DNA of 64,000 bases from an uncultured Methanosarcinaceae archaeon. GTDB lineage: Archaea; Halobacteriota; Methanosarcinia; Methanosarcinales; Methanosarcinaceae. Made by a program: the position numbers and the translations under genes. The stretch lies in assembly GCA_963733675.1 (NCBI GenBank), contig CAVTET010000001.1, positions 1,088,001 to 1,152,000 of the forward strand. Reading direction: 5' to 3'. The notes under the pieces are model-generated. The model was not told the DNA's origin. It did no database searches and saw only the letters and a list, made by a program, of their open reading frames with translations. Shown here in pieces: positions 1 to 64,000 of the stretch. Position 1 is the stretch's first letter; every line of letters starts with the position of its first letter.

Positions 1-285
1 GGTAAGGCCAAAAGCGAGCCTCAAACCAAAGCGAATGAACCCAAATCGGAAAAAGAGCCCGAAGCTAAACAAGAACCTGAAGCTGAGGCTAATAAACCAA
101 AGAAAACTGAATCAGGAGTCAAAACCAAGCCTGAAATTGATTATAATAAGCCCAAATCGAGAAAAGAGCCAGAGGCTGAACAAGAACCAGATATGAAAGA
201 AGAATCTGAGGCTAAACAAAAATCAGAGACTAAATCCGAATCTGTAACCAAGAAGGAGACAAAATTAAAACCTAAGCCCACATAA
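1..285 (+). CDS. 3' end of upstream gene, probably N-ATPase subunit b with a Lys/Glu/Pro-rich tail (partial)
   Basis: Open frame 1 GKAKSEPQTKANEPKSEKEPEAKQEPEAE...KLKPKPT, TAA at 283-285, 13 bp before atpA. In N-ATPase operons atpF precedes atpA. Confidence 0.6.
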   Translation, partial: GKAKSEPQTKANEPKSEKEPEAKQEPEAEANKPKKTESGVKTKPEIDYNKPKSRKEPEAEQEPDMKEESEAKQKSETKSESVTKKETKLKPKPT

Positions 286-298
286 AGAGTAAACGAGC

Positions 299-1927
299 AT
301 GAAACCTAAAAGTCTTAAAGACGTTTTCGATAATGTTTTCAACGAAATAGACAAGGCCAGAGAATCAATAACCCCTAAGCTCACTCTACAGGAAGTAGGC
401 AGTATTTTAACAGTCTCTACAGGCATCTCAAATGTCTCCGGCCTTCCTACTGTAGGTTTCGACGAACTTATTAAGTTTCCAGGGAATTTGTTTGGGATCG
501 CTTTTAACGTTGATGAAAAAGAAATCGGTACCGTTTTACTGGGTGAGTACTCACATCTGCATGCGGGAGATCAAGTTGAACGTACTCAACGAGTTCTGGA
601 TGTTGCTGTAGGCGAAGAATTGATTGGACGAGTTATTGATCCGCTAGGTCGTCCACTTGATGACAAAGGACCAATAATTTTCAGTAAGCGCCTGCCTATC
701 GAGCGACCCAGTCCAGCAATTATGGATCGTGCTCCTGTCAGCGTACCTCTTCAGGCTGGTATCAAAGTTATTGACGCCTTAATTCCTATAGGGCGTGGTC
801 AGAGAGAGTTGATTATGGGTGACCGCCAGACTGGAAAAACTGCAATCGCAATCGATACTATCCTCAATCAGCGCAATTTTAACGTCCTGTGCGTTTATTG
901 TGCCATTGGTCAGCGTACGTCCGCAGTGGCCAGAGTCGTGGCAAACTTACGGGAAAGGGGTGCAATGGATTACACGATTGTTGTTGTAACTGAAGGCAAT
1001 GACTCATCCGGGCTAATCTATATCGCTCCTTATGCAGCGACCAGCATTGCAGAGTATTTTATGGAAGCTGGCCGAGACGTGTTGATTGTTTACGACGACC
1101 TAACCAATCACGCACGTGCCTATCGTGAACTATCTCTCTTACTTCGCCGTCCTCCAGGACGTGAAGCATATCCTGGGGATATTTTTTATATTCACTCTCG
1201 TTTACTGGAGCGCTCTACACACCTACTAAAAGAGCTTGGTGGGGGCTCGATGACTGCCCTTCCCATTATCGAAACCGAAGCGCAGAATATTTCCGCCTAT
1301 ATTCCAACTAATCTGATTTCCATTACTGACGGACAGATTTACCTCTCACCTTCGCTTTTTGAATTGGGTGTGCTACCAGCAGTTGATGTCGGTAAATCCG
1401 TATCTCGTGTAGGCGGTAAAGCGCAGCTTGTTGCCTATAGAGCACTGGCTGGAGACATCAAGCTTGCCTATTCACAATTTGAAGAACTCGAAGCGTTTAC
1501 TCGATTTGGCGCAAAGCTAGACGAAAACACCCGCAAAGTTATTGATCATGGACGGCGGATCCGTGCCCTCCTTAAGCAGCCTGAAAACTTTCCTGTGTCT
1601 GTGCCAGACCAAATTGTAATCCTGCTCTCATTGAATGCAAAAATTTTCGACAGTGTGCCGCTTGACAAGATGACAGAAGCTGAAGCCTCCCTCCGCAAGG
1701 CGGTAGAAGATATCCCAGCAGAGTTGTGCGACCGATTCAGTGCCGACAAAGAATTGAGCGACAAGGACCGCGAAATTATTCTCAATATCGCTCGCAAAGC
1801 ACTGGCACCCTACCAGCCACAGTTTAAACCTGAGTCTAAGCCGAAAGCTAAAACGGAGGAAAAAATTGAGTCCGAAACCCAAACTAAGGGTAAGCCTAAG
1901 CAAGAACTTAGGAAAAAACTGAGTTAG
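299..1927 (+). CDS. atpA: F-type (N-ATPase) ATP synthase subunit alpha
   Basis: GDRQTGKT Walker [25 protein letters not shown]; charged C-terminal tail. Confidence 0.97.
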
Positions 1928-2006
1928 GAGTCCACACTGAAGAAAAATTAAGTAATTCATAAGTCCAAACTAAAGGCAAGTCCGAACTGGAAGCTAAGGA
2001 GAAATC

Positions 2007-2915
2007 ATGAGCGAAACCATGGGAAATCTGCGCACAAAGATCGATAGAGCAAACGATCTTCAGTCTGTCGTCCGCACGATGAAGGCTTTGGCAGCCTCGA
2101 ATATAGGACAATATGAGAAATCAGTGAGTGCATTATCTGACTATTACCAAACAGTGGAACTGGGTTTGAGCTTATGTTTCCGGAAAATTGCACTCTTGCC
2201 AGCTCCGACAGAAGGAAAAGGGCAAAAGAATGCACGTCTTATTGGGGCTGTCGTTTTCGGTTCAGATCAGGGGCTTGTGGGTCAATTTAATGATACAATA
2301 ACCGATTACGCGGTCAAGGAACTGGAAACTTTACCAGGTAAAGCTCAGGTTTGGGCTGTCGGAGAGCGCGTTTATTCACGCTTGGCAGATGTGGGCTTGC
2401 AACCGATTGGACTTTATAATGTGCCAAATTCGGTTAAGGCCATTACCCCTCTTATAGGGCAAATTCTTGTGGAAAATGAAAAGCTCCGCAGCCAGGATGA
2501 GGATGTTGAACTACATCTCTATTACAACCACCACAAAACCAGAGTTACTTACGAGCCAGTCAGTCAGCGACTGTTACCGCTTGACGAGACCTGGCAACGC
2601 AATCTTACCCAACTTCCCTGGCCAACCAAAAACTTGCTAGCTGAAGTATTCGGTGACAGTATAGAGACATTGCGGGCACTGATCCGCGAATATCTTTTCG
2701 TTTCACTTTTCCGGGCATGTGCCGAATCCCTTGCAAGTGAAAACGCAAGCCGCCTGGCAGCAATGCAGCGTGCCGACAAAAATATTGATGAACTGCTTGA
2801 CGACCTCAGAGGATCATTTTATCGTGTGCGTCAGACAGGCATCGATGAAGAACTTTTTGAAATAGTCTCCGGCTTTGAGGCCCTGTCTAAATCTCGCATC
2901 TCAGACCGTCACTAG
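2007..2915 (+). CDS. atpG: F-type (N-ATPase) ATP synthase subunit gamma
   Basis: SVVRTMKALAAS, FGSDQGLVGQFN, ESLASENASRLAAMQRA, RQTGIDEELFEIVSG. Confidence 0.95.
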   Translation: MSETMGNLRTKIDRANDLQSVVRTMKALAASNIGQYEKSVSALSDYYQTVELGLSLCFRKIALLPAPTEGKGQKNARLIGAVVFGSDQGLVGQFNDTITDYAVKELETLPGKAQVWAVGERVYSRLADVGLQPIGLYNVPNSVKAITPLIGQILVENEKLRSQDEDVELHLYYNHHKTRVTYEPVSQRLLPLDETWQRNLTQLPWPTKNLLAEVFGDSIETLRALIREYLFVSLFRACAESLASENASRLAAMQRADKNIDELLDDLRGSFYRVRQTGIDEELFEIVSGFEALSKSRISDRH

Positions 2916-2954
2916 GTAATTAGACTCGGAGCCTATTCGAAAAGTCAAAAATGG

Positions 2955-3807
2955 GGTTCCGTTGCAAAAATCCTTTCTAATGATACAATAGAATAAAAAG
3001 AAAACCAAAGATAGTAATATGCTATCTAATTCCTTTAAATGGAAGCATTATGAAGGAGAAATTATCCTATTGAATGTAAGATGGTACTTAAAATATCCAT
3101 TGAGCTATAGAAATTTAAAGGAAATGATGATAGAAAGAGGAATTCAAGTTGATCACAGTACTATAATGAGATGGGTACATCAATATTCCCCTGAACTAGA
3201 AAAGAAGATAAGAAGACATTTAAGACCCACAAATGATTCGTAGAGAGTTGATGAAACCTATATCAAAGTAAAAGGTAAATGGAAATATTTTTACCGAGCA
3301 GTTGACTCAAATGGAGATACAATTGATTTCATATTAAGTGCGAAACGAAACCGAAATGCAGTGAAGAGATTCTTTAAGAAAGCTTTGAGTTCTAATCATA
3401 ACCAAATTCCAAAGGTAATAACCGTTGATAAGAATCCAGCTTATCCACCTGCTATAGATGAACTGAATAATGATAAAATACTACCTAAAAACGTAGGTAT
3501 TCGACAAATCAAGTATTTGAATAACATTATAGAACAAGATCATAGATCTATAAAACGGATAATTGTTCCAATGTTAGGATTCCAGTCTTTTCGATTTGCT
3601 AATAAGACTTTAAAAGGAATTGAAGCTATGAATATGATCAAAAAAGAACAAGTAAATGATTTAAATTACTTTGGTTTTGATGAAGTCAAATACATTAATC
3701 AATTGTTTGGTATAGTTTTATAATATTAATATATTTTTCTTGAATATTTTAACTTTTTTATACTCATAGATTTACATATTTTTTTTTGAATTTTTTGCAA
3801 TGGAACC
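2955..3807 (+). mobile_element. IS6-family element; transposase 3019-3723 interrupted by one in-frame TAG (3241-3243)
   Basis: TIRs GGTTCCGTTGCAAA / TTGCAATGGAACC; VDETYIK, ITVDKNPAY and YLNNIIEQDHR motifs, all in one frame. Confidence 0.95.
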
Positions 3808-5049
3808 CAAAAAAGGATCGACTTATCCAGCAGAAGTGATGTGCTCGCAAACATAATTTCCAGACTAGAATGTAAGAGACCGTAAGAACTGACATATGAT
3901 CAATGAAAATCCAATATCATGAGGATAGAAATAAATGAAAATTAAGAAATTATTTAATCTATAAATTGAACTTATCTAATTTATCTCGCTATCCAAGCTA
4001 CTGAATCCTGTGATACTAACTGAATCAAAAAAAATCCAAGAAATGTTGAGAAATAATATTTACTTAGAACTGCTAAGAATATTTTAGTAGTCCATTTCAA
4101 AAATATTAACTAGGTTTCGATATTAATATCCTACTTTCTGCAGATGTACATAAAAATTCCATAACTTTTTTCAATATGAGAACCGCTTCAAAAAATCGAT
4201 CAAAATTTCAAGGAATAAAAGTGAGCAAGTAGACAAACAAATTATACATATGTTTAAATCACGGAATATCGGATGCATATTAAAAAAGGTTTTATCTACG
4301 AATATGTTCTAAATAATCCATCATAAGAACTTTATTATTTGTAATATAAATGTATTATATAGAACATTATTTTGTTAAAGTCAGTTATGGAATTACAGCA
4401 TAATCATGAAACCGGTAATCAGTAAGGATATATTCAGACTTTTAACAGACGAAATTGAAGCATTATGCAATATCCCATCAAATTTACTCCTGAACAACTT
4501 AACAAAATTTAATCGAGATAGACATCAGGTGCAAATCTATCGATTAATATATATAAAAAATCTAAAATATAATCGAACAAAAAAATCACACAATAGTTTA
4601 GAAGATCACGCATAATTTCCACTTACGAACTCTACAATATTAAATTTTCTAGTGTGTACTTAAAAAAATGGAATAAATAGGCATCGATAAAGTTTTTTCT
4701 TGTGATTTATTGAAGAAAAATTGTGAATGAATGGGATTAACCATTTAGAACTACGGCAAATAGGAATATTAGCGGCATTTTCCTTTATTTTGTGTTTTCC
4801 TTTCATATCTCCAGCTAAATACATTATAATCTAAGTATGATCTAATGAACAAATGACAGAAAATTTCTTAATGAACCATTCCCAAAGCTGCTTTATTCTG
4901 GATCGTTAAGAATTTCCAGTATCTTTTTTCATGATCGAAACTCGATTGGATTATTCGAGATACATAATTCAAAAATCAAATTACGAAAGAATCAAATGGA
5001 AATGTTTACTTACAATAAAATCCCACTCTGAATCTTGTGAGGTATATTT

Positions 5050-6027
5050 TTGAACATGGGAACCTTGGTAAAAGCCATTGCAGTCCTTTTACTGTTCACA
5101 GCAGGGGTGCTTCTGGTCCATACTTACTGGATATATATCATACCTATTCTGGAAGAAACCTTAGGAACACTCCAGGAAACTCGTATACATTACGTTATAC
5201 CGGCTGTCTTAGTCTACTTGCTTAGCGTGTACTTATTTGCAATTCGCTGGCAAAAGGTTCTCTTTTGTATTGGTTATAATCTAAAAGCCACAAGTCTTGT
5301 CCCCATTTATTTTGGAGCAATATTCATGAATAACATTACTCCGGCGAATATGACAGGTGGAGAGCCTCTCAGGATACTTTGGGCCAACAAACTTTTTGGG
5401 ATAAGCTATACTAACGCTTTTAAAACAATTCTTTTCGAAAGACTGGTTGAAGCAATACCAATTGCGCTTTTATTAATTTATGTTCTATACTCATTTCCCT
5501 CTTTTGATATCAAATTTCTACCCCTTACAAGTAGTTTAACTTTAGACTCAATTCATCTAATACTCTTAGTTTTCCTAGCAGTAGGAATGGCAATCTGGTT
5601 TCTCAGAGCGAAGTTTGCTTCCCTACTTAGAAATCTGCAGAAAAATTGGAAACAGCTTAAAAAATCGTTTACATCTGTTTTGCTTCTATCTTTCGGTGTT
5701 TGGGCCCTTGATATAATACGTCTAAAATTGGTTGCCTTAGCCCTTAATATTCACCTCCCTTTAAATCTTATTATAACAGTCTCAATCCTATCCTTTCTTC
5801 TAGGACTCCTGCCATTAACTCCTGGAGGTCTTGGAATAATTGAAGGTGGTCTGGTTTCTCTGCTTTTATATTCTGGGTTACCTCTAGCATCTGCAGGCAG
5901 TTTCGTTTTTTTGGAGCGTTTAATTTCGTATGGAGTAAGTAGTGTAATAGGATTTATGTGCCTATTTTATTATGGAGGATTTAAGATATGGAAAAAATTC
6001 AAAAAAGAAAAATTGACTGATAAATGA
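5050..6027 (+). CDS. Lysylphosphatidylglycerol synthase TM / UPF0104 flippase-like membrane protein
   Basis: RW..L, NNITPANMTGGEPLR, ERLVE, PLTPGGLGIIEG, ERLISY. Confidence 0.85.
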   Translation: MNMGTLVKAIAVLLLFTAGVLLVHTYWIYIIPILEETLGTLQETRIHYVIPAVLVYLLSVYLFAIRWQKVLFCIGYNLKATSLVPIYFGAIFMNNITPANMTGGEPLRILWANKLFGISYTNAFKTILFERLVEAIPIALLLIYVLYSFPSFDIKFLPLTSSLTLDSIHLILLVFLAVGMAIWFLRAKFASLLRNLQKNWKQLKKSFTSVLLLSFGVWALDIIRLKLVALALNIHLPLNLIITVSILSFLLGLLPLTPGGLGIIEGGLVSLLLYSGLPLASAGSFVFLERLISYGVSSVIGFMCLFYYGGFKIWKKFKKEKLTDK

Positions 6028-7039
6028 GTGTTATTTTACCAAATTTTGGTTCAATAGAATGCTCTAGCCATTTCTTGCTGAAACGTTGTTTTTCATGGGC
6101 AAAGATACGCTTTATTGCAAAGAGATTTTCGGTTTTCCTGAATACAGTATCAATACACAGATTTTAAGTGGAAGGATTGGAAATAGATCTTCTAGTTAGC
6201 CTTGTTTGCTAACACCCAATGCTATAAAGAACTTACCTCGAGACCATAAAGAAGTTATTTTACTCTTCTAGACTTATTATAAGAGTTTTTGATTTCTTAA
6301 TATCTGGAAAAAGGTATAGAAACTACAGTTCCTTAGAATTCAGGACTTCAATACTTGGGATCGGTGATTTCAAGAGCAGATCTATTTCTTTTTCCTCATG
6401 AACCTTTGATGGCTAACATAGTTTCATCATTTTCCTGGGTGTGGCATACCCTGTACAGCATATATATATATGCTGGGCCATATATAGGACACATTTTTAT
6501 ATATATATGCACATATTTTAATATATTAGTATGTGTGTTCTGGTTAAATGCAACTAATTTGATAGCTATGCCTATGAGGATTTCGATAAACTTCTATGTA
6601 ATTAAATATTTGAGAGTTTAAACTTTTTTACACAAAATTTTATTCATGAAAATTCTAACCGATTTGGGTATCACGGGACTATCTAATTTTTTTATTTAGT
6701 TGGAGGATAATTTGGTGAAATTTATTTCTTAATTGATTGGAAATCTTCTTGTATCACTTAAGAGCCCATGAAATTATCAAAACATTGTCAAGAGGCCTAC
6801 ATATAGCTGATATCCCAATTATATTTAAACTACTTTTTAACGTAAATGGAGTTGTCTTTCATTCTTTGAACTTAGTAAACAATGTATTTCTCGACTTTTT
6901 TTCAGAAAATTTCTTGGTTTTGCTTAGTAATACAGTAAAGACCATAGTCTGATCATTAGTAACAAAATTATTGATTACTACAACAGAAATAAAATTTAAT
7001 GACAGTTGCAAAGACAACTCGATTATCTGAGTTTGAAAA

Positions 7040-7572
7040 TGAAAAGTGAATGATTCATAATGCTACTTTTATTCATTCAGATCCTGACATTAAAATGCTG
7101 ATAAACCTCGAGAAAATTAAACAAAAACGAGGAAAAGGAGAGATAGTACTTGGGTTAAAAGTGGAGTAAGTAACAATCAGGATATAAACTTCATAGCATA
7201 ATAGACAGGGATTATGAGCTGATCAAAAAATTTAAAACAGCAACCTCATCATTTTATGCTTCTCAGGTAGATTTATTATAAAAAATTAAATGGTTTACAG
7301 ATATAGAGGACACTTTGAAGCAAAATCAAAAGGTTATGATATAACAATGAAAAAAAGCAGTAAAAGAATATCCTCTGTAAATAGAGGATACATTGAGAGA
7401 CGAGAGTATTAAGATCAAAAAACTCTAGGTGGAGGAGTTTTACTCAGTAGCGAACGATATATTAAATCTAGAAAAAATTCTTACTACTAATGTTCAAGGA
7501 GTGGATCGAAAGATGTTGTGTACGTATTTTTGTCCGAATATCTATATTATAAGGGAATAGAAATTTTCTCTA
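7040..7572 (+). pseudogene. Degenerate IS5-family transposase
   Basis: Frameshifted pieces ATFIHSDP, ADKPR, GYKLHSIIDRDYELIKKFKTA...SQVDL. Confidence 0.7.
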
Positions 7573-7573
7573 A

Positions 7574-7936
7574 TCATTTCCCCAAATAAGTTTTTATTCC
7601 TACTAAAATTAAAAATACTCCAAAAGCTTTTTTCATTAGATCCAATGGTAGATTATTTGCGAATTGCGCTCCAAACTTTGCACAAATAATCATAGCTATA
7701 CAAATAATTATACCTGCATACAAATCAGCATTCCCTCTTTTGTAGTATTCAAAAAATGCAAGTATGCCAACCGGTGGAAGTAGTGCAACTAGAGAGGTCC
7801 CCTGAGCTTTTAATTGAGAAAATCCTATTAAATATACTAACGCTGGAATAATAATAACCCCACCACCAATTCCAAAGAAACCACTCAAAATACCTGCGAT
7901 AATACCAATAATTAAATAAATTATTAAATCGATCAT
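7574..7936 (-). CDS. TauE/SafE sulfite exporter family (half-size) protein
   Basis: GILSGFFGIGGGVIIIPAL, AQGTSL; 4 hydrophobic segments. Confidence 0.88.
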   Translation of the reverse strand: MIDLIIYLIIGIIAGILSGFFGIGGGVIIIPALVYLIGFSQLKAQGTSLVALLPPVGILAFFEYYKRGNADLYAGIIICIAMIICAKFGAQFANNLPLDLMKKAFGVFLILVGIKTYLGK

Positions 7937-9891
7937 AAAGCCTCACAGTGCAAACAAATTTATAATAATGTGTTTAAAGTTTTAGAATAACTTTCTTTAA
8001 AACTTCTATAGCCTCTGTTCTTATAATTGAGAAAAAAATGCTGTCAGCAATAAAAATCTAAAAATATTAAAGATTATTTTTGTTATCTTATTTTTATACA
8101 ATATTTAATATTTATCCAATTTTCAATATTAATCTGTGCATTCAACATCAAAAATTAAATCTTTCACTCGTTTATGTGCTCTTTTTCTTCCCTTCTTCCT
8201 GATTTTTCAACATAAATTTATATAACATCATAAGTTGTTCCATCCAAATGTTCCAATGTTTTCTACCTCACTCCGTAGTTCGCTACAAAAAAGCTATTTT
8301 TAATCTCGGAGTATTCTACAAAAATTGTCTTGCTGTAATGTTTTCCTGCTCAGCATGATTCTTTAAAGAAAATACTTTGACTCAGCTCCAACGAAAAGAC
8401 TTTTAGTCAATTGGGGAATAAAGTTCAGCAAGTTTTACTACAATTTACTGAAAAAATGTTATATTTATCTTTAAGAGCGAATTAGCAAGAGTTTTCATGG
8501 ATAATAATTACTCTTAAGAGACTTAAATTCTCCAATACTTAAATGTTTAGAAATTCAGCGAAACTTTCTAATTACTACATAAAATCATGTAATTGTCATA
8601 GATTCTGAATTTCAACAAATTTCTCAATGCGCTATAAACTGAAAATATTATCAAATTGGGCAATGGGGTCAATTTTATGTAAAATTCAATTTAGACCTTA
8701 ATTTTTTTGATCACTATTATACAACTTACACACTTCAAATCAAAAAAAAGTTCAATAGATTTTATGTTTAAATTTATGCTTTAAACAGTTGGGTGTTTAA
8801 TATTTATCTTAAGGCTTAAGCATTGAAAGATGAATAATGTACAATGTAATGCACATAAGACGTTGTTATCCAATTCAGTTTTCCGGTAATTAAACCGATG
8901 TTCTACATATGTACATACCGGTTGAATTTATTTTCATATTTGCCTATTATTATTCATTGAAAATTAGATTAATTTTTAAGCTATTTTTATGTTGAGAAAA
9001 TGGATCACTTTCTTTTATACATCTGCTGGAAGTGAGAATAAAAGTTATCGGAGGACTTTCCATTCTCATAGCAAGCTGGGGTATTCGACGGGAACTAATT
9101 ATAAAATTTATGACTTATATCTATATATATCTCAGTAGTGCTTTTTTGCAGCAAGTTACTTGATCTATAAACAAACAATTTTATTTGAATAGATATTTAT
9201 ACTATAAAAGCACTAGTGTTTATCTAAATAGTTAGATGATACATTTATTTGGCCTCGTTTTGTATCAAATATGGGGGGAAGGTAATTTCAGATAAATTAG
9301 CCAACAAATATTTGTGTTTTAAGATAACCTATTCCATAGCATTTTCAGCGCTTTGAAGCTTCAACAAAAAACAGTTCCAACTTCAACATATTGAGCAGGT
9401 TAATAGCAAGCAAAATGTTTGTAGATGTAGAGAAGACCGACTATCTATATAAGATATAAAATCAGGGCTAAAGACGTCGAGTTTCACACCAAGAAATAAC
9501 TCAGGACAGTTTCGAATTCTGTGTCCCTATTTTGAGAGATATGGAGTTCAAAAGCTCTGTTTTGATATCATAGTCATTGGGATGATTCTTGTAATAGGTA
9601 ATTTTTGCCTAAAAATTAACCTGCAGCTAACCTTCATTATGTTAAGATGTATGCAGTTCAGCTCTCCCTGTCTGGGTTATGTTGATTGGTTTAGGGGGTT
9701 CAAAGCCTGTTGTAGAATGATAAACAAACTAAGACCACTTAAAGATGTTAATATCAATAACTGGCATTAGTTCCTCACTATTCCAAGAATTATAAAAAGA
9801 TTATAAAAAGATTATATTGTGACAGAATGTGAAAAGCAAATTCTTGGAAATTTCATAATTTAATTGCTAAAAATAATTGAAGTGATACATT

Positions 9892-10833
9892 ATGGAGACT
9901 CAAAGGATATTAGTTACTGGTGGAGCAGGTTTCATAGGTACAAATATTGTCAATGAATTAGAAACTAGGGGTCACGAAGTAATCGCAGCTGATATATATA
10001 ATACTAGACGTGAGAATTACATCAGAGCTGACGTCAAAAATTATAGACAGCTTGAACGAATTTTAGAGCAATCAAAATTCAATTATGTATATCATTTAGC
10101 TGCTGAATATGGCCGGTGGAATGGAGAGGATTACTATGAAAATCTCTGGCAGACTAATATGATAGGTACCAAAAATATGATCCGTCTTCAAGAGAAACTG
10201 AAATTTCGTATGATTTTCTTTTCAAGCGCTGAAGTGTATGGTGATTATGAGGGTGTCATGACAGAAGATGTAATGGAAAATAATTCAATTAAAGATACCT
10301 ATCAGATGAATGATTATGCTATCACTAAATGGGCAGGAGAGCTTATGTGTATGAATTCTGCAAAGATGTTCGGGACAGAAACTGTTCGGGTTCGTCCTGT
10401 AAACTGTTACGGTCCCCATGAACATTACACACCATATAGAGGTTTTATTCCCAAATTTATCTACCTTGCTCTCCATAATAAACCATACACTGTTTTTAAA
10501 GGCCATAAAAGAATAATTGACTTTGTTGAAGATTCCTGTCACACCTGGGCAAATATTGTTGACAACTTTATCCCCGGAGAGGTCTACAATGTAGCTGGAA
10601 GACCTGAATGGGAAAAAGATATTAAAGAATATTCAGATCTGGTGTTGAAATTCGTAGGCGTGGACGATTCACTAGTTACTTATGAAGACGCAGAAGCTTT
10701 TACAACAAAAGTAAAAACAATTGATTGTTCAAAAGCAAGTAAAGACCTCAAACATAATCCAAAAGTATCTCCAGAAGTTGGAATATGTAGGACAGTAGAT
10801 TGGATGAAAAAACACTATCTTGTGGGTGAATAA
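9892..10833 (+). CDS. NAD-dependent nucleotide-sugar epimerase/dehydratase
   Basis: TGGAGFIG, HLAA, YAITK (YxxxK). Confidence 0.93.
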   Translation: METQRILVTGGAGFIGTNIVNELETRGHEVIAADIYNTRRENYIRADVKNYRQLERILEQSKFNYVYHLAAEYGRWNGEDYYENLWQTNMIGTKNMIRLQEKLKFRMIFFSSAEVYGDYEGVMTEDVMENNSIKDTYQMNDYAITKWAGELMCMNSAKMFGTETVRVRPVNCYGPHEHYTPYRGFIPKFIYLALHNKPYTVFKGHKRIIDFVEDSCHTWANIVDNFIPGEVYNVAGRPEWEKDIKEYSDLVLKFVGVDDSLVTYEDAEAFTTKVKTIDCSKASKDLKHNPKVSPEVGICRTVDWMKKHYLVGE

Positions 10834-11833
10834 ATTGAGAGATTATACAAGTGACTATGAAGGAAAAAATATACTAGTTACTGGAGGAGCTGGTGCAATT
10901 GGTGGGAATCTCTGCCGTAAACTCTCTGAGATGAATGCACAAAAAGTTATCATATTAGATGATCTCTCATCTTCTTATAATTGGAATATACCAAAGGCAG
11001 ATAATATTGTTTTTGTTAAAGGGAGTATTTTGAATGATGAAATGCTCAAGCGTGTCTTCAAGGAAAAGCCTGATTATGTTTTCCATCTAGCTGCTCATTT
11101 TGCAAACCAGAATTCAGTTGATAATCCTGAAAAGGATCTAATGATCAATGGTATAGGGATTCTCAAAGTTCTCCAGTACGCTCAACTTGTCGAATTAAAG
11201 CGTTTTGTTTATTCTTCATCAGGATGTGGAGTATATGGGCTTGATTCTAAAATGCCATTTGAAGAACATGATATTTCAATCAATCTTCACACACCTTACC
11301 AGGTAACTAAACTTCTTGGTGAACTTTATACCAATTACTTCCATAATCTTTATAATATGCCCATTGCAAATGCCCGTTTCTTCAACTCCTATGGACCAGG
11401 AGAGGTCCCTGGAAAATATCGAAATGTAATCCCCAATTTTTTCTATTGGGCGATGAAAGGAATTCCACTTCCAATTACTGGTAAAGGCACGGAAACAAGA
11501 GATTGGACCTATGTGGGTGATATTGTCAATGGTATGGTTGCTATGGGTGTAGAAGAAAACGCTATTGGAGAAGCATTTAATCTAGGGTCAGGTACTGATC
11601 ACCAGGTAATTGAAATGGCAACTATTGTCAACAAGTTGACGAATAATGAAGCTGCGGTCACTTTCAAAGAACGCAGAGATTGGGATGTAAAAACGAAGCT
11701 TCTTTCCTGTGTGGATAAAGCAAATAGAGTACTCGGCTACACACCTCAGATGAAATTTGAAGATGGTTTAAAGAATGTCCACTCCTGGTTTGAAGAAAAC
11801 TGGATAAATATTGATAAGAGTGCCGAATTCTGA
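10820..11833 (+). CDS. NAD-dependent nucleotide-sugar epimerase/dehydratase
   Basis: TGGAGAIG, HLAAH, YQVTK, RFFNSYGP. Confidence 0.93.
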   Translation: MWVNKLRDYTSDYEGKNILVTGGAGAIGGNLCRKLSEMNAQKVIILDDLSSSYNWNIPKADNIVFVKGSILNDEMLKRVFKEKPDYVFHLAAHFANQNSVDNPEKDLMINGIGILKVLQYAQLVELKRFVYSSSGCGVYGLDSKMPFEEHDISINLHTPYQVTKLLGELYTNYFHNLYNMPIANARFFNSYGPGEVPGKYRNVIPNFFYWAMKGIPLPITGKGTETRDWTYVGDIVNGMVAMGVEENAIGEAFNLGSGTDHQVIEMATIVNKLTNNEAAVTFKERRDWDVKTKLLSCVDKANRVLGYTPQMKFEDGLKNVHSWFEENWINIDKSAEF

Positions 11834-11844
11834 TGTGATGTTTA

Positions 11845-13056
11845 ATGAAAATATTACTACTGCAAGAAACAGATTGGATTAAAAGAGGGCCTCATCAACA
11901 GCATCATCTAATGGATAGAATGGCTTTGAGGGGTCATCAAATAAGAGTAATTGACTACGAGTATCTGTGGAAAGAGGATAATAAAGATAGAAAAATATTC
12001 ACTGGTCGGCAGGAAATCAAAGGAGTTTATAAGATATTCAAGGAAGCCGACATCACTCTCATCAGGCCAGGGATGATTAAACTACCTATACTTGATATGG
12101 CATCTATCCTCTATTTTCATGAAAGAGAAATTAAGAGACAAATTCTGGAGTTTAAACCGGAAGTCATAATTTCATTTGGTATTCTTAATGCATATCTTGG
12201 TATGAAACAAGCTAAAAAACACCACATTCCTTTTGTGTATTACCTCATAGATCATCTGCATACACTACTTCCAAACAAACTTAAAAAGAAGACTGCAAAA
12301 CAATTTGAAAAGCAGACAATTAGAGGCTCAGATAGGATATTTGTCATTAATCAAGGATTAAAAGACTATGCTGTGGAAATGGACGGAGACGTTAATAAGA
12401 TCTCAGTAATACCTGCAGGCGTAGATTTTGCGAAATTCAATCCGCAAACTGACGGTTCATCAATCAGAGAAAAATATGGAATTAAAAAAAATGACATCCT
12501 GTTATTCTTTATGGGGTGGATATATGATTTCTCTGGGATGAAAGAGGTCGCAGAAAGTCTTTCTAACTTTGACAACGAAAGCATTAAATTAATGATAGTT
12601 GGAGAAGGGGATCTATACAAACTTTTAAGCAAAATGAAATCTGAAAACAATCTTAATGAAAAATTGATACTAACAGGAAAAATTCCATTTGAAGAAGTTC
12701 CAAAACATATCGCTTCTGCTGATATATGCCTTTTGCCAGCTTATAAAAACGAAATTATGATGAATATAGTCCCGATTAAAATATACGAATATATGGCCAT
12801 GGGAAAACCTGTAATAGCCACAAATCTTCCTGGGCTAAAAAAGGAATTTGGTAATAACAATGGGATTATATATATCGAAAATCCTGAGCAGACTTTGGAA
12901 AAAGCAATTTATCTTTATGAGAATTATATGATACAGTCGGAAGGTATTAAAGCTAGTTTGTACTCGCGAGATCAAGATTGGAATAAAATAACGAACAAAT
13001 TTGAAAGTATATTAAAAAATTTTCCAAAAAAAAATGTATCAACGATTGGCTATTAA
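11845..13056 (+). CDS. GT4-family glycosyltransferase
   Basis: PAGVD..KF, IVGEG, PIKIYEYMAMGKPVIAT. Confidence 0.92.
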   Translation: MKILLLQETDWIKRGPHQQHHLMDRMALRGHQIRVIDYEYLWKEDNKDRKIFTGRQEIKGVYKIFKEADITLIRPGMIKLPILDMASILYFHEREIKRQILEFKPEVIISFGILNAYLGMKQAKKHHIPFVYYLIDHLHTLLPNKLKKKTAKQFEKQTIRGSDRIFVINQGLKDYAVEMDGDVNKISVIPAGVDFAKFNPQTDGSSIREKYGIKKNDILLFFMGWIYDFSGMKEVAESLSNFDNESIKLMIVGEGDLYKLLSKMKSENNLNEKLILTGKIPFEEVPKHIASADICLLPAYKNEIMMNIVPIKIYEYMAMGKPVIATNLPGLKKEFGNNNGIIYIENPEQTLEKAIYLYENYMIQSEGIKASLYSRDQDWNKITNKFESILKNFPKKNVSTIGY

Positions 13057-13154
13057 ACGGATGAAAAAAAGAAGATCAGAATTTGTGAGCTAAATAAATG
13101 AGTGTACATTAGTTGTAAATCATCAGTTGATAAATTGTAAATCTAAGTAATTTT

Positions 13155-13995
13155 GGTTCCGTTGCAAAAAATCCTTTCTAATGATACAATAGAATAAAAA
13201 GAAAACCAAAGATAGTAACATGCTATCTAATTCCTTTAAATGGAAGCATTATGAAGGGGAAATTATCTTATTGAATTTAAGATGGTACTTAAAATATGCA
13301 TTAAGTTATAGAAATTTAAAGGAAATGATGGCAGAAAGGGGAGTAAAAGTCGACCATACAACAATCATGAGATGGGTACATCAATATTCCCCTGAAATAG
13401 AAAAGAAGATAAGAAGACATTTAAGACCAACAAATGATTCGTGGAGAGTTGATGAAACCTATATCAAAGTAAAAGGTAAATGGAAATATTTTTACCGAGC
13501 AGTTGACTCGGATGGAGGCACAATCGATTTCATGTTAAGTTCAAAACGAGATAGAAAGGCAGCGAAGAGATTCTTTAAGAAAGCTTTAAGTTCTAATCAT
13601 AATCAAATTCCAAGATTAATAACCGTTGATAAGAATCCAGCTTATCCACCTGCTATAGATGAACTGAAAAATGAGAAGAACTTGTTTAAAAAAGCTCAAG
13701 TATTTGAATAACATTATAGAACAAGATCACAGATCTATAAAGAGAATCGTTAATCCAATGTTAGGATTTCAGTCTTTTCGATCTGCTAATAAGACTTTAA
13801 AAGGAATTGAAGCTATAAATATGATCAAAAAAGGACAAGTAATCGATCTAAATTACTCTGTTCTTAATGAAGTCAAATACATTAATCAATTATTTGGTAT
13901 AATTTTATAATGTTAGTACATTTTCCTTGAATGTTTTGATTTTTATTAATCACTTATAGATTTACATATTTTGTTGAAGTTTTTGCAACGGAACC
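13155..13995 (+). mobile_element. IS6-family element with frameshifted transposase (13220-13910)
   Basis: Both TIRs present; a 38-nt segment is replaced by 24 nt near 13672, splitting the ORF. Confidence 0.95.
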
Positions 13996-14627
13996 CATTA
14001 CCGTGAGACCCTAGGAGTAAGATGAACAGACAGTGAAGATTCTTTGTTCTGGGAAGATCTTTTTGATAATATGAAAGAAAGAGGTTTAAGAGGTGCCAGC
14101 TTAATTGTTTTTGATGGACACAAAGGGATACAGAAAGTAGTCAAATAATTATTTCTTGGATCAAGCTGGCAGATGGGTCACATACATCTGATAAGATAGG
14201 TTCTCAAGAAGGTGCCAAAAAAGAAACAAATAAAGTGGTTGAGAGGTTAAAAGAAGATTGAAGGGCCATCAGAAACGGTATTAGCTGGTTGTGGAACCTG
14301 ATAGTATGGGATGTAAAAGTGCAGTTAATACGCTTGAAAGCTTCCAGTACGATATAATTAACTACATGCAGTTTCCAGAGAATCACTGGTAAAAAATAAG
14401 AATAATAAATATGAGGGAAAGGACTAACAAGGAATTTAAAACAAGAAGCAAAATGTTGAGGGCATTCCCTAACCAGGAATCAATATTGAGATGAAGAGGC
14501 TCAATACTACTCTATATAGGAGAAGGCTGGATAATATGAAACAAGGGTTTAATAGTAATGGAGCAGTAATCAAAAAAGAAGAATAAAGGGCATTGCACAT
14601 ATTTTACAGAAAATTATACAAGCCCCC
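13996..14627 (+). pseudogene. IS256-family transposase remnant, 5'-truncated at IS6
   Basis: DSEDSLFWEDLFDNMKERGLRGASLIVFDGHKGIQK...WQMGHIHLIR with stops; end resembles TTTACAGAAAATT. Confidence 0.8.
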
Positions 14628-14639
14628 TCTATAATCAAG

Positions 14640-14732
14640 AGAGAATTTCGATAAACCTCTAAATTTCTTCATATGCTTATAAAAGAGATCTAAATGATTA
14701 TTGTAAATCAGAAATTTATCTAAATACCCACT
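14640..14732. mobile_element. ~92-bp MITE-like repeat, family B copy 1
   Basis: AGAGAATTTCGATAAAC...CATATGCTTATAAA...AAATCAGAAATTTATCTAAA; similar to 27876, 46241 and 54100. Confidence 0.65.
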
Positions 14733-16173
14733 AATATGTTCTTGCTACATACACAAGAGTTTTGGTTTCTTCCTTGCAGACAGGACATTTTTCTGTCCAG
14801 TCCTTTCTCTGCTCCAAAGGAATCCCAAGGATACCTGCATTTATCTGGTCTTCCATAATAAGTCCACATTCTTTCTTACCACACCATGGAATTGTTGCAA
14901 TGCCTGTTTGGATTTTATCCTTTACTTCTTCAAAATTAGTACAATCAAAGATACGGTTTAAGAGCCCCGTTTTCGCTTTATTATAAAGGTTTTTGTGGAT
15001 TGATTTAAATCTTAATATCACATCAGCTTCAATATCAGGAAGCGAGATATGTTCTTTATTCCCTGTGTCTCTCCTTACAGCCACAGCAACATTATTTTCC
15101 AGATCTCTAGGTCCGATTTCAAGCCTTAAGGGTACGCCTTTCATTTCCCATTTATAATACTTCGCCCCGGGACGAAGGTCACTTGCATCGATTTCAACTC
15201 TCACCCCTATTTTCTTCAGGCGTTTTTGAACATCTTTGCAAGCTGCAAGCACATACTCTGCTCCTTTCTTGAAGATAATTGGAATAATTACAACCTGTAT
15301 GGGTGCGATCTCCGGAGGCAAAACAAGCCCTTTATCATCTCCATGGATGGAAATAATAGCTGCAATAGATCTTTCTGAAATCCCATAACAAGTCTGGTAG
15401 GCATAGCACTGCTCCCCATCAGAAGCTTCGTATTTAATATTAAATGTTTTTGCAAAATTGTCACCCAGATGATGGACTGTACCTATCTGAAGAGTCTTTC
15501 CATCAGGCATAATTGCATCTAGAGCATCGGTGTAGTCTGCACCTGGGAATTTATCCCAATCAGGTCTTCTTGAGCGGAGAACAGGAACTCCAAGCCTACG
15601 GTAGATTTCGGTATAAAGCTCAATCGCTTCCCTAACCTGCACCTCTGCATCTTCCCAGGTTGCATGCACTGTGTGAGCTTCTTTGAAGGAAGTAATCTCT
15701 CTTAGTCTGATCAAGGGTCGAGTGTGTTTTGTTTCATAACGGAAAGTATTCACTACCTGATAAAGTTTGAGAGGTAAATCCGCATGGGACCTGATCCATA
15801 TTTTGTACATTGGATAAATGGCAGTCTCACTGGTTGGACGAAGAACCAGAGGTATTTCAAGAAGGTCTTTTCCACCGTGAGTTACCCAGTATACCTCATC
15901 CTCAAAGCCTTTGATATGCTCAGCTTCTTTCATGAACTCGTTTTCAGGAATAAGCAATGGAAAGAGAGTTTCCTGGTGTCCGCTGTTGTCGAGGATTTCC
16001 CTGATTATGTTATAGGTATTCCTCCGGATGGCAAAGCCGAAAGGATACCAGACATATAGCCCTTTTACAGGATAGCGGACGTCCATTATTTCGGCCATCC
16101 AAAGGAGTTCATTATACCAATCGCTGAATTTTTCTTTTGGAGGGAGTGCTGCTTCTTTTTCGCTTTCTGCCAT
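14731..16173 (-). CDS. proS: Prolyl-tRNA synthetase (archaeal/eukaryotic type)
   Basis: [31 protein letters not shown]-terminal ARTY. Confidence 0.98.
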
Positions 16174-16532
16174 ACCATCACCGTATTATCACAATATAAA
16201 TTAATTATTTAGTTCATCAAATTCAGGCATTTTCGAGTTCCAGTACCATGCCTAATATCAAATACCATGTTTTGATGGGATGTACAGGCTTTTGTGCTGA
16301 CTGAAAAGCTCTACTCCATATAGGTTAAAGTACCATATGAAGCCCTGCAAATTATCTAAAACTCTACAAAAGGGTATTCAAGCTGTCATATTTTGAGACT
16401 CATAATATCTAAACAGAAAAACGCTGAATAGCCCGCAGTGTTTGTTCCTTTATTTGAATAAAAATTTGTAACTATATGTGAACTAATTATTCTGAATATT
16501 TACTTGCCAGCCTACAAATCGGAAACGAAGAA

Positions 16533-17177
16533 TTAATTCCCTTCTAGGGGCTGGATATTTTCTAAAGCTTTATGCGTAAATTCGGATTTTTCAATATCGA
16601 AAACTATCATACCGCTATTTAGCTTTTCAGCTTCCTCTTTAGAGAGCTTGGTAATGGTAGCCTTTTTTGAAATTATTGCGCTATTTCCGAAAGGATCTTC
16701 GATGATAACTAAAATTTTTTTCTTGCCTGCTATAACTTCTTCGAGCATACGCAAGAGTTCCTGGCTTCGGGAAAATTTATCTTCTTCTTCCTGTACCCAC
16801 CTACTTGCAGTCATTAGTACATTTCTGACGCGATGAAGTACACCTTCGATATTCGTTATGTAAGACTCTGAAGCTATCCCAGGCTCGATAGTGACCCCCA
16901 TTTCAGGTATGCGAATTGTTCCTGATGTTGAACGGATAACCCTTGCATCCAGGTCTTCTTGAGTTTCAACTGATATTTCATATCGTATGGGTTCTTTGCT
17001 GGAGAGGCTCAGAGTATCTGCAAAACGAAAACTGCATTGGCATTTTGCACTAATGTACATGATCTCCCCAAAATAGGGGATATTGTCTTTCTGCCAGTTT
17101 ATCACAAGATCGTCATGACATAGCGGACAGGAGATTCTTGTCTCAATATTTTCATCCTGATAAAAATTATGATTCAA
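16533..17177 (-). CDS. ZPR1-type zinc finger protein
   Basis: CPLC...CQC, IPYFGE, RVIRS, NIEGVL, EDPFGNSAI. Confidence 0.92.
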   Translation of the reverse strand: MNHNFYQDENIETRISCPLCHDDLVINWQKDNIPYFGEIMYISAKCQCSFRFADTLSLSSKEPIRYEISVETQEDLDARVIRSTSGTIRIPEMGVTIEPGIASESYITNIEGVLHRVRNVLMTASRWVQEEEDKFSRSQELLRMLEEVIAGKKKILVIIEDPFGNSAIISKKATITKLSKEEAEKLNSGMIVFDIEKSEFTHKALENIQPLEGN

Positions 17178-17554
17178 TATTTCCCACCAATTATTTTGGA
17201 TCTATCGATTTTTATACCTGAGGGAGTTACAATCACAGTATTTCCTTTAAAACCTGCAATATCTCCACGGACATCGACGATTACATCTTTCAGCTCTTTC
17301 AAAACCCTGTCCCTCATCAGGTCATCGCCCCTGATGTTTGAGATATCTATCATCAGGATATTTCCATTGTAGATCTCCTGCTTGAGTAGGGACATCTGGT
17401 TGATATTTGAGACTTCCGCGATCTTAACATAAGTCTCTGCAGGCTCTTCCTCGAGAACCTCCTCATATTTACTTAGATCGATTTCGGTGTAGTCGTCGGC
17501 ACTAGTTGTATTTCTTACATTGCTGCCAAGGATTTTGTCTATGAATTTTGCCAT
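17174..17554 (-). CDS. sepF: Cell division protein SepF
   Basis: IYNGNILMIDIS, GDIAG, VIVTPSGIKIDR. Confidence 0.9.
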   Translation of the reverse strand: MAKFIDKILGSNVRNTTSADDYTEIDLSKYEEVLEEEPAETYVKIAEVSNINQMSLLKQEIYNGNILMIDISNIRGDDLMRDRVLKELKDVIVDVRGDIAGFKGNTVIVTPSGIKIDRSKIIGGKY

Positions 17555-17730
17555 TTATGCACACCTTTTGTATTTTTTTATATTTGAATAATAATTGTCC
17601 TATATTGAAATCTATATTAATTAATTTTTGCTATTAAGGCTAACCTTGATTTTAGTCTCTGTTTCAAGGAATTACCCGCCTATTCATGTAGGTTTTTTTT
17701 AGTAAGAATCTACATGCTTCAATAGCAGCT

Positions 17731-18216
17731 TCAGAGTTCCATGCTCCATAGTTTATCTCCTACATGGGTTATTGACTTTATAGCTTTACCTGAATTGGTC
17801 TCAACCATCTGTAGCCCCGTCATGAGAGCTTTCCCAATTGCAAGAGGCTTTCTATGAACCTCTTCCACGACGATTACGAGATTTCCGTCTTCTATTTCGG
17901 AATCAGCCTCCACGACTCCAGGAGCCATGATATCTGCCCCATCTGAAACGAAGCTAATGGCTCCTTTATCCACAGTTACAATGCGCTTTTTGAATTCAAT
18001 CTCAAGAGCTCCGCGGACGGTAGGAAAAAGCTGTCCTTCTATTTCAAAAAGTAGAGGCTTGCCATCCACAAGGATAAGGGAATAATCCTCCAGGATGATT
18101 TTTTCCAGGACTTTATTTTCCAGCCCTGCCATCGTTTCACCGAAGATAGACACAAGGTACTTTAACATCTTGTTCTTCGTATTTTTCCTCAGCTGAACTC
18201 TCGACTTTACTTTCAA
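17731..18216 (-). CDS. PUA-domain RNA-binding protein
   Basis: FPTVRG, VTVDKGAISFVSDGADIMAPGV, HVGDKLW. Confidence 0.9.
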   Translation of the reverse strand: MKVKSRVQLRKNTKNKMLKYLVSIFGETMAGLENKVLEKIILEDYSLILVDGKPLLFEIEGQLFPTVRGALEIEFKKRIVTVDKGAISFVSDGADIMAPGVVEADSEIEDGNLVIVVEEVHRKPLAIGKALMTGLQMVETNSGKAIKSITHVGDKLWSMEL

Positions 18217-18399
18217 TCAATCACCTGATTTCAAAAATCTCATGCACTATTTATAGCATAGGGTTCTTGTGCCTTTTAAAGCTTATGTGATTCCTAAAGA
18301 TTGATGAAACCAGATTTTTCATATTTTATTTCGGATTTTCCCTTCAACATTACAAAGAGCATTTTGAGAAGCATCAGAACATCTTCTAAAAATATGGGT

Positions 18400-19062
18400 T
18401 CATAGCATAAGGGTTCTAGAAAGAAACTAACAAAAAAAGATGCATCCTGAGAACTGAATAAATTCCTGTATTCAAAGTCCTATTGCTAAGTCGCTGGAAC
18501 TCATCTTAGACAGTACAGTAATCAACCCTAAATGATATTAATCCACTCTTAGATGAGGTAGAAAGCCACGAATGAGCTTCTTGAAAACTTCAAGATAAGT
18601 CGACACAGCCAAAAAGGTAGTATTAGGATGGGAAATTAGTCAAAAAACATATCAAAAAAATCAAACATACATCATACATAATACTCTGATAAGACAATCA
18701 AATAGGATCAGAAAATCTCAATGTTATGTGATTGATAAAGAATATGATTTAAAAAAATCCATTACCTAATTAGAGAAGAAATAAGTGTAGACTCAATCAT
18801 ATCTGTAAGAAAAAGACAGAGAATGGTAATTTTGGGAAAATACAGAAGGCAGCTGCACTTAATCTTTGATAAAATAAAATACGATCAAAAAAACATAGTG
18901 AGACAACGTTCTCTGTTGCCAAAAAGAAACTTGGAGAAGTACTTCGGGCAAGAAAATTTCATAATCAAGTAAAATGAGTAAAACTTAAACTGAGAGTCTG
19001 TTATATAAATAAAAAGATTGTAGAAATAATTTGTATTAAATTAAGGATCTCTATAAAACCGT
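18400..19062 (+). pseudogene. Degenerate DDE transposase (IS5-like)
   Basis: Pieces ISVDT, IDKEYD, ETTFSVAKKKLGEVLRARKFHNQVK with stops and frameshifts. Confidence 0.7.
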
Positions 19063-19452
19063 TTTTCCTCCATTATTGAGATTATTTCACAATTAAAAAA
19101 GAATCTATTCATTTTTAAGGTTTCCACTTTTACTTCAATTCTTTCAATCCTTTCAAATATGTATTTATGAAGGTCTAATTATTTTTTGCTTAACCCAGTT
19201 ATATTAGTAAAATCAAATTTCGCATAGAGCTTAAATATATAAGTGCAGAACGAGTTTCCCCAAAAAGGTGCATTCTTCGATTTTAAACCACTAATAAATG
19301 AAGTGGCTATGGTTCCATAAATGGGATATCACGGAAATCAAAAACAATGTTTCAATTTTTATTGAGATCCATCATATCCAAAGCTCCACCTTTTATATTC
19401 CAAATGAAGAAAAACTTTGTTTCAAATTGAAGCTAATAGTAAGGAAAAGTTA

Positions 19453-19530
19453 TTAATAAAGGATGCTACATGATTCAGGAGATACATACAGCAAACTGGA
19501 TGTATCTACCTGTACCAGAAGTTGGGTCAT
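19453..19530 (-). CDS. Candidate 25-aa small protein MTQLLVQVDTSSLLYVSPESCSILY
   Basis: ATG preceded by GGAGTGA (SD-like); stop TAA. Confidence 0.4.
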   Translation of the reverse strand: MTQLLVQVDTSSLLYVSPESCSILY

Positions 19531-19650
19531 TTATCACTCCATGATCAACAACCCCATTAACTCCAATAGGTTTTTTGAATTTATTATGATTTGTAAAAAT
19601 TGTCTCGGAAATTACGAAATAAGGTATTGATTAAAAAGATGGGTAGATAT

Positions 19651-19690
19651 ATCAATAGTTAAGTAGAAGAATCAATAGTTAAGTAGAAGA
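19651..19690. repeat. Perfect 20-bp tandem duplication
   Basis: ATCAATAGTTAAGTAGAAGA x2. Confidence 0.95.
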
Positions 19691-19770
19691 GTGTGAGCGG
19701 GTTGGGGAGTGGGGGGTCATATGGGGAGTGGGGGGTATGGTATGTGAAAAAAGTTTTCCGCTCACATCTT
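19687..19770 (-). ncRNA. Candidate structured sRNA or 5' leader with two C-rich repeats
   Basis: Stem TGTGAGCGG (19692-19700) / CCGCTCACA (19758-19766) encloses two copies of TGGGGAGTGGGGGGT; minus-strand TTTATATA at ~19796-19803. Confidence 0.55.
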
Positions 19771-20046
19771 ACAATTACTCTTATTAAAATTAATTATATA
19801 AATAGCTATGCATTCTGTTCCATCATAATATAATAGCCGAATAATATAATAGTTTTATGATACAAACCATACACCACATATTTAGATTTTCGAGTCCTTG
19901 TTTGATCCAATGATATGCTACATAAAAAGCCTGAAATTGCTAAAGAAGCCTTAAGTATTCACATGAAGCATTTTAAGTCATCCACCGCAAGTTTTCAAAA
20001 TAACCATGACAAGAAAGTATTTACTTGAGAACTGGTTCTTAGTACT

Positions 20047-21165
20047 ATGAACCCTGATAGGCTTTTGATTTATGGAGCAGCTTTTGCAATTATGGGACTT
20101 TCGAATGCTGTCATTCCCATCCTTCCGGAGCTTGCGAGCCTGGACCATAGCGCTTCCGGAAAACTTACACCCAGCCTACTCTTTTCAGCCTACTTTTTTG
20201 GAGCCCTTGTTACAATGCTCCCTTTCGGGATTCTAGCTGATAGGTTCGGAAATTTGAGGTTTATAGGGTTTAGTATTATTCTAACAGCAATTTCAGGACT
20301 AACCATCCTATTTTCAGAAAAGCTCTGGATTATTTTAACCTCAAGGTTTATAGAAGGTTCTGCCTGCGGAGCTTTTTTCCCGGCTGCCTTTGCCACCCTC
20401 TCTAAATCTAAGGATCCAGGGCGTTATATCGGAGAATTCACTTTTCTTTTCAACGCAGGACTGGCCACAGGGGTTCTTTTTTCAGGTTTACTGGCGGATA
20501 CTTACTTAAAAGGAGCAATCCTTTTTTTTACAGTTATCACTTTTCCTTTGATCTTATACCTTTTTCCAAGACACCGGAAATTGACTCATTCTCAGAACAC
20601 AGAGGATTCGGGTTCATTATCTCGCTCCCCTGGAAGCCTTTTTAGAGAATCTTATAAAGGGATTATAAAACTACTTAGCTTCAACAATTCAAGGATCTGG
20701 CTCAGTTCTTTTCTTCTCAATGGAACTATAGGAGTCCTTATAGCTTATTATCCGGATTATAGCCTGGATACTATGACAAAAACTCAGCTCGGAAGTTCTA
20801 TTGCCAGCCTCTACGTCTGCGCCATGGTTACATCTCTCCTTATCGGACGATTTAGGATCAAGGAAAAAAACATAATTCGGATTGGATTAACATTTTCTGC
20901 CCTTGGAGCCCTTGTTGTGATTAAATATCCTTTTCTCGGATTTTCAAGCCTGGGTGGAGGATCCGGAATTGCACTGGTAGGTTTTGCTCTGGCTGTTGCC
21001 AGAATGAATTCGGGGAGGGGGCTAGTAATGGGACTTTTTACTACAACCATCTATGCCGGGCTTTCTTTTGCCCCTATTATTGCAGGGCTTTTTACAGGCT
21101 TTATGAGCTTTGAAAAAATATTCATAGCAAATGGTTGTATTCTGGCAGCAGCTCTTCTATTATAG
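20047..21165 (+). CDS. MFS transporter
   Basis: GILADRFG motif A, RFIEG; about 12 hydrophobic segments. Confidence 0.9.
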   Translation: MNPDRLLIYGAAFAIMGLSNAVIPILPELASLDHSASGKLTPSLLFSAYFFGALVTMLPFGILADRFGNLRFIGFSIILTAISGLTILFSEKLWIILTSRFIEGSACGAFFPAAFATLSKSKDPGRYIGEFTFLFNAGLATGVLFSGLLADTYLKGAILFFTVITFPLILYLFPRHRKLTHSQNTEDSGSLSRSPGSLFRESYKGIIKLLSFNNSRIWLSSFLLNGTIGVLIAYYPDYSLDTMTKTQLGSSIASLYVCAMVTSLLIGRFRIKEKNIIRIGLTFSALGALVVIKYPFLGFSSLGGGSGIALVGFALAVARMNSGRGLVMGLFTTTIYAGLSFAPIIAGLFTGFMSFEKIFIANGCILAAALLL

Positions 21166-21224
21166 GATTGGAAAATTTCATTCCAGCAAAAACTTGAGTT
21201 AAGTTTGACATGAAAGTGCATAAG

Positions 21225-21860
21225 GTTACCTACCTCACGTATCTCCTCAACTTCATTTTCCATAATTATGATTACTCAACCAATTATTATTATTGTTATT
21301 ATTATACTTTCATCACCAAAAAGATCTCAGTATTAGCAATGTTACTCTTTTGGGTTTATCCCTGTTTATACCCGGTTTCGTTTTTGTACAGCTCATCGTT
21401 TGTAATAATATCCATATTATTGTGGCAGTTTTCCTTCTCAGTGCAATAATTTTTTTTCCATGTCAAATTGATTTCTTCTTCCGACTAAAAAACTCTCTTA
21501 ACTTGCTATTTTTCGTTCTTGCTTCTGCCTTAGCAATCCGCGTTAGAATCCACCTTACAGCCCTTGATGCTTCCTTTTGGATTATGCCACTGAAAATTTA
21601 TCCATATATAGTATACATTTGGAACAACTCCAAGCCATGAAGAGAACTTATTTCCGGAAGAAAAATCCTTGAAATTAACAATTTCAACAACTAGGTATTA
21701 CTGCACCAATTCCCCCAATAGACGGAACAGACATTCAAATTTCCATCACACTCTCAGGCTTTCCAGAAACATACTTCCTTATTTTTTTCTAAGTTTTCTA
21801 TTTAATTCGCAAGATATTTTAATAAATACCTGAACTCTATTACAATTGGGACTTTCACAG
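21225..21860 (-). pseudogene. IS110-family transposase remnant
   Basis: Minus-strand pieces MSVPSIGE, EIVNFKDFSSGNKFSSWLGVVPNVY, RWILTRIAKAEARTKNSKLREF. Confidence 0.75.
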
Positions 21861-21879
21861 TAGAGAATCTGTAGATTGT

Positions 21880-22398
21880 TTCTCTCACTCAGTTAATATT
21901 AATGAGATTCCGATTGATCTCTATTTTTTCTTCAAGGGAACCATGTCCAAATTTTTCTCGCTGATTTCTGTATTTGATCCGCTTTTCCTGTTCTGGTTCA
22001 TTATTCTTTGATTTTAAAGATAGCTTCGCTATCCTTTTGACATTCTGTAGATGTACACATATATAAAATTCGTTTCCCTATTTACCATTATTGCTCATTG
22101 AAAGTTAGATTAATTTTTAAGCTACTGTAATATCGAGAAAATAGATTGCATCCTTGTGTACATCCGTGGAAATGCCTAATGGAACTATTTTGTTAAAAAA
22201 TATGAACTCAAAAATGATACGAAAAGATTTCCAATCAATTAAGGAATCAATTTCAATAACTTTATCGCTAACTGACTCAAAAATGTATAAATCTATTAAA
22301 GAGCAAAATCAGAAAAAGTGTTCATGAATAAAAATTGTTGTTGAGTGATTTTAAACTCTCCAATGTTCAAATGAATAGAAGTTTATCGAAATTATCTA
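21880..22398. mobile_element. Degenerate IS remnant ending in a GTTTATCGAAATTATCTA terminus
   Basis: 21900-22035 resembles 54275-54410; 22080-22170 resembles 8940-9030; 22229-22398 resembles 51172-51323, 55105-55240 and the reverse complement of 6576-6745. Confidence 0.6.
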
Positions 22399-22451
22399 AC
22401 ATAAATTAAAGTTGTATCTGGTCGGATTATATATGCTATTGATACCTTTAA

Positions 22452-23323
22452 GAGGCTATCCGAAAAGTTCTGCTGATCTGAATGTTATCAATGCGCACGC
22501 TAAATGTAGGATAGCAAGGTAATTTTCAATTTTCTTTTCCCAGCCTATAAGGATTCTTCTGAATCTATTTAGCCAAGAATGTATTCTTTCTACAACCCAT
22601 CTTCTTGCCCGAAAACCAGGTATGTCTCTTCTTATGTTTTCTTCTCCACGACTTTTGATATACGCAGTATAACCATATTCTTCAACCAATTTTCTGATAT
22701 CGGTGAACTCACAACCCTTATCCATGCATATATTCTGAATTATGTCTTCTGGAGAAGGTCTTTCAAAGAATATGGCGTCTAAAGTCCTTTTTATAAGTTT
22801 TTTATCGTGACGATTGGCTCCATCAACGACAACAGAAAGTGGTATGCCTTTACCATCAGTTAAAACAATCCTTTTTGTACCTTTTTTACCACGATCAGTA
22901 GGATTGGCTTCTGTTTCAGCTCCATCTAATGGTTCTTTTGTCATAGCACCATCAATTGATTGTCATTCCCATTCTAATCCTTTTCCGAAATCATACTCAA
23001 CAAGACCAGCCATCCACATGCTCTCAAATAAGCCTGATAGTTGCCATTCCTGAAATCGATCATGTACAGTGCTTGGAGCTCCATAAAATCGTGGCAATGC
23101 TTTCCATTGGCAACCAGTAAAAAGGAAATAGAAAATGCCACTCATTATTTTCCTATCACCCTTTCTAGGTCTTCCAGATTTCTTTTTTGGCTTAGGTACA
23201 GGTAGTAAAGGTTCTATTTTTTTCCAATAATCTTCAGAAAGTTCGTAGTCTTGAACAATTTTCCGTTTTGTCATTACCACACATGATCTGAAATTGAAAG
23301 TATATTATTTTTCGGATAGGCTC
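22452..23323 (-). mobile_element. IS5-family element; transposase broken by one TGA at 22963-22965
   Basis: TIRs GAGGCTATCCGAAAA / TTTTCGGATAGGCTC; ORFs 22963-23280 and 22456-22944 are in the same frame; TGCQW..LP, NPTDRGKKGTKR, RRWVVER. Confidence 0.92.
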
Positions 23324-23740
23324 ATAAGTGAACTTTTGCTTTTTATTCCAAACCAAGATACTCCGTTTCTAATTATTTGCAACTCCAACATTAAAAAAGA
23401 TTTCAATGAAAACATTAACTGTGCTTTGGGACTGTTTTTTCTTATCTGAAATTTTCCCACCCATATCAGCATTTTATTCATCCAATATACTCTTTAATTT
23501 TTTATTCTTTATTAACTAGAATTCATCCATATCCAATACATATGTGACCCAATATTGCAGGTAGTCATTTTTGTAAAATGATTCAGAATTTATGAAGTTG
23601 CAGAATGAAACAAGGTGCATCAGAATCTGTCAAACTTATCTAAAATTTTCAGAAAAATTATAAAAGTTAGGGATATTCTAGATATTAGAAATCACCCTTC
23701 TTTAATCTGAATTCTGCTGCCTGTATAGTACGTTACATAT

Positions 23741-25465
23741 TCATTTTTTTATATTTTTACTTAAGTCAATTTCATTTGAACCATTAATAATTGTGAAATC
23801 ACTAATTATAAGTTCAATGTTTTTACCATCGGTTGGAGGCTGATTCCAATCCCACAACCATAGATTAATTAAGATATTCGCAGGATCCTGAGGGATTCCA
23901 GAAACATTTGTATAATTATAGTCTGCTATAATTTTTCCGTTTTCCTGCACAGATGTAAATCTTACATATTTGGGTTTCCATTCAAGAGTATATGTTGTGT
24001 TTGTACCGTTAGTGTCTGGAACCGCATACGCATGAGCATTGCCTTCAATTTTAGTAGGCTGTACAGTGTATGTCAGTTGATCTCCGTTTGTCTTACCCCA
24101 TGTTGAAGCTTCAATATCTAATTCATTATTATCGTCTAAATAGGTAAAAAATCCGACCACACTTTTATTATCAAATGTATAAATAGGTGAAGCTACCTTC
24201 CATATGAAAGTACCATAACGATATTTGTATTGACTATTCAACATCGTACATTTCCATACATCCCCGTCCTTTACAATTGTCAAGTGCATCCTGTTTTTGT
24301 CATCTATCCATGCGCCAGTCTTATTCCAGTAATTATTAATAGGATCCGATCTACCTTTAATCACGTACCAATTTAACCCTTTCCAGTAAATTACCCCATT
24401 TGTAGGATATTTATTCACTCCTTTATCAACTGTCCATACAGCATTTTCCTGAGTTGCTTGTGTATAAAACAATGTCCAAATTCCGTTAGTATCTTTTGCA
24501 GGGATCCACAATTTCAAGAAATTTCCATCATCACTAAAAACACCTGCACTGCGATCTAATTGAATATCCTTATACATCGCACATGATGGATCACTGATTT
24601 GTAGCAGTGGTAAACCTTGAACCGTGAAATTATCCGTATAGTTATTTGCAGTCGCAAGATACAAATTATAATTAGGTTCGTCGAATACATTATCAACAGG
24701 TTTGTCGAATCTAAATAATGCATATATTGTTGAGTTTCCTGGATAATTCATCGTATTCATAAGCAAGGGTTGGTAGTCGCTTGATTGACCAACTTTTTGC
24801 TTATTACTAAAATTCATACCATCAGTGGAAGTGTATCTGTATATAACATGAGGTTTTTGATCGATATCAACAAGCCACATGTAATAAGTTCCTGTGGAGT
24901 TATCATATAGAACAGAGGGGGATATACCATGGGCAGTGACATTCATTTCAGATGAAACAGTACTACCATCATATGTTCTAACTTTCGGATCTTCTATAGT
25001 TACGTTACCAACTGCATCCTCAATTACATAGTAGCACATAAGTTTTTGAGTAATAGGATCATATACGATATCAGGATGAGATCCATAAGCTTTTGAGTCA
25101 TAATCAGATTTTATTGGCGTTCCAATAGGATTTGTCACTCCTGATGGTACATTCCAAATTAGTCCATCATCAGAATAGTACAAACATGCATTTTTAGAGG
25201 TACCATTCAAATCTGGAAAGGGAGTAATAAACATCCACCATTTATGACCAAATACACCAGATGCATTGTAATAGACATCAGGATGATTGAACTGGTTATA
25301 TCCGTATGGATCAGGTATCGATATGGGAAGTCGGTTTGATGTGTTTAGAAGAGTACCATTTTCACTTTTATTTTCGTGGGATCTTACTTCTGGTAATGCA
25401 CCTGAGATACAGCCAGAAACAAGAAGCAATAATGTTATGACAACGATTCCAATTTTATAATGCAT
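23741..25465 (-). CDS. Secreted lipoprotein with putative beta-propeller region and C-terminal GH16-like domain
   Basis: Lipobox LLLVSGC; HPDV/HPDI and SDDG..W repeats; YGTF.W and ELDIE motif. Confidence 0.7.
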   Translation of the reverse strand: MHYKIGIVVITLLLLVSGCISGALPEVRSHENKSENGTLLNTSNRLPISIPDPYGYNQFNHPDVYYNASGVFGHKWWMFITPFPDLNGTSKNACLYYSDDGLIWNVPSGVTNPIGTPIKSDYDSKAYGSHPDIVYDPITQKLMCYYVIEDAVGNVTIEDPKVRTYDGSTVSSEMNVTAHGISPSVLYDNSTGTYYMWLVDIDQKPHVIYRYTSTDGMNFSNKQKVGQSSDYQPLLMNTMNYPGNSTIYALFRFDKPVDNVFDEPNYNLYLATANNYTDNFTVQGLPLLQISDPSCAMYKDIQLDRSAGVFSDDGNFLKLWIPAKDTNGIWTLFYTQATQENAVWTVDKGVNKYPTNGVIYWKGLNWYVIKGRSDPINNYWNKTGAWIDDKNRMHLTIVKDGDVWKCTMLNSQYKYRYGTFIWKVASPIYTFDNKSVVGFFTYLDDNNELDIEASTWGKTNGDQLTYTVQPTKIEGNAHAYAVPDTNGTNTTYTLEWKPKYVRFTSVQENGKIIADYNYTNVSGIPQDPANILINLWLWDWNQPPTDGKNIELIISDFTIINGSNEIDLSKNIKK

Positions 25466-26559
25466 ATGTTATTTTCTCCGTAATGTACGAATGTTTACGC
25501 GGTTGAATTAAAAACAACAGCAGTAAATTCTCATCTATATAGTGTGCAATTAATATAAAGGGACTTCATATACTTGATTTTATCCCTCAAAAAAACTTGA
25601 TATAATTCTTTGAGTTTTGGATTGGCTGCAGTCAATGACAATGAAACTGATGGTCAATTTTCATCATCCCAGAAGATATTAAAACAATCTTCTAATAAAG
25701 GCTTTAAAACAGCTTATGAAGTGTATAAAACAGAGATATACCTAAATTGAACGTCATTAATTATATTGTGAATTCTACTTTCCCCATTCTCTGAATCATA
25801 TAGCTTGGCATTATCTGTTGAGTCTAGAGCATCAAGTTACTATCATCATATAAGATAAATTTAGCATCTCAAAATAATTGAACATAATCAGCATTATTTG
25901 CACATTTCGAGCAACATGGAGGATAAGTTTGAGAGTTTTGAAAAATATAAAACTCGTAACTCACATATTTAGTTACGTTTTTGTACAAAATATATAGATA
26001 TTATCTCATTTTAATCAGATTATGAACTGGGATATTCTAATACGCATGATATTTATTGCTAAGGCGAAAATTTGTTCCTACGAAAAAAACGAACCTATGA
26101 AACTTCAAGCCTATTATTAATTAAATATGATTTGAGTCTAGCTAAAGTAGTAGAAAATTTTCCGCCTACATATCAAAGATTTATCCTTCGAGAAAGTGTA
26201 CTGAGGAAAAAGATTTTCTCAACCTTGAATGTAAATCTGTCAAGGAGTAAAATCTCATTTAACAGGAGGAAAATTTTCTGATTTAAGGGGAATACTTTCA
26301 GAGCCAATGACAAACGATGATGATTATTATCGCACTATGCAAACAAAAGGCATAATTCAATTGCCAATGAGAAATTCAATATATTTTATTCCGAGTCAGA
26401 ATTTTTATCCTAGATCAAAAAACTAATGAAGCACTCAAATATGAATTATATCTCTTCAATTCAAAAGGATCCTAAATTCCAATCATCCAATCGTCACAAA
26501 TGATGATAGTAGTTCTTTTGTGGATTCAAATAATCCAGATGATGGGCAATCGAGGGTCC

Positions 26560-26990
26560 AAAACCAGTTAAATTTACAAGTGATCCAGAAGCCAAGATCA
26601 ACATCTGGAAATGTTATACTGAAAACGAAGAGTTCTATGGATATGATTTTGGTATTACACAAAATACATACTCTTTCCTAAAATAATTATTTGATTTTGA
26701 TAGATATATATATAAACAAAACTATTTTCCCACTGGACTGAACCACATGGTACAAATTAAAAAAAACAGAGAAATTTTATCAAAAAACAAGCATTGTTTA
26801 TAAATATTATTTTATCCTCCAACTACACTAGAAAGAAACCCACTTGAATATTGTTGGAAAACGAAAATAAAGATGTTAACATCAAGAAGATCATTCAAAA
26901 ATGTTAAAATATAACTGAGAAAAACGGAATGAATTTTGTGAAAAGTACACACTCACACGTAAAATGTGGTATTATTTAAATACCGACTAT
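26560..26990 (+). pseudogene. Probable IS630-family transposase remnant
   Basis: Degenerate LILI and YPPTTLERNPLEYCWK (cf. LP.YSP.LNPIE..W) pieces. Confidence 0.5.
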
Positions 26991-27225
26991 AATTCAATGA
27001 AAAATATGCATAATTTCTACTTCAAAACTCTACAATATTGAATTTTATAGAGGCGATTACTAAAAAATGGAATTCAAATTTTGGATAATTTTTTTATAAA
27101 CTATTGAGGAATAAGTGTGGACAAATAAATAATAGCCAGTAGGACCACAGCAAACCTGGACTACTGATAAATTAATAAAAGTTATATATTTTAATGTTAT
27201 ATGACGTATACGAGGTATTTTTAAT

Positions 27226-27339
27226 ATGGATACTGCTACTGCTACATCCTGGATTGATGTATTAATAAGTATTATTGTTGTTTGTGGTCTATTTGGTGTT
27301 CTTGCTAATATTGTTTATTTTTATAATCAAGGGCATTAA
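27226..27339 (+). CDS. Candidate 37-aa single-TM small protein
   Basis: MDTATATSWIDVLISIIVVCGLFGVLANIVYFYNQGH; GAGGT SD and AAAAGTTATATAT BRE/TATA-like sequence at ~27177-27189. Confidence 0.55.
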   Translation: MDTATATSWIDVLISIIVVCGLFGVLANIVYFYNQGH

Positions 27340-27875
27340 GATTTTCCAAAATAAATACTTAAACAGAGAATTACAATTGCAACAGCAAGGATAAGTTACT
27401 GGAAGTTGTAAACAAAAGAGTTCTTATCAAATGTAAACAACAAAGTAGATGAATCCATTTTATGTATATAGGCAATAGCTATGGGAGCAACTTGATAGTG
27501 TTTGCCGTATAATAAGTCTTTTAATTCATCTAATATTAGCCAAGTGTTTTCTGTCTAAATGTTATACTGTAACACTTGGTTAATGTATTAATTTGAATCA
27601 GATTTTTATGATATTATCATCTCATAATTTGGCAAGGTATAAATCTTGAATATGTATAACTTGCTGATAAAATTCGCTAACCACTTTCGTTTTTCACTTA
27701 ACAATACGTATCTCGGCCAAACAGATCGGGACATATTCATGAGTTGTTAAAAATAGTAAACATAAGACTATCTACACATTTTTTCAAAAAAGAGAGCTAT
27801 AAGACATTTCGCAGATGTATACATATGCAGAATTTGTTCGGCTATTTGTTATCACTATGATTCATTGAAGATTAG

Positions 27876-27963
27876 TAGGATTTCATAAAGCCTAAATTTC
27901 ATTATATGCGCACAAATGGTATATTAATAGCTCTTGAAAATCAGATGTTTATCGAAATCCTCA
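27876..27963. mobile_element. MITE-like repeat, family B copy 2
   Basis: TAGGATTTCATAAAG...GAAAATCAGATGTTTATCGAAATCCTCA. Confidence 0.65.
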
Positions 27964-28055
27964 AAATTTACTTTTGAGATGATACATGAATGAGGCAGAG
28001 GCATCTAAACAAATTGCATAAATATTCAAAATTAATTTCAATGATTTATTAAAAC

Positions 28056-29335
28056 TTATAATAAGCTATGTATATAATATATGCTTGTATCCCCGTTCGA
28101 ATATAATCTATCAACTGAAACATCTTCCTCCAGTTTTTTAAAATCTTTTTGATGAAATCTTCCAACAACATTCCAGACAGTTTCATAAATCATTTTGTCA
28201 AACATTGTCATCATGAAATATTCGTTCTGAGTATAAGAATTCCCAAGATTATTTGATAGAGTATAATTAAAATGATCCTTAATGTTTGCCTCTTTATAAG
28301 AAAATCCAAACAATTTTCCAGCTTCAACATGGCCCAACGAACCTGCTAAAAATCTATATACTGGACTCATTATATAAACACTATTGATAGCAGAATTTTT
28401 GAAATTTAAGAGCCATTTAGCCCCATTCATATCCATTTGTGTAATTTATAATCACACAAACTATTGGTGCAAGATTAAACTTATGAATTATCATTTTTCT
28501 AGTAATAATGTATGATAACACAAAACCAGCGAATATCGGAGTGAAGATTAATAAATATGCTTGCAACCTATCTGAACCCATTGCTTGTAGACCTGGAATA
28601 ATATTAAACAAATAAAATGTGTACATTAGTCCAATAAACAATGTGATATTCAGTAATATTATCAAATTTTTATTGTTTTTTCTATAATTGGAATATTTCA
28701 ATAATAATACAAAGCTAAGGAAAAAAATATTAAAAAGATAAAATGCTGACCCATAAGTTTAATAAATAATTCTAGAAACTCTAATTTAGTCAAACTCAAT
28801 TTACCAACTGTGCTACTCATCGAAGAAATTACATTTGTACTTGAACCTGCGATAATAGAATAATACATCATTTTTATATTTAGATTAAACTTTTGGAATG
28901 ATAGTATCCAAGGAAGAAATATAGCTGTTTCAAGTAAGATAGGTGTCAATGGGAAAGAAGACGTAATTAATAAAATCTTTTTATTTTCAAATATAGGAAT
29001 CAAAAATTCAATTGATCCAATAACAACTAGCATTAATATTAATACCACTGTGGATAGCGGATGGAAAAAAGGATACAATATTAATGTAATTAGAAATAAT
29101 ATCGTATATTTCATAGAGTATTTTTTTGTTAGTGATTTAAAATAGAAGAATAACACAATAGGCAAATATAAAAGAGACCAGCCATTTGGCATAAGATAGA
29201 CATCGTAGCCACTAAAAAACACACAAGCAATTGAAGTAACAGCTAAAATTTGTTCTTTTTTGTAACTAATGAAGAAGTTGCCAATAAATAGATAGATATT
29301 ACATAGAAAACTGAAATTAAGGCAGTACTATGGTT
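28056..29335 (-). pseudogene. Fragmented polytopic membrane protein (glycan-locus type), 5' end lost at IS6
   Basis: Three consecutive frameshifted hydrophobic ORFs with FFHPLST and the C-terminal RLYSNG motif. Confidence 0.75.
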
Positions 29336-29482
29336 GGTTCCGTTGCAAAAAATTCAAAAAAATATGTAAATCTATAGGTAATGAATAAAAATCAGAATAT
29401 TCAAAGAAAATGCACTAACATTATAAAACTATACCAAACAATTGATTAATGTATTTGACTTCATTAAGAACAGAGTAATTTA
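29336..29482 (-). mobile_element. Partial IS6 (right end only)
   Basis: TIR plus last transposase codons, cut by the next IS6 TIR at 29483. Confidence 0.9.
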
Positions 29483-30324
29483 GGTTCCGTTGCAAAAACT
29501 TCAACAAAATATGTAAATCTATAAATAATGAATAAAAATCAAAACATTCAAGGAAAATGTACTAACATTATAAAACTATACCAAATAATTGATTAATGTA
29601 TTTGACTTCATTAAGAACAGAGTAATTTAGATCGATTACTTGTCCTTTTTTGATCATATTTATAGCTTCAATTCCTTTTAAAGTCTTATTAACAGATCGA
29701 AAAGACTGAAATCCTAACATTGGATTAACGATTCTCTTTATAGATCTGTGATCTTGTTCTATAATGTTATTCAAATACTTGAGCTTTTTTAAACAAGTTC
29801 TTCTCATTTTTCAGTTCATCTATAGCAGGTGGATAAGCTGGATTCTTATCAACGGTTATTAATCTTGGAATTTGATTATGATTAGAACTTAAAGCTTTCT
29901 TAAAGAATCTCTTCGCTGCCTTTCTATCTCGTTTTGAACTTAACATGAAATCAATTGTGCCTCCATCCGAGTCAACTGCTCGGTAAAGATATTTCAATTT
30001 ACCTTTTACTTTGATATAGTTTTAATCAACCCCCCATGAATCATTTGTTGGTCTTAAATGCCTTCTTATCCTCTTTTCTATCTCAGGTGAATATTGATGT
30101 ACCCATCTCATGATTTTTGTATGGTCGACTTTTATTCCTCTTTCTATCATCATTTTCTTTAAATTTCTATAGCTCAATGGATATTTTAAGTACCATCTTA
30201 CTGTTTGCAGAATGATCTCGCCTACAAATTGTTTCCATTTAAAGGCATTTAATGGCATATTATATACTCTTAAAATTATATTTATTTCATAGTATCGATC
30301 TCATATTTTTTTTGCAACGGAACC
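29483..30324 (-). mobile_element. IS6-family element, defective (TAA plus frameshift), variant left end
   Basis: TIRs at both ends; three ORF pieces; N-terminus MPLNAFKWKQFVGE. Confidence 0.95.
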
Positions 30325-30831
30325 TTCCTTTCTACCGGAGGGAAAGTTGAGAACTCAAAATACCTGCAAAACTCACTTATTAGGCTGAAAGTTCTACAAA
30401 AAAGAGTAAGTAGAAAAGTTAAGGATTCGAAAAATAAGAATAAAGCAAAACTGCATCTGTCTAAACTCCATGAAAAAATAAGCAATCAGAGAAACGATTT
30501 CCAGCATAAAATTTTATTTAGAATAATTAACGAGAACCAAGCTATTGCGCTGGAAACTTTGAATGTTAAAGGGATGCAAAAGAATCAGTGTTTAGCACAG
30601 GTTATAGGATATTCTGCTTGAAGTAGTTTTGTAGCAAAGTTGGAATATAAGGGCGAATGGTTAGGAAAAATTATTCTTCGAATAGGACAGTTTAAACCAT
30701 TTTCTAAACTTTGTAATGTTTGCGGATTCCATAATTCGAATCTAACCTTGAAAGATAGAGAATGGATATGTACCGATTGCAAGACAAAGCATGGTAGATA
30801 TATAAACGCAGCAATCAATATCAATAAATTC
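30325..30831 (+). pseudogene. TnpB (IS200/IS605) C-terminal fragment
   Basis: LSTGGKVENSKYL...IALETLNVKGMQKN...SKLCNVCG...WICTDC...NAAINI; one internal TGA. Confidence 0.9.
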
Positions 30832-31672
30832 GGTTCCGTTGCAAAAAATCCTTTCTAATGATACAATAGAATAAAAAGAAAACCAAAGATAGTAACATGC
30901 TATCTAATTCCTTTAAATGGAAACAATTTGTAGGCGAGATCATTCTGCAAACAGTAAGATGGTACTTAAAATATCCATTGAGCTATAGAAATTTAAAGAA
31001 AATGATGATAGAAAGAGGAATAAAAGTCGACCATACAAAAATCATGAGATGGGTACATCAATATTCACCTGAGATAGAAAAGAGGATAAGAAGGCATTTA
31101 AGACCAACAAATGATTCATGGGGGGTTGATTAAAACTATATCAAAGTAAAAGGTAAATTGAAATATCTTTACCGAGCAGTTGACTCGGATGGAGGCACAA
31201 TTGATTTCATGTTAAGTTCAAAACGAGATAGAAAGGCAGCGAAGAGATTCTTTAAGAAAGCTTTAAGTTCTAATCATAATCAAATTCCAAGATTAATAAC
31301 CGTTGATAAGAATCCAGCTTATCCACCTGCTATAGATGAACTGAAAAATGAGAAGAACTTGTTTAAAAAAGCTCAAGTATTTGAATAACATTATAGAACA
31401 AGATCACAGATCTATAAAGAGAATCGTTAATCTAATGTTAGGATTTCAGTCTTTTCGATCTGTTAATAAGACTTTAAAAGGAATTGAAGCTATAAATATG
31501 ATCAAAAAAGGACAAGTAATCGATCTAAATTACTCTGTTCTTAATGAAGTCAAATACATTAATCACTTGTTTGGTATAGCTTTATAATGTTAGTACATTT
31601 TCCTTGAATATTTTGATTTTTATTCATTATTTATAGATTTACATATTTTGTTGAAGTTTTTGCAACGGAACC
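30832..31672 (+). mobile_element. IS6-family element, defective (same lesions as the 29483 copy)
   Basis: TIRs; GGGGTTGATTAA nonsense and the shared frameshift. Confidence 0.95.
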
Positions 31673-33220
31673 AATATTTCTTTGCTTTGCAGTGTATCTC
31701 TCTGGCTCTGTGTATTCGATGAGTTTTCCATCTTCAAGTACGGATATCGAGCCATGCCCACAGAAGATCAAGCATTTTTTCCCCTTTCCTGTGAGCCTTT
31801 CATCGATTTCGGAGATAAGGGAATGAAGGGCATTTCGCTCTTCCCGAGCAAGCTTACTGTCAACATTTACAGAGGTCATAAGGTAATCAGCGAGCAAGTT
31901 ATATTCCGTCCTATCAGAGCTCAAACTTTTAAAATTGATGATAGCATCCTCAGGGAAAATCAACCCCTCTTCAGGGCAAAGATAGAAAACTTCCCCATGC
32001 ATATGCCCTCCCAATCCTGCAAGGGCTTCAAAGTTCAAATCTCCGATGTGAAACCGAGCAATTATAGAGAAAGCCCCTCGTTTTTCAATGTTTTCATCCG
32101 ATGCTGAGATTTCAGGAAAAAGCACTACATTCGAAGGCGGAGTAAACTTGGAAAAAAGATTGATTATTTTCGTATAGACTTCTTCAAGAATACATCCCTG
32201 ATTGCAGGATCCGTATGCTCTGCTTGTTTCCTGTGTAATCAAAAGAGTTTCATGATTAAGATAAGAAGGGGCAGAAAAAAAGCCTGCGGCTCCACAGTGA
32301 TCTGCATCAGCATGGGTAATGTAAATCCTTTTGAGCAGGCTTAAATCCCCAAGCCTGTAGTGCTGGAGCATAGTCACAACGTCCTGGTAATAGACGCCAT
32401 AACCTGTATCAATCATGATCCTTTCGGAAGGGGTATCGAAAAGGTAGATATTTCCCCCGCATGGAAGCTGAAAACAAAATAGTTCGACGTCATTTTTAAT
32501 TAGTATTCGCTGCACATCAGCATAAAAGTTTTCCCCCGAAGTCCGGTTCAGGAAGTCCCCTATTTTCAGGATGTTTTCAAAGACCTCAACAGGATCTTTC
32601 CGAAGGTTTGAAAGTTCCTGTGCAATATGGTTAATGTCGTGCAAAAATCTCATCAGAAATGCATCTTCAGCACTTCCAATAAAAGATCTAAGTTTTTGAG
32701 CCAGCCTTAGATAAAATACCGTGTCATCAAGTTTCTCACCGGTTGTGTCGTACTCGATAATCTCTAGCCTGTACCGTGATTTGAGCTGGTTTAGAAGGTA
32801 ATCGATTAGGCTGGTATTTTCAATATTAAGACCTACAACAAGTCTTTCAGGATGCTGCCCCCGATCATCAAAATCAAGAAAAGTGATATTTGCCCCCGAT
32901 GAAGTAATATAATTAAGGAAATCGAATAAGGCGCCAGAACAGTTCGGGAGATATACATAGAATTTTAGAAAAGCTACATGCTGGAGGGAAGTCTGGAGAT
33001 AACCTATTTTTTCCAGTTCCTCACTGATTTTGCCATAAACCTGTGGAACAGCGGTCACTTCAAAAAAAACAGTATGTCTGTCGATCCTGCGGTCATATTG
33101 AATTCTATTAATATTTCCTTCGTACCGGCTTATTATCTCGGCTGCCCTGTGCAATGCTCCTGGTCTGTCAGGCATGCAGGCGATAAAAGAAAAATGTTCC
33201 ATTCGATGTCCCCTGATCAA
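31631..33220 (-). CDS. ACT-domain plus metallo-beta-lactamase-fold hydrolase; stop codon lies inside IS6
   Basis: MPDRPGAL ACT motif, IDTG, THADADHCG, CGHG; last 13 codons derive from the IS6 end. Confidence 0.85.
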   Translation of the reverse strand: MIRGHRMEHFSFIACMPDRPGALHRAAEIISRYEGNINRIQYDRRIDRHTVFFEVTAVPQVYGKISEELEKIGYLQTSLQHVAFLKFYVYLPNCSGALFDFLNYITSSGANITFLDFDDRGQHPERLVVGLNIENTSLIDYLLNQLKSRYRLEIIEYDTTGEKLDDTVFYLRLAQKLRSFIGSAEDAFLMRFLHDINHIAQELSNLRKDPVEVFENILKIGDFLNRTSGENFYADVQRILIKNDVELFCFQLPCGGNIYLFDTPSERIMIDTGYGVYYQDVVTMLQHYRLGDLSLLKRIYITHADADHCGAAGFFSAPSYLNHETLLITQETSRAYGSCNQGCILEEVYTKIINLFSKFTPPSNVVLFPEISASDENIEKRGAFSIIARFHIGDLNFEALAGLGGHMHGEVFYLCPEEGLIFPEDAIINFKSLSSDRTEYNLLADYLMTSVNVDSKLAREERNALHSLISEIDERLTGKGKKCLIFCGHGSISVLEDGKLIEYTEPERYTAKQRNIGSVAKTSTKYVNL

Positions 33221-33303
33221 AAAGCCTTATTTCTGATAACTTAGAATAAATCCTGTTTTACCTTAAGCTTTCCTGTTGATGTCAAAGAAAAAAAACAGAA
33301 GTT

Positions 33304-33741
33304 TCATAGTTCAATCAGAATAGGCGAAAGCCCAAGATTTTTAAAAATTTCAGTGATCTCACCAATAGGGCTTTTTCTCCTGTAAAAAAGGTGAGAATTG
33401 CAGGTACAATCCGTACACCCAAAATCGGAAACGTATTCCTCTCCTATCCTGCTGGCAAGTGCGCATTTAAGTCTTGTAGAGGTAATGGCATAAACTGTCG
33501 AAACCAGCTTGAAAGAAGGATTTAGGTGGAGATAATCTACGTGCCATCTGGGATTTTTGTCTTTGTTCCCAAAAAAGTTAATGTGTCTTTTTACTCTTTT
33601 CAGACCTCCCGACCCAAGGGCTGAACCAACGTATATATGAAAGCTTGAAGCGAATGAGAACTCACCTTTTTTCCCTACTTCAAATTTACAATCCTGGTTT
33701 TCAAATATGAGACAGCAAATCCCTTTTTCGGAAAACTCCAT
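33304..33741 (-). CDS. GIY-YIG (DUF123/Uri-type) nuclease
   Basis: YVGSALG, RWHVDYL, FGCTDCTCNSHLFY. Confidence 0.85.
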   Translation of the reverse strand: MEFSEKGICCLIFENQDCKFEVGKKGEFSFASSFHIYVGSALGSGGLKRVKRHINFFGNKDKNPRWHVDYLHLNPSFKLVSTVYAITSTRLKCALASRIGEEYVSDFGCTDCTCNSHLFYRRKSPIGEITEIFKNLGLSPILIEL

Positions 33742-35112
33742 TTCAAGACCTCATTTTATTATCTGAAATCTGAAAGTATTTTTCAAGCAAAGTTCTGACC
33801 ATTTCCTCAAGTTTTTCTTTTTCCTTAATGAGCCTTAGTCCAGGAAGCAGGAGCCTCGACTATCTCATCATGAAAATGCTTCTCATAATTAGGACAAATC
33901 CAGTATGTAGTAGTGCAATTAATGGTGACTATAGTTCGTTTTTTAAGGTACTAAGTCGTATAACTGGAATTTATTCTATAAGTAAAATAGACATAACAGC
34001 ACCAAAAAATGTTTTTATCACTCAATCAGTGTACGGTATTTGTCCCCATTCCAAAATATACCGTGCAAGTGAATGATTTGCCAAAACTGCAAATATCGCT
34101 ATTATACGAGTGATATCAATCCAGTTTATGAGTTCTGTCATTTTTATCAACTATGCTTTCTCCACGATTAATAATATTTTTACTTGCAATTGGGTACTTC
34201 ACTATTTTAGGATCTCAAATTGTCAACGGTAATTGTCGGACAGCCTGTTTAGGATGGGGTGGCCGCCCACAATTTGATTTTTATAGAGAAACTATTTATG
34301 ATATGGCTGTATAGAATATATAAAATCATGAAGTTGTGCGGAAGTATATCTTGCCTCATGAAGTAATAAATAAACAGAAAAACAATCTAAAATGAAAATA
34401 AACTGACTTATTTAAAAACAATCATTTATGCGTTTCTTTGTACTACTAAGCTTGTGGATGGGGAAGTAATAGTGCAAAAAAATAGTAGTGAAAGTTGACG
34501 TTGAGAATATTCTGATTGTGGTTCTGGTTAATTAGTTTCAGGTGTTCCATGAGCTCCAAATGCTCTATGAGTTCAGAAGTTACATGAGTCATAGATCAAC
34601 AATGTTTTCTTATTTCTAATGGAACTTAAAAATTTCATAGATTTTATCACAAAAACTGTGCATAAACTAGAGGGAAAATTTCAAAGAAATCCAATAAATA
34701 ATTAAAATTTTTCAATTGAGAATTAAAATTATAGATCTGTTTAAGAAAAAGATTGTACTTTTTGAAACTTTTTATTATTTTCTGGGTTTTTGATTGATTG
34801 CAGTCAATTGCGAGTGGAATTAATGGCAAATTTTGGTGATCCCAGAAAATATTGAAAATTTCATCGATAGCAAAGGCTATATGGTACTTTTAAATTGATT
34901 GAGCATTTGCATTCTTGCCGTCCAAAATATTAAAGATTAAGTATCCAACTAATTAAACATTTTTACATCTGTAGATACAACTCGTGTAAGCATACGTTCA
35001 CATCGCCATCATTGAAACTGAAAGAAACTTTTAAAAGGAGACGGAGAATGTACTTGTCCGTATATGTTTTGAAGAGAGTGTCATAAGAGAAGCAGTTAAG
35101 CGAGATGATACG

Positions 35113-35292
35113 ATGACTAAAAAAGGTAGTTTTTTAATCCCACCGCCCACATTGCGCGAACTGACAAGAAGCAAGCAAGAAGAAGACATGGTGACCGCTG
35201 AACAAGAATATAAGCATGCTGAGAACGGAAGTAAATCATCCAAGCCTGCTAACAAAAAACAAAAGGAAGACAGAATTTTCTCTTTTGAATAA
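35113..35292 (+). CDS. Candidate 59-aa hydrophilic small protein
   Basis: MTKKGSFLIPPPTLRELTRSKQEEDMV...RIFSFE; just below the ORF-track cutoff. Confidence 0.35.
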   Translation: MTKKGSFLIPPPTLRELTRSKQEEDMVTAEQEYKHAENGSKSSKPANKKQKEDRIFSFE

Positions 35293-35489
35293 GTTGTGAT
35301 TTTCAGTAGAAAATAGAGAAAATATCTCAGGATTGTACAAGCACTTTGCCTAAAAATATGAATGATTCGACTGAAATAAATTGCAACATCTGCAAGAATG
35401 AATTAATTCAAAGATGTCAAGTTAATAAAGTTAAGAGTCTTCATTGCTTTGTAATGAGCTGAGGACTTATATATACAGTCGGCGAATGT

Positions 35490-35592
35490 CTAAGTGATCA
35501 AAGAAGACTTCGAGAATTTTGAAAGGTTTAAAAGATAGTTTACTCAGGTCGCATCAAGTGTTGAAGGTTCCGGTTGGGCAGCGTTTTCCTTT
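35490..35592 (+). pseudogene. Fe/Mn superoxide dismutase internal fragment
   Basis: IKEDFENFERFKR*FTQVASSVEGSGWAAF. Confidence 0.75.
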
Positions 35593-35593
35593 A

Positions 35594-35779
35594 TCAGCCT
35601 GCCTTCTGATAAATATATCTTACTAGTTCACCTGTGGAGAAGTTGACGTCCATTATATTATTGTCAGGAGTATCTTCTATATATTTGACTAGAGCTCTCA
35701 AACTACCCTGATGGGCGCAGACTATCACATTTATTCCATCTTTTACTGCAGGCATAACTGTTTGCACAAAGTAGAACAC
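35594..35779 (-). pseudogene. Histidine-phosphatase/phosphoglycerate mutase C-terminal fragment
   Basis: NVIVCAHQGSLRALVKYIE...STGE. Confidence 0.7.
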
Positions 35780-36185
35780 AAAAGGTGTTGTGAAATGCTG
35801 ATCAAATGCAGTTTCAGAGAATAAGAATGAGAATCTTGAGATAATCGGCGATGGAGCAGATGTAATTAGAAAACAAATTCTAGCAAAGTTTACTTTGCTT
35901 AAATAATGAACTGAGTTCTCAACTTGTTAAGATTTTCCATCAAAACTTAACCAATTTTTATTAAAATACCCCTTACCTTCTGATTTTATGATGTAGTATA
36001 ATAACTGGGGTTACCAAAATCATCACCATCAACTTTTTAAATCCCGCTGCTTAATTGTTCACATGTGATTTTTAATACCGATATTTGAATCTTTATAGCA
36101 ATATTTTCTTAAAATATTGTCATCTTTGAATTTCTATTGACTCAATTCGCAAATTATATAATAGATTAAATATATAACTTATAAA

Positions 36186-36797
36186 GTGGAATATTCCGAA
36201 CTATTACAACTTCAACTACAAACTATTTTAGCAGAGTATGCTGCATTAAAGTCCGAAATTAAGTATCGAACTAGATTTCAAAATCATCTTGTTAAGATGC
36301 ATTTTATTCTTCTAGGTGCTATTGTCGTAGCTGGTTTATTCAATATTCTAACCCTAAAAAAGAGTTTGTTGCTTATTCCGATAGAATCTTCCTTATTTGG
36401 GTTATGGTATTTTGACTGTGGTCTTAGAATTTTGGAAATTGGAACGTATATCAGAAAATGCATTGAAACGCATGTTCAGAAAATACTGAGAAAAAATGAA
36501 ACAAGACCAAAAATTCTGATATGGGAATCTGAGTTTAGAAAAGAGTGTAACAATGATCCTTTTGCGATAAAAATTTGTTCTCTGATATTGATTTTGTTGA
36601 CCTTTGGTGGGCCGACTTTATTATGTATCGCATATGGATATTTCTATTTTTATCCGCCGATTAATAATTATTCATTTATTAGTATATTAAGTGTTATAAT
36701 CAATTTAGTTTTAGCTTGTATATTCTTTTTCTTCACAATTTGGTTTATATACAAGACTACAAAATCTATTTTGGAAATTAAAAATGAGTCAAAATAA
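36186..36797 (+). CDS. Hypothetical membrane protein (about 4 TM)
   Basis: 203-aa ORF; EY..L..EI..R helix followed by hydrophobic segments. Confidence 0.7.
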   Translation: MEYSELLQLQLQTILAEYAALKSEIKYRTRFQNHLVKMHFILLGAIVVAGLFNILTLKKSLLLIPIESSLFGLWYFDCGLRILEIGTYIRKCIETHVQKILRKNETRPKILIWESEFRKECNNDPFAIKICSLILILLTFGGPTLLCIAYGYFYFYPPINNYSFISILSVIINLVLACIFFFFTIWFIYKTTKSILEIKNESK

Positions 36798-36892
36798 AGA
36801 ATTTTCCATTACTAGTGTAAGCAAAATAAGGAAACTACTCATCTCATAAATCACCTAACTTAGTTATTCTACATATTATGAGTTAATAAAGA

Positions 36893-36976
36893 GGTTCCGT
36901 TGCAAAAAATCCTTTCTAATGATACAATAGAATAAAAAGAAAACCAAAGATAGTAATATGCTATCGAATTCCTTTC
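36893..36976 (+). mobile_element. Partial IS6 (left end only)
   Basis: TIR, leader and ATG CTA TCG AAT TCC TTT, then unrelated sequence. Confidence 0.9.
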
Positions 36977-37647
36977 TTTTTCTTTAACTGCAAAAAAGCA
37001 TGACTCTGAGCCAATGGTTATGCCGACTAAGTTATGGGTCTATTGTTTCATCGATGCACAGTTTTAGTGTCTAAATTTCTGGATTTCCTAAATGCCATCA
37101 GTAATAAGAAAACACTGTTGATCTTTGACTCATGGAGCTTATGGAACTCCTAGAACATCTGGAGCTCCTGGAACACTTGAAATTTATTGGCCAAAACAAT
37201 CATCGTAAATAGAAAAATAAGGAAATGATAATTATGTATTTCTGGCAGTGTACCCAAAGTTCTGTGAAGTGTAGTTGATTTTGTATCTTTTTCTGCCCAA
37301 TGAAAAATAGGGGTTGCTCAGTTTGTTAGCAGAATGAGTTAAACAGTTAGGGAAAAATAAGCTTAAATGCATCGGATTGATTCTCTCACTAACTACACAA
37401 TCAATTAAAAATAATTACCAATATATTTTTGTTTTTGACTACAAAAAATCTTATGCAGGATTATTTTTTTGTTTAGAAACTAGTTTTCGTATAATTAATT
37501 TAAAATAATTTAGGGGTTATTATACATTGTAGTTTTAAGTGGTCAGTGGCTTGAATATATAATCTTACAAGTGAACAGCTACTTGAATATATGATCTTAC
37601 ATACAATATTTAATGATTGAAATTTTTCTAAACATAGGGGAAAAAGC

Positions 37648-38151
37648 ATGAATAATAAAGAAGAACAGACAATGATTGAGACATGTCCAAGTTGCGGGAA
37701 GCCGCTCAAGATAGAACAAACAGGCGGAGAAGAAGATTTTCTTCACTGCGCAGAGATCTTTGCTAATCCGGCAACGATACCAACTGGAACAAGGGTGATT
37801 GCGGACCAGGCTAAATTACTTTTCGTAGACGGCAATATGCACGAGTATACTCGAGAAGATTACATCAAAAATAACGACATTGATCCTCTCCCCATCTGGA
37901 GAGTAATCGAGAAATGGCGTGAAGAGCAGACAATCAAGAAAGAAAAATCTACTGTTAAAGGATTGAAACATGATTACAAATATACAAGGGATCACAAAAT
38001 GCCTTCAATCGAAACCAGATATGGCGAAATGGATTTTTACATAGATCCAGAAGGAAAGATACATATCCATTTTACAGAAAACGAAATTCGTGAGCAGGAG
38101 CAACTAAAAAAAGAATCTAAAAATTTTCCCACAAGGTATGAGTATTGGTAA
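37648..38151 (+). CDS. Hypothetical protein with N-terminal CPxC; paralog of 44918-45220
   Basis: First ~94 aa nearly identical to the 44918 ORF; purine-rich RBS. Confidence 0.8.
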   Translation: MNNKEEQTMIETCPSCGKPLKIEQTGGEEDFLHCAEIFANPATIPTGTRVIADQAKLLFVDGNMHEYTREDYIKNNDIDPLPIWRVIEKWREEQTIKKEKSTVKGLKHDYKYTRDHKMPSIETRYGEMDFYIDPEGKIHIHFTENEIREQEQLKKESKNFPTRYEYW

Positions 38152-38214
38152 TCCACATATTCTTTAGGCAAGATTCAGTAAAAGATGACTATTCAACCTG
38201 TTGAGTGATTATAA

Positions 38215-38337
38215 CAGGAAACTGATCTTGAAGAATCTAACCTTAAAGGAGTTCAACTTGAAAAGGCTCACGTCGAAGGAACTGATTTGTAGGGGCGCAC
38301 TTTGAAAAAGCCCATCTTGAAGGGACTAACCTTGAAG
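38215..38337 (+). pseudogene. Pentapeptide-repeat fragment truncated by IS6
   Basis: TDLEESNLKGVQLEKAHVEGTDL, AHLEGTNLE. Confidence 0.7.
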
Positions 38338-39193
38338 GGTTCCGTTGCAAAAAATTCAAAAAAATATGTAAATCTATAAATAATGAATAAAAATCAAAAT
38401 ATTCAAGGAAAATGTACTAACATTATAAAATAATACCAAACAATTGATTAATGTATTTGACTTCATTAAAAACAGAGTAATTTAGATTATTGACTTGTCC
38501 TTTTTTGACTATATTCATAGCTTCAATTTCTTTTAAAGTCTTGATAGCTGTACAAAAAGACTGAAAGCCTAACATTGGACGAATTATTCGTTTTATAGAT
38601 CTACGATCCTGTTCAACAACATTATTCAAATACTTGATTTGCCGAAGGTTTACGTTTTTAGGTAATACTTCGTCATTTTTGAGTTCACTTATCGCAGATA
38701 GATAAGCTGGATTTTTATCTACAGTTATTACCTTTGGAATTCGATTATGATTAGAACTCAAAGCTTTCTTAAAAAAACATTTCGCATCACTTCTATCACG
38801 CTTTGCACTCAGCATAAAATCAACTGTGCTTCCAGTTGAATCAACTGCTCTGTAAAGATATTTCCATTCACCCTTTACCTTGATGTAGGTTTCGTCCATT
38901 CTCCAAGAGTCAGTGGTTGGTTTTAAGTATCTACGTACCTTCTTTTCGATCTCAGGAGAATATTGATGCACCCATCTCATTAGAGTAGTATGATCAACTT
39001 GTACTCCTCTTTCTATCATCATTTCCTTTAAATTGCGATAGCTAATGGGATATTTTAGTTACCACCTTACGTTTAATAGGACAATTTCTCCTTCGTAATG
39101 TTTCCACTTAAAGGAATTAGATAGCATATTATCGTTCTATTGATTTTCCCTTTATTCAATTGAATCCTTATTATGAATTTTTGCAACGGAACC
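38338..39193 (-). mobile_element. Divergent IS6-family element with early TAA
   Basis: TIRs; start at 39127 MLSNSFKWKHYEGEIVLLNVRW*, then open to 38423. Confidence 0.93.
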
Positions 39194-39204
39194 GTTTTAA
39201 CCCT

Positions 39205-39391
39205 GTCAGTAGTAGAAATAGCCATAACCATAGTAAGGATAACAATAACTGATATAAAGGCTAGCCCCAGCCGTAGCCGCCCCAATCACCATAGCCTCCA
39301 TAGCCGCTCCAACCGCCATAGCCGTCACGACAGCCGAAGCCCCACCATGATGTGCACTAGCTGCTACTGCTGTTAACGATACAACAAAAAG
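39205..39391 (-). pseudogene. Gly/Tyr-rich small secreted protein remnant between two IS6 copies
   Basis: FVVSLTAVAASAHHGG.../GYGGWSGYGGYGDW/...CYPYYGYGYFYY* with frameshifts; start removed by IS6. Confidence 0.65.
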
Positions 39392-40246
39392 GGTTCAGTT
39401 GCAAAAACTTCAAAAAAATATGTAAATCTATAAGTGATTAATAAAAATCAAAACATTCAAGGAAAATGTACTAACATTATAAAACTATACCAAATAATTG
39501 ATTAATGTATTTGACTTCATTAAGAACAGAGTAATTTAGATCGATTACTTGTCCTTTTTTGATCATATTTATAGCTTCAATTCCTTTTAAAGTCTTATTA
39601 GCAGATCGAAAAGACTGAAATCCTAACATTGGATTAACGATTCTCTTTATAGATCTGTGATCTTGTTCTATAATGTTATTCAAATACTTGATTTGTCGAA
39701 TGCCTACGTTTTTAGGTAGTATTTTATCAATTTTTAGTTTATCTATAGCAGGTGGATAAGCTGGATTCTTATCAACGGTTATTAATCTTGGAATTTGATT
39801 ATGATTAGAACTTAAAGCTTTCTTAAAGAATCTCTTCGCTGCCTTTCTATCTCGTTTTGAACTTAACATGAAATCAATTGTATCTCCATTTGAGTCAACT
39901 GCTCGGTAAAAATATTTCCATTTACCTTTTACTTTGATATAGGTTTCATCAACTCTCCACGAATCATTTGTTGGTCTTAAATGTCTTCTTATCTTCTTTT
40001 CTATTTCAGGGGAATATTGATGTACCCATCTCATGATTGTTGTATGGTCGACTTTTACTCCCCTTTCTGCCATCATTTCCTTTAAATTTCTATAACTTAA
40101 TGCATATTTTAAGTACCATCTTACATTCAATAAGATAATTTCCCCTTCATAATGCTTCCATTTAAAGGAATTAGATAGCATGTTACTATCTTTGGTTTTC
40201 TTTTTATTCTATTGTATCATTAGAAAGGATTTTTTGCAACGGAACC
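39392..40246 (-). mobile_element. IS6-family element with intact 234-aa transposase (39477-40181)
   Basis: TIRs GGTTCAGTTGCAAA / TTGCAACGGAACC; full DDE ORF. Confidence 0.97.
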
Positions 40247-40459
40247 TTCAGGATGGCTACACGTACACTGATTTATTCTAATTCAAATAAAGCTCTAGCC
40301 TTCTATTCCAGATATCGAGTCCCCTTTTCGTTGCATACCAGTAAAAAAGTCATCACAGTCTTAAGTTTCACTGGGCAGCCAGCAGGTTAATCGACCATAG
40401 TAGCAATACCACAAATACCTGTCTATACTTTATATCCTTGATCAGGAAGAATCACACTG

Positions 40460-41139
40460 TCAGGCTACATATGCCGTCGATAGTTGTGGGTTGACTGCAA
40501 TTTGCTGCGGGTTTGGTGGTACACATAGAGTTTTAACAAGAGCATAATTATTTGCGGCGTCAATTACATCTATAGCGCCACCTGTACTCTCAGGGGTGTA
40601 TGTGTACACCACATATACTTTTGTTCCATCGACTGCAATTCCAAAAGGAACACTGAAGCTTGAACTTATTAAAGGCAAGGGTGTAACAGCATAATTATTT
40701 GTGGTGTAAATTTCATAGGCATTATAGTAACCGTGCTTAAACTCGTTGGTGGCGCCAACAGTCTCTTGGCTAGTTACATATATTTTTTTCCATCTTGACT
40801 GACTGCAATTCCGTAAGGAGCTTTTATAGGCACACATGTATAAGTATTGCTAACTGTATCAAATATAGTGACACTGTTGTTGTTCCGGATAGTCACACAT
40901 ACCTTTGTTCCATCTGGGGTGACTGCAACTCCGTAAGGATGGTTCAATCCCGTAACTTTATTGATGATAGTATCGTTTGCTGTGTCAATTATAGAGACAT
41001 TACCATCATGAGAACTGAGACCACTGTTTGTGATAAATGCGAATGGTGCTGCGCCTATTATGTTTACCAGCATTAAATTCATAGCTATTGAAAGGAAGGC
41101 TATCAAATGCAATTTTTGTTTATATATCACGTATTCCAA
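40460..41139 (-). pseudogene. YVTN-type beta-propeller surface protein, frameshifted and truncated
   Basis: Signal peptide ...AAPFAFITN, NVSIIDTA, PYGVAVTPDGTKV repeats over two frames. Confidence 0.85.
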
Positions 41140-41615
41140 TTACTTTCCCGTATCATTAATTGGTAAAATTCGAAGATTATTCTGTAAGATGCTAAATATT
41201 CATCTACCTGTTTCTGAGTGTTGTAACATATTTAACTTTTATCATAAATTAATATAGTTATCCACTTATAATCACAAAATTTGTTAGCTTCTTACTTATC
41301 TATTCATTTCTGAACAAAATCCGATATTATAGTTGCAATATTAGTACGAAATCGGCTAATGCAGGTTGATGATACTGTTTTCCATTTAATGATAATGGGA
41401 AGTATACTAATTACCAAAAAATCGATCAGAGAGTTGCTAAATGAATTTGGTTTTCAAAAAAGTAGTATGTAGAGCCAATAATTTTATTGATAAAGTTCTT
41501 GTATCTATTTTTCTCACGGATGTCTTGTTTTTAAAGTAAAGCAGATGTATATTCTTAACATCAACGGCCAATCATTATTACTGCACTATTAACCCTACAC
41601 TCACAAACATAAAAG

Positions 41616-41764
41616 GGTTCTGTTGCAAAAATAATTTTACTGTCCTTTTAGACTATAATTATTGTTTTTTGTATCATTATTGACCTGTTTATAGCATATA
41701 AATATCTCATTTGTGATGTTTTTAATTGGTTTTGTAAAATAGCCAGATTTTTTGCAACAGAATC
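41616..41764. mobile_element. 149-bp MITE with IS6-type TIRs (family A)
   Basis: GGTTCTGTTGCAAAAA ... AGCCAGATTTTTTGCAACAGAATC. Confidence 0.85.
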
Positions 41765-42447
41765 GTTTTTATTATGTCAGCAGATTTTCACAAACTTAAC
41801 ATTAAATTGTATACCCTATAAAAGATTTTAAAATTGAACAATAATTTAAAATTAATCATAGTTTATTTCTACATAAAATATTTTTAACAATAATACTAAT
41901 TAAATATTAATTATATTCTATAATTATTTCAGAATAATATCCACAAATTATCATTAAATACTGTAATTTAAAGATGGTAACCATGGTTGTAAATATTGTT
42001 AGTTTTCCGATTATATGCTTAATTTTAGTATTATTTAGTTGATACTGCAGCTAAAGTTTCATAAAATATGATTGTTTCTTCATACTTTTTTTCACTGCAA
42101 AAAGTAGGATACAGAGCCAATATTTTACAATAATTAAAAAATGTAATGAATATAAGATTGCAGTTGTTTTTTAAGTTGTTTCATGCTGAAATAAATTTTA
42201 TTCAGAAGCTATTAATAAAACAATGTTAATATCAAATAGTTGTTCAATGTTAAAATATTTTATGGGAAAAGAAGTTTTATTCGGAAACTATTTTTTTTAT
42301 AATTAATTTAAAATAACTAACAAACTAATGATATAACTCGAATCACAATCTTGGCTTTATTCTGTTAACGTATTTTACGCAAAACTTTGAATATCAAGTA
42401 TAGTGATTTTTAAAAAACATGTGATAAAGTAAAGGGGACTCTAATAT

Positions 42448-42630
42448 ATGACCAATATTAAAGTAAACGTTAGGTGGATTGATGGGTATTATGAGTCATT
42501 CGAATGTACAGAAGTTAGATATGGTTTAGATCTACTATGGATGATGTTGGTAGACAATAAAAACCGACACATTCCACTTCGAAATGTACGTTGGTTTTCA
42601 GTTACACCGGTAAGCCGTGAGACAACATGA
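42448..42630 (+). CDS. 60-aa hypothetical protein
   Basis: AAGGGGA RBS; globular beta-rich composition; shared upstream module at ~42251. Confidence 0.6.
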   Translation: MTNIKVNVRWIDGYYESFECTEVRYGLDLLWMMLVDNKNRHIPLRNVRWFSVTPVSRETT

Positions 42631-43305
42631 AGGTCTATTAATTTTTCGTTTGCTATATTAAATTCTCTAGTTGAGAAGGTAAACTTTATCGATTTATTAG
42701 ATATGCCATTATTAGGTTCACTGAAATATTCTATTCTCTAAAAAAATTAAAATGTTAGATTCTATCGACTTCATAAATAACAACAAACAATCAATAATAT
42801 TTATTTTTTAACTACAAAAAATAATTCTGTAAATTATTTTTTTTGTTTAGGAACTATTTTTCGTATAATTAATTTAAAACATTTGGCTGAGTTATTATAC
42901 ATTGTGATTTTAAGTGGTCAGTGACTTAAAAATATGATCTTACGCTTGATGCGCCTTAGGTTAACTATAATTTTAGGTTCATGGGGCTTTTTAGATAAGC
43001 TTTCCAGTGGTTGAATTGGATCTGTTATTTTGATCACCTGTTTAAAATTTCCGTTTTTCTAGTTATGTATCTTTTTAATACAAATTATCTTTATTGATGT
43101 CAGTATTTTAAGATGTCAAGAGCGTATTTTATATAAAATAATTCGCGCTGTAAAAATAAGCATATTAAAAAAAGATGGGCTGGAGCCTTAGAAAAGTCGT
43201 TCTATTGCCGAGCCTTAAATAATAAACCAACTTCTCCCAAGAATATCTGTTCGTTAATCTCTAGATGAGATATCTGGGAAAAATTGTGTCACTGCTGATC
43301 TATAC

Positions 43306-43789
43306 CTAATATACTAATAGCTCTCGAAAGTTATTAAATCTGTATCTTTTTTGCTGACTCTTCCAATCCATTTTCGGGAGTGTTATAGTCAGGACACCAT
43401 TTTCAATTTTTGCGGTGTTCACCTCCTCTTTAACACGGGTAGGTAGGCGAACAGCTCGGTAAAAGTGAGTATATTCTCTTTCCTTACGAATATATCCTTC
43501 CTCTTCTGTCTCTTTTTCCTTTCCAGTCTTTGCACTTATTTCAAGCATGTCTCCCTTAAGGTTTAGCTCTATCCTCTTCATTGATTCCAGGCAGGTAGGT
43601 AGTGACCAAATGTTTGTTTCCTTCGTCCTTGATATCAATGGCAAGAGTAAATACATTTCCTCCTTCCCATTTTTTCGTAGGCATGAAGTCTTCAGACAGC
43701 AGGTTCAGACGTTCCTGGGTTTTCTTAATCTCTTCAAATGGATCCCAGAGCGTAGGCTCTCGAAATATTCTTATAGCAGGCCAATTCAT
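43306..43789 (-). pseudogene. Hsp20/alpha-crystallin, frameshifted
   Basis: WDPFEE...IDIKDEG...LPG in one frame; YIRKER.Y..FYRAVRLP...AKIENGVLTITLPK in another. Confidence 0.85.
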
Positions 43790-43933
43790 CTAAAATTCCC
43801 CATAAAACACAGTACTTGTGTCATTTTGGATATCTTAAAGAAGTGTATATAGCATTTTCTTAACAATTTCACGTAAATGGGGATTAGATCATTTTTTAGA
43901 GTTTTTCTATGACCTAAGGATATGACTATACAT

Positions 43934-43973
43934 TTAAAATTTTTAATCTAGCATTAAAATTTTTAATCTAGCA
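43934..43973. repeat. Perfect 20-bp tandem duplication
   Basis: TTAAAATTTTTAATCTAGCA x2. Confidence 0.9.
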
Positions 43974-44305
43974 TTAGGGTACTAATAACGAATTTTATCA
44001 ATTTTTTAAAAGCAGATATTTGATTTAAGATGAACAAGATTAATTCCGAATGCTTTTTTAAGAAAAAGTCAGTGTTAAAATTTATAAAGATCTCCTAGTA
44101 AAATTAAAAACATAATTAATATAAAGTTATTGTTTTAGATTGAAATATTTTATGGGAACATAATTTTTATTCAGAAATTATTTTTTGTATAATTAATTTA
44201 AAATAAACAAAAGAGTAATTGTAATCAAAGATATAACCTAACTGAAATAAGCAATGTAACATTAATTGATTTCTTAATAATGTATAACTATTTTGGGGTA
44301 ATAAA

Positions 44306-44605
44306 ATGGCGGAAACCTTGAGACTATCACCAGTAATCTGTGCATATCCTGACGACAATTACGAAAATTATCTAATTGAGGTAGTTCTTCCAGGGGTCGA
44401 AAAGAAAGATATTTCTTTTAAGCTTACTGAAGACAGTTTTTATATAGCTGCTAGTAAAGAAGGAGTTCAGTATCTAGATAGTTATTCGATATGCTGTCCT
44501 GTAAACCCAAAAAAAGCAGTTGCTAAATACTCAAATGGTGTGCTTAAAGTCACAGTACCTTATCAAGAGCCTTTTGAAAAATTGATAGATGTGAAAATCG
44601 AATAA
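44306..44605 (+). CDS. Small heat-shock (Hsp20-like) protein
   Basis: IEVVLPGVEKKDI, AKYSNGVLKVTVP. Confidence 0.88.
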   Translation: MAETLRLSPVICAYPDDNYENYLIEVVLPGVEKKDISFKLTEDSFYIAASKEGVQYLDSYSICCPVNPKKAVAKYSNGVLKVTVPYQEPFEKLIDVKIE

Positions 44606-44644
44606 TATGATAATTGAAGAAAACATTCTTTACAAAAGAAATAC

Positions 44645-44796
44645 GATCCCGTTGCAAAAATATTATTTCTGCAATTTGACACTATAAGTTTCACCTTTAT
44701 GTGTCATTTTCTTTCTAATGAAAATGATTACCTTTCCTTAATTGTTAAGGTTTTTTTCTGATTTTGCAAGAAAGCCAGATTTTTTGCAACGGAACA
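44645..44796. mobile_element. ~152-bp MITE with IS6-type TIRs (family A)
   Basis: GATCCCGTTGCAAAAATA ... AAAGCCAGATTTTTTGCAACGGAAC. Confidence 0.8.
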
Positions 44797-44917
44797 ACGA
44801 AATGGGCTGAAGACTAAGCATTCGAAAAATTAAACGAGTTCAAAGCAACAACAATGCCCACACCTCTTTCTCACGATTTTAATGGATTGAAATTTTTATA
44901 AACATAGGAGGAAAAGC

Positions 44918-45220
44918 GTGAATAATAGAGAAGAACAGACAATGATTGGGATATGTCCAAGTTGCGAAAAGCCGCTCGAGATAGAACAAAGGGGTGGAGA
45001 AGAAGATTTTCTTCACTGTACAGAAATCTGTGCTAATCCGGCAATGATACCTACAGGAACGAGGGTAATGGCAGACCAAGCTAAATTACTCTTCGTAGAC
45101 GGCAATATGCACGAGTATACTCGAGAAGATTACATCAAAAACAACGGCATTGATCCTCTACCCATCTGGAAAGCGATCGAGAAATGGCGCGAGGAGCAAA
45201 TAAAAAAATGGGAAAAGTGA
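44918..45220 (+). CDS. 100-aa hypothetical protein, paralog of 37648-38151
   Basis: GGAGG RBS, GTG start; CPSC...HC...C. Confidence 0.8.
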   Translation: MNNREEQTMIGICPSCEKPLEIEQRGGEEDFLHCTEICANPAMIPTGTRVMADQAKLLFVDGNMHEYTREDYIKNNGIDPLPIWKAIEKWREEQIKKWEK

Positions 45221-45341
45221 ATTTTGAAGTTTACATATTCGGCCTATTTTCCTCTTCTTTTAATTTTTCAAACGCCTTATAAGGCCTAAAATCGCAATTT
45301 CACTGACAAAACTGGAATAATTATTGAATGTAAGGTGGAGT

Positions 45342-45989
45342 ATGTTCAAAAACCGCAAAGATGCAGGAGAAAAACTTGCTAAGGCTCTTGAAAAGTATAA
45401 AGCAGAAAAACCTCTAATTCTTGCTATCCCACGTGGGGGAGTGGAGGTGGGATTGCAGGTTGCAAAAAAGCTGAATGCGGCTTTTTCCCTTATCATTGCA
45501 AGGAAACTACCTTTTCCAGATAACCCTGAAACTGGATTCGGGGCAATAGCCGAGAACGGGAGCACTTTCATCCTTGAAAATGCGTATTACTGGCTCTCAG
45601 GAGAAAATATCGAGAAAATCAAGCAACAGCAGATTGCAGAAATCGAGAGACGCGTAAAAGTTCTAAGAGGAAAACATCCTTTGCCCGAGATAAAAGGAAG
45701 AACTGTGATACTTATCGATGACGGCATTGCAATGGGTTCTACAATGAGAGCAGCGATTGAACTTTGCAAAAAAAGGGAAGCTAGAAAAATTGTGGTAGCA
45801 GTACCTGTAATTGGAAAGGAGGTTGCAGTAGAGATTGAGAAAAAAGTCGACGAACTTGTAGTGCTTGAAATTCCTCGAAACTTCAGGGCTATTGCAGAGG
45901 CTTATGAGAAATGGTACGATGTCTCGGATGGGGAAGTTCTCGACCTGCTCAGAGAACAAGTATATGAGAAAAAAGCTGAAAGGTCGTAA
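45342..45989 (+). CDS. Type I phosphoribosyltransferase-family protein
   Basis: MFKNRKDAG, LAIPRGG, VILIDDGIAMGSTM; ATG at 45342 after AGGTGGAG. Confidence 0.9.
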   Translation: MFKNRKDAGEKLAKALEKYKAEKPLILAIPRGGVEVGLQVAKKLNAAFSLIIARKLPFPDNPETGFGAIAENGSTFILENAYYWLSGENIEKIKQQQIAEIERRVKVLRGKHPLPEIKGRTVILIDDGIAMGSTMRAAIELCKKREARKIVVAVPVIGKEVAVEIEKKVDELVVLEIPRNFRAIAEAYEKWYDVSDGEVLDLLREQVYEKKAERS

Positions 45990-46240
45990 TTTCGATATAC
46001 TCGAAGTCTGAAAGAAGTTATTTTTTAGTTAAATATAAATTTACGTAGTTGAAATGAAAATCAATAGCATTAAATCTTCAACTGCCTAATTGTAAATTTG
46101 GCCATAATATCTATTCTTCCTTAAAATTGGAGGAGGGATACATGAACACAAGGTCCAAAATAGAATAACTGTCAGTAGAGATGCAAAACTTTAGGCCAAA
46201 ATCCTTTGCTGAAGAAATAAGCTCACTATTAATGTCAAAC

Positions 46241-46332
46241 CTATAATTTTGATAAACTCCTAGATTTAGTCATATACTTATAAATAGTAGATAAACAACT
46301 CGTGAAAATCAGAAGTTTATCGAAATTCTCTA
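46241..46332. mobile_element. MITE-like repeat, family B copy 3
   Basis: TATAATTTTGATAAAC ... GTTTATCGAAATTCTCTA. Confidence 0.7.
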
Positions 46333-46650
46333 AATTACTACGGTATAAATGCTTCACAAAGCCTTTGAATTTGATAAACTGGAATTACCAAAAAATGCTT
46401 TCTTAAACAGTTTGCCAGAATAAATAAATTTAGAATCTGGATTGGATTATTTGGTTTGTGGAATCTAAAAAATTAAAAAAGTTTCACAGCGAAATTATTC
46501 CAATATAAGATATCTTTTTGATGACTTTTAAATGGGTGATATTTTATTTTAATGAGTAGTATTGATAGGGAACTTTAAAAGAATTTTTTCTGAAATTTGA
46601 ATATTTTAACATTTTTGAACGCTATCTATTGAAAAATTCAGATCACTCAA

Positions 46651-48123
46651 ATGTTCAACAGGAATCATAAAAGGGTGTTATGCATGGATACTGAAAATCA
46701 ATTTTCTGAGAAAAGTGAGATCAATTTGGGGTATGATGTTATAATTATAGGAGCAGGGCCTGCTGGGATGTTTGCAGCCTACGAGCTCTCTATGACCCAT
46801 TTGCTCAAAATACTTATTGTGGATATGGGCAGAGATATAGAAAAACGCTTGTGTCCAATGAAGGCTCATACCTACTGCATGCACTGTATTCCGTGTGACA
46901 TTATGTGTGGGGTAGGAGGCTGCGGGACTTTTTCAGATGGAACTCTGAACTTGAGGCCAGATGTGGGAGGGGATCTGTCAGCTCTGACAGGAGATCATAT
47001 TGAAGCTTGGGAACTTGTTAAAAAAGTAGATAATGTTTTCCTTGGATTCGGAGCTCCCCATGAAGTCATGCTGTCTGAAGGGCCGGATATCGAGGAGCTA
47101 AAGCGAAGAGCTGCATCTGTAGGAGCCCGTTTTATCGAGATAAAACAGCGACACATAGGTTCGGATAATGCTCCTGCAGTAATAGGGCGCTTCAAACAGG
47201 ATCTCATTAATAAAGGAGTGGACTTCATGCTTGAAACAGAGGTAAAAGACCTTCTGATCGAAGAAGGAGCCTCAAAAGGTGTTATACTTTCTAGTGGGCA
47301 GCTAATTCCCGCTCGTTACGTCCTCCTATCTCCAGGGCGAAGAGGCTGCAATTGGGTTTCGGAAATGATTGAAAAACATGGGATAAAAGCTCGATATGGT
47401 GGAATTGACATAGGTGTAAGAGTAGAAATTCCTGCAATTGTTATGGATCCAGTAACGAAAATCAACCGCGACCCTAAGTTTCACATCCAGACCCGCCGCT
47501 ATGATGATTTTGTTCGGACTTTTTGTACCAATAAGCATGGCTTTGTAGTAAAAGAAGAATATGAGGATTTTATAGCAACCAATGGCCACTCTCTGACAAA
47601 CATAGAATCGGAAAATACAAATTTTGCTTTCCTTGTGCGTGTTGAACTTACCGAGCCGATAGAAAATACCACTAAATATGCTCGTTCAATTGCAAAGCTT
47701 GCAACTACAATCGGAGGGGGAAAACCGGTTCTACAGCGCATGGGAGATCTTAGGCGCGGCCGAAGATCCACAAAAGAACGCATTGTTAAAAATCTTGTTG
47801 TAAATACGCTCAAAGATGTCACTCCCGGTGATATCTCAATGGCTCTGCCTCACAGAATAGTTATGGATATAATCGAAGGTCTTGAGACCTTAAACGAGAT
47901 CATCCCGGGTGTTACTTCAGACTCAACTCTACTGTACGCTCCTGAAGTCAAGTTCTACGCAATGCACCTAAACGTAGACAGGCAAATGGAAACCAGTATC
48001 AAAAACCTTTTTGCTGCAGGAGACGGTGCAGGACTTTCAAGGGACATAGTCAATGCAGCTGCTACTGGAATTATGGCAGCTGAAGGGATAATCATGAGGG
48101 AGAAAACAGTAAACGCTGAATAA
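46651..48123 (+). CDS. FAD/NAD(P)-dependent oxidoreductase with Cys cluster
   Basis: GAGPAG, CP...C.HC.PC, GGCGTFSDG, AGDGAG. Confidence 0.9.
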   Translation: MFNRNHKRVLCMDTENQFSEKSEINLGYDVIIIGAGPAGMFAAYELSMTHLLKILIVDMGRDIEKRLCPMKAHTYCMHCIPCDIMCGVGGCGTFSDGTLNLRPDVGGDLSALTGDHIEAWELVKKVDNVFLGFGAPHEVMLSEGPDIEELKRRAASVGARFIEIKQRHIGSDNAPAVIGRFKQDLINKGVDFMLETEVKDLLIEEGASKGVILSSGQLIPARYVLLSPGRRGCNWVSEMIEKHGIKARYGGIDIGVRVEIPAIVMDPVTKINRDPKFHIQTRRYDDFVRTFCTNKHGFVVKEEYEDFIATNGHSLTNIESENTNFAFLVRVELTEPIENTTKYARSIAKLATTIGGGKPVLQRMGDLRRGRRSTKERIVKNLVVNTLKDVTPGDISMALPHRIVMDIIEGLETLNEIIPGVTSDSTLLYAPEVKFYAMHLNVDRQMETSIKNLFAAGDGAGLSRDIVNAAATGIMAAEGIIMREKTVNAE

Positions 48124-48225
48124 AGGGAGACCTAGAAAAAAAATGATTGAAAAATAATGACGGGGATACTAGATCTCCTACATCCTAACTACTAATAGAA
48201 AGCCTATCCAAGATTTTATGAAACT

Positions 48226-48846
48226 TCATAGATGGAGCATTAAATCTCTAGCTTGATCTAATAAACTCTTTCTCGCTAACAACAGGTATGGTTTAATGCT
48301 ACTTGGTCCAACTCCAGAATCGAAAGCCGCGTCTTTTATATATATGATATTAAAAAGTGGCGTGAAAGTATGCTCTATTTCAGCTTTTGAAATCCGCCTG
48401 GGCCCGTAGTCTCCTGGCTCTTTATCCGAGAAACAGAGCATGAAATATTTGCCGCCTGGTTTTAGCACTCTATGTATCTGCCATGCAAAAACTGGCCTTT
48501 CATCATCCGTCATCACATGAAACAAAACCGAATCAATAACGATATCAAATTCAGCTTCTGTGAATAATCGGTCCATCTGTAATATATTTCCAACTACAAA
48601 ATTCACCTTAACATTATGTTTTATAGCTTTTGCTTTTGCATCGTTGGTAGCATCTTCAACAATGTCTACACCTGTAACATCACACCCATTTATGGCTAAC
48701 ATTATTGCATTATCACCCCGGCCACATCCGATATCCAGAGCTCTTCCAGGCTTAATTTCTCCGTTCTTTATAAGAGCTTCGAAAACTGACTGGGGGTGAC
48801 CGATATCCCATGGTGGTGTACCCTTGTATGCTTCATTCCAATCCAA
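48226..48846 (-). CDS. Class I SAM-dependent methyltransferase
   Basis: PPWDIG, ALDIGCGRG, LKPGG. Confidence 0.92.
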   Translation of the reverse strand: MDWNEAYKGTPPWDIGHPQSVFEALIKNGEIKPGRALDIGCGRGDNAIMLAINGCDVTGVDIVEDATNDAKAKAIKHNVKVNFVVGNILQMDRLFTEAEFDIVIDSVLFHVMTDDERPVFAWQIHRVLKPGGKYFMLCFSDKEPGDYGPRRISKAEIEHTFTPLFNIIYIKDAAFDSGVGPSSIKPYLLLARKSLLDQARDLMLHL

Positions 48847-49247
48847 AATAATCTTCTCACGACCAAAAATTCAATTCCCATTTTGATTACAGATAAATAT
48901 TTTGCTAATTGATCATTGTATACTTTTAGCTTTCCCCGAATAAAATTATCTGATTAACCATAGCACAGTTTTCTTAAAATAAAAAATTTTATACTCTTTT
49001 TTGCGTTTTTAATTCATTACAGAACTGTATGCTAAAAAGTTTAGTAAAAACGACTGTTTTTCACTGTTTCTACCGTTATAAAATGAGATTTCGTGGTTAC
49101 GTCAATGCATAGATTTTGCTATAAAAACTGTGCATAAATGAAACAATCAAAATACAAATTTGTTAGTAGAATAATTTGCCATTAATCATGCTTTTCTGTA
49201 GCAAAAGAAAAAAAATTAATTAATCATTAATAAATAGATGAACTTAA

Positions 49248-50101
49248 ATGCATCCTTGCATGGTCTGTACTCGCCCATGAAACTGCCGGGCATGACATTC
49301 TTCATGCAGACGATGGCCTCCTTCCAGAAATGGTCAATACTGTCAGAGATGAGCTTATGAAGGGGAATGTTAATCCAAAGCTGCCCGATTACTGGGCAGA
49401 TAGGATCGATGAGACCGGTTCCGCTGTCATGGGCATACTGAACATGGGGTCAGTTGTCGGAATAGGCATCATTGGCTACTTTAGGGGTCTGGAAAAAGCC
49501 TGGGGCGGCGATGGGAATGCTAAGGAATATTGGCGATCCAGACCCGTCAAAAGATCCTCATCCCATAGATATTCTCCGCGAATATCTGGCTGCCTCTGTA
49601 GTTAGGCGCCTTATCTTCACCGGAGCCGAAGAGTGGGCAAAGGCCATCGAGGCTGAGATAGATAAAGACCTTCATACAATAAGTTTTGGCATGACCATTA
49701 TCAGCGCCGAGGACGCCAAAAAATCTTCAGACATTGTAGCTGAGGTTCTGGTAAATACAAAGATGAAGAGCCTGGAAAACCACGCTTTGAGCGAGATCCA
49801 GAACTGACACGATCTTGACGAAGGGATTATGGGAGAGATGCGAACTCTCTTGATGAAGCTTAGTCCTTTGCCGACAAATTTAGCTGAGGGAATCTATGCT
49901 GCCCACGTTGTGGCTGCGGCGGTAACAGCAGCCCTCGAAAAGAATGCTGATGTAGCTATAATCTTCGACTGTATGTTGGGCATGTTGAAGACTATGCATG
50001 ATACGAACTCGCCTTGGGGCCCACTCTACGTAGTGCACCCAGGCAACTTAAGTTCTTATAGAACTTATGTTCCTTTTGAGGAAGAGGGGATTCCTGAGTA
50101 A
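49248..50101 (+). pseudogene. Fragmented hypothetical protein
   Basis: Higher-GC coding-like sequence over three consecutive ORFs (frameshift plus TGA); HETAGHDILHA motif upstream. Confidence 0.65.
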
Positions 50102-50186
50102 GGCATCCATCTCCTTTGTTTTTTAAATAATGTCCCCTAACTATAAAATTTTTCAGCTTGTTTCGAGTTCACCTCATAGATAAAGG

Positions 50187-50335
50187 GGTTCTGGTGTAAA
50201 AAATCTGGCTTTGTTGCAAAATCAATGAAAACTTTACAATCAGGAAATTTAATCAATATCATCAAGGGAAAAATGATACACAAAGATCAGAATTATAGTA
50301 TCAACCTGCAGAAATACTATTTTTGCACCAGAACC
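50187..50335. mobile_element. 149-bp MITE (family A), left copy
   Basis: GGTTCTGGTGTAAAAA...TTTTTGCACCAGAACC; reverse complement of 51023-51171. Confidence 0.92.
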
Positions 50336-50379
50336 ATAATTTTAAACTGGAAACGAATATCAATAGGAGAAATAACATT

Positions 50380-50994
50380 ATGGGAACATTCAAAGGGCTT
50401 GTATATATAAAAAATGGGAGGATTGGAACAAAAAGTGAAGGTCCAGATTATTATCTCCAGACGTTTAACAAGTAGTACCTGTTAAAGCATGCAAACAAGG
50501 GTCTATGGGAACTGGATTACTACTTGGAGTTTTTCTGCCGTAAATTTGTTGATGTGAATGGCGAATATGATAAAGAGACAAATACAATAAATGTAAAGAA
50601 GATAGATGAAATCTGTGTGAAGAGCATCCCTCAAAATCATATTACAAATATTGAATGGCATTGGGCAGGTTTCCAGAAATCTAGCAACTCAGAAAACAAA
50701 ACCATTGTGCCTGATCCCGAGAATTACACGCTTGCCTTCTTTACTGACGGCACATATTATATCAAAGCCGACTGCAACAGAGGTGATGGAAACTATACTC
50801 TGAAAGGAGACAGCCTCAATCTTGATCCGGCTGAAATAACGCGTATGATGTGTGGACCTGATTCTATGGATCGTGAATATCTAGCGCTTTTATTAGATGT
50901 AAAATCAGAAACTATTAAGGATGGACAGCTTATCCTATATACCAGTGAAAGTAACACAATGTTCTTTAACAACGGAGGAGGGGCTAAACAGTAA
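50380..50994 (+). CDS. META/HslJ-domain protein with single in-frame TAG at 50473-50475 (pseudogene or amber read-through)
   Basis: AGGAGA RBS, ATG 50380 in frame with the 50524 ORF; ADCNRG.G.Y, TRMMCG META motifs. Confidence 0.7.
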
Positions 50995-51022
50995 ATTTGA
51001 TTTTAAAGCAACTTCCTACATT

Positions 51023-51171
51023 GGTTCTGGTGCAAAAATAGTATTTCTGCAGGTTGATACTATAATTCTGATCTTTGTGTATCATTTTTCCCTTGATGAT
51101 ATTGATTAAATTTCCTGATTGTAAAGTTTTCATTGATTTTGCAACAAAGCCAGATTTTTTACACCAGAACC
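51023..51171. mobile_element. 149-bp MITE (family A), right inverted copy
   Basis: Reverse complement of 50187-50335; the same spurious peptide appears in the ORF track on both strands. Confidence 0.92.
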
Positions 51172-51422
51172 TAAATTTCGGTAATTTTGTCTCCAACTAA
51201 CTGAAGAAGTTTGTATATTTCTTTAAGAGCAAAATCAGTAAGAATTTTCATAAGTAGAAATTATTGTCAAGAGATTCAAACTCTTCAATTTTCAAATACA
51301 TAGGAGTTTATCGAAACTCTCTAAATTTTAAAACGATTTATTTTATTATTTCAAATGGATTATTAAAGACTTTATAATATGGTTAGTATATTAGTTCCTG
51401 TTATCAATTCATTGTTGGCTAT

Positions 51423-52180
51423 TTAGTTATGACTAGTCAATGAAGTCCCAAGGATACCCAATTCTCCTTGAGTACCATTGCCAGCATTAGCTGCGATGCC
51501 GAATATGTAGTGAATATTATAATAAACATTGTTTGCGATCAGTATTTGATTTTTATCCCAGAATATACCATTCGGGTTAATAAAATTCACTAAAAAAGTC
51601 CCCACTGCAGTAGGTTGCAAGACTTTCGTAGCTGTGGCAGTAGAATTGTTATAATTCAGTACATAATCGCCTGATTGAGGAGAGGTATGAGAACCACCTG
51701 TAGAAGTATCAATCCACATTCCAATTGTTGTTATATTTGTAATGTCATTCTGAGTATGGATTGTTTGATCTCCTCCCTTTTGTGTAAAAATACCTGTACC
51801 AACAGCATCTGTGAAATTATCTAATGATACATTTAAAGTATCCTGTTCCTCCAGTATTTGTGACATTAACCACGAACTCCGCGTTTTGTCCTGGAATTAA
51901 GCCGCCAGCATAACAGTTAATAGGGATCGTTGGCTTTAGACTTGGTAAAGGAACTGCAGTTGATGTCGCAATAACAGTGTTTGAGATGGTATTCTGGTTT
52001 GTTGAATACGCTAAATTGATCACAGAACCAGCACCAAGGTCTGACTGCTGGATTGTGTAGTTTGCTGTTCCTGTAACATTTTTCCCTACGTTAAGACCGT
52101 TACTGGTTATATTGAATGTTCCAGTTTTGTTGTCTGTAACCGTAATATTTCCTGTGAGATCCACATTTCCTGAGTTTTTA
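51423..52180 (-). pseudogene. Surface-protein remnant (DUF11-like Ig repeats)
   Basis: GNVDLTGNITVTD, YTIQQSDLGAGSVIN, VNVTNTG; frameshift; no start. Confidence 0.65.
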
Positions 52181-52292
52181 GTGTCAAAATATTTTCCTAT
52201 TCCCCCCTTCCAAAAATGGAATCTTCTAACATTAATTCATTCAACCTCATGAGTTTTAAAATTGCTAAATATTCTTCACTCTTTTTTATAAA

Positions 52293-53528
52293 TTAGGTCC
52301 CACATTCCCAATCGTTCATATAACACTCCTGCTCGGAAGTGAGCTTATCAATGGTTATGCCCATTGACTCTAACTTCATTTTTGCTACATACATGTCGAT
52401 TCCTTGAGGTACCCTATGCACCCCATTTAGGAGTTTGTTCTCTGCAATATAGCGTACACAAAGAGCTTGATTTGCAAAGCTCATGTCCATAACCTCAGCG
52501 GGGTGTCCATCTCCTGCAGCTAGGTTGACAAGCCTGCCTTCAGCTATAACATTGATGTGCCGGTTGTCGATATAGTATTCAGTTATGTTGTGCCTGACTT
52601 CTCGCGCTGATTTTGCATGGGAAACAAGGGCTTCCATATCTATTTCTACATTGAAATGTCCGGAATTTGCAAGGATTGCTCCGTCCTGCATGACTTTAAA
52701 ATTTTCGTATGTGAGGATGTCGCGGTTTCCGGTAGTAGTAACAAAAATATCACCCAACTTTGCAGCATCGGCCATTTTCATGATCCTGTACCCGTCCATC
52801 TTGGCTTCAAGAGCTCTGATAGGGTCTACCTCAGTGACAATTACGCTTGCCCCAAGACCTGAAGCCCGCATTGCAACCCCGCGCCCACACCATCCATAGC
52901 CAGCAACAACGACATTTTTCCCTGCAACCAGAAGATTTGTGGTCCTGTTAATCCCGTCCCAGGTTGATTGTCCCGTTCCGTAGCGGTTGTCAAAAAGATA
53001 TTTGGTCCTGGCGTCATTTACTGCAATTACAGGCATTTTCAAGGCTCCTTCTTTTTCCATTGCATGAAGCCGATGAACTCCTGTGGTTGTTTCCTCGCAA
53101 CCGCCGAGAATATCCGGAAGCATGTCGATCCTTTCTTTGTGAAGCTTAAAAATAAGATCTGCTCCGTCATCGATTGTGATGTCAGGTTTAGAGTCAAGGA
53201 CTCTATCAATAGCTTCGTAATATTCACTGTTGCTGCACCCATATTTTGCAAAACAGTCTATTTTCTCACGGGTATCAAGGGCCTTAGCTACATCATCCTG
53301 TGTACTAAGGGGATTGCAGCCAGTTATGAATACCTTTGCACCACCTGCAACTAGAGTCTCTACAAGGACTGCGGTTTTTGCTTCTACATGAAGGGCCATC
53401 CCAACCTTCAGTCCATGCAGAGGTTTTTCTTTCTCGAATTTACCCTTGATGATCGCAAGTACAGGCATATGATTCCTTGCCCATTCCATTTTCATGTTTC
53501 CAGATTCGGTGAGTTTTGTTTCTGTCAT
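52293..53528 (-). CDS. ahcY: S-adenosylhomocysteine hydrolase
   Basis: CNPLSTQD, EETTTG, KYLFDNRYGTGQS, GYGWCGRG, EGRLVNL, GHP. Confidence 0.98.
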   Translation of the reverse strand: MTETKLTESGNMKMEWARNHMPVLAIIKGKFEKEKPLHGLKVGMALHVEAKTAVLVETLVAGGAKVFITGCNPLSTQDDVAKALDTREKIDCFAKYGCSNSEYYEAIDRVLDSKPDITIDDGADLIFKLHKERIDMLPDILGGCEETTTGVHRLHAMEKEGALKMPVIAVNDARTKYLFDNRYGTGQSTWDGINRTTNLLVAGKNVVVAGYGWCGRGVAMRASGLGASVIVTEVDPIRALEAKMDGYRIMKMADAAKLGDIFVTTTGNRDILTYENFKVMQDGAILANSGHFNVEIDMEALVSHAKSAREVRHNITEYYIDNRHINVIAEGRLVNLAAGDGHPAEVMDMSFANQALCVRYIAENKLLNGVHRVPQGIDMYVAKMKLESMGITIDKLTSEQECYMNDWECGT

Positions 53529-54099
53529 GTTGATCCCGTTATATGGCTATGGAGTTTAATTCGATTACTATGTTCGGTAAGTTGGTAGGATTGCTTTTTC
53601 TTCTTTCCTCAAGGATCAGAGAAATCAATTGCCTGCAGACCCTCTCCAATTAACTGAGCTTAAAGTTGCCTCTCACTTTACTAAGGAATCTATCTACCTT
53701 TTCAGATGTCAACCAAGGAATTGCATACTATCATTGTTAATTTTGGGGAAAAGCGTTTCATCTTCTCATAATCAGCTCTTAAAAGTCTCCCTATCTAGAT
53801 AAAAATTATTATCAGGATTATCCCACATATAGCATTAAATTTTGGTGGCAGAGAAAGATGAGAGTATTAAATACGGGATTTATATTAACTCTGCTTTTCA
53901 TGAGTCATTTATATCAAATTTACAAGCATATGACGAAATTTAGTTATTTATCAAGATTTCCATAGTTTCAAACGTATTTATTTACACTAGAGCCACCTGA
54001 GGTTCTATAATCATGATTAGAAAAGAAAAGATTACAAGAAAACGGTTTTTTTATTTTTTCTTCATTTCCAAGTGCTTTCAGTGGTTAAACTTTGCATTT

Positions 54100-54192
54100 A
54101 AGAAAATTTAACTAAATTCCTAAATTTTGTCATATGCTTATAAATGGTATATTAAAGATTCGTGAAAATCAGATGTTTATAGAAATCCTTTA
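54100..54192. mobile_element. MITE-like repeat, family B copy 4
   Basis: CCTAAATTTTGTCATATGCTTATAAATGG...CGTGAAAATCAGATGTTTATAGAAATCC. Confidence 0.65.
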
Positions 54193-55659
54193 AGTTTAGT
54201 GAGAGATGTATATCCTTCGCTATAAATTCATTTCCCTATGTTTTTGAAATGCTAATTTTTACGGTGAAGTTTATAGAGGATTCCAATTTCCCTCTAATTT
54301 TTTCTTCGAGAGAATTCTTTTCAAATCTTTCTCGCAAATTTCTTTATTTGACCCGATTTTTCTATTCTGGTTCATTATCCTTTGATTTTAAAGATAACTT
54401 TAGCTATTCTAAAAATACTTTTTTTATTTTCAATGCCACAATTGATAGAGATTATAATAAAATATGTACACAACATCTTCAGATTTACTCTTTGAACAGT
54501 AGTGATAAGAACTTTTCCGGCTTTGAATATCTTTTTAGCTCCGGCATAATTAGTTCCCTTATATTTTTTGAGCTTTTGGAAATATAGTGAACAGAAAAAT
54601 ATTTATGTAGGAAATTATTTTTATACTTTTCAAAACTTTACGATCGTTATATTTTCCTGACTTGAGCAATTACTCACATATAATTTCAAAAAATTGTTCA
54701 TTGCACTTCCACTTGAATAAGTTTCGATCTTTCATAAATTTAGAGGCAATTGTTGATGTTCCTGAAGTTTCTTGAATAAAAAAGCGCATTAACAAAATTG
54801 GTTTAAAGAGGATATCCCAGAAGAGTTGCAGTTTCCCATATAAGACCGTTCAGAGGCGACATCATCTAAAGCTCATCTATTCAGAATAGGATCTCTTCCA
54901 GGCAGTTCGATGATCACATACTCTTTTGTTTAATTTCCTCACTCTTTTTGACCTATTCACTTTCGTTAAAAAGTACATTGTTACCATTATTATTTTAAAT
55001 TAACTCTATGAAAAATTATTTCTGCACAAAAGTTACTTTTGCATAAAAAGTTTTAAAATTGGACAACAATTTTATATTAATTATGTATTATGATACGATA
55101 ATATTTCCAATCAATTAAGGAGTCAATTTCAGCAAGTTTGTCTCCAACTGACTGAAGATATTGTGTTCTTCTTTGAAAAAGGAAGATGTAGGTTAAATTT
55201 CCAATGTTTAAATGGAGCATAAGTGCATGGGAAGTTTACAAGTTATTTTTAAAAATTGAGCTTATCCCGAAAACAGTTATAACTTCACATCAATCGGAGA
55301 TTCAGCAAATTTTCGTTATCTTGGACTCGACTGATCGCTCGTATTCGAAAATTCAGATCTCAATTTTGGGTTTTGAGATCAGCTCAAGTATTGTGGACAC
55401 TGTATAAACGAAAACGACGCCAAAATACCTTAACGATAGCTAGCTAAATAACTTGAAAGGAAAGCTAGTGCTTCGATTCCAAAATACACTCGCAAAACTG
55501 AACTTTTAAATCTATTCATTGATCAATGAATTCATCCTTCAAAAATCTAGCAAGATTCTTAATTCTTTAGATGTGGGAAGAATGCGTAGTCTTATTAACT
55601 CCTGTTTTAGTAGAAAATTCACACGAAAGTTATAAATTTTTTGTATGAACATACTTGCC

Positions 55660-56823
55660 ATGGAATCTACTAAAACAATACTATTGGAAATAATGATACT
55701 GATTTTGATTTAGTAGAGACTATGAAAAAATATGCAAATGGAATGAACTAAGTTTCTAGTGTGGTTTTTGATAACTGAAGAATAATCCCGGCTAGAAAGC
55801 TACAATCTATGGTTTATGCTTATCTCCGAGGAAACATCAGTTTGAAGTCTCAAGTGAGTTGTAACATTCCAAGATAAGTTGCTGGGACTTCTAAAACAAT
55901 AGTAGAACTTACAAAAAGAGGAATGAGTTACTGACAAAAAGTAACATACTCTTCGACTTCTATGACATTTTCATATAAGAGAAATAATGCCATAACAGAA
56001 GACTCTGTGAGTATAACTACGGTTAGTCATATAGGAAAGCCTATAAAATTTGTAACTATCTCCTTATGCAGAGCAATTCTTTCGGTCTCCTTGAAAATCT
56101 GAAGCTTCTAAGTCGTGAAGCATAAGATGGTGATTATTATTTCCATTTTACTTATCACAAGAACTTCCAGACAAGAAAATAGAAGAGGCTTTTATTTCCA
56201 TGGGTATAGATCTAGGTATAATTTCTTAGCTGTAGCTTCAACTACTGACAAGAAATGCAAATTTTTTCCGGTAGATAAATAAAAACAAAAGAGACGTATA
56301 TAAAAATATGCTAGCCAGATTCAATCTAAGGGAACTTTGTCAGCTACGAGGATGATAAAATATTTAGCTGGAAAAGAGAAGCGTCTAATGACAGAAGTTA
56401 ATCATTGATCTACAAAGAAATCCTTAACCGTAATAAGTTATAGAACTAACAACAATCTAAAGAAGAAACAAAAAGATCTCCTTAATAGTTTGGCTTTTTA
56501 CCAATCACAACAATTTATTGAGTATAAAGCAAAGAGTTCAGGGTTAATAACAGAATATGTTAATCCGGAATATACTTCCAAGACTTGTTGCAGGTATAAC
56601 ATATCTCTAAAAATAATAGAAATGCATTTAAATTCCTATGTAAGGTTTGTAGTTTTGAACTTAGTGCCGATTTGCATGGAGCTAGAAACATCGAGCATAG
56701 AACTCAAGGCCATAGATCTCTCTTAGAGTCTCAGGGTGTCTATCAACCATCCACCCGGATAAGTATGATCTGATTTATCAGAGGGGATATCCATGCCTGC
56801 CACTGAAGTGGCAGGTAGTTGAC
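55660..56823 (+). pseudogene. TnpB (IS200/IS605-type) pseudogene with intact right-end hairpin
   Basis: MGIDLG, FIEYKA..SG..VNPEYTSK pieces; CCTGCCACT-GA-AGTGGCAGG hairpin 56796-56815, then TAGTTGAC. Confidence 0.85.
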
Positions 56824-56833
56824 AACGAGTAGC

Positions 56834-57325
56834 CTATTTTAAAGTCGAGCCAAACAACCTGGGAAACTGCTCAGTACTTATTGCAGTTCCCATGCAGTTG
56901 TTCAGCGTTACTGAGGATAAAAGCCCTATTACCTTCCCTACTTGCAATATCGGGGAACCGCTATCTCCAGGCTGTGGCAGATCTGAGATGGGAAATAGCA
57001 GATAGAGCAATGAAGCCCCGGCATTAATTACTTTGCATTTTATAACATGCATATCATTGACAAGTGTAGCAGTTTCCAGTACTTCTGCACTGCCAAATTC
57101 GGTGACTTCGAAAATGCAGCCATTAGGAAGCTCTATCAGAGCCAGATCAAAATCTTTAAAAATGTTCTTGACAACGAGTTCCCTTCCATCCACTGTCACA
57201 CGGTCTCCTGTCCCGCGAAATATATGGGAAGCTGCAACTATGCAATGTGATCCTTTGAATGAGATAACAGCACCGATAATACAGCGCATATCCTTATAGA
57301 AAAAGTAACCGCCTGATCTAATCAT
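56834..57325 (-). CDS. Trypsin-like serine protease domain protein
   Basis: AASH, DLALIEL, GDSGSP triad motifs. Confidence 0.85.
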   Translation of the reverse strand: MIRSGGYFFYKDMRCIIGAVISFKGSHCIVAASHIFRGTGDRVTVDGRELVVKNIFKDFDLALIELPNGCIFEVTEFGSAEVLETATLVNDMHVIKCKVINAGASLLYLLFPISDLPQPGDSGSPILQVGKVIGLLSSVTLNNCMGTAISTEQFPRLFGSTLK

Positions 57326-57569
57326 ATATTTGCCTCATCTGCTGATATCACTTAGACGTATTTTATGGTATTTCTGATATTTATTTTAACTCTAAGACGG
57401 AGAGTGCCCTTACGCGACACGCATCGGCATGGAAGGTGGGGATATTCGATGATATAGCAAATTGGAACTACTGATCCAATAGATTAATTAATGTACCATT
57501 GTGTTAAAAACTCAAATGAGCAAGTAAAAAATAAATCACAAAAGAGTTTAATCATCAGAAAGTAGTAAC

Positions 57570-58673
57570 TTGGAGTTGATTTTCATACCTCATCCGAAAA
57601 CAGTAGAAGAAATGATTGAGTGTGCTGGGCCTATAGAATGTGACCTGCTACCCAGGCTTGTTCAGGTGACTGAGACTGCTGCAATTGCTGCAGCATATCA
57701 AATGGGGCGTGGTAATAAGATTTTAGCTGACCAGGTGGCAGTTGCCTCCATGCGGAGAATGCTGAATAAGCTTGATATGAAAGGTATAATCAAAATCGGA
57801 GAAGGGGAACGGGATAAAGCCCCTATGCTATACATAGGAGAACAAGTCGGAACAGGTAGAGGTAATCTTGAAGTTGATATCGCAGTCGATCCTCTTGAAG
57901 GAACAAACCTTACGGCCAACGGCGGTCCAGGTTCAGTTGCGGTTATGGCCATGGCTGAAAGGGGCGGAATTTTCCATGGCCCTGATATCTACATGGATAA
58001 GATCGTTGTAGGGCCAGATGTGGTGCGTTACGAAAGTGAGCATCCTGATGAGAAGATTGATTTAGATGCTTCTGTCAAGCACAATCTTGGGATAGTTGCC
58101 AAAGCTCTCGGGAGGAATATTGGAGAGCTTGTGGTCGTAATTCTAGATCGGCCCAGGCATGAGCAGAAAATAACCGAAATTAGGGAAGCTGGGGCCCGTA
58201 TAAGGTTGATTACTGACGGAGACCTTATGCCAGGTATTGCAACTGCAATCAGGGGGTCAGGCATTCACATGGTTGTGGGTTCAGGGGGCTCAGGTGAAGC
58301 TGTCTTGACAGCTGCTGCAATCAAAATTCTGGGGGGTAAAGTCCTTGCAAGGCTTGTTCTGCCTACGGTTGCAAATGGGCATACCAAGGACAAAATTGAT
58401 GAAGAGATTGAGGAAAAAATGCCGAGGCTTGAGAAGATGGGGATTACCTTGGGGAATCTTAAGGATGTTCTTGATACCGATAAACTTGTGCCAGGTAATG
58501 ATATTATTTTCTCTGCAACTGCTGTCACTCCTGGCCACTTCCTTCGCGAAGTAAACCTATTTGGTAGCGGGGATGCCAGGGTACACACTATTTCGATGGG
58601 TTCTTCGGGAACTGTCAGGTTCACAGATAGCATTTACATAAAGGACAAGCGAGAAACCCCTCTATACCTATAA
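57570..58673 (+). CDS. glpX: Class II fructose-1,6-bisphosphatase
   Basis: GEGERDKAPMLYIGE, DIAVDPLEGT, YMDK, RPRH, DGD. Confidence 0.96.
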   Translation: MELIFIPHPKTVEEMIECAGPIECDLLPRLVQVTETAAIAAAYQMGRGNKILADQVAVASMRRMLNKLDMKGIIKIGEGERDKAPMLYIGEQVGTGRGNLEVDIAVDPLEGTNLTANGGPGSVAVMAMAERGGIFHGPDIYMDKIVVGPDVVRYESEHPDEKIDLDASVKHNLGIVAKALGRNIGELVVVILDRPRHEQKITEIREAGARIRLITDGDLMPGIATAIRGSGIHMVVGSGGSGEAVLTAAAIKILGGKVLARLVLPTVANGHTKDKIDEEIEEKMPRLEKMGITLGNLKDVLDTDKLVPGNDIIFSATAVTPGHFLREVNLFGSGDARVHTISMGSSGTVRFTDSIYIKDKRETPLYL

Positions 58674-58837
58674 ACCCTTTCTTGCTTATCCTTTTATTTT
58701 TATTTTGTTTTGAAAAACTGAATACGTGGTGATCAGTTTAAATGTGAATTGTGAAAACAAGAATTAAGCTTGAAAAAAAGCACTGAATAGACTTAATTAA
58801 AAATTTAAGGGTTAAATGCAGATTTAAGAGTTAAAAT

Positions 58838-60148
58838 ATGAGGATCTATCTTGAAAGTTTTGGCTGTTCGGCAAGTCAGGCATCGGCTGAAGTCATGAGA
58901 GCAATTGTAAAGAAGCTTGGACACGAACTACTGGGTCTAGATACTGCAGATCAGGCAGAGGTTTATATCTGCAACTCTTGCACTGTCAAATATACAACAG
59001 AGCAAAAGATTCTCCACAAAATCCGTAGCTTGGGTGAGAAAAATGTAGAGGTGATTGTATCTGGCTGTATGCCCGAAGTTCAGCTTGAAGATGTCCTCCA
59101 TGCAAATCCCGAAGCCCATATTCTGGGTGTAAATGCTGTTTCTAGTCTTGAAGATCTTCTTTTCTCAATCGAACGAAGGCAAAAACAAGGTATTTTTCGA
59201 AAAGAACACCTTGAAATCTATGCCTTTGAACCATTGGGCTTTCTGAATGTTCCACATGAGCGCTTCAATCCCAATATTCATATTTGCCAGATTTCCCAGG
59301 GTTGTAATTTTACTTGTTCCTATTGTGTTGTAAAGTACGCAAGAGGCAAACTCCACTCGTTTCCACCAAATGAAATTGTTCAGGATATTCAAACTGCAGT
59401 CGAAGATGGTTGTAAGGAAATCTGGCTTACTTCTCAGGATGACAGTCAGTACGGAATGGATACGGGCTTCAAACTCCCCGAACTCCTGCGCATGATTTCT
59501 GAAATTTCTGGCGACTTTAGGATAAGAGTTGGTATGATGAATCCTCTTTCCGTCCAGCCAATTCTTGACGACATCGTAGAAGCCTTTGATTCCGAAAAAA
59601 TCTTCAAATTCCTCCACCTCCCCATCCAGTCAGCGTCTTACTCTGTGCTTAAAAAGATGAATCGTATGCATCAAATGGATACTGTGGAAATGATCATTGA
59701 AAAATTCCGCTCACGTTTCAGAGATTTGTCCCTCTTCACTGATGTGATCGTAGGTTTCTGTAATGAAACTGATGAAGACTTCGAAGAAACAGTCAAATGG
59801 GTAAAAAAGTACCGGCCGGAAAAAGTAAACATCTCACGTTACTCCCCTCGAAAGCATACGAAAGCTTTTTCTTTCAGAAACTTAGACTCTCGGATTTCGA
59901 TTCAGCGTTCTCACTATTTGCACAAAGTGTGTGAACAGATTAAATTTGAGTCTAAACAGGAAATTATTGGCTGGAAAGGCAAAGCTTTTGCTTCGAAGTA
60001 CACAGAAATGGGGGATATTCTCGCGCGAACGGACTCCTATCGTCCTGTTATCATAAGCGGTTCAGATCTTAGGCCTGGTCAGTGTGCCAATGTAGAAATC
60101 GTTGCGTCAAAGCCTGGTTATTTTCTCGGAAAAGTTGTCAATAAATAG
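58838..60148 (+). CDS. tRNA t6A37 methylthiotransferase (archaeal MtaB/CDKAL1-like; radical SAM plus TRAM)
   Basis: SFGC, NSCTVK, SGC, GCNFTCSYC, RVGMMNP, HLPIQS. Confidence 0.9.
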   Translation: MRIYLESFGCSASQASAEVMRAIVKKLGHELLGLDTADQAEVYICNSCTVKYTTEQKILHKIRSLGEKNVEVIVSGCMPEVQLEDVLHANPEAHILGVNAVSSLEDLLFSIERRQKQGIFRKEHLEIYAFEPLGFLNVPHERFNPNIHICQISQGCNFTCSYCVVKYARGKLHSFPPNEIVQDIQTAVEDGCKEIWLTSQDDSQYGMDTGFKLPELLRMISEISGDFRIRVGMMNPLSVQPILDDIVEAFDSEKIFKFLHLPIQSASYSVLKKMNRMHQMDTVEMIIEKFRSRFRDLSLFTDVIVGFCNETDEDFEETVKWVKKYRPEKVNISRYSPRKHTKAFSFRNLDSRISIQRSHYLHKVCEQIKFESKQEIIGWKGKAFASKYTEMGDILARTDSYRPVIISGSDLRPGQCANVEIVASKPGYFLGKVVNK

Positions 60149-60167
60149 ATCAGGCCTTAACTCCAAG

Positions 60168-60946
60168 GCTTGACGTCCCTTCTCAGCATGCATCAGCGTG
60201 GCATGTGGGCTGAGAACCGTCCACTTCATATCTTTTTTTAAGAGACCTTAAATCTAAATGTTTATCGTTATATATTATATGAAAACTATGAAGTATACTA
60301 TGTGTTGATAGAGCCATTAGTATATGCATTCAACTGTCATTTTGTGCAATGCTTAAAATACAGAAGAGGAGTCTTTTATGGTCAATAGATAGTGGATTTA
60401 CTAAAATCTAAAATTTATGATCTAAGTAAAACTTTTGATGCAGAAATTCTAGATGTTGAGTGTGATATAGATCGTTTTCAGATAAATTTCACATCAAAAC
60501 CAATATTGATATTTCAAAATATATCAATATTATCTCAACAATCTGTTTAAGAGAAATAGATAAAATTTTCATGATGTTACAAAAATGTTATGGTAAAACA
60601 GCTTCTGGTCAAGATTATATTTCATAGTACCAGCATAACAAATGCTATTGGATACTTTGGGAACATATGTTGCGTGTCAGATCAACAGGTAACTAGCGAA
60701 GAAAATACAAATTTATCCAACTGAAGAACAGGTTAATGTTATCTGGGAACTATTCGACAAATGTAGGTAGTCTATAATTTCGCTCTTGCAGATAGAAAGG
60801 ATGCTTATGATAAAGGAATGCATAATTTAAAATATGCTTAACAACAAAATAAGCTACCTGATCTCAAAAAATGGACTCCTGAATTCAACATAGTATATTC
60901 ATAAACATTTCAAAGTGTGTTGAAAAAACTTGATAGTAGTTATCAC
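60168..60946 (+). mobile_element. Degenerate IS200/IS605 element (left-end hairpin, tnpA pseudogene, tnpB 5' part), truncated by IS6
   Basis: Stem TTCTCAGC/GCTGAGAA 60180-60216; VYAFNCHFVQCLKYRR, SFWSR pieces; VYNFALADRK...QNKLPDLKK. Confidence 0.75.
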
Positions 60947-61801
60947 GGTTCCGTTGCAAAAACTTCAACAAAATATGTAAATCTATAAGTGATTAATAAA
61001 AATCAAAACATTCAAGGAAAATGTACTAACATTATAAAACTATACCAAATAATTGATTAATGTATTTGACTTCATTAAGAACAGAGTAATTTAGATCGAT
61101 TATTTGTCCTTTTTTGATCATATTTATAGCTTCAATTCCTTTTAAAGTCTTATTAGCAGATCGAAAAGACTGAAATCCTAACATTGGATTAACGATTCTC
61201 TTTATAGATCTGTGATCTTGTTCTATAATGTTATTCAAATACTTGATTTGTCTAATGCCTATGTTTTTAGGTAGTATTTTATCATTTTTCAGTTTATCTA
61301 TAGCAGGTGGATAAGCTGGATTCTTATCAACGGTTATTAATCTTGGAATTTGATTATGATTAGAACTTAAAGCTTTCTTAAAAAATCTCTTCGCTGCATT
61401 TCGATTTCGTGTTACACTTAACATGAAATCAATTGTATCTCCATTTGAGTCAACTGCTCGGTAAAAATATTTCCATTTACCTTTTATTTTGATATAGGTT
61501 TCATCAACTTTCCACGAATAGTTTGTTGGTCTTAAATGTCTTCTTATCTTCTTTTCTAGTTCAGGGGAATATTGATGTACCCATCTCATGATTGTTGTAT
61601 GGTCGACTTTTACTCCCCTTTCTGCCATCATTTCCTTTAAATTTCTATAACTTAATGCATATTTTAAGTACCATCTTACATTCAATAAGATAATTTCCCC
61701 TTCATAATGCTTCCATTTAAAGGAATTAGATAGCATGTTACTATCTTTGGTTTTCTTTTTATTCTATTGTATCATTAGAAAGGATTTTTTGCAAAGGAAC
61801 C
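60947..61801 (-). mobile_element. IS6-family element with intact transposase (61032-61736)
   Basis: TIRs; full 234-aa DDE ORF. Confidence 0.97.
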
Positions 61802-62790
61802 TATTTTGGAATCGAAGTACCAGTATTTTAACTTTAGTTAGATAGAGTGTTTAGAACAAAATATGAAATAGAAGTGCTTTGAACAAAAAGTTGGATGTTC
61901 CATCAGTTTTGTATAAATCTGATTTACTTTATATCAGTGATGTACATAGTTTTCTGTAAAATTAAAAAAGTCATAGATTCAATGCAGTTAATATCAAATA
62001 TGCTGAAGTGCAACATTTTTATGCACAGTTTTGTATCTAAATCTATACATTTTCGAAGTTCCAAACAAAATAAATATAGTACTCGAAACAAAATTACAAA
62101 TATGAATAAACGGAATCAAAAACTCAATTTTCCAATACCAGAGTCTCGATTAATCAATTTCTAATAAATCTTCATTACTTTACTTTCAATAAAAAATAAT
62201 TTCCTAATGTGTTTTTCTATGCTGTTTACGTCAATATCTAGGTGTTAGTCGAATAGCAATCGTTCATCCCAAAATACATATATGCTAGTCTTTTGGTTTG
62301 GGATATGGATTATATAAACTAAATAGTTTATGATATTACAATATGATATATATCCAAAAAATATATATTTTCTCGCGTTCATGTAATATCTGATCCATAA
62401 ATGCACTATTGCATAGATCCAAAAATAAAGTAGTTAAATGTAGGAGTGTAGTTATGTGTCTAAAAATAAAAAAATTGCTAAAAATCTCTTCAATAGATAA
62501 TGTATGTTATCCACAACTTATAAGATCTATTTTTTTTATATGTCGCTGATACTCATGGCACTTCAATTATTCACTTCTGTTATCTTGTTAAGGATTGGGT
62601 TCCATATCTCTAAGGTATTCCTGTGAAATCAGAAAGCTTAAAATTAAATCAACTTTTACAATTATATAATGAGCAATCTTGACTTTAAATGCAGTACTGC
62701 TCATTATTTACGTTTATTCACATTACTTCTCAAAAACATGAATGTGGCACAAAATAATAAAAATCAGATAACATATACCACAAAACTAAA

Positions 62791-63816
62791 TTGGTTGAAT
62801 CAATGCTATCTAAAAATAAAAGCCAAGAAACTAGAATTATTACTCAGGCAAATCTGAAAGTTTCTCAGGAAAACCAGATCATCGAACGTTTTATCAGAGC
62901 TATTGATCAATTAGAAAATCCAGCAATAGATATTCGGTTAGGTGGGATATATGCCCTTGAAAGAATTGCAAATGAATCGGAGAAAGACTATTGGCCAATT
63001 ATGGAATTTTTTACGGCTTATGTTAGGAAGAGCTCTTGTGTTAATAGTCGATTAAAAGAATTTTCAAAAATACGAAAGACACCTTTCGATATTCAAGCAA
63101 TTCTTACTGCGATTGGAAAGCGTAAAAATTATTTAAATGATAGAGAGCCCAACTGGCTAAATTTGCGAAAAACTTATCTTGAAGGAGCTAACCTTAAAGA
63201 TGCTCATCTTGAAGGAGCTAATCTTATGAATTCTCATCTCGAAGGAGCTAATCTTATGAGTTCTCATCTTGAAGAAGCTAACCTTATGAATGCTCATCTT
63301 GAAGAAGCTAATCTTATGAATGCTAATATTGGAGGAGCTAATCTTATTGTTACTCATTTTGAAGAAGCTGAACTTTCGGGTTCTAATCTTGAAAAATCTG
63401 ATCTTAGGGGTGCTTATCTTGAAGGAGCTAACCTTAAAGATGCTCATCTTGAAAAATCGAAACTTTGTGGCGCTCATCTTGAAGGAGCAAACCTTATGGA
63501 TACCAATCTTGAAGGAGCTGATCTCATGGGTGCTTATCTTGAAGGAGCTAATCTTATTGGTGCTCATCTTGAAGAAGCAAATCTTAAAGGTACCAATCTT
63601 GAAGGAGCTTGTCTTAAAATGGCTAATCTTGGAGAGGCAGATTTTAAAGATGCTTATCTTAAAGGAGCTGACCTTAAAAGAACTTATTTGAAAGGAGCCA
63701 AGAACTTATCAATTGAACAACTTTCTAAAGTTAAAACACTTTATAAAGCAGAGATGGATGAATCTCTTCGCGCATCACTCAAAAAGGAATGTTCTGCTCT
63801 TTTTGAAGAACCTTAA
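62791..63816 (+). CDS. Pentapeptide-repeat protein (possibly lacking its N-terminus)
   Basis: ERFIRAIDQL...RLGGIYALERIA domain, then many A(N/H)LEG repeats. Confidence 0.9.
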   Translation: MVESMLSKNKSQETRIITQANLKVSQENQIIERFIRAIDQLENPAIDIRLGGIYALERIANESEKDYWPIMEFFTAYVRKSSCVNSRLKEFSKIRKTPFDIQAILTAIGKRKNYLNDREPNWLNLRKTYLEGANLKDAHLEGANLMNSHLEGANLMSSHLEEANLMNAHLEEANLMNANIGGANLIVTHFEEAELSGSNLEKSDLRGAYLEGANLKDAHLEKSKLCGAHLEGANLMDTNLEGADLMGAYLEGANLIGAHLEEANLKGTNLEGACLKMANLGEADFKDAYLKGADLKRTYLKGAKNLSIEQLSKVKTLYKAEMDESLRASLKKECSALFEEP

Positions 63817-64000
63817 TGAATTCTTTTTATAACCAGACACTTGATTTAACTCTCATGAATGCACAGTTTTTGTAACTAAACCTATTCATCAGTGAGAATA
63901 ATAGAGTTTATTATAAAACAATCTAAATTTAATTTTGTTGTTTATTGTTAAAATTTTTTATAAGGAAATAAATTTTATTCTGAATCTATCTTTTTAATAA

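Follow-up and report, generated by a model that had tools for sequence, protein, structure and literature searches.

Few small RNAs (sRNAs) of archaea have a known function, and the described systems closest to the one analysed here come from bacteria as well as from Methanosarcina mazei. RsaE/RoxS of the Firmicutes and the 6C sRNA of the Actinobacteria carry unpaired, repeated C-rich motifs that pair with the G-rich Shine-Dalgarno (SD) regions of several mRNAs. CsrB and RsmZ are very abundant sponge RNAs that hold many short motif copies in single-stranded loops for CsrA; we know of no CsrA-like partner in archaea. Two trans-acting sRNAs of M. mazei, sRNA41 and sRNA154 (the latter through its loop 2), are reported to mask ribosome-binding sites (RBSs) via an exposed pyrimidine-rich stretch (PMC5867862, PMC6560208). 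A further M. mazei RNA, sRNA47 (sRNA047), has been catalogued and is very abundant. The window, by which we mean the whole 64,000-nt stretch of DNA from an uncultured Methanosarcinaceae archaeon that was analysed, contains its orthologue; in our numbering of genomes and contigs it is G000:C1:1088001-1152000. The gene is therefore already known as an RNA in M. mazei, though not as to its function.

In the window the sRNA gene spans 19835-19633 on the minus strand and, as the original prediction had described it, sits on a GC-rich island in AT-rich DNA, with a GC content of 0.45 and a GC skew of +0.82 compared to a GC content of 0.24-0.33 in the surrounding DNA. The parts of the gene, and the reading frame that lies beyond its 3' end, are the following.

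19804..19835, minus strand: region upstream of the TATA box (BRE side, promoter region); the block found by BLAST in congeners starts at about 19835
19803-19796, minus strand: TATA box TTTATATA, read from the sequence and the same in 19 of 20 aligned rows
19770..19772, minus strand: predicted transcription start, placed by its spacing from the TATA box
19770-19758, minus strand: 5' arm of the clamp helix, AAGAUGUGAGCGG, from predicted folds, about 26 nt after the TATA box
19766-19758, minus strand: 5' arm of the 9-bp core, TGTGAGCGG, read from the sequence
19752-19747, minus strand: U6 run in the loop, family-conserved (a T run of 4-7 in all 19 rows of the family alignment A1)
19736-19722, minus strand: C-rich motif, copy 1, ACCCCCCACUCCCCA (DNA ACCCCCCACTCCCCA), an exact repeat, unpaired in the predicted structure
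19717-19703, minus strand: C-rich motif, copy 2, ACCCCCCACUCCCCA (DNA ACCCCCCACTCCCCA), the copy common to single-motif relatives
19700-19692, minus strand: 3' arm of the 9-bp core, CCGCTCACA, read from the sequence
19700-19687, minus strand: 3' arm of the clamp helix, CCGCUCACA, then a bulged C and UCUU, from predicted folds and covariation
19651..19690, minus strand: 3' tail with a tandem 20-nt duplication (TCTTCTACTTAACTATTGAT twice), of which the 19 congener loci have one copy only
19637-19633, minus strand: first T5 run 3' of the helix, a likely transcription stop
19540-19534, minus strand: GGAGTGA, read from the sequence
19530-19453, minus strand: 25-aa ORF MTQLLVQVDTSSLLYVSPESCSILY, read from the sequence

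The TATA box that had been predicted ahead of the helix is well preserved: when the window is aligned with 19 congener loci, it is unchanged in all rows except one, which has the variant TTTATAGA, and the letters upstream of it, ATGCATAGCTA, are near-invariant. A TATA-like box at comparable spacing 5' of the helix is also seen by eye, unscored, in family members from other genera. The spacing between TATA box and start in archaea is usually about 25 nt, which would place the start at the foot of the clamp helix, and oligo-T terminates archaeal transcription; from that start to the T5 run, the RNA is likely to be about 140 nt long. The internal U6 run could end archaeal transcription prematurely, which counts against the account preferred here. 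A scan with bacterial-type promoter and terminator models, which are not applicable to archaea, gave nothing useful.

A 9-bp stem enclosing two repeats had also been described, and both exceed what chance would give. The repeat ACCCCCCACTCCCCA is matched twice compared to 0.03 matches expected, none of 100 shuffles giving two, and the clamp helix has a predicted energy of -15.8 kcal/mol (z -5.45; 0 of 200 shuffles equally stable). The full predicted RNA folds with z = -4.43, and in this fold the helix lengthens to 13 pairs with one bulged C. The loop of 57 nt is unpaired in the minimum free energy structure and in the centroid structure and contains a single G (in AUAUGA). In the same genome the motif has 7 sites at up to one mismatch, against 0 for the reversed word, and a paralogue at G000:C4:627190-627247 has a like design with a different helix sequence.

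The identity with sRNA47 emerged from a motif search of the supplementary spreadsheets of a 2024 Ribo-seq study of M. mazei (PMC11456600), in the available parts of which sRNA047 is placed at NC_003901.1:846462-846629, minus strand, 168 nt, and credited to a 2009 dRNA-seq catalogue. The copy in genome G013 (locus L021) is letter-identical to the published sRNA047 over these 168 nt and 15 upstream bases. The window RNA matches sRNA047 in 89 of 97 aligned columns, with 90% identity over 144 nt, and the MFS transporter protein adjoining the G013 copy is 65.6% identical to that of the window. A literature search by sequence motif and RNA names, whose reach did not extend to the 2009 catalogue, found no study of sRNA47.

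The published expression values are extreme. In the spreadsheets of PMC11456600, sRNA047 has RNA-seq RPKM values of 662885 and 481730 with nitrogen and of 698607 and 629986 without, the highest in the rows covered (sRNA table, parts 1 and 4), and is without a nitrogen response (log2FC -0.21, adjusted p 0.80). By our own arithmetic (RPKM x 0.168 kb), this corresponds to about 8-12% of the mapped reads in that study. Contigs of metatranscriptomes from three studies, which carry neither strand nor transcript ends, cover 19679-19753 far more deeply than the flanks: the contig depth reaches up to 1312 compared to 35-167 in X1, and 38-66 compared to 0-8.5 in X2. The 25-aa ORF has little or no RNA-contig cover in two runs, an observation on contigs only that is not evidence of absence.

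Within the genus, a 171-nt query found near full-length, single-piece matches with 89-97% identity in 21 of 24 congeners; in two of the other three the match is split across contig ends, and the third, a genome 60% complete, matches over 21 nt only. BLAST and the alignment of the window with the 19 congener loci delimit a conserved block at 19835-19680. It starts some 30 nt 5' of the TATA box, and similarity is lost about 10 nt 3' of the helix; between the 20 rows the RNA body hardly varies. In 18 of the 19 congener loci the block adjoins a gene for an MFS transporter (20047-21165 in the window; Pfam MFS_1), which is transcribed divergently. The adjacent MFS protein is just 63-89% identical in 15 of these 19, and the non-coding block is therefore more conserved than its coding neighbour. 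The two-motif form is the genus's version of the RNA at this locus.

The RNA belongs to a much wider family. Matches of 100% identity to CCCCCACTCCCCAACCCGCTCAC occur in other families of the order, from which 18 loci in 10 genomes were taken; 17 of them contain the motif, one of these in two copies, and L052, which does not, was dropped. Each copy runs from a TATA-like box through a helix of 9-14 bp and a T-run loop to ACTAA-CCCCCACTCCCC-AA and the return arm, with T runs after it. The window shares these traits, with the loop core CCCCCACTCCCC after a T run, followed by AA and the 3' arm, and with its own TATA box about 25-35 nt 5' of the helix, as judged by eye without a score. The 18 copies and the own-genome paralogue, whose 5' arm is misaligned, make up alignment A1 (19 rows, 17 distinct), in which the loop core (ACUAA)CCCCCACUCCCC(AA) is invariant. 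The 15-pair helix of A1 is 84.1% paired, compared to 25-43% with slid partners. Covariation of the stem had been named as a check, and it is evident: 11 of the 15 pairs change on both sides, and the covariation score is higher than that of any of 500 shuffles.

R1, a covariance model derived from A1, scores the window at 36.4 bits (E 3.2e-4), a value lowered because the second motif is a 19-nt insertion relative to the model. Within the order R1 matches 149 of 151 genomes, among them all 95 of high quality, and all 23 genera, with 1-16 matches per genome; the two genomes missed are 56-57% complete. A search across the class gives 148 positive genomes out of 151; two families that lie outside the order contribute 72 of 74 genomes and 1 of 2 to this count. 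Elsewhere in the phylum 0 of 78 genomes from 21 other families are matched, all 13 positives among 91 genomes lying inside the class. Family genes often stand in tandem, and some members lie in unrelated surroundings, such as a position behind a tRNA gene. In the available parts of the M. mazei spreadsheets, sRNA021 and sRNA022 have the clamp in common with the window RNA and carry several runs of C in their loops; the clamp of sRNA023 is similar (PMC11456600). Rfam had been suggested as a route to identification, and there the RNA drew a blank: Rfam 15 has 0 matches in the whole window at gathering scores, and within 17000-22000, at E up to 1, only an unrelated FourU at 17125-17175 (21.9 bits, gathering score 60). 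Taken together, conservation, covariation and the published M. mazei expression support the core of the original prediction, namely a self-standing sRNA that has an archaeal promoter to itself and displays, in its loop, C-rich motifs resembling an anti-SD sequence.

How might such an RNA act? We consider trans pairing of the C-rich loop with G-rich RBSs to be the likeliest model and give it a probability of roughly 40-45%. The sRNA would act in trans, the clamp would keep the C-rich motifs single-stranded, and these would pair with SD-like, G-rich GGAGUGGGG and AGUGGGGG at RBSs and so block 30S binding; the two motifs would offer two sites per molecule, and the mRNAs of DUF1699 paralogues would be the best candidate targets in the genus. 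The motif resembles the 3' end of 16S rRNA (CACUCC compared to CACCUCC). The family member of genome G029 ends in CACCTCCT, the last letters of the 16S pattern GGATCACCTCC of the window's genome plus a T, and other members repeat ACTCC in their tails. Given the unpaired C-rich loop, the 16S-like motif and these anti-SD-like family tails, pairing with G-rich RBSs would be the most economical account.

The DUF1699 genes illustrate what such pairing could look like. In a search for complementary sites, 3 of the 5 DUF1699 genes of the window's own genome were prominent. Of the 30 DUF1699 loci compared within the genus (13 genomes), 23 carry AGTGGGG(G) 5-10 nt upstream of the ATG, where 8-9 perfect pairs with the loop are predicted at -17 to -22 kcal/mol; TCTGGGGA or TATGGGGGA takes its place in 5, and the last 2 have GGAGGA (-7 and -10 kcal/mol). 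The AGUG part of the site is not accounted for by pairing with the 16S 3' end. DUF1699 is present in 45 of 46 genomes of the class and in 1 of 14 control genomes, and thus is class-restricted like the RNA; since the genomes are related and have both traits in common, this co-distribution is weak evidence. Outside the genus, with the loop motif unchanged, at least 6 complementary bases are found in only 3 of 20 DUF1699 loci (12 genomes, 11 genera).

Other observations speak against the pairing model. One class member has the RNA without DUF1699, and at GGAGG sites of the canonical kind, for which the cdh operon is an example, only about 4 bases pair. A loop that is invariant throughout the class fits better with an invariant partner, be it a protein or a stable RNA, than with many evolving mRNAs, and about a tenth of the mapped reads is unusual for a classical regulatory sRNA. 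A census of RBSs found complementary words of at least 6 nt in 45 of 1468 upstream windows compared to 21 of 1468 coding controls, and of at least 7 nt in 9 compared to 6; start sites as a whole thus show no clear enrichment, although the census is crude, the first ATG having been taken as the start codon and the set being contaminated by a high-copy repeat, and hence uninformative. Two further leads on partner sites were dropped. The genome-wide excess of the 9-mer GGAGTGGGG (26 compared to 4 for the reversed word) falls mostly in sRNA genes or in Gly-Val-Gly-like codons of long frames, and GGAGTGGGGGG, which recurs at three sites (C3, C5, C13), is followed by neither a start codon nor an ORF.

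The main rival to mRNA pairing, which we regard as possible rather than probable, is a sponge or ribonucleoprotein in the manner of CsrB/RsmZ, in which the clamp would display C-rich and perhaps U-rich single strands that titrate a protein, the ribosome or its 30S subunit instead of mRNAs. In its favour are the invariance of the loop motif across the class while helix and flanks vary, and the extreme abundance of the M. mazei orthologue (PMC11456600); in our judgement, these two suit a protein or ribosome sponge and the pairing model about equally. The motifs are also multiplied within the loop, with two here and several C runs behind the same clamp in sRNA021 and sRNA022, and the genes themselves are present in 1-16 copies per genome, often in tandem. 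The U6 run, conserved in the family, is also a possible binding site for an Sm-like protein. On the other hand, we know of no C-rich-binding protein in these archaea, and the complementarity to the rRNA operon is unexceptional: rRNA was rejected as a partner, as the best duplex with 16S-23S has -20.0 kcal/mol, a value matched by 9 of 60 segments drawn at random from the genome. The Ribo-seq values of sRNA047 given in PMC11456600 (RPKM of 68-227 thousand, translation efficiency 0.23-0.33) would fit co-sedimentation with ribosomes and carry-over of an abundant RNA alike, and the signal of so abundant an RNA may be background.

The same Ribo-seq signal bears on whether the RNA could be a small mRNA, or one with a dual function. 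A GTG-started frame that runs through helix and loop (19765-19679, 28 aa) and corresponds to the 30-aa sORF_070 of M. mazei would encode a proline-rich peptide; it is open in the window, the peptide frame is kept in 15 of 20 congeners, and in the available parts of the 2024 Ribo-seq data DeepRibo calls a small ORF on sRNA047, with 'yes' under manual curation (PMC11456600). The translation efficiencies listed there, 0.33 and 0.23, are nevertheless below the cut-off of 0.5 used in that paper and near the tRNA mean of 0.19. In the other 5 of 20 congeners single-base indels alter the peptide from residue 5-19 onwards while the RNA is otherwise kept. Across 19 family members from other genera, each of the three frames is used to read the motif, many of these frames have stops, and at the start of the frame neither an SD sequence nor a leaderless start is evident. 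The evidence points to a non-coding RNA, and we consider a coding or dual-function transcript to be very improbable.

The 25-aa ORF downstream fares no better. The GGAGTGA and the ORF MTQLLVQVDTSSLLYVSPESCSILY exist as originally described, and the CACUCC of the loop is indeed complementary to GGAGUG, on the same strand and about 150 nt away; the match is only 6 nt long and not above chance, and GGAGTG is commonplace, with 932 occurrences in the genome, 129 of them with an ATG 1-7 nt behind. Conservation of the peptide, which had been proposed as a check, fails in the closest relative, the only one that aligns here: GGAGTG has become GGAGAG, an insertion of 22 nt precedes the ATG, and the frame ends in TAG at codon 7. 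In the other 18 congener loci the ORF is unaligned, similarity ending just after the helix. As far as these comparisons go, the ORF beside the RNA is a chance feature. The earlier suggestion of an RNA dedicated to it, in which the hairpin would be a leader or a local anti-SD element pairing CACUCC with GGAGUG in cis, is contradicted by this lack of conservation and has only the 6-nt match and the presence of the ORF, on the same strand, in its favour; the T5 run at 19637-19633 lies between helix and ORF, and family members elsewhere stand in unrelated gene contexts.

Finally, the plus strand has four G runs inside 19703-19736 which match, as a sequence pattern, the G-quadruplex that had been noted; this is a by-product of the motif duplication, because single-motif relatives carry two G runs only. 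An element acting at the level of DNA, whether a G-quadruplex/i-motif or an operator shared with the divergent MFS gene that adjoins it in 18 of 19 loci of the genus, with the RNA incidental, is hardly credible when covariation maintains an RNA or single-strand helix, family members also lie in other gene contexts and the orthologous transcript of M. mazei is very abundant.

Pairing with G-rich RBSs is the reading we prefer. What this analysis adds to the catalogued sRNA47 is the class-wide family, the covariation of its helix, the evidence for a non-coding RNA, the exclusion of sRNA41 and, at the level of the genus, testable targets in the DUF1699 mRNAs with AGUGGGG RBSs. The class includes the main acetate- and methyl-using methanogens as well as the ANME-2 and Methanoperedens methane oxidisers. 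We speculate, with doubts, that the window RNA is one of a housekeeping-level family, universal in and restricted to this one archaeal class of methanogens and methane oxidisers, with 1-16 copies, a 12-nt invariant C-rich loop and no entry in Rfam. Its members might be stoichiometric anti-Shine-Dalgarno mimics or sponges rather than classical regulators of a few mRNAs, setting ribosome access of G-rich RBSs or of an unnamed protein or RNA partner. A genetic system exists for M. mazei, with a markerless method described in PMC3177094, and the function is therefore directly testable.

RsaE/RoxS and 6C are bacterial, and Rfam shows no match of sequence or structure between them and the window RNA; they expose their motifs in several small hairpin loops, whereas the window RNA has one long clamp and one large open loop. 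It has high abundance and looped motifs in common with CsrB/RsmZ, the motif being C-rich here and GGA there. sRNA41 and sRNA154 are sRNAs of the same genus and likewise highly expressed, as the base means in the available tables indicate (PMC11456600). Identity with sRNA41 was rejected because the sRNA041 of that supplement is by eye unrelated (GCCTCCT, with neither the clamp helix nor the C motif) and because the RBSs of the window genome's own cdh operon, which are of the GGAGG type, pair poorly with the loop. The published counterpart is sRNA47 itself. The window RNA differs from it in a G-to-A change (GCGGA for GCGGG) that costs the helix one pair, in an unlike 5' leader and in the 20-nt tandem duplication of its 3' tail; the promoter, the clamp helix and the two C motifs are common to both, as is, by way of the G013 copy, the MFS neighbour.

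The sRNA gene sits within an ORF-poor stretch of 1.8 kb (window 18217-20046), which extends from the PUA-domain gene to the MFS gene and in which no ORF of at least 100 aa was found. The features of the window considered here are the following:

14731-18216, minus strand: gene row 3' of the sRNA gene, encoding a 480-aa ORF, a ZPR1-type zinc-finger protein, a SepF-like protein and a PUA-domain protein
19651-19690, minus strand: 20-nt tandem duplication TCTTCTACTTAACTATTGAT, immediately 3' of the sRNA helix
22456-22944 and 22963-23280, minus strand: IS4/IS5-type transposase spread over two neighbouring frames (DUF4096 followed by DDE_Tnp_1)

The 480-aa ORF is, as read, presumably prolyl-tRNA synthetase-like, and the transposase is either split or the product of frameshifting. 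As for the 3' tail of the sRNA gene, TCTTCTACTTAACTATTGAT occurs once in each of 19 congener loci and twice in the window, so the tandem is a recent duplication in the window's lineage.

The candidate targets, the DUF1699 mRNAs, were compared using three of the five paralogues of the own genome (G000:C1:196064, C3:309816 and C6:224698) together with 27 loci from 12 congeners (L064-L093). The ribosome-binding site of DUF1699 paralogues is conserved but unusual, reading (G)AGUGGGG(G)A rather than GGAGG. The family was found in 45 of the 46 class genomes searched, and within the genus the number of paralogues ranges from 5 to 21 per genome.

The own genome holds further copies of the C-rich motif:

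G000:C4:627190-627247, plus strand: clear single-motif family member, scoring 57.7 bits with R1, the covariance model of the class-wide family
G000:C1:862521, minus strand: copy of an apparent second subtype
G000:C1:933666, minus strand: copy of an apparent second subtype
G000:C7:54382, plus strand: copy without the 5' part

The two C1 sites look like a second subtype whose helix, GGACATCGG...CCGATGCCC, is weaker. The words AAACCAAAGATAGTA recur immediately 5' of the first ATG in about 64 long ORFs of the own genome, and this recurrence points to a high-copy repeated element, which is probably an insertion sequence.

Family members were also found in the genomes of relatives. One of them, L041 (G029:C1, about 1539463-1539545), contains CCCCCACTCCCACTCCCC within its loop, and an upstream GGGGGGTG could pair with that loop; its 3' tail closes with CACCTCCT and then Ts, matching the 3' end of 16S rRNA letter for letter. 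The context of the family differs between lineages: whereas an MFS gene adjoins the sRNA gene in the window's genus, the members at L042 (G027) and L043 (G036) directly follow an apparent tRNA gene 3' end (…GGTTCAAATCTCACC-like).
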